The translations under genes were made by a program, and so were the position numbers. Positions 1 through 64,000 of a stretch of DNA of 64,000 nucleotides are shown here, one piece after another. Numbering within the stretch: the stretch's first letter is position 1; each line of letters opens with the position of its first letter. The stretch is from the human T2T-CHM13v2.0 reference genome, Homo sapiens, in NCBI RefSeq assembly GCF_009914755.1, contig NC_060940.1. One strand, written 5' to 3'. The notes under the pieces are model-generated. The model ran no database searches and was not told where the DNA came from. It was given only the letters and a program-made list of their open reading frames with translations.

Positions 1-597
1 AGACCAGACCAATGGCCCTTCCCGTGGGCTCAGATGAGGAACATTGGATCCAACCTCTTCCATTTCATCTTGCTTCCTCATGGGAGAGATTATTTACCCA
101 TTACAAGTTCCTCACCATCCCCTACCCACCCCCACCACAGCAAACTACACATATCATATGCACTTGCATTCACTCATACGTATCTTCCTCAGCTCTACTG
201 AGTTAACTCTACCACAGGTTATTCCACTTCAGGAAACCTCTTACACATACAATCTCCGTAATTCCTCTGATAGGGCCAGAAAACCCAAAACACTGTTGAC
301 ATATATAAGAAGAATCTCAGTGAACAACTATATCACATAGGAGGAATGCTGTAAGCTTTGAAGTCAAACCGATCAAGAATAAGAAAAATAAGCTGCACTT
401 TCTTGTTCCTTTTTATCTTTTGAAAATGCAAATAGTAAAGCAACTGTATTGCTTTCTACTATTTTGTTGTTGCAGAAGTAAGTATTTCAACTACAACATG
501 GACTTGTGGGCTAGCCTAGAAATCTAACTTCCGTATTGACCCAGAGAATCAACAAAACAACCTACAAATTAAGTTTCATCTTATAATATTAAAGTCA

Positions 598-900
<303 letters not shown>

Positions 901-964
901 ATTAAAGTCAGGAATGATTATATAGTAGCTGGACTTCATTTTCTAAATAAAAACCAACTGATAC

Positions 965-1261
965 TTTTTTTTTTTTTGGAGATGGAGTTTTCGCTCTTGT
1001 TGCCCAGGCTGGAGTGCAATGACACGATCTTGGCTCACTGCAACCTCCGCCTCCTGGGTTCAAGCGATTCTCCTGCCTCAGCCTCCTGAGTAGCTGGGAT
1101 TACAGGCATGTGCCACCACGCCTGGCTAATTTTGTATTTTTAGTAGAGATGGGGTTTCTCTATGTTGGTCAGGCTGGTCTTGAACTCCCGACCTCAGCTG
1201 ATCTGCCCGCCTCGGCCTCCCAAAGTGCTGAGATTACAGGCGTGAGCCACCGCACCTGGCC
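965..1261 (-). mobile_element. Full-length Alu (AluSp-like), inverted relative to the previous Alu
   Basis: Poly-T then antisense Alu body; TSD CCAACTGATAC at 954-964 and 1262-1272. Confidence 0.95.
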
Positions 1262-4200
1262 CCAACTGATACATTTTTTAAAAAAAAGAAGCCTGAATTC
1301 TATGGATATGCAGCTAATTTGATATGTAGCAATTTAAGTATCATACTTGTGAAAATGAGATAAGACTGGGAGTGCCAAATATTCCTGTCTTCTGAGCTCT
1401 AGTCCCTTTCTTCTTGCATATCCTACTATCACCTCAAACAGAACATGTCTAAATCAACTCCTCACTTTTTACAATCACCTCACTCTCTAAATTCCCAATT
1501 TTATTCCCTAGCCCAGGTTCAAAATCTTAGTGTTAACCATAACATTTCCTCTTTCCTGCCCTGTGCAAGCTTAGACTGAATGCTGCCTAAGATACAAAGA
1601 TCAACAAATCATATTCCCTGCTCTCAAAGAACTTTAAAAAAATCTATACTACAAAAAAATTATACTAGAAAATAGGGCAAGTACCACACAAATAACCATG
1701 ACACAGATATGCTACCATAAAAAATGTGCAAAGTGTTACCAAGGGGTTGGAAAATCACTTTAGGTAAGGGATCAAAAAAGGTTTTATGAAGATAGCAACT
1801 GATATGCTCGGAAGATGGGTAGGATACTGATAAAACAGGGACTGGAGAGAGTGAGAGGACCAAAGAATTACAGATGAGAATACAGATTACACACAGGAAA
1901 CAGAAAGTAATACAGAGGGGCTAGAATGTACATTCATGCGGGGAAAAAAGCAGGATCTAAGGCCAGAAAGTATTATAAGTTGGAGCCAGATTGTGAAAAT
2001 CCTTGAGTGTCTTTTGTCCTGTGGAAGATGAAGTCACTGAAGGTTTCTGGTACAAGCACATGCAATAGTTAAGAGCCAGGATCCACTGTGTGACATTAGG
2101 CAAGTGACTTCTCTGTATTTTCATGAGGCTGTCTAAATAACAGCACTTACACAGGGGCATTGTGGGGATCAATTAACACATGTAAAGTGTCTAGAAAAGA
2201 ATCTGTCACAAAGTAAATGCTATACAAGTATTTATTATTCTATTTGTTCTTTAGAAAGATAAAGTAAGTTGCAATACAGAGAAATGGACTGGAATAGAAA
2301 TTTCACTGCCTCCTCTCTACCTTTACTCATGCCATTCCCTTTTCAAGAACAAGAACCACCCAAGTCTTCCTTATTACTCATTATTAAATGTATCATCTGT
2401 TAAGCTCAAATTCCACCTCCTCTCTGATTGCCTGATCCTATGCATATGTTGGTACATACTCACAAGATGTAAGACATGCAAGATACAATTTTATCTTCCC
2501 AGGGTATAGGGTACCTCAAGGACTTTTTTCATTTGCTTAAACATAATCTCTCTGATTATTTCAGTACAGATTCCTTACAGACCACAAATACGTCAATAGC
2601 ATTTGTTGCAAGATGGTCTGGAATGAAGTCCAATCGCATAGGGAATATCTATGGGAAGATTTTTAAAATATTCATAGTAAATTAAAGATTTCTTTTATCA
2701 AAATGATGGTACCTTATAAATCAAATGGTCATATCTCTTTGACAGTCTAAGTGGCCTTAAAGATTTTTGTCTTTGGAGGTCAGTGGCCTGGTCAGCAGAA
2801 CTGATCTGAACATGGCCTATTTTTGAAAAGAACTTCTATTATTATGGCTGAAATTGGACCCAACCATGTTCCAGGTAAACAACTTACTGTGAATATATTG
2901 CAATAATGAAATTTTGTTCTTCCTTTTTCTTACTTGACCCACCCAACTGCATTTTTTTCTACTCCTGTTTAATCTCTAACTATAGTAGAATATGGTCCCT
3001 AGTTGAACAGATCTATATTAAAAGTCAACAGCTGCCTTTTTGCTCAATATATACAACGGCAAGTGTCAAAATGCCAAATGTGATATTTTATTTATAGCAA
3101 AGCTAGTATAATGAGACACACAAAGTGCAGCCTTTTGCTAATTAAAAAAAAAAGCAGTGATTCAAAGATTTGTCAGTTTGCTTCAAAAGTGAACTGGAGT
3201 CACACACTGAAACTTCCCTTAAGCAAACTATACATGTTAGTTGGTACATATTCACAAATACATGTAAGTACCATTGATAGCAACACCCAAACCCAAATGC
3301 TCTTTTTTTTTGTCAACTCTAAAGCAATAAACCCCAAAGGAACGTCACATTCTACTTGCTCATTGCATATTTGGCAAGAATTCTCCTCCGTGTAATTTGC
3401 AGTTAACAAGAGAATGCACAGTAAAGTTTACAAACACAGTAAATTTAGGTGAAATACACAGTAAGGGTATATTATTGAAAAATGGTTTTAATCCAGGTAC
3501 CTATTTTTAGGTATCCTGATATTCAAAGATCTTCAGGTTTCCTCATGGCTCTTATCTAAGCCTCTTTAGGATTTCTACAACAGCTTTCCCAACATTACTT
3601 TTTCATCAGTTTGTAGTTGATAAAGGATGAAATAACTGCTACTTTCAATCTGTTGTTATCAATCGGATCAGGTTTTCTAATTATAAAGCTGCTAGCTGCT
3701 TAGTTGGGCGGGGAATTCTAGAAAGTACTTGGAAAAAAAGGTGTAGCTTCAGAACTTGAAAATACAACATTCTGACAACCAAAAAGACATGAATGTCATG
3801 TTATATAAACCATCACAAAGGTAAAGCTGTAAATATGAAATTTATACCTATATACTTGTCACTGCTGTCACCGTACAACCTAATTTCCTGGGTCTCTTAG
3901 AGAAGCATATCAAACACGGTCACTATGTAAATAATTATGCATTCAGGTTGCACGAACAAGTTCTTATTTATAATTCAATGGTGACAATTTCATAAACAGG
4001 AACACTTCATTACATGTCTAAATTTCCCCTATAAGATTATGCAATATGGCCCACCACCTAAGTATGCATTGAAATGGGTTATGGAAAAAATGAACTCACA
4101 GTTGCATTACAGAAGCTAGTAACTAGAAAAAAATTTATTCCATAAACTAAATCTTCAGCTATATCGCTTGCCAGGTTTCTATAAAGAACCAACTATCTCA

Positions 4201-5724
4201 TATATTTCAAACTTATTTTCACACTTTGAGGTGAGAAAAATTGACTTGATACTCCAACTGTACTACCAGCTCTTAAATTCCTTTAAAACTAACCTCTGAA
4301 CTAAATGATCTTAACAATACACTGTGGTTAATATTCTTTAACCCACAGGAGAACAAAGTTGGAGTCTAAACCTGCATAACTATTGGAAGTGCTGAAAGAG
4401 GTATTAATCAGGTCTGAATGATATAATTTTCATTAATAAAAACCCTCAACTGCAACTTGTCTAAGATCAATTACACGGCTCGTAAATAGTAGGACAGGGA
4501 CTTGGCTACATGTTGGTTTGCCCCAAAGCCCGTGTGCCATTTCCACTATGCTAGGCTGTCTTTCACTTAGAAAACCTCTTCAATCTGTTCCAGAAACATA
4601 AAAACCCAAGTACTCCTTGGTTTTGGTAGTTACATGTGTCCCATAAGTGTGTATTACCACAACAACTGACTATGCAGTCTCTCTTCCCAGATTGGACCCA
4701 GCTGGGTTCACGAACATTCAAATACAGACACATTATGTTGCCTTAAATCTCTTTCTGGAACAAGGCAGGTATAAGTAAATAAATAAGACAGACAGTACAA
4801 AAGGGAAACACTAAAAATCCAGATGTTTTGAGCTTTTATGTAATAAATGACTAACATTTGAGCATTTACTAAGTATCGGACAATGTGCTAATCTCTTATA
4901 TGCCACATTTTATCTCCTCACAACTATCCTTTGAGGTAAATGTATTGTCTCCATTTTATAGCTGAAAAATCAAATTACATGCCCCAAATCATAAAGCTAA
5001 TAAAAAAGGAATCCAAGAATCAAATAGAGATATGCCTGACTCCAAATCCTACAGAACCATTTTACCATACTGCAACTCCAATACAAACTCAGTATTTACC
5101 AGGAAAGGGATTAAACAATGATGTTTTTGGTCACACTAAGCAGAACAGTGGAGAACTGATATATGTAACTATTACTATGCAAAATTTGAAAGGGGTTCTG
5201 GCAGCCAAATAAGGAAGGACTCAATAAGTATGGCCAATCTAACAAATGCATCAGCAGTCTTTACTCTAATTTTTTTTCTTCTGAATTTCCTTCTTTTAGT
5301 GATTTCCATTTACTCATGCCTGCTGTTCATGTTCTTCATCCTAAATTCCCCTTCTCCAAAAACATTTAGGCTTATTTATAGTCTTAATTCTGAAGTGGCT
5401 CCATCTCTGTTGGTAATGATAAAAGAGATGATGTTTGGAACTAAGGTTGTAAAGGAAATATTAATGCTTTGTTCAGGAGATCTAATTTCCTATTGGAAAA
5501 TCTAGTCCACTCTGGGAATTCACAGTATCATAAATGATCTCAAGCTTTAAGCATGTCCTGTGAGTACTGTAAAAAGACCGGTTTTTGAATTTTTATTGAT
5601 AATTATTACTTGATATGCTGAAATAGATTATACTGATAATGTCACTTTTTAAAAAATCACATTTAAAAAACATCTTTAATCACTTTATCTTCATAGACTT
5701 TTATGCTTGGAAGTAAAAAACTGA

Positions 5725-6276
5725 GTGGTCCAAATGTCCACCAACTGATGAATGGCTAAATAAATGTGGTCTATCCATATAATGGAATACTTGGCAATAA
5801 AAAAGAAATACATAGCTAGGTGTGGCAGCGTGCATCTATAGTCCCAGCTACTTGGGAGGCTGAGGCTGGAGGATTGCTTGATCCCAGGAGTTTGAGCCTG
5901 GGAAACACAGCAAGAGCCTGTCTCTTAAAGAAAAAAAAAAGTCATAACATGTATGAACTTTGAGAACATTATGCTAAGTTTAAGAAGCCTGTCACAAAGG
6001 ATCACATAGATTCTATGATTGGAAATGTCCAGAATAGGCAAATCAACAGACAGAAAGCATATTAGGGGTTGCCTAGGAGGCTAAGAGGCACCTCTTAGCC
6101 TGGTCTTGGAGTAATGAAAATGTTCTGAAATGGACTATGGTGATGGTAGCACACAACTTTATGAAGATACTAAAAGCCACTGATTTGTATACTTTAAATA
6201 CTTTATTTGTATACTTTAAATGGATGAATTTTAGTATTATGTGAATTACATCTCAATAAAGCTCTTTAAAAAAAAT
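5725..6276 (+). mobile_element. L1M 3' end fragment with an Alu monomer inserted at ~5814-5940
   Basis: CCAAATGTCCACCAACTGATGAATGG...ACATTATGCTAAG...CTCAATAAAGCT matches L1M 3'UTR consensus. Confidence 0.8.
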
Positions 6277-8734
6277 TTACTGGAAATAGGCTCAAAAGGC
6301 CAATGAAGAAATATTATTAATGCTTTTTAAATTCAAGGACAACACAATCTCAAAATGTTTGCCCTTTTAGGTAACCAAATCCTGTCCTCTATAAATCATG
6401 TCCAAAGTGATTAATAAAATAAAGTTTGAGATAGGTTTGTTTAACAACTGATGTTACAGAGTTCTTTCATGTCAAAGTACCTTTGTGACCTTTGAAGTTG
6501 TTACAGTTCCAGGGAAAGGACTAATGATTTAATCATTTTCTATTACTTAATAAACAGGTCTGCTTGAGCAACTTGTAATTTTAGTGTTTTAAACTGAGGA
6601 TCCCCAGTGCATAGGCTGGGATCTACCTGTAGATCTTGAACCCTTATGAGATAGATGTCAAGCACCACAGTCCCTTATCTGAGGTTTACCAGATTTTCCT
6701 ATGAAGTAGGTAGGAGGTAGCAGAATAGGAAATGATACCCCTCACCAAGGCTTTCACTTCCCTGAACACCTGCCAATCTTTAGACCTGAAGAAAATGAAA
6801 ACTCTTCCTCACAAAATGCTAGACATATAGTGGGTTTTAAACACATAAGGCTTTCTCCTTATTCCCGATTTTATTATCCATGAGCAATGGAGACCGGGGG
6901 AGAGGACAGAATCCTGTTGGCATAATACTTTTAGCTCATTTGTGTCTCCTCACTCAATCCTTGTCAGGTCACAAGGACTGACTTCATCTGACTGGTAGTT
7001 TAGGAGAAAATGGGCATATGTGATCCAACATTTTGTCTTTGGAAGCACTCATCTCTCCTCTGTCATGCTGGAAGTGTTATAGGGGCAGTTCCCCCAGTTC
7101 TGTCTGGGACTGGATTGTTAAGTCTGCTCAATTTTAAGGTCCAGGAGTAGGACGTCACGTGCCCCCAAATGTAAGTGACATTCTCCAATATCCTCTTTCT
7201 TAGTAATAAAATAATATTTTAGCCCCTAAATACCTTATTTCTTTTTTGCCCCTCAACTAGTTCAGAATACAAGCAGGGAAAAACATGTCAGTTTTTGAGA
7301 TTCCCCCCCCCCAAACAGTAACATCCCATCTAGACAATTTTAAAAACAACAAGAATGAAAATATCTTCAGAAATGAATACACTAACCTTAACTTCGTTAT
7401 GACAAACTATAACATGAATATGATAACCACTTTAGGGAAATTTTGACGAGACATAAGGGAGAAGTTCTTTCAGCTACTTGAAAGAGACTTTTGGGGAACA
7501 TCTGGAAATCTTCATAAAGAACATAAGGCAAATCTATCTAGGATGATTAGGATTACGGTCACTGAAATCCTTGCTGTGAGGGGATAATGCCTTCCTCACT
7601 AAAGGGATCTGCAGACCATTTATATTTATCAGAGACGCAGCTTTACTTAACTGTTTATCTTGTTAAAATTAACTAACACTAATTTTTCCCCCTGACAAAA
7701 AGTCTCTTCAGGGGTGAGAAGAGAGTGACAGTGAAATTAAGAAGCTTGTACAAAGCAAAGACCCCCAAGTCTCCTTCTTTCCCTCTTCTGTAATCTGGGA
7801 AAACCTCCAGCCACTGAAGAATTTTAATTTCATTTAAGATAAGTAAAAGGTGTGCATAAATAACATATAGGTAATACTTCAGTGAAGAATTTTCTTCAAT
7901 GGAATCTTTGCAGCACTGAAACTCAAATCTCACATGCAAAGCACTACCATGTGGGGGAAAATGTGAAAATGACTATTTTACATTGGCCAAATATAAACAT
8001 CCTAAGGAATCAGATCAAGTAATGGATGTCAAAGTGCTTCAAAAACTATGAAGCATTATATAAAATCAAAGATATTCCTATTGGTGTTGAGTTCCAGTAA
8101 CCAGCAGAAATTTGACCTTAGCATAGCAGAATTATGTAATTTTGCCACTGTATTCATCTACATTTAATATTTCTGGTTACACTAACACAAACAGTCTTCA
8201 TTAGAGTGCCTTCCCCCATACATACAATATGTTTCAGATCTTCAAAAGTTTGTGCATAATCCACAAGCCATTACAAGAAGTAGATGAAATGTTAATCACA
8301 CAGGTGAAAATAAAAGGGATGTACTTTCTCTGTATCTAGACCAAGACAATAAAAACATGAAAAACTCTGCTGTCCAAAGTATGGTCCATAATCTTATAGT
8401 AACAGTTTATCAATAGGGACTTCAGGAAGTTACTCTTTTTTTTTTTTTTTTTTCTATTCCTTCTATGGTAGTTCAAGTAGAAGCTGAGAACAGAGATTAG
8501 AGTATGGAGAGACTGGAAGAGGAAGAACAGCACGGAAGTGACAGAGAAAGTCCAAAGCCAAGAGGGACATATATTTAACTTGTTCTAAGCATGGCTGTAT
8601 TATTCTTGATGTTTCCTTATTTCCTAGAACATCTAATAGAGAAAAACATCATTTCTCACAGTTCTGGGCTTTCATTTCAAAACTGGATTCTGACACCTGT
8701 TCTTATAAACTAGAACAGCAATATAACAATATGT

Positions 8735-8950
8735 AATTTTTATTGAGCATTTACTGTGTGTCAGGTACTGTTCTAAATGTTTGACATGGGTTAACTCAGT
8801 TAATTATCAAAATATCCCAGTGAGATGGATACTTTTATTATCCCTACTTTACACAGGAGGAAACGGAGACAAAGAGAGGCTAAAGAACCTGCCCTAAAGC
8901 TACAGAGCTATGAAGTGATGAAGTCTAGACTTGAATTCTGAAACTTTCCC
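8735..8950 (-). mobile_element. MIR
   Basis: TTTATTGAGCATTTACTGTGTGTCAGG...TTTACACAGGAGGAAACGGAGAC MIR core. Confidence 0.7.
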
Positions 8951-10227
8951 TTAGTAGTTCACTGCCGTGGTTTTCAAGCTACATTCTGCAGACTATTTCA
9001 GCTCCAAAAGTTCTACTTCTAAAATACATTTTATCCGGTATAAAAACTGCAATGAAAACATCACAATCAAAACTTTAATAGACTGAATATAATACACCAA
9101 AGGGAACCAACACATTAACTTTTTGTTGCCAGGTTAAGTGGCTTTTGTGCAGCTCTTGAAATAAGCTAGACCTGTCACCACTGAGATCTTACTTGAACTT
9201 CTTGTAAATGTTTCATTGATTTGGAAGGTGTAACTCTGCACTTTTTTTTTTTTTTTTTTTTTAACTCAGGACTACATCTGCCTGCTCAGGTGAGACTGTA
9301 CAGCATACGAGCTCAAGCACAACGGTAAACCAAGGAACATACTGTCCCATTCGTTTTATGTTTTGGGGGGTTTACTGCCTGACATATGTAAGGTAAGAAA
9401 TACATGCTAGATAAGAATTTTAAAAATTTCCTATGTTCCTAGTATCTCTTATTCCTCTTTCTAGCCATAATATTTAACGGAGTGGTATCCTGAGATGGCA
9501 AGGAAAACTTTTAGAAAAAAAACAATCACTTCCTCGATCCCACATCAGCCACACATTGTCACTGTTACACTCTGGACCTTGTGCCTACGATCCCCTGCCA
9601 TTCCACTTTGCTGGATTGATCACTCCCACTCTGACTGGTCTTCAATTTTATTGGGTCCCCTATTCTACTGGCCATGTACCATTGTACCATCTGCTATTCG
9701 ACTGAACAATCCATTAGTTTTTATTCATTTTCACTCTTTATCCAGCTGACACTCCATAAGCCATCATTACAATACTTTGGCCACTATCCTAAATACCTTG
9801 GCTGCTCTGTCATTTTGTTGCAATGTATCTGGCAAACCCCAACCTTGAATGAAGCCTTCACATTATTCTTTATTATTCATTATTGTATATGAGGCTTTTA
9901 CATTATTCTTGATGTTTCCTTATTTCCAAGAACACTTGGAAAATTCACCTACCTTAGTACCAAAATGACATAGCACTACTAGAAAAGGTCAAGAGGGCAG
10001 ATAGGTTATCACACTGTATGTTCATGACCATCAACTTCCACGACGCATCAGTGCTGCTAGACAAACCTACTTATCACCGTTGGCAAGCTTTCTCTGCAAT
10101 TATTTCTAACAGTTTCTATTTCCTCAGACCTTGGACATCCATTGCTCCTATCTCCATGGCAACTCACAGCCAATTTTGCCTCCAAATTTTAAAGAGTTAT
10201 ACTCATTCTATCCTTGCTTTCTTCTGA

Positions 10228-10574
<347 letters not shown>

Positions 10575-11157
10575 TAGGAACGTTATGCTATCACTTATCT
10601 TTCTTCTCTTTTATATGTAACAATTCTTCTCTTTCAACTATATCTTTTGCATGGTCATTTAGTCTATTTTATCTATTGGGATTCTATCTAAAACTTCTTT
10701 GTAAAAAGATTCCTTCTGCTACAGCACCGAAACCCCTTTTCCCCTAAGTACGTGAAGCCTGAAAGTCTCATAAAAGGAGTCAATACACATGTAAGTAGGA
10801 TAAAAACATCAACAGGTCACGAACTGGATGTCATACATGTAACCGTGTTAAGTTGTCGGGCAGCAACAATATTTTCATAAACAAAGCCCATAGTACCACC
10901 AAATTCGAAACCATCCTGATTCTTCATATCTTTTACAATTAAGAGTTCTGCTAAAACTCTATGGGCAAGAAAAGTAGCAGAATTTTTAGAGTGTTATTTT
11001 AATAACCAGTGAATATGACAGCATGATTTTGTGTTACTAGGTCTAGATTGGGGGAGAGAAGGGAGGGAGGAGGAAGCAACAAATGTCCCAGCTACCACTT
11101 TTTTTCTAAGAGCTAAAAATATTGCAGGATAAATACAGAACCATAAGTAATACTTAA

Positions 11158-11514
<357 letters not shown>

Positions 11515-12079
11515 GCATTTTTATAAGAAATTATCCATGGAGGGAGCTTGACATTCCCAACCCTCCAAAAGTTCCTTCACCTGCACTGAACAAGCAGTTA
11601 AAAAACAAGACCATTCCTTAAATCGGAGCAGCTCTCCTGACAGCTGTTTACATTAATTAAGGTTTGGTCTCACAGGTCTGGGAGAGAGGGAGAAAGAGAG
11701 GCGGGGGAAGAGGGGAGGGAGAAGAGGTAACAGGGAAAGAAGTGGCCCAAGCTGAGAAAAATCTTGGAAGCGCATTCACCTGGGGCACCCTTCAGAAAGA
11801 TGCCCGCCTCTTTCCCGAGGGCACCACCTTGCCTCTCCCGCCCACAGCTCCGTGGTGGTACAGCAAGCACTGCTCCCGCTGCCGGGCTGCCTGCAACTGT
11901 AATGTGTTATTTAATTTTGTAACTACTATTAAGAGCTCTCCAGCGTTTTTGTGATGCGCTGGAATGAAAGACGCTCCATAAAATGAGGTTTATTATTAGT
12001 AGTATTATAGCTCCCGGGCCTAAAATAAAGCAGAATTATAACCACATACACACTTCAAAGGGAAAATCCGAAGCCACAA

Positions 12080-13560
12080 GCTTCTCAAACATTGCCAAGC
12101 GGGCAGGGGATGGGCGGGGGCGGCGGTGCAGAGGGGCTCCAATCCGGCGCCCCCCACTCCCACCAACCCCACCAGCTCTCCCAGCACCCACCATTCACCC
12201 TGCCTGGTGGGGTCAGCGCCCGCAGCCCGGGCTCGCCCCCGGCCGCAGCTTCCTCTGGTGGTGGAGGGTCTGGGGTCGGACCTGATCCCTCTCGGCCTCC
12301 CCTCGCCCACCAGCTCTCTAGTGGCTCCCGCACTGCCCCGCAGGCTGCCTCACTCTCAGCCCTAGCCTCTCCGCCTGGTTTCTAATTCCCTTGCAGGAGC
12401 CTCAGTTTCCTCCCGTCTCCCACCTTGACTTTTTTTTTTTTTTTTTAATCCAGAACGAAGCTCATTCCTCTGCGATCCCTCACATCGGAGGGCTGCTCCC
12501 CTCCTCCCCGGTCCGGGACTTGCCAGCCCAGCCCAGGTCTCCTCGGCCACTTTTCACCCGGCCTGGGGCGCCTCTCCCCTCAGCCCGGGGGTCCCGCTGG
12601 CGCCCGGCGGCTTCCTCTCCTCCATCCCTTTCCTCCGCGGCCCGGGTCTCCCCTCCGCCCCCGGTCTCCTCAGGCTAGCCTCCGGCCGGGACCCTCCACC
12701 CCGTCCTCTCCTCAGTCCGGGTCTCCCCTCTCTCGCGTCGCCCTCAGCCAATCCCCCGCCCGGCCCGGCGCGCCAGCGGCTCACCCGCAGACTCCCCGGT
12801 GTTGATCCAGTCCGGGTTGGCGATGCTGGCGATGGCGAAGATATCGGCGGCCAGAAAGAGACATCCTGAGATGATGGTCAGTTTATCCATCTCCCCGCCC
12901 CGCTCCCCCCACCCCCCGAGCCCCGGACAGGCAGCGGCCTCACGCCTCCCGCCCCATGGGCCGCCGCCGGGGCCCGGAGTCCCCGCGCCGCTGCCTCGCG
13001 CCCCCTCGGCCCCCGCGCGCCGCTCGCGCCCTCCGCGCGCCCGGGACCAGCAGCCGCGGCGCGGCCCGCACAGACGGAACCGCCGCCCGCCCCGGAACTG
13101 CTCGGCCCGCCCGCCCCTCACCCGGAAGCGAAGCCGCGGCGTTGGCGAGGCCGGTCCCGGCTCCCCAGCCGCCGCGCCCCAGCTCCGTCCTCCCGGCTCG
13201 GCCGGCCGCCCTGGGCCCCTCCCCGCACCGCCCGCCTCTACGTTCTGGACCCGGACCCGACCGGCCCGGCTCCGGTCCCTGCCCGGGTCCCGGTCTCTTC
13301 TGGCAGGCCACGCCACCTCTTGGCTTTCTGCCCACTAATAAGATTGTTGATGTTGATGACTGGGCACAGGCTGCGGCCCCTCCTGAGCCCCTCAGAAGCA
13401 AAACTGGAATGAGAGTGGGGAGCTGCCCGTCTTCCAGCAGGAGGCGGGCCCCGACTCCCGCCGAGCGACTCCGGGCCCCGCGCGGTCCCTGTCACCTTGT
13501 ATTCTCATTGCCCGTTCCGCGGCCGTCAGCTCCCAGGATTGCCCCATTTAGCAAATAGCT
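12080..13560. promoter_or_regulatory. MOSMO: CpG island / MOSMO promoter and first exon
   Basis: Very GC- and CpG-rich; GC boxes and an ETS-like CCGGAAG at 13122; surrounds the MOSMO start codon. Confidence 0.9.
12785..12890 (-). CDS. MOSMO: MOSMO (C16orf52, modulator of Smoothened) coding exon 1
   Basis: GAGATGG start at 12890 encodes MDKLTIISGCLFLAADIFAIASIANPDWINTGESA(G); donor GTGAGC after 12785 (106 nt, phase 1). Later exons lie left of the window. Confidence 0.96.
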
Positions 13561-13599
13561 TTCGACAACCCCTCTTCGTCAGACGTTGTAGGTGCAGAG

Positions 13600-14320
13600 G
13601 TGCTGGAGTGGACAGAGGCAAGGCGCCCGCTCTTGGGGAGCTCACGTTCTGGTGGGAAGAGACAGAAACACATTAAGAACCTATCTGTAAAATAAAGATA
13701 ATTTCAGGTGCAGATCCCTGAATTCAATGGAGGTCAGTGTGATGGGAGTCGGAGCGATACCTGCGATAGGGAAGGATGCATTTCCGCTGAGACCATCACG
13801 ATCGTAAAGATCTGCACTTTGAAGACCTGGCGCAAGACCAGACAGAGGGAACAGCCAATGCAAAGATCATTAGGGGAGGGGGGCAGAAAGAGATCAGCGT
13901 GTCCAAGGAATTGCAAAATGGCCTGTGTGGCAGGAGAGTAGTATGACAAGAGGTAGGCAGAGGCTAGGTGTAGGGCTTTGGGGGCCTTGGATTTTGTTCT
14001 GAGTGCAATGAGAAGGCAATGGAGGGTGTTTGCAGAATCCCATGATCTTACTTAATCTGTGAAGATCCATAGTGTAGCTTGTATGGGGGAAAGGCAAAGA
14101 TGACAACAGGGACGCCAGTTAAGAGGCCAAGTAGTCCACGAGAGAGAAGTGTAGCTTTGGCTAGGGTGAGAGTAGTGAAGATGGAGAGGAATGGACAGAT
14201 TTGGATGTTTTGTAGATAGAGGGAAGGACCTGCTGATAATGGGGAAGGAGTTGAAAGAGAACTCAAGAATAAGTTTTTGACCTGAGCAACCAGGTGTTAT
14301 GATCCCGTTTACTGAGTTGT
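13600..14320 (+). mobile_element. L2 fragment
   Basis: Purine-rich L2 3' motifs (GAGCTCACGTTCTGGTGGG, GGCCTTGGATTTTGTTCTGAG, TTTTTGACCTGAGCAAC). Confidence 0.65.
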
Positions 14321-15046
14321 GTGTGCAGCGTCTTAAGTTGGATGAATAAACAGGAAAATAAGGCATTTGCATAATTTGTCAGCATATGCTATGGTGGAGG
14401 TTTTCTTTTCTTCCACAGCTCATGGGCCGAATCACCACTAACCCTGATGTTTGATCCAGCTCTCCCTAATGGTACTCCGTGCAGCAGATGGAGATGAAAC
14501 ACTCATTTTCTCCTTAAATGCCACATAGGTCGTCTCTAGAAGGACCTAGAAGAGTGACATCTGTCTCTATTTTTGGAATGCTTACATGTCCACAAAATTC
14601 AGGAGGTTTCAAATTCCACCAAATCCAACAGCCTTGCAGAAATGTGCAACAGAGTATCAGTGTCACTACATAGCTGGGAGAAGGAAGGGTTTGATTGCTG
14701 GTCTATATTGACTTTTCTGTCCAAACATTGGTCTCTTGGGGGAAAGGTTTTTTTTTTTTTGTTATTATACAATTTATTTTTCCTCTGCCACAGAAATTGA
14801 CACAAGATAATTCATATACTCCAAGGATCCAGATATAATGCATATCACATTACTGCAATAGTCTTCAGTTTCTTTTTTCTTTTCTTCTTTTTTTAAATAA
14901 GTACTGGAGAAATTTAATTGAGTCATATTTGGCTTCTTGTTGGGGTTTTCTATTGCCCAGTGATAGAAGAAACTGTAACTATACAGGACTAAATTCCCAG
15001 ATAATATCCACTGATGTTCTCTACTGGCCAGCTTAGAAGAATCCTA

Positions 15047-15278
<232 letters not shown>

Positions 15279-15512
15279 ACAGTTCTTCCTTTTACCCTTT
15301 ACAAATGGTTCTGGGTCTAAGATTAAAGCACAAGAACAACCAGTATTGAGTTAAAAGAATTTAAAACATTTTTATCATACTAATGGCTGCACATCAGTAC
15401 AGAGAATAGTCACCTATCCCAAACCTTCCTACCATCCAGAATGGGAGGTGGGGTTGGCAGGGGCCAAACTGTTTACAGATTTCCCATTAATCCCTCTTTT
15501 TATCCCTATAGC

Positions 15513-15668
15513 TCTTTTCTTTTCTTTCTTTCCTTTTTTTTTTTTTTTTGTCAGAGATAGGGTCTCACTATGTTGTCCACGCTGGATTTCAACTTCTGGC
15601 CTTAAGTGATCCTCCCACCTCAGCCTCCCAAGTAGCTGGGACTACAGGCCCACACCACTGTGCCTGGC
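15513..15668 (-). mobile_element. Alu monomer (FLAM/FAM-like)
   Basis: Antisense single arm with T-rich tail. Confidence 0.85.
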
Positions 15669-16369
15669 TGGTGTTTCAGAGTCCCCAGTCTCTGAGGTCT
15701 GCAGGACAGATCAGTCCCCTTCTCTCTGTATCTCAGTCTAGATTTTAGCAGAGGCAAACCCTAAGGGTTTGGGAGAGGTGATGGAGTGAAGCAGAGAGAA
15801 TACAGAACTATGTTCTAGTTCCTGCCCTGCTCCTGACTTGACCTTGGGAAAGCCATGTCACCTCTCTGGGCCTTTTCCCCCCATCTGGCCTAACAAGACT
15901 CCTGGCCTCGGTGACAGAAGCGTCCCATCCTCTCACCCACCCCTAAGCAGAGCAGCTGGGACTTTTCAGAAATGAGCCACAAGACTCCTTATGGCAGAAA
16001 GCCTTGGGGACCCAGAAGAACATAGAAGGCTTCCAGGAGGGAGATATGCTGTGCAGCCTGAAGTCATAAACAGCCATTCTGCAGCTGTTAAAGGGCCATG
16101 AACATGGCATGCTCTATTGTGATGGATGGCAGGCCTTGGCCAGAAGAGGCTGAATCCAGATGGGACCACGGGCAAAGCTGTGGAAGGGACTGTGTGATCA
16201 CTCTTCTCTTTAAGGAGTATCTTCAGCCTGACAATAAACACACTGTCTCCCTAGGGGTTAGGTTTCGTGGGCCAAGAGCATGGTGGACGCACCACACATG
16301 TACCTGGGGTTTCTGGGGTTAGAGAAGACACAAGAAACTAAATCCAGAGTTAGCAGCTTGCGCCCGGGC

Positions 16370-17945
<1,576 letters not shown>

Positions 17946-18342
17946 CAGGACAGTTTGTATCCTGCAGTTCCACCAATCAGTGTGACCTTGGCTTACTTGG
18001 CTTGGTGGAGTGTAGAGACCTCCGCTTTAAAGACACTTTTTAGCCTGGGGTGGAGGGAAGACTAAGGGGAGGCCAGGCACTGATATGCTCCATCACAGAA
18101 CCATATATGCTGATGGGCTCTATTCCCACAAACTCTTACCCTTCCCCTGCTGGTAGGAAGATGGAGGAAAAAGATGTATTTTATGATAGAATTAAGTTGG
18201 TATCTATGTAGACCCCTGCCAGACTGTTTGGAAGAGGAAAGGTGACCTGTCACAAGAAGTCACCCACAGGAGACTTGAGGTGGAGAATAGCCCTTTGTAC
18301 TGGTCTCTACGACACAGGTTTTATCTAATGAGAAATCTGTCC

Positions 18343-18662
<320 letters not shown>

Positions 18663-18879
18663 TTATTGTCTGTGTAGAGCCACAGAAACAACAGAATAAG
18701 CTTGGACATAACCAGATCTACCATGGAAATCTTTGCACAGTGCCTGACACCTAATAGGTGGTTAATGACTGTTTGTTGAAGGGATGGGGCAAGGTGCTTA
18801 GCCTCTCAGTTTCATCAGACCGGGGATAACACCAGGGCCTACCTCATTAGGTTTTCTCTTTCTTCTAGAATTTACTAAC

Positions 18880-19185
18880 TCATTTATTCATTTTTATTTT
18901 TTGAGACAGGATCTTGCTCCATCACCCAGGCTGGAAGGTGGTGACTCAATCATAGCTCACTGCAGCCTTGAATCCTGGGCTCAAGTGATCCTCCCATCTC
19001 AGCCTCCTGAGTAGCTAGGACTACAGATGTGCACCACCATGCCCAGCTAATTTTTAAATTTTTTTTATAGAGAAAGGGTCTCACTATGTTGCCCAGGCTG
19101 ATCTCAAACTCCTGGGCTCAAGCAGTCCTCCTGCCTCAGTCTCCTGAGTACCTAGGATTACAGGTGTTAGACACCACACCTGGCC
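18880..19185 (-). mobile_element. AluJ
   Basis: Antisense Alu with J-type arms; TSD CTAGAATTT. Confidence 0.9.
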
Positions 19186-20020
19186 TAGAATTTATTTTTA
19201 ATAATTTATATTTTCCTAAAATTGTCCACTTCATCTGTTTTTTAAGTACAGGTTTCAAGAGGATAGAGCCTGTGTTTCTGTGTTTGTCTTGCTTACTGTT
19301 GTGTCCCCAGTATCAGTAAATGACAGAACAGCTCCCTGTAAATACTTGTTGTATGAGTGAATGTGTGTGGGAGGAAGAATTATCTTGGAAAAAAGAAGGA
19401 AGCATTAATAGTGCCTCTCCTAATAGTGACTCATTTTTTTTTAGGCCACCCTGGGGCCTTTTCTTATTCAAAACATTCATGAAAAAAAGTGCAGTTCCAA
19501 AGCATTGGAGCTACTGATGTAACAATTTTTTTAAAATACCATTATTAGAAGTGCAGCGGGGGATTCTCTGATCTTCTAGGTATTCTGTGATCTCCTGTGA
19601 TCTTCTGGCTGTGATCTTCCTCTGCAGACCACCTCACATCTTTGAGACACCCTCCTCTGTGCCTTCTCCCCCTCCCTATTTCTTAGGTTCACCAAGAATG
19701 AATGAAGAAGCCAAGCGCGGTGGCTCATGCCTGTAATCCCAGCACTTTGGGAGGCTGAGGCGGGCAGATCGCTTGAGCCCATAGTGCAACAGTTGTGTTG
19801 AGCCTGAGCAACATAGTGAGACCCCCACCCCCTGCCCGTCTCTTAAAAAAAGAAAAAGAAAAGAAGGAATGAAGAAACCACCGTGGGTCAGGCACGGTGC
19901 TAACCTCTGCAGAAGTTTCCATACAGTACAATGGTGTGCAATGCCCACGCCACGTTTTGCAGGGTCCACGGGAAGCCTTGCGGCGACCTCACTGCCGCCC
20001 AATTTCTGGGCAGTGGCGGC

Positions 20021-20040
20021 GCAGCGCCCCCTGGCGGCCA
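20021..20040 (-). promoter_or_regulatory. CTCF/CTCFL core motif
   Basis: Reverse strand TGGCCGCCAGGGGGCGCTGC is a near-perfect match to the CTCF consensus TGGCCACCAGGGGGCGC. Confidence 0.8.
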
Positions 20041-20145
20041 TCCCGAGGGCAGTGCCCGCGGGCAAGGTTCGAAACTGTTGGCATTGGGACTGACTCCAGC
20101 CTCTGCTCCGGGAGGCCCTCCCGGGCTGCCTGACCTCCCGGGACC

Positions 20146-20176
20146 ATGCAGAAGGCCTCCCACAAAAACAAAAAAG
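20146..20176 (+). CDS. PDZD9: PDZD9 coding exon 1 ([10 protein letters not shown])
   Basis: ACCATGC start, donor G|GTAACT; 31 nt, phase 1. Confidence 0.9.
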
Positions 20177-20247
20177 GTAACTGGGGAGAAGGAAGCGGGT
20201 GAAGAAGCCCTGGGGACCAAGCCTTCGTCAATGTTCCTCCTCTGTAA

Positions 20248-20604
<357 letters not shown>

Positions 20605-20974
20605 TCGTTATTTTTATCAAGGTATAATTTCCATGCAGTAAGATCCCCCCTTTTAAAAGTACAGCTACCGTTTTGACAAGCTATACCCACGTTGAACCAC
20701 CCCCTCCATCAAGATAGGGAACAGTTCCACCACTCCCTAAAATTACTTTGCAATGCCCAGTTGCAGCCAAACCCCACCCCACTGCAGCTCCTCACACCCC
20801 CATCTGTTTTTTACAGCGTTTTTTTTTTTTTGCCTTTTCCATGGAGAACATCATAAAAATGAAATCACATAGTAAGGAGCCTTTAAAAAATTATACCAAT
20901 GTAAATAGGGACTTTGGCCCTTTCATTTTTATTAAAAGGGCACATAAATCTTAAAATAGCATATGGGTCACTGT

Positions 20975-21477
20975 ATTTTATTTTTAGAGACAGAGTCTTG
21001 TTCTGTCGCTCAGGCTGGAGTGCAGTGGTATGCTCCTGGCTCACTGCAGCCTCCAATTCTTGGGCTCAAGCAATCCTCCTGCATCAGCCTCCCATAGCTG
21101 GGACTGTAGGCATGCACCACCACATTCAGCTAATTTTTTTTTTTTTTTTGAGACAGAGTCTTGCTCTGTGACCCAGGCTAGAGTGCAGCGGCATGATCTT
21201 GGCTTACTGCAACCCCCGCCTTCCAGGCGGGTTCAAGCGATTCTTGCCCCTCAGCCTCCAGAGTAGCTTGGATTACAGGCGTGAACCACCACGCCTGGCT
21301 GATTTTTGTGTTTTCAGTAGCAACGGTGTTTCACCATGCTGGCCAGGCTGGTCTCGAACTCCTGACCCCAAGTGATCCGCCCACCCTCAGCCTCCCAAAG
21401 TGCTGGGATTACAGGTGTGAGCCACCATGCCCAGCCTAAATAGAAGAGATGAGGTGTCACTATGTTGCCCAGGCTCT
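20975..21477 (-). mobile_element. AluJ with a younger AluS nested at its linker (~21133-21437)
   Basis: J right arm, then a full antisense AluS, then a J left-arm remnant. Confidence 0.8.
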
Positions 21478-21519
21478 AATCACTTTATACTTCTGCTAGC
21501 CCCCAGGTGGGCTTACTGA

Positions 21520-22885
<1,366 letters not shown>

Positions 22886-24067
22886 GTAAGGAGCCTTTTG
22901 AGTCTGGCTTCTTTTACTTAACCCTGCTGACTTTTAAAAGTGGGCTCCTGGTAGCTTACCTTATAAGCATATTGAATTTACAAACTGAGATAGGAACCAC
23001 TGGACCTTGCCCAAGATGTGACTTCTCTGTTTGCTCAGGAACCAGAGGCTCAGGCAGGGCGTATCCTGCCCCCAGTTGCTCCCAGAACCCTGAAAGGTCT
23101 CTGAAGATGGTATCTTGTTTATATTATGCTATTTTATTTTCCCAAACAGAGAGCATCTGTGGTTTGGGGGAAGGTGAGGTTGGAGATGGGCAAGGACATT
23201 TGCTTTAGAGGAAAGGGCCATGAACCCCTCCAGCTCCCCACAGCCAGAGGTAGGGAGCTGGGGGAGCCTCTCCCTCAGCAGTGGCCCTGAAAACACCACA
23301 GTCACATGGACTTGGCAAGCTTGTGTGTCACCTGTCCTTATGGAAAGGAGTTGTGTGTGAAATGCTGGAAAAGTGTGCTGAAAACAGATCTCCCCAGGAG
23401 CTTCCTGTGTACCGAAAAGGAGTTTCCTAGCAACTTCCTCTTGGGAAATTAACTTGTTGTTTTGAATGTCCTTTTAGTCCCTGAAATTTTTCTTGTGAGA
23501 TTTGGTTCTGTAGAAAACATATTTCAACCTCTCCCACTACCCCTTGTCTCCAAGGCCTTCGGATTTTCCCCCATGTGCTTTTTGGATCCATCCACTGCTC
23601 ATTTCCGCTGTCACTGCCATGACATGTGCCAGGACCCTGTCATTTTCATGTCATTTCATTTCATCTAACCATGTCCAGCTTTACTCACTTCGGAGCCTTT
23701 TCACTAAGGAAGTCTGAGAAGCAGCCTCTGTCTGGTTGGTCCTCGCTCCTCCTGCCTCCCCCTCCTCTGACAGGGACTGTTCCTTCCTTTCTCAGACCTT
23801 AACACAATTTGCTCCGGATCCACCTTTCTTTGCCTAAATATTTCCTATTGGTCCTTTTGGCCTTAATTCAAATTTTAGCCCTGCTGGAAGCTTGACCCGC
23901 CATCCCCAGATGAGACTTTGGCCCTCTGTTACTCATTCTCAGAGCCCTCCGTCCTTTTCTTTCATAGCATGAGTTACAGTTTGTTATCCAACATATATTT
24001 ACATGACTGATTGATATCTGTCCCCTCCACTAGGCTGTAAAATTCATGAGGACAAGAAACACATGTG

Positions 24068-24366
24068 GGCCAGGCACGGTGGCTCACACCTGTAATGCCA
24101 GCACTTTGGGAGGCTGAGGTGGGAGGATTGCTTGAGTCCAGGAGTTCAAGACTAGCCTGGCCAATATAGTGAGACCCTGTCTCTACAAAAACAATAAAAA
24201 TTAGCCGTGTATAGTAGCACATGCCAGTAGTCCCAGCTACTTAGGAGGCTGAGGTGGGAGGAGCCCTTGAGCCCAGGAGATCGAGGCTGCAGTGAGCCCT
24301 GATAATGCTGCTGCACTCCAGCCTGGGCAACAGAGTGAGACATTGTCTGTTAAAACCAAAAAACCC
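24068..24366 (+). mobile_element. AluJ inside an L2 remnant
   Basis: Full J-type Alu; flanks AACACAT.TG. Confidence 0.9.
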
Positions 24367-24669
24367 AACACATCTGTTTTGCTCACCATGGTAAACCCAG
24401 GGCCTAGCACACTGTATCAATAAATATTTGTTAAGTGAACAGATAATACTAACTAATATTGATTAAGCACTCACAATATGCCAGACTCTGCAAAAGCCCT
24501 TTAATGCACCCATTTAATTTTCAGAAGAGCTCTCCAAGGTGAACATTTTTATCCTCATTTTACTGACAAGGAATCTGAGGAACAGGGATTAAATAACTGT
24601 CCCAGGGATCTGGCTTCAGAACCCCAGTAGGTATGGCCATGCTTCTGTCTTGGTGAAGGACTGAAATAA

Positions 24670-26368
<1,699 letters not shown>

Positions 26369-26974
26369 TTAATGAGGGTCAGTGAGATTGAGTTCCTTGT
26401 CCAGGTCACCTGTTTCTCCTAAGTGGGGATTCAGGGACCATGTTACTCCAGAGCTATGGCTCTCAGTGCGTAAAGATATTTTCTTTCGTAGGCAGTATTA
26501 AGCATTGCTAACACTTAGCTGCACGATCTCATTTCACTCTCACAATCCCTGAGCTAGATTCTGCATGAAACCACCTTGCAGACAAGGAATCAGATGTTTA
26601 GTAACTCTCCCATGGTCACTCTGAGGAGCTGGGATTTGAACCTTCTCTGTCAGACTTCAGAGCCTAAGGGCTTTACCAATACTGCCCTGCTCCTCGTGTC
26701 TTTGGGTGAATGAATTTTCCATGCAGTTCAAGAGGTGTTTTCTCAGTGCCTGGCCTGGGCCTAGTACTGTGCCCAGGAGTTGGGGAGGCAGAATGGGCTG
26801 GCGCCATGGTGAGAAAGAAAAAACATTGTGTTAGCTGTCCTGATTCAGGCTCAGGGTCTGACACTTTTTAGTTCTGTGACCCTGGGCAAAGCCACTTAAC
26901 CTTTCAGGCCTTAGTCACCTCATCTTTGAATTGGGATATTCCTGTGTTTGTCAGAGGTTGCGCAGATTTGATGA

Positions 26975-27310
<336 letters not shown>

Positions 27311-28017
27311 GATGAAATAATTTTTATGAAAGTGCTTTTAAAACTGAAGTGCTACAGAAATATTGGCAATCATCTCTTAGGCTGTTCTTACAGATTCTCT
27401 AGACTTTTGCATGTGTGTGTTTTAATAAAAAATGATGGCTGTATGGGGGTCCCAGTGGATTAAGCCACTGGTTTGCAACTCTGGTTACCTGTTAGAATCA
27501 TCTGGGAAGTTTTTAAAACCAAGATGCCTGGTCCCTATCTCCCTACAGGTTTTTGATTCAATCGTTCTTGGACTGGGACAGGGCAGTTTATGTTTTAAAA
27601 GCTCCTCAGGTGATTCTAATTTGCAGCTAAGGGTTCCAAGCAATGGATTAAAGAAGAAAGCAGATACATAATGGTTTTATGAAACAGTTTGCTATACCTT
27701 AAAATCCAAAGCATTTTCCCCACACATCACTACTTGGTGGTGGAGAATAAACGGCGGCCGGTGGAGAGTTCTGGACTTACCAGAACAAAAGAACTCCAGG
27801 ACAGGTCCCATGGGGAAGCTGCTGCTTCTCAGCTTCTTCAAGGTCAGGTGACAGATGCTGGGTGATGATCCGGGTGCATACTCCAGGGTGCTAGAGTGGG
27901 ACAGGAGTATGCTTTTAGGTGGGCAACAGAGAATCTCATGGCACGGCTATAGTTAGTGGGCTCTTTGAGGTTAGAAGCAGTCTTGAATTTCATCTTTTAA
28001 ATCCAGGACTCACCTAC

Positions 28018-28373
28018 TGTATTAGTGCATTCTTACACTGCTGTAAAGATACTGCCTGAGACTGGATAATTTATAAATGAAGGAGGTTTAATTGACTCAC
28101 AGTTCCGTACGGCTGGGGTGGCCTCAGGAAACTTACAATCATAGTGGAAGAGGAATCAGGCATTTTCTTCACAAGGCGGCAGGAGGGAGTGTGAGTGTGT
28201 GAAGGAGGAGCTGTCAAACACTCATAAAACCATCAGATCTCATGAGAACTCACTCACTATCATGACAGCATGGGGGAAACCACCCCCGTGATCCAATCAC
28301 CTCCCTCCCTCCACAGGTGGGGATTACAATCGGCAATGACATTTGGATGGGGACACAGAACCAAACCATATTG
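28018..28373 (-). mobile_element. MST-family (MaLR) LTR
   Basis: TGTATTAGTGCATTCTTACACTGCTG...CCAAACCATATTG. Confidence 0.88.
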
Positions 28374-28383
28374 TTCTGCCCCT

Positions 28384-28823
28384 CCATCTGCAAGCTGAAG
28401 AGCAGGGAAGCCAATAGTGGCTCAGTCCGAGTCCCAAAACCTCAAAAGTTGGGAAGCCGACAGTGTAGCCTCCAGTCTGTGGCTGAAGGCCTGAGAAACC
28501 CTGGCAAAACACTGGTGTAAGTCCAAGAGTCCAAAAGCCAAAGAACTTGAGTCTGATGTTCGAGGGCAGGAAGCATCCAGCACAGGAGAAAGATGAAGGC
28601 TGGAAGACTCAGCAAGTCTGCTCATTCCACCTTTTTCCACCTGCTTTTTCTAGCCTTGCTGGTAGCTGATTGGATGGTGCCTACCCAGATTGAGGGTTGG
28701 GTCTGCCTCTCCAAGTCCATTGACTCAAATGTTAATCTTTTCTGGCAACACCTTCACAGACACACCCAGAAACAATACTTTGCATCCTTTGAACCGATCA
28801 AGTTGACAATATTAACCGTCACA
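28384..28823 (-). mobile_element. MLT2 (ERVL) LTR fragment
   Basis: GATGTTCGAGGGCAGGAAGCATCCAGCAC...CAAGTTGACA...AACCGTCACA. Confidence 0.85.
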
Positions 28824-28955
28824 CCTAAAGTAGTGGCTCATTTGTTATGTCTTTGCTTAATAAATAAATAATAAATATTTGTCCTAGGCATTGTGGGAGA
28901 TATTTCCCCATCTATTATCTTTTTTTAACTCCAATTTTTAATTTTATTTGAATAA

Positions 28956-29120
<165 letters not shown>

Positions 29121-29655
29121 TAATTTAAAGTTTGCAACACTCCTGAAATGTAGATAATGAAATATAGAGGCGTAGAGAGATGAAATAACTTGTTCATCTT
29201 AGTTACACAACTGAGTCTGTGTTCAGAGCTGGGATTTGAACCGATGTGTGCCTAGAAAGCCCATACCTTTCTAGTCAATTGCCTAACAACTAGAAATGAG
29301 ATTTGAATACAGAGGAAGTCCAGAGCCCCAAATCTCTTCGTGACAAGCCTGCCAGTTCTCCTCGGCATCATTCTAGGCTTTAAAATCTGTAACTCAGTGG
29401 TTTTAGACAATGATGATAAGATCTCGAGAGATGATAATTGTAGAAACATGCTATTTCTTTGACCCCGTTTCCTCCCAGCCCCATTATCTTTTATCTATGT
29501 GCTGAAATTTCTCTCCTTTGGTGTTTCAGGATAGGGTTTCACCTTGATTTCCTAATTTAGTTTAGTGTTAGTTTATTCTGGCTAAACTTTTAGTTCCTTT
29601 TGGGCAGTATGGCCTTAACAGATTCTGACATTCTAAGTCTTGAGAAATTAATGTA

Positions 29656-29969
<314 letters not shown>

Positions 29970-31957
29970 TCAACAGTAAATACAAGTCATGGACTGGCTA
30001 CTGCCTAAGCAGTTCCTAAAGGCCTGGTGTGTGCAGACACCCAGCTAGGCACTGGGGGTGTAGTGGTGAACGGCACAGACATGGTCCTTAGCCTTGAGGA
30101 ACTTAAGGAACTTCCAGCCTAGTTGGGAGAGATGAAAAAGATAAAATATTTTTCAGTAGTGGCTTGGCTGCTGCAAAGTTGATTTACTGTAGGTAATCGA
30201 GACAAAGTTTATATAATGTCATCCTATAGCCCATTAAAACAGAAAAAAAAAGGTGTAATGAGGTTGGTGTTCATAAGTACGAAATTGGTGTTTCTGTATG
30301 AAGGGCAATGTTAATATCTATTGCTAGAGTAATCACATTCACATGCTGACATGTTTGGTTTACAGCCAGAACGGTCAGGAAATTAAGCTGTTTATTTTCT
30401 GCCCTCTTGATAAAAGTCACACTTTTACAACATAATTAAGCAGAATGCCAAGCCATAGCTTTCAGCTATAAACACTGCTTTTAACATTAGGTAAGTAAGC
30501 TCATCCGGGGAGGGTTTTGTTTTTGTTTTGTTTTGTTTTGTTTTGCCATTGTAATTAACCTCAGTAGGATGAGCAGCTGTTTCATATTGCTCAAGCTGCA
30601 GGTAGCCTTGTTTCATTCTGAAGTGAGCTTCAGATACATGGTTGATTGTATTACCCCCAGCTACTGCTTAAGACCAAAGTAGAAGGTTTTTCTCCACCCT
30701 TGTAAGTATTTGTTTTCTGGAATTCTGGGAACTTTTGTTTCTGATAGGATCTAGAGCTATGGACATTTGTCCTTGGCATCCTTAGAGGCTTCTTTTGGGA
30801 TCAGTGTAATTCCTGATTGAAGCCCAGTGCATGCATCAGAGAAGGCACTTCTTGACCCTTTTCTTCTTTGAGGTTAGGCTTCAGCTGTCTTAGAATGAGG
30901 CTGATTGAGGGTCTCCAGAAGGTCAGTACTAGTAAGATCTGAAGACTTAAGATTTTGCCCAATGTGAGCTGGTCCTTAAAAAGCAAATCCTTTGTATTCC
31001 TTTCTGAAGTCTTGCTGAATGCCGTTGTAGCAGCCAGGGTTCCTCATTGCAAAAAACAGAAAACACTTCTGTTAATGCACTGAATTTGGGATACTGAGTC
31101 TGACAGAATCTCCCAAAAGGCTGGAGAAGCAGGCTTGGAAAATGGTGAGAGAACCAAGAGCTGTGTGTAACTACCCCTAGCAACTAGAAGCTCCTGTCAC
31201 TCTTTTGCATCTCCTCCTCCAGGTTCAGTGACCCAGGTGGGAGTGTCAAGTAGCTGGATCTCACTCACAGGTCCATGACCTAGCTGCTGGAGGTGGGGAC
31301 ATGGGGGAGGTTGGAGCAAGTGAAAAATTGGTCTTTTTAGCTTCCTTCAATTTGGGGGTTTCGGGGGTTAGTGCTCAAGATGTAGTCCTCTTCCCACCTG
31401 CCAGGGACTCGGAAGCTGCATGGTTGCCCATCTTGTTTCTTTCCTTATCCTGCGTTGCCCTAAGGTAGGGAAACCTAGCTGTCAAATCCCTTTAAACCAA
31501 CATACTCACTGCATACACATCTTACAGTTAAAGCATGCCTAATTGCCCAATGTTTTATACAGAATTATTTGCTCAACTAATACTGCACAAGGGTAGAGAA
31601 TTAAAATGAAAGGCTTTATGTTTAATATGGTCTATTAACTGTGGAGGGCACTGGAAATTGCCAGGCAGGTATAATAGAAAGTAGGTCATTTATTCACCAC
31701 TTAGTGTAAGTGGTTTTTTCTTTTCTAGTAATAGCCATTCATTTTATCTGAAACTAATCTATTTTTAGAATCCTAACAGCTGGTTCCGATTATAAATGTT
31801 TTTTAGCCTCTGTCACACCAAGAACTTCAGAAACGTCTCAAAAACATCATATAATGTCTACCAATATACTGCTATTAAGAAACATCTTGCATACATTCTT
31901 CAGTATGCAAAGGACATTCATATCATGGACATGAACATCTTTATTAAATAAAGGCTG

Positions 31958-32261
<304 letters not shown>

Positions 32262-32382
32262 GGCTGAAGCCTGGTTTTGGTTCAAAAAGAATCAACAATA
32301 TGAACCCATAAAATGAAATACCTCACAATAAAGCCAGAAATCAATATAGTCCCTTTAAACCTCTAGTTTTACTGATACATAA

Positions 32383-32589
<207 letters not shown>

Positions 32590-32882
32590 TAAATAGTTCA
32601 TTTTAGGAACTCTTTGTTATAATACAGAATCCCAGGGCCTGTGAGGCATAGATGGTTTAATGTGACAATTATCAAATGATAAGGATCATGACAGGAGGAC
32701 TGGTGACACTGTCAGAGTAATTTCCTGGGTTTCTGGTATTAGATCTGTAGGATCTAATATGAGAAAGCACGATGAAGTCAACCTGGAGTTAAAAAACAAG
32801 TCATCGGTTGGGAATTTTGTCCCCATGCCTACCTGTATGGTGCCCCTCTTTCCCGAGTCAGCCCTTAAAAATGCTTCTTGTG

Positions 32883-34570
<1,688 letters not shown>

Positions 34571-35754
34571 ACTTGTTTTTAATTTTTAATTTTAAAAGTC
34601 TTATTTTTGAGACAGGGTCTCACTCTGTCACTCAGGCTGGAGTGTAGTAGCACGATCACAACTCACAATCAAATCCTGCTCAGCGACTCCTACACTGGAG
34701 GGCACGACTCTAAAAGCCTGGGCTCATGTGATTACATAACAACTATGTTCTAAGCATTTTCATTACATGGAGGAGTTTTGAGATCCAGAATATTAAATTC
34801 TAAGGATGGTAGACTGACCATTCAAAAGCAAAGAAAAGATAGAACAGTACAACTTAAGTAAGAGGCGAAAACCCACAAACAATACCAAGCACCTGCTGAT
34901 TCCCTTTCTTAATTAGGCAAAGTACCCATATCTGAGGCATTTTAGTAACTTATGTATAACACGGCAGGGAAAGAAGAAGGAAAAAGATGCTTTCACAAAG
35001 CTAGTATAAACTTTTCCAGGAGAAAATGGCACTGGGTATACACACTGGAGAAATTCTCCATGTAACGCTCTGGGTAGGCCAAGTGGTATAGAAAGTTTGT
35101 TTCTAGCCAATCCTGACCTCTGCAGGGTTGTGGCTTTATTACCTAATGACAATTTACCTGTCCTTTATGGTTACCTAACCATCAGAGTTGCCAAGGATTC
35201 CCCCTGCAGTCTGAAAAAAAAAAGTTACTAATACTTGGATTTAAAAAAAAAATTCATGTGCTGTTCAGGAAGACCTAGGTGTGTCTGAAGGCAAATCAGA
35301 CAAAGAAAATCAGTATTTAAGACTAGTGGCTCTCAGTAAAAATTACTCATTATCAACTGTTTATTACTGGAAGAGATAAACTTTTGGAAAAGCCATTCAA
35401 ATTATTGGAAGCAAATACAACAGGCAGACTGCCAAGGTTATTAGTGATAACACCAGAAGTCTTAACAGGTTGGCAGGGAAGAAACCTATTTCCTTTTAGC
35501 AGGGCAGAATGTACCAGAGATTTGTAATCACAAAGATCTAGTTTTGGTTCTGCTGGGCAATAGCACCAGGATGAGGGAAAGCAGGTGACAGAGCATTCAT
35601 TCTGGAAAGTTAAAGCAAGCACAGGTACTGTAGGCATTAGGAAAGTTCAGAGACCTGGAGGTGCTAGCAGGCAAGCACCACCTAGTTTCAACAATCAAGA
35701 AAGTCAATAATTGGAGAAAGTTAAAAACAACAACAACAACAACAACAAAAACCT

Positions 35755-36065
35755 GGCTGGGCACAGTGGCTCATGCCTGTAATCCTAGCACTTTGGAGGC
35801 CAAAGTAAAGATTGCTTGAGGCCAGGAGTTTGAGACAGGCATGGGCAACATAGGGAGATCCTGTTTTAAAAATAAATAAATAAATAAAAATAAATAAAAA
35901 TTAGCCAGGTGCGGTGGCATACAGCATACACACCTGTAGTCTCAACTACTTTGGAAGCAGAGGCCAGAGGGTCACTTGAGCCCAGGAATTCAAGGTTGCA
36001 GTGAGCTATGATTGTACCACTGCACTCCAGCAAGGGTGACAGAGCAAGACCCTCTCTAAAAAAAA
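35755..36065 (+). mobile_element. AluJ
   Basis: J-type Alu with (AAAT)n linker. Confidence 0.9.
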
Positions 36066-36495
36066 GACTCTAAGACTTACTAATGACTAGGATGTTGAAG
36101 ATCCTTAAGGCCCACTATTTCCTGACTTCCTGACTCCTCTGGAAATCAGTAATGTTGTGTTAATGCCACGTGAGCCACAAGAATAGAGTTCTCAGGAGAT
36201 GGCCAGGTTGAATCCGTCACTTTAGCTGCAGTGAAATTAACCTACCCTTTAACACCTCCTAATATTCTGGTCAGTAGTCTAGTATAAGTCTGTGCAAAAC
36301 TTTTTAAGGTATGGTGAAGTAATTTAAGGCAGAATTTGATTTCCATTTAGAAATGGAAAAAGATTTCAAGACGATTTAAAAAAGAGAAACATTTCAATGA
36401 CACAGAAAGGTAATGCTAAAGCTAAATTGTATCTTTTATGAGTCAAAGCAAGTTATAAGGCATCTTGTTAGGGGACCATAAATGTTTAGACATGA

Positions 36496-36924
<429 letters not shown>

Positions 36925-37303
36925 CAAATCTGTGGTCATATGAGCATTTATCTTGCAGACACCCAAGTTTTGTGCCTCACCAGGCACAAGTTTGCTGTAC
37001 TTATCAAGGACTGTCTGTAGACTCACCAATTCTCTTCTCTTATGACTGCGTTATAAAGCCTTTAGAGATGTTCTTCAACAGGATTATCTAAAGACTTCCT
37101 TGGGTTCTTGCAGGCCTCACAAATCTTATTTTCAGAATAAGACCCTCCTTTTTGAGAAGAATTTCTTTCTTTTAGAAAATGCCGTAGAGAAATCCAATAT
37201 CAGAATGTCTGAACATAGTAGAGAATGTCACTTTATGTAAACACTACATTTTTCTTTAAATATTTAGTTTCTCTCTTTTTTTTGGTAAACTTCAAGTACT
37301 ATA

Positions 37304-37309
37304 ATTAAA
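37304..37309 (+). terminator. PDZD9: Candidate PDZD9 polyadenylation signal (ATTAAA)
   Basis: ATTAAA ~380 nt after the stop, with T-rich sequence downstream. Confidence 0.55.
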
Positions 37310-37567
37310 ATAACTAAGAGACATAATTCTTTGGCTAGTTATTCACATTAGAATTCTTTTTTTTTCCCCTTTTTAGCCCTTCTTTTACTGTAAATGTTGA
37401 ATTGAGAGTTAATTATTTGGAAGAGACAGGATAGTAACAGATAAGGGAGAGACAGGAGATGAGAGAAAAACAAAACTCTGTCAATGAAGATAAATCAGAC
37501 ATAAAAAAATGAATGAATGGGAATATAGGATATGATTGATAGGAAATGTATGTTTTTTGGAAATAAT

Positions 37568-37573
37568 TTTATT
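37568..37573 (-). terminator. UQCRC2: Candidate UQCRC2 distal polyA signal (AATAAA)
   Basis: TTTATT on the + strand. Confidence 0.55.
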
Positions 37574-37856
37574 GCAAAAAAGGCAAAACAGGGGTAAAAA
37601 CCAGACCATTTAGCTGTTGACACCCAAAATGACAAATTTTGAACTTGCTTTCATCTTAAACGCCACCAATAGTAATCTGGCACTATTTACCCCGATAGCC
37701 ACTTAGCCTTAATTTTAATAGTTTCTGATGCTTCTATACTCAATAATTATATTCCTGTCTCCTTTAAAGCATCTAAAACAAAGATATCAGCACATAATAA
37801 ATACTTGTTGATTAACTCATTGAGAAAAACGTAAGAAAAACACTTAAACAGAATGT

Positions 37857-37862
37857 TTTATT
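37857..37862 (-). terminator. UQCRC2: Candidate UQCRC2 proximal polyA signal (AATAAA)
   Basis: TTTATT on the + strand ~160 nt past the stop; T/GT-rich downstream on the - strand. Confidence 0.7.
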
Positions 37863-38019
37863 GACTTTAGGTCAGCTGGGAATAATTACCTGCATTTATG
37901 CCTTATTTTACCTCACTGGAAAAAAGACAAATGATATATTAGAGACTTCTGACTTTCATGTGTTTGCTGCTCTGGGCTGAGAGAACGTTCAGCTCTCTCC
38001 TGTAATGTGTGCATCAGTA

Positions 38020-38130
<111 letters not shown>

Positions 38131-38207
38131 TTAACAAAAATAAAAATATATATCATCAAGCAGGCGAACTTATTTTGTCATTTCAAGAATTTATGGATAG
38201 GACATTC

Positions 38208-38508
38208 TTTTTTTTTTTTTTTTTTTTGAGGTGGAGTCTCGCTCTGTCACCCAGTGTGGAGTGCAGTGCTGCGATCTTGGCTCACTGCAGCCTCCGCCTC
38301 CCAGGTTCAAGCAATTCTCTGCCTCACCCTCCCAAGGAGCTGGGATTACAGGCATGTATCACTATGCCCAGCTAATTTTTGTATTTTTAGTAGAGACGGG
38401 ATTTCGCCATGTTGGCCAGGCTGGTCTCAAACTCCTAGCCTCAAGTGATCCACTCACCTTAACCTCCCAAAGTGCTGGGATTACAGGCGTGAGCCACCAA
38501 CCTGGCCT
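38208..38508 (-). mobile_element. AluS
   Basis: TSD GATAGGACATTCT. Confidence 0.95.
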
Positions 38509-39051
38509 TCGATAGGACATTCTAAGCCAGCAATTACTATAATAGCTGTTGTGAAAATTAACTAGGAGATGGCTGGTGCTTTAATTTGGGACAGTGTGGG
38601 AGGAAAAGCTTAGCTGTTTCTCTGAAAGTCCCATTGTATGTGTAATGAACCAAGCAAGAGCAACACTGGTAAGAGGGTAGCTGTTCAAAGAGAGATAAGG
38701 AAAACAACACTGACACTGTCAAATAGAGTAGTGTGGCTTCAGGCAGGGATATACTTTCCTGTTTCGGTATTACAATGGCAAATAGTCTGGGTCAATAAAA
38801 ATACATTGATTGTTAACTTAAAAGTAAAACTTGATACCCTAGAGGATTCTTTATGCCACTACTTCCAAGTTCAAAGGCTGGTTAAGTGTAGTATCATGAG
38901 TCAGGTGTAGGTGGAGCAGCAGCCCCCATATTCTGTCAGGCCAGCTTATCTTATTACTATGAAGGAGAGGTGGTGGTGGAAGCAGTCGGGTTGGGACGCA
39001 CATAATGATAGGATATAAGATGAAGACAGCCATTTAAAAGAGTACCAAATG

Positions 39052-39345
39052 GGCTGGGCGCGTTGATTCACACCTGTAATCCCAGCACTTTGGAAGGCTG
39101 AGGCGGGTGGATCACGAGGTCAGGAGATCGAGACCATCCTGGCTAACATGGTAAAACCCCGTCTCTACTAAAAATACAAAAAATTAGCCGGCCGTGGTGG
39201 TGGGCACCTGTAGTCCCAGTTACTAGGAAGGCTGAGGCAGGAAAATGGCGTGAACCCGGGAGGCGGAGGTTGTACTGAGCCGAGATCGCGCCACTGCACT
39301 CCAGCCTGGGCAACAGAGCAAGACTCCGTCTCAAAAAAAAAAAAA
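39052..39345 (+). mobile_element. AluY
   Basis: Y diagnostics GAGATCGAGACCATCCTGGCTAAC and ATGGCGTGAACCCGGG; TSD-like AAGAGTA..AAATG. Confidence 0.93.
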
Positions 39346-39418
39346 AGAAGAGTATGAAATGACGATTGGGGCGAAGTGAAATCAAGTCAGGGTTACTATC
39401 TTAAAATAGCCTTGTCTC

Positions 39419-39718
39419 TTTTTTATTTGAGACAGGGTCTCACTCTGTTGCCCAGCCTGGAGTACAGTGGCATGATCTCGGCTCGCTGCAACCTCTGCCT
39501 CCCAGGCTCAAGCCACCTTCCCACCTCAGCCCCATGAGCTCCTGAGTAGCTGGGACTACAGGCGCATGCCACCAAGCCTAGCTAATTTTTGTACTTTTTT
39601 GTAGAGATGGGGTTTTGCTACATTGCCCAGTCTGGTATTGAACTCCTGGGCTCAAGCAATCTGCCCACCTCAGCCTTCCAAAGTGCTGGGATTACAGGAA
39701 TGAGCCACTGCACCCAGC
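39419..39718 (-). mobile_element. AluJ, inverted relative to the AluY
   Basis: Antisense J-type Alu. Confidence 0.9.
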
Positions 39719-40087
39719 TTAGTTTTTTATTTTTTCTTATCCCCACTGTCCCTATACAAGGTAGACCTGTTGGTGAGAAGATGGCCGAGACATCTACAGT
39801 AGAAAGCAAGTTGGCAAGTTTAATGTAGAAAATGGGGAAAACCCACTTACTTTGGATTAATTCTGTAGGTCATGTGCTTGTTAGGCACAGCAGGGAACAC
39901 AAAGAAGTACATGACATAGTCCTTGCCCTCAAAACAGCTCAATATTGTAGGGAACAATAATATATGTGAAAAAAAAATTAGCAAGAACAAGAGAATGTCC
40001 TAGGCTGAGAAGAGTAAAGAAAATCTTAAGATGCTAGATGGTGAAATATTGCTAGGACTGAAGAGGAAAAATAGCAAACTTCACTAT

Positions 40088-40273
40088 TTAGGTTGGATCA
40101 TATGAAACTGCTAATATTTGACTCTTCTTTACTTCTAGTCATCTAACATAAGCCCATTTTATAAACTACCATTAGTTTAACCTAACGTTTGATACGTTAG
40201 GTGTATTAAATGCACTTTTGACTGCCATCTCAGTGGATGGCAGCCCTCTTACTGACATCACAGTTTAACCTAA
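40088..40273. mobile_element. MADE2 (mariner MITE) with a foreign templated insert in its middle
   Basis: TTAGGTTGGATCATATGAAACTGCTAATATTTGAC left end and GTTTAACCTAA right end match recalled MADE2 termini; spans 186 bp rather than ~80. Confidence 0.65.
40187..40257. repeat. Left arm of a 71-bp inverted repeat (partner 41063-41133)
   Basis: 67 of 71 bases identical to the reverse complement of 41063-41133. Confidence 0.95.
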
Positions 40274-40490
40274 TGGTAGTTTATTTGAAGGAGGAAGATA
40301 CATATACTCGAGCTGACAGGGAAGCTTGTTGCGGATCTTATGGGAATGAGCCCTCCTGCCTCCACATTAAGTAGATGAGCACCAAACATGAGAATAATAC
40401 ACTGCCCAAGGACGCTTATGCATCCTTCTGAAATTGGATCATTAAGGTTAAGTTCTCTGTTGTTAAATCGTTAAGTTTTCATTTACTTAC

Positions 40491-40644
40491 ATTTATGATA
40501 TCAGCATTAGCCACTGAATCAATCTGCTGAAGGACTGTGGATGGTGGCATGTAAGAACCAGCAACTAGAGCCTGGGACCCGACTTCTTCCAGGAAACACT
40601 CAGAAGACTCCACTGACATTAGGTATCCAGCTTTCAGCTTGTTC
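40491..40644 (-). CDS. UQCRC2: UQCRC2 exon 13
   Basis: CAG|G...AAT|GTAAGT; encodes [24 protein letters not shown]...ADIIN; 154 nt. Confidence 0.97.
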
Positions 40645-41062
40645 CTGTCCAATAAAAGGCAGAAGTCAGTTTTAGAGAGCAAGGCAATTATTTTTTTTTT
40701 CTGAGTGGTGGCGGGGGGCTGTGAACATCAAAGCTTTATTTAATGGATAGAGTAACAGCGTGTCTCCCTCTTCCTGAATTCCCCAAGAAGAATGCCACTC
40801 CCTTCTCTGGAACATACTAAAACAGTAAGTCTGAAGGGAAGAAGTCTCTTCAGGGTTGCCAAAGTGTCCAATTGAGGGCCCACTTTGGCCTCCATTTGTG
40901 GGTCCATATGCTGCTACAGATTTGAGTGAGACAGCTGGAGAGCTCCCTAATGCTTCCCAAGGCCTCTGGATCCGGTTGTGCAATCTGGATCCTCTGCATG
41001 TCACTGGCCAGTCGCAGCATGCTCTTTCTCCTGCCCACTGGCACAGTGAGGAAGATCTCTGC

Positions 41063-41133
41063 TGTCAGTGAGAAGGCTGTCATCCACTGAGATGGCAGTC
41101 AAAAGTGCATTTAATACACCTAACGTATCGAAC
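41063..41133. repeat. Right arm of the 71-bp inverted repeat
   Basis: See left arm; spans a unique-DNA/MER47 junction. Confidence 0.95.
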
Positions 41134-41923
41134 ATCATAGCTTGGCCCAGGTTATCTCATATGTGCTCAGAACACTTACAATAGCCTGCAGCTGGGCAAA
41201 AGTCTTCTAACATAAGCCCATTTTGTAAGGAAGCATTGATTATCTCATGTACTGCATATCACTAGCCTAGGAAAAGATCGAAATTCAAGGTATAGTCATG
41301 TACTACATAATGATGTTTTTGGTCAATGATGGACCACATATATGATGGTGGTCCCGTTAAGATTATTAGGGAGCTGAAAGATTCCTATTACTTACTGACA
41401 ACATAATGTTGTAGTGCAATTTTAAAAAAATAAATTTAGCGTAGCCTATGTTTACAGTGTTTAGTATCTACAGCAGTGCACAGTAATGTCCCAGCCCTTC
41501 CCATTTACTCACCACTCACTCACTGACTCACTCGAAAGCAGGAGCTATGCCATAAAAATGGCATACCATTTTTTTATCTTTTGTGCTGTATTTTTACTGT
41601 ACCTTTCCTATGTTTAGATGCACAAATACTTACCTTTGTGTTATAACTGCCTACAGTATTCAGTACTATAGTACATGCTATACAGGTTTGTAGCCTAAGA
41701 GCAATAGACTATACCATAGAGCCCATGTGTGTAGTAGGCTATACCATCTGGATTTGTCTGAACACTGAGGTTCACACAGTGATGAAACCACCTAACACCA
41801 CATTTCTCAGAATGTATCCCCATCGTTATGTGACCCATGACTGGAAGCTGAAATTGCGATGGTTTTCCTCCATAGTCAAGTTGAAAAATTATAATTGATC
41901 CATGGCAAGTTGGGGACAGTGTA
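41098..41923 (+). mobile_element. MER47/Tigger5-type element, 5'-truncated and split by Tigger3
   Basis: GCATTTAATACACCTAAC.TA.CGAACATCATAGCTT...TGCTCAGAACACTTACA; resumes at 41844 to GTTGGGGACAG. Confidence 0.75.
41293..41843 (+). mobile_element. Tigger3 (Golem/MER7) non-autonomous element
   Basis: TIRs (T)AGTCATG...CATGACTG; internal GGTGGTCCCGTTAAGATTA...GAGCTGAAA. Confidence 0.85.
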
Positions 41924-43821
41924 TATTGTAAACCTACCTTTTGGCTGCTACAGTGTGAAGACCAGGGATCTTGAAGAGCCTTCTGTCAAACCAGGGTGTC
42001 AGGCCTGTACTTGGTGTCACCACAGACAACTCCACCTGGCCCACAGCTGGGGTCACAGTGTTATAAAGGTCACAGTCTTGACCTTTTCCTTTTGCCTTTT
42101 CCTTGTATGAAGTGGGTTCTCTTCTTGGATGGAGGATACCGTTCAATGCTTGTAGTTTGAAGATTCTCATGTTTATTTTCTTCTTATGCTATCGTTTCAC
42201 TTGTATTACCTGTGAGTTTTGGCAGGTTTCGGGGGTGTCTGAAGAGCTTCTGCTGTCTGTTTATTTCTGTGATATCCACTTCAGCTGTTGCTGCCTCTTT
42301 TAGGGCCTGTTTGTTTTCACCAAGGGTGAAGTAGTCAAGCCAGTTCCTCTTACACAGTGAAACAGGGCAATTTTAAGGTATGTGCCCCGAAACTCAACAT
42401 ATTTTTGGTAAACAGGCAAACTAACAACTTACAGTGCTAATGGCCTCCATTCTATTTCTTCAGTTCACCAAGTACGTGAACCGTTTACGTTACTATTTGG
42501 AAAGCTGTCAGTACGAAATTATACTGAAAACTCCACAGATTGCTTTTTGATTTGGGACTAGAACTTAGATCTAGGTAAAACTATTTTAATGTAAGGTTTT
42601 GATTAGTGAAGCAACTCCTGCCTCTTGCTGAGATTTGTCTGTGAGCATAGGGTATGATGGAAAAGGCAGGTGGGGAAGGGCAGTACAGGTCTTGTAAGCA
42701 ACGGCAGCTTAAATATGGGCACAAAAGCATCCACTTGAAATAAAACAAAATCCAATTCACAATTCTCCCAGAAACTTATTACTTATAGACATGGTGTTTG
42801 ATAAGACAGTCGAGTTATTTGAACCTCAAACGTTTATCATCCTTTAACACTCTACAGAAAGACTTCCATTTAAACATAATTACAATTTAATGCTGCAGTT
42901 TTACCACGTTGTCAGCTTAATTAAAAAATGATTTTACCTGCAATAAACTACCAAGAGGTTATTAGTGTGTCCTTTCGGCAATGACACCTCACTTTCTCTC
43001 TTTCACTACAGGAAGAACTTACAAGAAAAAGTATCAACTCCATCAAAATGGCAGAAAACATACTTTGACATTAATATTCAAAATTCTACTTTCTGCTTAT
43101 TACCATACCTTGTAAGAACTGTGTTACACTTATTAAGAAAATACGTTTTCTTAAATAAATTAGATTTGAAAAACTTAGGTTTTTCTTAAGTAAATCCAGT
43201 GTTTCAATGTATTCTCATCATGTTTTGTTTCTGGTACAATCAAGCAGCCCTGCATCCTATCGATTCTTGGTTCTATGTATACAATATTTAATAAATTGTG
43301 TTGTACTTATACAAGAGATGCAACTTTGTAGTGTGCTCAGCATAACAAAACTAACAATACTAATGGGAACAGAAATGACCAAAAGGTTGTTCCATCCTGG
43401 GTTGTAATTCTGCTTCCCCTGTGGGCAATACTAAATGATCATAACGACCACTGGAGTTGCAAGATTCACATTTTGAATTGTTCTAAGTAGATGGAGTCAA
43501 ACTTAAATGTCTTAAGCGGCTGTATGAAAATGCAGGTTGATTTCCAACTTTGTCCCAAGTCTGTCTCTTTTAGAGAAACCCTCGAACTACTAATGAATTA
43601 GGAGTGTTGATAGCACTTTCAATCTGGACAGTGGGGATTTATAAATTGCCAAATAGCAGACAAGTATTTTAGTCTTTCTTATAAAACAAAACAAAATCAG
43701 ATCTTTTTTGGGTATAAATTAGTTATGAAGAAAGAAACTATTGTAGAATAGGTACTCTTATATACTGGTGGTATGATTATAAACTGGTACAATCTCTTTA
43801 GATTTGTGACTTAGAAATACA

Positions 43822-44116
43822 TTTTTTTTTTTTAAGAGACAGGGTCTTGCTCTGTTGCCCAGGCTAGTGTGCAATGGCGTGATCTTAGTTCACTGCAGCC
43901 TCAAACTCGTGGGCTCAAGCAATCCCCCCTCTTCAGCCTCCTGAGTAGCTGAGGCTACAGGCACACACTACCACACCTGGCTAGTTTTAAATATCTTTTT
44001 GTAAAGACAGTGTCTTGCCACATTACCCAGGCTGGTTGAACTCCTGGCCTCAAGTGATCCTCCTGCCCCAGCCTCCCAAAGTCCTGGGATTACAGGTATG
44101 AGCAACTGCGCCTAGT
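43822..44116 (-). mobile_element. AluJ
   Basis: Antisense J-type Alu. Confidence 0.92.
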
Positions 44117-44441
44117 CAAATGTATTATTTAAACATACACACATACACACACTCTAACATGGAGTCTTTCGTTATGTTTATAACTCTTAACTTAGTTGGG
44201 AATCTACACCAAGAAAGTAATACGAAACACAAAAATATTTTAAGCCCAAAGATATCTTTATAACTGCAGAAAATGCACAAGTGTATTTTGACACACCAAT
44301 GAATATTGTTTAAATTTTTAGTAATTTGAATCAATGGAAACAGAATCATTGCTAGGGAAATCAGAGATCATTTTTGTCTTTTATTTGTAATTTTCAAACT
44401 TCTATAATAAGGATGCTATTTAAATAAGATAAAAAAGTATA

Positions 44442-44579
44442 CAGATGGTCCCTAACTTAACTTATGATGGTTTGACTTATGTTTGTTTGGCTGGATGACT
44501 GGGTTATTAGGGTATTAAATGCATTTTCGATATGCGCATTTCTCAGGACGTAACCCCAGTGTAAGTCAAGCAGCATCTA
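44442..44579 (-). mobile_element. Short MER47-type MITE
   Basis: TA|CAGATGGTCCC...GTATTAAATGCATTTTCGA...GCAGCATCT termini. Confidence 0.65.
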
Positions 44580-44624
44580 TATATACAATATTAACAATTA
44601 TGTTTAAAAATGCATGATCAATAA

Positions 44625-44885
<261 letters not shown>

Positions 44886-44945
44886 TGAAAAGAATACAAC
44901 TTTCAAATAACAAAAACATAAAACACAGTTAATACTGAGACTTAC

Positions 44946-45022
44946 TTGGCAGCTTGGACATCTGTGTTGGAAAGGTTTCCTTGAGCTATTGTTTTTACTT
45001 GATTATAGGCAGCCTTGATAAC
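44946..45022 (-). CDS. UQCRC2: UQCRC2 exon 12
   Basis: TAG|GTT...GCCAA|GTAAGT; encodes VIKAAYNQVKTIAQGNLSNTDVQAA; 77 nt. Confidence 0.97.
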
Positions 45023-45739
45023 CTAGGACAGATAAGAAAAGTTGGTCATCTGTGGTCAGTACCAGAGTCTCCTGCAGCACTGACACACTTCTTTACTGAG
45101 GCAAAAACACAGATGGAAGGTTAGTTCCAGACAAACAGCACAGTGTCCATGCGGAATGCTGTCATCACTATGGGTTCCTTATTCTTCCTATGTTCATAAA
45201 GCAGCTGTTTATACACAATCCTCCTGCCCCAGCCTCCCAAGAAGCTGGGACTACAGGTGCATGCTACCAGGCCTGGCTAATTTTTTAGCTTTTTTTGTAG
45301 AGATGTGTGGGCTCAAGTGATCCTCCCACCTTAACCTCCCAAAGTGTTGGGATTATAGGTGTGAGCCACCACACCCGGCCAAACACATGGATTTCTAATC
45401 ACCCATAAAGAATAAGCACCTTTAAAACTTCCCCAGACTCTTGCAGTGTCATGCCATTAATACTGCTATCTCTTACTATTCACTAAGAAGAGAGTAGTAA
45501 TCCATACACAGCCAATTTGTAAGGCTTGTCCATACTTTGTAAGCCAGGGTCAAGAAGGAATCTGAATCCTTGTATGGTATTTAAAAAAAGAAAGAAAGAA
45601 TAAAGTTCCGGGGATGTGGGTACTTGGTAAATATTTGTTGAATAAATAAATAAATCTGACCATGATTTTCTCCATCCCAGTGCTGGCTGGGTCTGCTACT
45701 TATTTTTCCCTCTGATCACCTAAATTCTAGGACCTCTGT

Positions 45740-46990
45740 TTCCCCTTCATTTTAGCTGCCCATTTTCAGAGCCACACCCCAGACCTGATCATAGCCTAAA
45801 TTTGCATACCTCTGAAGCCCTCAATTCTAAGACCCCGACCTCAGTCTTTAATCTCACTATCCTTATTCTTCCACTTTATCAAGATCTCTAGTTCCTTGAC
45901 TTGTCCAGTCTTTCAATTTATCAGGCCCCCTCTGGCTTCACTTCTCTATTGAGCCTAGATCCCTGAATCATCCTTTTAATCACTCTTGCCAATGCTCCCA
46001 ACTCCCTTGCTATCTCCTCATACTTCTCACCTGCCCACTTTGCAGGATTCCAACCTGGGATTAACCCTAATACCTACCTCCTCCATTTCTCTATTAGGCT
46101 TCTGAATGCAACTGAAGAAAAATTACATGACAGTGCTGACTGACTGTACTATGAATTTGTGGTCGCTGATTTCAAGGATACATCTACACTACAGCGAATA
46201 CCCACTTTTTGTGTACCTCACTATTTGTCTGTCCCAAACTTCACTACTTTCTTTAAACTTTCCTCTCACGTCTGTCAAAACATGACTTAGCCTCCTGTCT
46301 CACTGAGGAGGTACTTCCCCATCTTCCCAATATCTTCCAATATTAGCCTGTCTGTAAGGCTAAAAGGTCCACTTGTGTGCTGGATCCCAAGTATTCCTTT
46401 CTCAGACTTGAGCCATTTATAATTTTCTATCTCCGATATCTGCTCCGATCTTTTTGCTCAGTATGTCTCTTTCAACCTAATCTCTCAGTGTAAACTCTCC
46501 TAAAACAACTTGCTCCTTGAATGTCTAAGCTCCACTAGCCCACACCAACCTCTCATTTCTTACTTGTCATTCATTCCTTAATCACTACACATTTTACCCA
46601 ATTTCCACTACTCTAGTCAAAACTGTTAAGATCACCCATGATGTCCTAGCTTGCTGAAACTACCAGACTTCTCAGTGGTAATGAATGTTATTTCACTGTG
46701 GGTCAAAATGGTGTTAAACATACTCTCTTTCCTATCCTTCAAATATATCAGCTTCTCTTTTTCTTTCTGTTTACCTGGGCCATTTTTCTTAGCCACTTGC
46801 TCCTTAAATGGTGTTGTTTCCCAGAAATTGAGCTTTAGTTTTCTTTTCCTACAATCATTCACACATATCCCTGATTTCAACACAATCTCTACACTGAAGA
46901 CTTGCAAATAAACCTCCTGGTCTTCCCCTCTCCTGGGTTCTCAATTTAGATGTCTCAGAGCCAACTCAATGCAACTTGTCCAACCAGAAC
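45740..46990 (-). mobile_element. L2 fragment
   Basis: Long pyrimidine-rich diverged L2-like tract. Confidence 0.6.
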
Positions 46991-47182
46991 CAAAACATGA
47001 AGGAGGCAATTCTCTCCTCTTTCCTGGAAGCATTAGTATACATGTGTAAATTTCCCTATAGCAGATAATGCTTCAATGACATCATACTATACAGAGCTCT
47101 GATAAGTCATTGCACTGCATTCAAACATTCCATATTTTAACCGAAAACATGTTTATGGCGGGGGGGAGAAATAACTTGTTCA

Positions 47183-47311
<129 letters not shown>

Positions 47312-48060
47312 TTACTGTATGATATTCTACCAAGTAAAACAGGGCACGATTTCTTTAAGTTTGCCTAGAAAAAACTTGGACCTTCACGGTATAAACAAAA
47401 TAGATTAATATTTTACTTAGCCAGTTCTGTCACGAACTGAAGTATTCTGTAAATAGGTTACCTCTTTCAGAACTATCACGGCTTTGTTTTTTCATTTAAA
47501 TATTTCTAAAATGACTGCTCCCTTTCCTTTATGCTGGGTATTTTCTAACCTGCTTTAGATGATTAAAGGTTTATGCAAACACTAATCTGCAAACATTATT
47601 ATTATAATATAGATAGGCTTTGGCATTAGGCAGACCAGGTTTCTTCTCTCTGCTGTTGGTAGGGACTTTTTCACCAATTTACTTTCATTTCTCTTATACA
47701 CTCATGTCAGAAAGTTAGAGAAAAATTTCTGCTTAGTGGTCATTATCCAGATGTCCAAGCTATCAAGAGTTTAACCTCTGAATAACAGGGATATTGTTAT
47801 CTAGTTTGAGCAGAGCTTTTAGCTCTCTAGGGTGAACCCGATTTGCAGTGTTTATGTGGACCATTTACATAAAAATTATCTAAGTTCTTATTAAAAATAC
47901 AAACTTTCAGATTCCCAAAATGGACCTACTGACTCAGGTCCCTGTGGATGCAGCCTGGAAGCCCAGATTTTTAACAAGTGTTCCAGGTAATTCTTATGTA
48001 CAATAAACTTGGAGAACCATTGGCTCAGTCCATGTAAAGCATAAGAAGGCACTTCAATTT

Positions 48061-48369
48061 CTTTTATTTATTTATTTATATATATTTTTGAGACAGAGTC
48101 TTGCTCTGTCACCCAGGCTGGAGTGCAGTGGCACGATCTCAGCTTACTGAATCCTCCGCCTCCTGGGTTCAAGTGATTCTTCTGCCTCAGCCTCCCAAGT
48201 AGCTGGGACTACAGGCGTGCGCCACCACGCCCAGACAATTTTTGTATTTTTAGTAGAGACAGGGTTTCACTGTGTTAGCCAGGATGGTCTTGATCTCCTG
48301 ACCTTGTGATCCGCCCAACTTGGCCTCCCAAAGTGCTGGGATTACAGGCGTGAGCCACTGTGCCTGGCC
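48061..48369 (-). mobile_element. AluSc/Y
   Basis: TSD ACTTCAATTTCTTT. Confidence 0.93.
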
Positions 48370-48477
48370 TGGACTTCAATTTCTTTAATTATAATTCTGA
48401 GGCCATCCTATTTATACTCTAAATTTCTGGCTGAGTTCTGAACTAGGAATTTCTATTAAATTACTTCATTGGATTAG

Positions 48478-48636
<159 letters not shown>

Positions 48637-49015
48637 TGAGTCTGTAAACAATTTCTTGGTGTTCATCTTGTCCACTTGGTTGGAAAACAAATAGTGAGAT
48701 TCAGGAAGTAACCAAAAGAACAGAAGCGGACAGAAGAAAATCTAGAAAAAAAGACTAGTTAGAATCTAGGGGAAAGTTTAATATCTACAACTTTATTCTA
48801 AAGGGAACGGATGTGTGGATTCCCTTTATTTCTAAGCATTCAATTCCTCTTTTTATATTACTAATGACAAGTAATAGACAAAGTGGAAAAGCCAGTGAGT
48901 TTTTGATAGGCCTTCAAAGATACTAAAATCAAGCCTGGCTATCTCTTCAATTGTACAAAGATTTTCTGTGTGTTTGTCTTACATTTTAAGAGTAGATTAT
49001 CAGAATTATATCTTA

Positions 49016-49309
<294 letters not shown>

Positions 49310-49568
49310 TCACCATTGGTTTCATTCTCCAGTATTTCCTACAACACAGTATTAACCCACGAGTCTTTTCTGCGGCTCGGTGCTTTCCCCATGCCATCCT
49401 GTCCCCAAACACACACAAAACATATGCTCAAAATACAACACCCAAGCCATCCAATTCTATGCCGAGACTGTTCAGTAGTAAATATTCAGGCCTATTCCAC
49501 CTCAATATGCTATTCTAGTGGGGAAACGCCCTTCTGATAAATTAACCCTAATAGAATGAAATGCTTAC

Positions 49569-49664
49569 CTCCACGGTAGTTGGCCTTTGCACCAGATAAA
49601 CCAAGCCCACCCCTCATGTTGAGAAACTGTTCAGCAACTTGCTTTAGAACAGGATGACTCACAC
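49569..49664 (-). CDS. UQCRC2: UQCRC2 exon 9
   Basis: Encodes [31 protein letters not shown]; 96 nt. Confidence 0.97.
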
Positions 49665-50114
49665 CTGTTTCAACAGAAGCAAAAACAAAGCTAGAACCAC
49701 AATTACTAAAACACAATCGTAAAATATTTTTTCCTTGTTTTAAAAATACGATTGTAAAATCCTAACACTACAAAATAAATAAGAGTCTTCCTGCCATAAT
49801 GCCACTCTCCCAGAGATACCCAATTACAGTTTACTATTACTAAACTATTTACTATATACTTAGTATTACTATTCATCTAGAATTTTCTGTGTAGTTAATA
49901 TTATCTTCAATTTATTTCTAAAATGGTATCATTCTATTGATATTGTTTCTAACTTATCTTTCATAATTTACAAATTTCTAAGTGAGTAGTCTACATCAAA
50001 TATTTAATGGTTATAAAGAATCCCTTTCTATGGCTCTACCACCATTTATTTGATCAATCCCCTCCTAATGGACGCTAGCATGTTTCTAATAGTTAGCTCT
50101 TAAAACAACATTGC

Positions 50115-51535
<1,421 letters not shown>

Positions 51536-51649
51536 AAAAATATTACAAATGATATTCTCATGCAACTACTTTGTAAACTTGACCTAATGTTTCTGTAAGA
51601 CAAATTCTTAAAAGTCACTGGGTCTATGAGTGTAAACATTTGGAATTGT

Positions 51650-51937
51650 ATTTTTTTGAGACAGAGTCTCACTCTGTCGCCCTTGCTGGAGTGCAGTGGC
51701 ACGATCTCAGCTCACTGCAATCACTGCCTCCTGGGTTCAAGCGATTCTCCTCCTCAGCCCCCCGATAGCTGGGATTACAGGCATGTGTCACCATGCCCGA
51801 CTAATTTTTGTATTTTTAGTAGAGACGGGGTTTCGCCATGTTGGCTAGGCTGGTCTTGAACTCCTGACCTCAGGTGATCCGCCCGCCTCAGCCTCCCAAA
51901 GTGCTAGGATTACAGGCATGAGCCACCATGCCCAGCC
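51650..51937 (-). mobile_element. AluS
   Basis: Antisense full Alu. Confidence 0.93.
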
Positions 51938-52450
51938 TAGAATTTTAACAGATATGTTCAAAAAGATCTCCCAAAATGTTGTACTAGTTTATATTCCTAC
52001 TAACAATTTGTGAGAGTGCCTATTTCTCCATACCCTGGTTAATTCTGGGCAGAGTCCATCTTTTAATTTTGCCAACATCACAGATTAAAATTTTCTTAAT
52101 TATTAGTGAGGCTGATCATTTAAAACAAAGATAGTTGGCTACACATATACAAACATATTTCTCCCATGAACTGTCTGTTCATGCCCTTTGCCTGTTTTTC
52201 TAGTAAGCTGTACTTCCTTTTAAAAAAGTTTGTAAAAGCTCTTTGCTTTGAGAAATTCACCTTTGTCACAGGTTTTACAAATACTGTAAAGAATTTAAAG
52301 CCAGTGGTTTACAAATTTAAATGTTGGATTCTGCTTTCCAAAACAAATGACTAGCAATTAAAATCCTATGATATATTGCCTGTCTGACATAAATAGAAGG
52401 CCGAAGTTTTCAAATTTTGTTCAATCCTATGTTCACGTAATTACAGTTTA

Positions 52451-52570
<120 letters not shown>

Positions 52571-52847
52571 TTAAAAACACTTATTAGGTTATATTAGCAT
52601 AAATATAAAAAGCTGTAAAAACATAAAAGTACAGTTTGGAAGAAAATAAATACTTATAAGGCCTTATAAGTTGCTGTAATGAACTACAAGGTACTAACTG
52701 AGGTGAATTACCCTGGGATTTTATTATAAAAACTATTGCTTAAAAGAACTAGAACCTAATTGTGGTCATGGTTGCACAACTCTGTGAATATAATGAAAAC
52801 CACTGAATTGTGTACACTTTAAATAGGTTGTATAGTATGGTGAATTA

Positions 52848-53219
<372 letters not shown>

Positions 53220-54927
53220 CTAAACTTGAAAACGTGGACTATGATTTTTATTATAATGTAGCTTACGTAGTATGTCAGGTTTCTTTTGTGTTTATATAAG
53301 TAGTAATGAAGCACTATTAACATTCTATAACAGGGCTAACAGAGTTTTACCACAACACCCTTCTCGTCCATCTTTGAAGCCAATCTCTATAAAGCTTTTC
53401 TGACCATGAAGTCATTGTCTATACCAGGGTGTCGAAACTGTAAGATCACAATTACTCAGCTTGAAAAACAAAAACGGTCACTGTCCCCCATTCTTGGGAC
53501 TTACCCTACAGACTGATATAAAATATTAAATGTGGAATCCTAGAATCCTTATTTAAAACCGACCAACTACCCATCCATCCAATCAACCACTCAGGCGATC
53601 TGAAGATTGGTGAGACTTGGTTATCACTGGTTTATATTACCACCTTAGGCTTAATATACAAAAGTAGGGCTAAAACATGTACTTTCAACAGAAATGCTAT
53701 CCTTTCCAGATGGGTGAAAATTGGTTTGGGGTAACTAAGAAAAAAAAAAAACTTACGACTTCTATGTAAAAAGTACAAATATACAGCACATAAACTCTAT
53801 CTGTGGTATTAAAAGTAAGAGGTTTAGAAAAAAATGGCTAGAAAGGCTCCTCAGGAAGGAAAGTGATAACGTTTTGAGAATCACTGGGCTAAAGTAATGA
53901 AACTGAACTTTTAATCAATTTATCATAATCCGTGCCCTAAAATGAATGGTGTCTGTACCTATGGAGTAACCTTGGAAAGTCATACTCTTTTTCTATTGAT
54001 GTTTTTCTATTGATGCTGCCATTGCTCCAAGTATTCTAGCGCCAATTTCTTTAGAGTTTCCTTTAGCCTAGGGACACATTTAAAAAATACTATTAACTTT
54101 GAGATAACCAAGTTATCACAGTTAACATCTTGATATTTGTCTATAATGCATACATACATACCTTTTATTAAAAAAAAGGGACCTTTTGGTATGTCCTAAT
54201 CCATAAATTGCTTTATGTGACAACATGCTGTGGAGTTTTATGTATCAACTAATATTTTTGAATGGTTGAATACTGTTCCATTCTATAAGTTATTTAACTA
54301 GTTCCCTAATGCTGGATATTAACTTGTTTCTAATTTTTCACAATTATAAACTAGTATTACAATAGCCATCCTTGTAGATAAACTTTTGCTAAGTTTTAGC
54401 TAACTTAATGACACATCTTCATGAGGGTGAATTTGATTTCTGAAAAATTTCAAAACTCATTAGAGTCCAGTCTTATGAAAACGGCTGCCTGTTCAAGTTG
54501 GATGATGTAAGTTAAAATTTCTAAATAAAAGTGCCATATGAATGAAAGGCATCAAACTGTTAATTGATAAGTCAAAAAGAGCAAGGGATACAGTTTAGTT
54601 TTCTGTAACAGCTAACTAAGAATAAAACGAGAATAAAAACCTTGAATTTTTGAGTCAGATATACTTTGAAGGTGTTGATAATTACAAATTTTTCTCTTAA
54701 TGTCTTTTGATAAAATTTGTTTTTGGGTCTGGGTGGTAGGAATAGGAAATTAAGATTATACGCACATATCTACACTTGTAGATTTAGCATTCAATGTTTC
54801 ATGTTTTGGAAACAAAGTTCTAAGATGCACATATGGCTGTGGCATGTGACAAACCCCTATAGCCAGCAAACGGAGGCTGGTGTGCTGAAGAACGTGAATG
54901 AGTGAGCGAGGATGGAACAGGAGCTAA

Positions 54928-55340
<413 letters not shown>

Positions 55341-55683
55341 AGATACATACACACAGAAAACGGTTTAGAAGAAAATATACCAGGTATTAACACTGAGTGC
55401 CTTTAGGTATGTGAGATGTTTTCTTTCCCTTCATTTTGTTTGATTTTACTTTTTAATTTTTCTGTAATGATCATGTCCCTTTAGTCATGAAAACATTTCT
55501 TAAAGGAGACACAAAAATTGTTCAGATAAAATTTTAGTTAAAAAGCAGGTGGATGAAAAAGCTAGCACGCTGAATTTCTTAAAGTTAGAAGATAAAAGGA
55601 AAAATTAACAAACAAACCTGAAATGGGAGATGTTCAATTTAATGTGAAAAACAAGCACATTTCAAAATATGTTTTATTGGTAC

Positions 55684-55781
55684 CTCCTCTGATGTCACTT
55701 TTCCAATCCTATAGTCAGGACAATACAAGGGATTAGCCAAGGCATTCCGGTAAGCTGCTGCATGCAAATTTTCAATGACAT
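55684..55781 (-). CDS. UQCRC2: UQCRC2 exon 7
   Basis: Encodes [32 protein letters not shown]; 98 nt. Confidence 0.97.
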
Positions 55782-57420
55782 CTGTGAGATAAGTGAAGAA
55801 GCATTTAGGGAAATGCACTTTCAGTAAAGACAACATTTTTAAAACCTAGAAAGCAACAAGCCTATACAAATTTGGTCATCTTCTGGCATTCATATGTTAA
55901 GAGGACTTAAAATTTATTATTATTTAACCTCTAGTAACTGCCAGTTTCTGCCAGTAGAATGTGCTGAGAAAAAAATAAAAAAGATTACATGGCAGCAGCT
56001 TCTATATACTGGAGTCCACCTAAACCACTTTTCTAACTTTAACCTAGCTGGTATCACTTGGAAGGTATACTGGCCTGGGTTTTGGGAAGTCCCCATCTAG
56101 TTATGGTTCTGCCGCCATCTTGCCATGTGACCTTGGACAAGTCATTTAATCTGAATTTTACTTACTCCTAGGTTTCCTCTCTAGGTAATAAGGAGATTGT
56201 CAGGTAGCTTTCAGGGGACCAATGGGAGCTTCCACTGGGACTTACTCCTCTGTGGTGCTTGGTGCTTTCCCTGCTTTCTTGCTTCAATGCCTTTTTGCCT
56301 GCAGTATTTCCTTCAGTTGCTCATTACCTGGCAACTTGCCTATGCGAGGCACTGTGCTAGGTGCTAGAAATACAGAGATGTGGAACATACAATGCCTGCC
56401 CTCAAATTTTAAGAGGAAAAACTGTGAAATAAAGTATTATGGGTGCAATGTCGGCAGTGTGTCAAAAGTGCAGTAGAGGTACAAGGCAAGGGCAGTGGGA
56501 ATTGGAAAACAATTAATACAAGTAATATGTGGGATCCATCTTACAGAATGAGCTGGTGTTTCCCAGGGGAAATCATTTGGGAACAGCATTTTAGGCACAG
56601 GAAGCAGACAAAACAAAGGCATAAAGTATAACAATAATTTGATTCAAATGGGAATTGCAGCTGGAAGGAGAAGAGGGTAGAGCATAAAGTAAGAGAAGTG
56701 GGCTGGGGTAAGATCACGCAAGGCCATATACGTATATGCTGTTTGGACTTTATCCCATAGATAATAAGAAGGCTTACTTTCACGTCAGAAGGATCACTGT
56801 AATGGCCGTGTGGGAGATGGACTCAAGACGTAAACCTGGAGGCTGACACCAGCCAGGAGACTACACAGTAACTGTTCAGGCAGAATAGATGCAGGCTGGT
56901 GCCTCACTGCCGCCAGTGGGGAAGAAGCCACTCTGGACACATAGGTCATCTTTTCTAAAATTGTACTATTCTATCTATTTCTTCAGTAGAAATCCTGAGC
57001 AACAAAGATAATGCTCCTCTGTGACACCAAGCATCATCATGAAATAACATCAGTCCCCAGGCCTGCATGTGGAGGGGAGCCTGTCCCATGCTGAGCCACT
57101 GAGTTGAGCTATTTCTGCTCTTCCTGCACATTTCTGCTCCCACCAGAAGTTGTATGACTCCCAAGAGTCAGCGGCGCTTGCTTACAGACTTGTATTACCA
57201 GTTGTACTTGTCAAGATTATATAATTAGACATTATATAAACATAAAATATGAATGCAAAAAAGATTCCTATTAAAAAAATTAAGTTACTTACTTTGGAAA
57301 GACTCAATAAAGAGGAGATGGCTAAACAATAATAGCAATACAATAGTAAGCAATAATAGCAGCAGCAATAAACTGGTGTAGGATTTGGGGTAAGCAAAAC
57401 AACTCTTAAAAATCACTAGG

Positions 57421-57733
57421 GGTCAGGCACAGTGGCTCACGCCTGTAATCCCAGCACTTTGGGAAGCTGAGGTGGGAGGATCACTTCAGCCCAGGAGTTC
57501 GAGACCAGCCTGGGCAATAGAGTGAGACCTCATCTCTATAAAAAAATAAAAATAAAAATTAGCAGGGTGCGGTGGTGTGTGCCTGTAGTCCCAGCTACTC
57601 AGGAGGCTGAGGTAGGAGGATCACCTGAGTCCAGAAGGTTCAGGCTGCAGTGAGATTGTGCCACTGCACTCCAGCCTGGGCAACAAGCAACACCCTGTCT
57701 CAAAAACAAACAAACAAACAAACAAAAACAAAA
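57421..57733 (+). mobile_element. AluJ
   Basis: Full Alu with (CAAA)n tail. Confidence 0.93.
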
Positions 57734-57892
57734 CATTGGGAAGGAAACAGGAAAAACTTCTAGGATCTTACAAACAATTTACTTACCATCAAACATGAAA
57801 AATGATTATAAATGTTTAGAAACAAAAGAATAATAAATCTAAATAACAAATTTTTGAAAAAGATATTTTCAAATTCAAGGAGTAAAACATTT

Positions 57893-58520
<628 letters not shown>

Positions 58521-58672
58521 TTAGGTCTTGTGGTAAGCAGTGTTTTTGAGCAGTTTATGAACAATAATCCAAAATGGAAGTCAGAGGTCATAATGACGCA
58601 TTACAAAGACCAGAAGTGAGCAGCTTAGTATTTCTTTCAAAGCAGAAGTCCTAAACACACACAGGTACTTAC

Positions 58673-58729
58673 ACATCACCCCGCAGGCATTCCACAGTAT
58701 AAGCCATGTTTTCCCTTGTTGCGGTCACA
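58673..58729 (-). CDS. UQCRC2: UQCRC2 exon 5
   Basis: CAG|T; encodes VTATRENMAYTVECLRGD; 57 nt. Confidence 0.97.
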
Positions 58730-58914
58730 CTGAATCGGAAAATAAACTAGAGTAAATCATCTGAATCAGGATAGTAAGCTTTCCCTTATAATCTTCTATC
58801 AACCAATTCCTTTGGAAAGAAAATTTCTGAAGTATAAAAGGTGCGAACAATAATATAACAAAACTCCACATATTAACCAACTAAAATTCAAAATTTTTTT
58901 AAAAACCAGCAAAT

Positions 58915-59625
<711 letters not shown>

Positions 59626-60072
59626 TTGAAGATCTTTTCGTACCCTTCCAAGACCAATTCCCTCACTCTCTCCCACTCTGGAAACCACAATCATAAGCAC
59701 TACATAGTATTTTTCTGCTTAAAAAATTAAAATACCTTAAAGAAATCTTGAAACTTGCTTGTTCACACTCTATTTTGCCCTTCAGTTGTGCTATGTTGAC
59801 GTATGGATCTAGTTCATTCCGTAATGGCTGTATAGTGGTCTCATCATGACTCTGTCATACTTTACCCATTTCCCTAAAGATGGACACTTAGATCGTTTCC
59901 AGTCTTTATAAAGAATACCTTTGTGAATGTGATTAAAAACTGTGGGGTTTTTCAATATTACCAGATATTCCTTGATTCTTTCCTAAGTGGTTGTATCAAT
60001 TTATACTCCTATCAGCAGAATGAGACATTCTCTATCATCTTTACCACTGACAACACAATATATAAAAAATCT

Positions 60073-60376
60073 GGGCTGGGTGCAGTGGCTCACATCTGCA
60101 ATCCCAGCATGCTGGGCTGAGGTGAGAGGATCACCTGAGGCCAGGAGTTCAAGACCAGTCTGGGCAACATAGTGAGACCTCCATTTGTACAAAAAATAAA
60201 AAATTAGCCAGGCATGGAGTCATGTGCCTATAGTCCTAGCTACTTGGGAAGCGGAGGGAGAAGAATCGCTTGGGCCCAGGAGTTCAAGGCTGCAATAAGG
60301 TATGTCTGCACCACTCCACTCCAGCCTGGGAAACAGAGCAAGACCCTGTCTTTAATATAAATTAATTAAAAAAAAA
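60073..60376 (+). mobile_element. AluJ
   Basis: Full J-type Alu. Confidence 0.9.
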
Positions 60377-60379
60377 GAA

Positions 60380-62391
60380 ATGCTGTTTCTGTCCTGAGTG
60401 TTCCACTGACCAGCTGCTCCCCAAGTCTTTCTCCCTCTCTTTGGATATTCCTACTCCTGAGACACAACAATATTGAAATTAAGCTAATGAATAACCCGAC
60501 AATGGCCCCTAAGTATACAAGTGAAAGGAAGAGTCTCATGTCTCTCACTTTAAATCAGAAGCTAGAAAGGATTAAGCTTCTAAGGAAGTCAGGAAGGCAT
60601 GTTAAAAACGGATACAGGTCAAAAGCTAGGCCTCTTGCACCAGTGCAGTTCTTGAAGAAAACTAATAGTGCTACTCCACTGAACACATAAATGATATGAA
60701 AGCAAGACAGACTTATTGCTGATAATACAGAGTTTTACTGGTCTGGATTAGATCAAACTGTATTCCCTTAAGTCAAAGCTTAATCCAGAGCAATGCCCTA
60801 ACTCTCTTCAATTATATGAAGGCTGAGAGAGGTGAGATGCAGAAGAAAAGTCTGAAGCTAGCCGTGGTTAGTTCATGAGCTTTAAGGAAAGAAGCCATCT
60901 TCTTAATATAATAGTACACAGTGAAGCAGCAAATGCTAATATAGAAGCTGCAGCACGTTATCCAGAAGATCTACATAAGATCATCGATGAAGGTGGCTAC
61001 ACTAAACCACAGATTTTCAATGCTGACAAAACAGCCTTACATTGGAAGATGCCGTCCAGGACATTCGTAGCTAGAGAAGTCAATGCCTGGCGTCAAAGCT
61101 TCAAACGACAAGCTGACTCTTGTTGGGGACTAATGCAGCTGGTGACTTTAGGATGAGGTCATTTACCATTCTCAAAATCCTAGAGCCCTTAGGAATTATG
61201 CTAAATCTACTCTGCCTATGCTCTGTAAATGAACAAAAAAGCCTGGATGATAGTACATCTGTTTATAGCATGGTTGACTGAATATTTTAAGCCCATTGCT
61301 CAGAAAAAAGATTCCTTTCAAATTATTACTGCAACAATGCCAAGAGCTCTGATGCAGATGTACAAGGAGATTGACACTGTTTTCATGCCTGCTAATAGAA
61401 CATCCCTTCTGCACCCCATGGATCAAGGAGTAATTTTTATTTTCAAGTCTTATTATTTAAGAAATACATTTTGTAAGGCTACAGCTACCACAGATAGTGA
61501 AGACGCTGATGGATCTGGGCAAAGTAAATTAAAAAACTTTCTGGAAAGAATTCACCATTCTAGACACCATTAAGAACATTTGTGACTCATGGGAGGATGT
61601 CAAAGTATCAACATTAACGTGAGTTTGGAAGAAGCCAATTCCAACCCTTATGGATGACTCTGAGAGGCAAGACTTCAGAGGGGGAAGAAACTGCAACTAT
61701 GGTGGGAGTAGCAAGAGAACTAGAAGTGGGGCCTGAAGATGTGACTGAATGGCTGCAATCTTATGATAAAGCTTGAACAGATGAGGAGATGCTTCTTATG
61801 GATGAGCAAACAAAGTGGTTTCTTGAGATAGAATCTGCTCCTGGTTGAAGATGCTGTGAACACTGTCGAAATGATAAAAAAGAATATTACATAATCTTGG
61901 TTGATAAAAAAGTGGTAAGGTTTGAGATGACTGACTAATTTTGAAAGAAGTTCTGTGGGTAAACGGCTAAAAACAGCATCTCATGCTACAGAGAAGTCTT
62001 TCACAAAAGGAAGAGTCAATCAATGCAGCAAACTTCACTGTTGTCTGATTTTAAGAAATTATCAGTCACCACCACCTTCAGCAACCACCACCTTGATCAG
62101 TCATCAGCCATTAACGTGGAGGCAAGACCCTCCACCAGCAAAGATTATGACTTGCTGAAGATTCAGATAACTGTTAACATTTTTAAAGCAATAAAATATT
62201 TTAAAATTAAGGTTATGTACTTTTTTTCCAAGACAAAATGTCATTGTACACTTAGTAGACCACAGTATAGTGTAAACATAACTTTTATATGCACTGGGAA
62301 ACCACAAAATTCCTATGACTTGCTTTGCTGCAATATTCCCTTCATTGTGGTGGTCTGGAACAGAACCTGCAACATCTCTGAGGTATGCCTA
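60380..62391 (+). mobile_element. Tigger1 DNA transposon, ~2 kb, left end missing, with a disrupted transposase
   Basis: MAPKYTSERKSLMSLTLNQKLE start, [36 protein letters not shown] and [20 protein letters not shown]-domain fragments; right TIR GAGGTATGCCT(A)TA. Confidence 0.93.
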
Positions 62392-62601
62392 TATATTGCA
62401 GATATCTACTCCCAGACAGTTACTTAAATTTTTACTTTAAGACATAAAGATGTTTTACAGTTTGATATACTCAAATTCATCAGTCTTTTCCTTCTTATGT
62501 TGCTTAAGAAATCCTCAACCTCCTTGATAACAGAGAAAAGTTCCCTTAAAATTGAATATTTTCTGGCATTTTCACTATTTTCTATTACTTATTTAACAAA
62601 C

Positions 62602-62666
62602 CTTAATTTGCCACCAACTGCTTCAATTCCACGGGTTATCTTGAAAGATGAAGCTCCTTTTGTCGT
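62602..62666 (-). CDS. UQCRC2: UQCRC2 exon 4
   Basis: Encodes TTKGASSFKITRGIEAVGGKL; 65 nt, ends phase 2. Confidence 0.97.
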
Positions 62667-63085
62667 CTTGAAAAAGAAAGAATGATTATCTTTGTAGCTT
62701 TTCAATGCCAAGTTTGCCAAACATCACACTATATCAAAATCTGTTGTGAGCAGATTTAAAAAGAATTTTACTAAATTCCTGCATCCTTTTTAGTTAAGAA
62801 TTATAAAACAAGGCTCAACAAAAAGCTTAAGTATACATTTTTACATTAAGTACATTCATGTAAAATTTCCACTGTCAAATACAAGCTTACTGGATTCATT
62901 AGTCTATTCTGAAAGAGACTTGTATATGGGAAAAAAAGAGTTAATTTTCTTTCAATTTGCGGCACTTCCTGTTAAAAATTTGTTTACTGATTTCTTATGC
63001 TCTAACATCAACATTCATATGGATACTAATTTAGTGCTTCTCTGTGGCAAATATCTTGTGGTTTCTCATTTTACATTAGGGGACA

Positions 63086-63550
63086 GTACTGGGTTTAACA
63101 GTGTTCCCCCCCAAATTTATGTCCAGCCAGAATATTTGCATGTTACTTTATTTGGTAATAAGGTCTCTGCAGATTTAAGTACTTAAGATGACATCATATT
63201 GAATTATAGTGGGCACTAAATCTAATGTAACTGGTATCCTTATCAGGAGGAAATGTGGACACAGACAGAAGGAAGGCCATGTGACAACAAAGGCAGAGAC
63301 TGCAGTGATGCAGTTGCAGGTCAAGGAACATGAAGGGTTGTGGGCAACTGCTGGAAGCTAGGAACAGGCAGGGGAGGATTTGTGCCTTCCTAGAACCTTT
63401 AGAGGGATCACAGCCCTGCTGATATCTTGGCTTGGCTTAGACACCTTGACTTGGACTTCTAGCCTCTAGAACTGTAACAGGATAAACTTATTTGGTTTAA
63501 GCTACCCAGTCCGTGGTAATTTGTTATGGCAGGTCAAGGAATCAAAATAT
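63086..63550 (+). mobile_element. MLT1 (MaLR) LTR
   Basis: TTATTTGGTAATAAGGTCTCTGCAGAT...GGACTTCTAGCCTCTAGAACTGT...TAATTTGTTATGGCAG. Confidence 0.85.
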
Positions 63551-63634
63551 AAAGACATTGATCTTAGTTTTTCTTTTTCACAGGACCAAGATACCACAGC
63601 ATTTCCAAACACTTGAGGAAGTGAAGATACTCAC

Positions 63635-63966
<332 letters not shown>

Positions 63967-64000
63967 CTAAACATAAAAAACACAGGTTACACGTATTTCT

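What the first reader, a model, noticed from the sequence alone, without database searches (positions are those of the whole stretch)
40187..41133. 71-bp non-Alu inverted repeat bracketing UQCRC2 exon 13
Seen: 40187-40257 is the reverse complement of 41063-41133 with only 4 mismatches, all transitions. One arm is in intron 12 and the other in intron 13, enclosing an ~805-nt loop that holds the whole 154-nt exon 13. Both arms cross the same unique-DNA/MER47 junction, so one was copied from the other and they are not independent transposon insertions. In the UQCRC2 pre-mRNA the duplex would have three A.C mismatches and one G.U pair. Established: intronic complementary arms can drive exon skipping or back-splicing, and A.C mismatches are favoured ADAR sites. 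Inference: this could be a lineage-specific RNA structure that loops out or circularises exon 13. Skipping is frameshifting, and a new stop in the last exon would escape NMD and alter the core-2 C-terminus.
Basis: partly seen in the sequence, partly recalled or inferred. Interest (0 to 1): 0.8.

Follow-up and report, generated by a model that had tools for sequence, protein, structure and literature searches.

The report
Copied inverted repeat around UQCRC2 exon 13
A 71-77 base piece of UQCRC2 intron 12 was copied backwards into intron 13, so the two copies could pair in the RNA and loop out exon 13, but nothing found here shows that this changes splicing, and it looks like an ordinary mutational scar.

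Summary
40187-40257 is the reverse complement of 41063-41133 with 4 transitions in 71 nt, extendable to 77 nt with 6 mismatches. In the pre-mRNA these give three A.C mismatches and one G.U pair.

The "unique DNA" in the arms is the truncated 5' end of an old CDCA8 processed pseudogene. It abuts an internally truncated, high-copy Tigger-like repeat. This junction occurs only at these two places in the genome. The intron-12 arm is the source and the intron-13 arm is the copy.

The copy lies in a compound patch. It is flanked by a perfect 12-nt direct duplication at the centre of a reconstructed 36-nt near-palindrome, next to a fragment of the same repeat family. This fits replication or repair template switching.

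The duplex is strongly predicted (-123.5 kcal/mol). Skipping exon 13 would shift the frame to a stop in the last exon.

Indirect evidence for a function is negative:
- All four catalogued UQCRC2 circRNAs end at exon 12, and inverted Alus explain them.
- Exon 13 is only 154 nt.
- No difference between the arms is compensated.
- Longer Alu pairs bracket other UQCRC2 exons.

Lineage specificity could not be tested. Most likely this is a neutral scar. Interest is low to moderate.

The parts
41057..41133 (-). Source arm, the 5' arm in the pre-mRNA, in intron 12. 41057-41098 is the 5' end of the CDCA8 retrocopy and about 41097-41133 is the Tigger-like repeat.
   Evidence: It is contiguous with the rest of the retrocopy and of the repeat.
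40187..40263 (-). Derived arm, the 3' arm in the pre-mRNA, in intron 13. It is an inverted copy of 41057-41133, with a 71-nt core at 40187-40257.
   Evidence: Apart from the source, it is the only other place in the genome with this junction.
40491..40644 (-). UQCRC2 exon 13 (154 nt), enclosed by the arms.
   Evidence: Hub annotation. Frame analysis. The primers of PMC13049743 map to exon 13 and exon 12.
40691..41098 (-). CDCA8 processed pseudogene. It is 5'-truncated, has an A10 tail remnant at 40691-40700 and an AAUAAA at 40735-40740, and has the same orientation as UQCRC2.
   Evidence: three parent exons on G000:C1 are joined without introns, at 75-88% identity; homology to a chr8 CDCA8 pseudogene runs to 41098. 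Sequence.
41097..41288 (.).
   Evidence: 3427 first-look candidates, and 34 of 40 scored matches cover this part; all 15 aligned copies continue upstream of the point that corresponds to 41097.
40137..40177 (.). Fragment of the same repeat family, in direct orientation, corresponding to 41201-41241. The first 24 nt have 1 mismatch to 41201-41224.
   Evidence: It is either co-copied from intron 12 or an independent fragment; one search does not discriminate.
40161..40183 (.). Left half of the local inverted repeat, i.e. of the reconstructed 36-nt near-palindrome.
40262..40284 (.). Right half of the local inverted repeat. Its first 12 nt (40262-40273) are a perfect direct duplicate of 40174-40185.

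Best explanation
The repeat is real and is a derived, non-Alu inverted duplication. An old CDCA8 processed pseudogene sits in intron 12 with its truncated 5' end against a truncated Tigger-like repeat. Later, 71-77 nt spanning exactly that junction were copied in inverted orientation into intron 13, about 870 bp away. The copy landed at the centre of a short hairpin-forming near-palindrome and duplicated 12 nt of the target. The most likely mechanism is replication or repair template switching (inferred). In the pre-mRNA the two copies are predicted to form a stable duplex of about 71-77 bp that encloses exon 13 in a 793-nt loop (shown in silico only). I consider it a neutral mutational scar with little or no effect on UQCRC2 processing. 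At most it yields rare exon-13 skipping, a rare small circle, or some A-to-I editing (inferred).
For: Origin:
- the right arm is contiguous with the retrocopy, whose three parent exons are joined at 75-88% identity. The junction-spanning part of the query (368-444) matches only itself and the left arm. 34 of the 41 matches cover the repeat part only.
- in all 15 family copies the repeat continues upstream of the point equivalent to 41097. The junction is therefore a unique truncation point, not an element end.
- at the three CDCA8-part differences the left arm keeps the parent's base and the right arm has changed; the fourth difference is decay of a CpG in the left arm. This is what a one-off copy followed by independent decay would give.
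- there is a 12/12 direct duplication on both sides of the insert. Removing the insert and one duplicate leaves a 36-mer that is self-complementary at 34 of 36 positions.
- the 64-kb window holds no other palindrome with perfect 15-nt arms and a spacer of 8 nt or less.

Duplex:
- -123.5 kcal/mol, with a mean pair probability of 0.91 in a 1401-nt context.

Neutrality:
- none of the 4 differences is compensated. All four remove a Watson-Crick pair, and one of them leaves a G.U wobble.
- all 4 UQCRC2 circRNA rows use the exon-12 donor, and the three with an annotated start span exons 5-12, 8-12 and 9-12.
- inverted Alus in intron 12 pair with introns 4, 7 and 8, which explains those circles.
- the Guo 2014 catalogue has 0 circRNAs in the gene.
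- (PMC4201285): repeats of 30-40 nt suffice for circularisation. However, ZKSCAN1 exons of 400 nt or less circularised poorly, and stronger hairpins sometimes inhibited it.
- the window has 56 inverted pairs of 50 nt or more within 3 kb. Longer Alu pairs bracket exon 8 and exons 9-10.
- the exon-13 5' splice site reads GUAAGU.
Against: - The duplex is long, nearly perfect, close to the exon, and has no competing partner elsewhere in the genome.
- UQCRC2 is abundantly transcribed (my own knowledge).
- Circles of 154 nt are under-detected by standard circRNA pipelines (my own knowledge).
- The Zheng 2016 table was cut at 14,146 rows, with the last visible row at 3 reads, so rarer events are invisible.
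- No RNA duplex-mapping, editing or junction-level RNA-seq data could be consulted.
- Junction microhomology for a template switch is weak (0-2 nt by eye), and the template lies about 870 bp away. That is further than the 100 bp used to define MMB-TIs in PMC8421209.
- Derived changes are uneven: 3 on the source arm against 1 on the copy. This is not statistically significant.
Confidence: 0.65

Rival explanations
1. This is a functional RNA structure. The duplex loops out exon 13 and measurably promotes either exon-13 skipping or a 154-nt exon-13 circle. Skipping would give an NMD-immune transcript encoding a C-terminally altered core protein 2.
For: A stable duplex is predicted. Repeats of 30-40 nt are sufficient for circularisation in minigenes (PMC4201285). 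Skipping shifts the frame to a stop in the last exon. The arms lie 412 and 227 nt from the splice sites.
Against: In the visible part of Zheng 2016, 0 of 4 UQCRC2 circRNAs include exon 13, and Guo 2014 has none in the gene. RefSeq lists a single transcript (hub annotation). Exons of 400 nt or less circularised poorly. No compensatory change is seen. The 5' splice site is strong. Longer Alu pairs bracket other constitutive UQCRC2 exons.
Confidence: 0.1
2. The duplex forms and serves mainly as an ADAR substrate, an intronic double-stranded RNA that is edited and may be bound by proteins that recognise inosine-containing RNA. It has no effect on exon 13 choice.
For: The duplex is 71-77 bp with three A.C mismatches. 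ADAR's preference for long double-stranded RNA and for A opposite C is recalled knowledge, not tested here. [quoted passage not shown]
Against: No paper in the library holds UQCRC2 together with 'A-to-I' and 'editing sites'. No editing database could be consulted. The reported MATR3 binding is not localised to the arms.
Confidence: 0.3
3. The mechanism of origin is different. The intron-13 copy was made from UQCRC2 intron-12 RNA by reverse transcription, through LINE-1-type or repair-associated insertion, rather than by DNA template switching.
For: On the + strand the left arm reads as the sense pre-mRNA sequence. A 12-nt target duplication is within the usual LINE-1 range (recalled).
Against: The insert has no poly(A) tract at either end. 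The adjacent repeat fragment and the local palindrome point to DNA-level switching.
Confidence: 0.08
4. The arms are independent insertions of a repeat, or a chance match.
For: Half of each arm is a high-copy repeat.
Against: The other half is CDCA8-derived, and the junction is found nowhere else in the genome. E = 9.8e-27.
Confidence: 0.01

Closest known systems
Intronic inverted repeats (reverse-complementary matches, usually Alu pairs) that promote back-splicing. Liang & Wilusz 2014, PMC4201285, passages read.
   Same: Complementary sequences lie in the two introns flanking an exon. The length is well above the 30-40 nt shown to be sufficient, and the arms are close to the splice sites.
   Different: The repeat is not Alu and arose by local copying. 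The enclosed exon is only 154 nt. No back-splice junction for it was found in the catalogues I could read.
Exon skipping by looping out an exon between complementary intronic sequences. Classic minigene work, recalled and not read here.
   Same: The geometry is the same: the exon and both of its splice sites lie inside the loop of a long stem.
   Different: No skipped isoform is annotated, and the effect is untested for this gene.
Template-switch mutations and microhomology-mediated templated insertions. PMC5453318, PMC9435742 and 10.1101/2021.04.15.439925 were seen as search listings with abstract starts. PMC8421209 was read in passages.
   Same: An inverted copy of nearby sequence was inserted and creates RNA-hairpin potential. 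The patch is compound, with several templated pieces, and sits on a quasi-palindrome. Such events accumulate in the germline.
   Different: The template is about 870 bp away, not within 100 bp. The copy is 71-77 nt long. Junction microhomology is weak or unresolved, and the ancestral allele was not available.
LINE-1-mediated processed pseudogenes (the CDCA8 retrocopy that supplies half of each arm).
   Same: It is intronless, 5'-truncated, and has a poly(A) remnant and a poly(A) signal.
   Different: No target-site duplication could be recognised. The missing half of the interrupted repeat is not on the other side of the retrocopy, where only 46 nt separate the A-tail from exon 13.

Membership tests
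circRNA-promoting intronic inverted repeats | Complementary sequences in the introns on both sides of the exon(s) | tested here: met
   plus the hub exon table.
circRNA-promoting intronic inverted repeats | At least about 30-40 nt of base pairing | tested here: met
   71-77 nt at -123.5 kcal/mol. The threshold comes from PMC4201285.
circRNA-promoting intronic inverted repeats | A back-splice junction of the enclosed exon is observed | tested here: not met
   0 of 4 UQCRC2 rows among the 14,146 visible rows of the Zheng 2016 supplement, which was cut when stored. 0 rows in the gene in Guo 2014. hsa_circ_0005690 spans exons 5-12. Small circles and rare events could have been missed.
circRNA-promoting intronic inverted repeats | An exon long enough to circularise efficiently | tested here: not met
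   Exon 13 is 154 nt. ZKSCAN1 exons of 400 nt or less circularised poorly. That is one minigene system, not a general law.
Template-switch / MMB-TI insertion | The insert is an inverted copy of a nearby template | tested here: met
Template-switch / MMB-TI insertion | Microhomology at the junctions | tested here: inconclusive
   0-2 nt by inspection. The 3' end of the copy is fuzzy (71 or 77 nt).
Template-switch / MMB-TI insertion | A pre-insertion allele is seen in an outgroup | not testable with these tools
   No primate or mammalian genomes are held. The 36-nt empty site is only a reconstruction.
Processed pseudogene (CDCA8) | Parent exons joined without introns, with a poly(A) tail | tested here: met
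   three exons that are 1.2-1.4 kb apart on G000:C1 are contiguous in the window. The A10 remnant is seen.
Processed pseudogene (CDCA8) | Target-site duplication | tested here: inconclusive
   None was recognised by eye. The element is old (75-88% identity to its parent).
ADAR-edited intronic dsRNA | Recorded A-to-I sites in the arms | not testable with these tools
   No editing database is available. A paper search found nothing.
MER47 / Tigger DNA transposon | Match to the named consensus | not testable with these tools
No repeat library is held. Only the high copy number and mutual similarity were shown.

The most novel reading that the evidence does not exclude
A template-switch insertion in the primate lineage created a private 71-77-bp duplex around a constitutive exon of a core respiratory-chain gene, and this duplex measurably alters processing of the last introns. 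Three routes are open. It could cause low-level exon-13 skipping that yields an NMD-immune, C-terminally recoded core protein 2. It could produce a 154-nt circle. Or it could form an edited double-stranded RNA that recruits MATR3-type proteins and influences splicing of intron 12, the intron in which a cryptic exon repressed by TDP-43 has been reported (a MATR3-repressed UQCRC2 cryptic exon is also reported, its intron not stated).
Probability: 0.1. Interest if true: 0.55.

Novelty: new member of a known kind. Interest (0 to 1): 0.28.

Why it matters
If the neutral reading is right, this is a clean, datable example of how local template switching can create long RNA duplex potential across an exon without any transposon insertion. 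It is useful as a case study but not surprising. If the duplex does act, it would be a lineage-specific modifier of a complex III core subunit whose loss causes mitochondrial disease. It would sit in the same intron as a cryptic exon already linked to TDP-43 loss; a MATR3-linked UQCRC2 cryptic exon is also reported, its intron not stated in the passages read. That possibility is cheap to test with existing RNA-seq data and primate alignments.

Tried and rejected
- Rfam gave only one sub-threshold chance hit, AfaR at 22 bits against a gathering score of 100.
- I first took the 24-28-nt direct repeat (40137-40164 against 41201-41228) as proof of co-copying, because it seemed to share derived states with the intron-12 element. 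One search weakened this: an unrelated family copy (L018) matches it equally well, 27/29 against 26/28. One search shows the family homology running on to about 40177. It may therefore be an independent fragment of the same subfamily.
- The genome search extended the left arm's repeat homology into 40173-40186 (85% with gaps). By inspection against L008 this looks like a spurious extension.
- No source was found in the window for the 9-22 nt between the repeat fragment and the arm. Only 10-12-nt chance matches turned up.
- The left flank 40089-40132 matches one other locus (L014, 91% over 44 nt). That match did not continue beyond the patch, so it could not define the empty site.
- No target-site duplication was found for the CDCA8 retrocopy, and the other half of the interrupted repeat is not beside it.
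- circRNA papers: PMC11895624 gives no exon or junction. PMC6216014 gives only an id without coordinates. PMC3764148 gives only gene-level counts. PMC5798954's supplement had no hit and PMC6257835's was not held.
- A full-text search for the predicted hg19 exon-13 coordinates returned only unrelated number strings.
- The cryptic exon reported in intron 12 could not be placed. Ma et al. 2022 give only the intron span, and the preprint's supplements are closed.

Full report
**Observation**

The repeat is exactly as described. 40187-40257 is the reverse complement of 41063-41133 over 71 nt, with four mismatches that are all transitions. The match can be extended to 77 nt (40187-40263 / 41057-41133) with two more mismatches and 793 nt between the arms. 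Read as UQCRC2 pre-mRNA (- strand), the 71-nt core has three A.C mismatches and one G.U wobble.

Chance is excluded. The 67-nt core gives E = 9.8e-27 in the window. Among 12 inverted pairs of 40 nt or more in 37500-45100, this pair is the most complementary, at 92% against 72-88% for the others. Exon 13 (154 nt) lies in the loop, 412 nt from the intron-12 arm and 227 nt from the intron-13 arm.

**What the arms are made of**

I searched the window's own genome with 40690-41140. Three exons of the parent gene on G000:C1 (37570206-37573203) aligned contiguously to 40771-41094 at 75-88% identity, and two other CDCA8 pseudogenes also matched. This is therefore the CDCA8 processed pseudogene of the hub annotation. 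It has the same orientation as UQCRC2. It carries an AAUAAA at 40735-40740 and an A10 remnant at 40691-40700, only 46 nt upstream of the exon-13 3' splice site. Homology to the chr8 pseudogene runs to 41098.

From 41097 onward the sequence is a high-copy interspersed repeat. The first look gave 3427 candidates, and 34 of the 40 scored matches cover this part. In all 15 copies that I aligned, the family sequence continues upstream of the point equivalent to 41097. The junction is therefore a unique truncation point and not a transposon end.

The junction-spanning part of the query matched only itself and the intron-13 arm. The other 34 of 41 matches cover the repeat half only. The two arms are therefore copies of one another. 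The intron-12 arm is the source, because it is contiguous with the rest of both the retrocopy and the repeat.

**Polarity and age**

At the three differences in the CDCA8 half, the intron-13 copy keeps the parent's base and the source arm has changed. The fourth difference is decay of a CpG that the source arm and one family copy (L008) retain as CpG (TG or CA in 12 of the other 14 copies). So there are 3 derived changes on the source arm and 1 on the copy, and none is compensatory.

Pairwise divergence is 5.6% over 71 nt. The retrocopy differs from its parent by 12-25%. As a rough inference, the copy is several-fold younger than the retrocopy. With only four substitutions the date is very uncertain, and no primate genomes are available here, so 'lineage-specific' remains untested.

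**How the copy was made**

The insert is flanked by a perfect 12-nt direct duplication (AGTTTAACCTAA, at 40174-40185 and 40262-40273). Removing the insert and one duplicate leaves a 36-mer that is self-complementary at 34 of 36 positions. The window has no other palindrome with perfect 15-nt arms.

The left half of this palindrome is the end of a short fragment of the same repeat family in direct orientation (40137 to about 40177). Its first 24 nt have 1 mismatch to 41201-41224. I first read this fragment as co-copied from intron 12. However, an unrelated family copy matches it equally well (27/29 against 26/28), so it may be an independent fragment.

The picture is an inverted copy of nearby DNA, a short target duplication, a quasi-palindrome, and several templated pieces. 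This is what short-range template switching and microhomology-mediated templated insertions produce. For these mechanisms I saw PMC5453318, PMC9435742 and 10.1101/2021.04.15.439925 as search listings with abstract starts, and read passages of PMC8421209. The fit is imperfect. The template is about 870 bp away, junction microhomology is 0-2 nt, and the ancestral allele is only a reconstruction. An RNA-templated origin cannot be excluded but lacks any poly(A) tract.

**Would the RNA structure form and act?**

In silico the duplex is very stable, at -123.5 kcal/mol. Its mean pair probability is 0.91 in a 1401-nt context. A local alternative fold around the 3' arm reaches only -53.4 kcal/mol. Skipping exon 13 removes 154 nt, shifts the frame, adds 37 new residues, and stops about 112 nt into the last exon.

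Several lines of indirect evidence argue against a noticeable effect:

1. Of the two UQCRC2 circRNAs named in main-text tables, the one with coordinates, hsa_circ_0005690 (hg19 chr16:21973780-21987564), spans exons 5-12; the other, hsa_circ_0038475, is listed without coordinates. In the Zheng 2016 supplement all four UQCRC2 rows share the exon-12 donor. That file was cut when stored, with 14,146 rows visible down to 3 reads. Three of the four rows have spliced lengths that match exons 5-12, 8-12 and 9-12 of the window exactly. The Guo 2014 catalogue has none in the gene.
2. These circles are explained by ordinary inverted Alus. The intron-12 Alus at 43822-44130 and 44641-44789 have inverted partners in introns 4, 7 and 8.
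3. In the minigene work that established 30-40-nt repeats as sufficient, exons of 400 nt or less circularised poorly, and stronger hairpins sometimes inhibited circularisation.
4. RefSeq lists one transcript (hub annotation), and the exon-13 5' splice site reads GUAAGU.
5. Inverted-repeat bracketing is common here. The window has 56 pairs of 50 nt or more within 3 kb. Longer Alu pairs surround exon 8 (173 nt) and exons 9-10 (238 nt), with larger predicted energies.

There are caveats. Small circles and rare isoforms are easily missed. No duplex-mapping, editing or junction-level data could be consulted. A library search for UQCRC2 together with A-to-I editing found nothing.

**A relevant neighbour**

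Two papers report a cryptic exon in UQCRC2. It lies 'between exon 12 and 13' and is repressed by TDP-43 (PMC13049743, passages). Their primers map to exon 12 and exon 13 of the window. A cryptic exon in UQCRC2 is also repressed by MATR3 (preprint 10.1101/2023.12.07.570685, passages; its supplements are closed). Ma et al. 2022 list only the whole intron-12 span.

The only UG-rich tract of intron 12 is at about 44135-44155, with plausible splice sites just upstream. My inference is that the cryptic exon lies there, about 3 kb from the arms. No link to the repeat is shown.

**Verdict**

The structural reading is confirmed and sharpened. The origin is most likely a template-switch insertion, and a function is unsupported. 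This is a new member of a known kind, of low to moderate interest.

Noticed in passing
window 40645-44945 (intron 12); UG-rich tract about 44135-44155: Intron 12 is reported to hold a cryptic exon repressed by TDP-43 (PMC13049743). A UQCRC2 cryptic exon is also repressed by MATR3 (preprint 10.1101/2023.12.07.570685). The texts I saw give no coordinates. The only UG-rich tract of the intron, with candidate splice sites just upstream, is about 3 kb from the arms.
   Followed up: partly
window 44946 (exon 12 5' splice site); Alus at 43822-44130 and 44641-44789: All four UQCRC2 circRNAs visible in the Zheng 2016 table use the exon-12 donor. The three with an annotated start use acceptors at exons 5, 8 and 9. 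The intron-12 Alus have inverted partners in introns 4, 7 and 8.
   Followed up: yes
window 40691-40740: The CDCA8 retrocopy places a sense-oriented AAUAAA and an A10 tract inside intron 12. The A10 tract lies only 46 nt upstream of the exon-13 3' splice site. The missing half of the interrupted repeat is not on that side.
   Followed up: partly
whole window (UQCRC2 on the - strand): The hg19 circRNA tables list UQCRC2 on the + strand, while the T2T-CHM13 window has it on the - strand. The segment is therefore inverted between the two assemblies. Exon-to-exon distances are otherwise identical.
   Followed up: no
window 20077-63661, + strand (PDZD9 read-through transcripts): The arms also lie in an intron of annotated long PDZD9 transcripts on the opposite strand. 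In that RNA the 71-nt core would have three G.U wobbles and one C.A mismatch, at -129.5 kcal/mol.
   Followed up: partly
window 40089-40132: A 44-nt stretch just left of the patch matches a single other genomic locus (G000:C1:164942395-164942437) at 91%. Its nature is unknown.
   Followed up: partly
window 41291-41500 and 44440-44500: A second, different interspersed repeat follows the Tigger-like fragment (5 of the 40 scored matches, about 75% identity). By recall, 44440-44500 on the - strand looks like a Tigger-type element terminus.
   Followed up: no
window 51766-51938 / 52887-53059 and 48067-48304 / 50371-50608: Inverted Alu pairs bracket exon 8 and exons 9-10 of UQCRC2. They are longer than the exon-13 arms and have larger predicted duplex energies.
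   Followed up: partly
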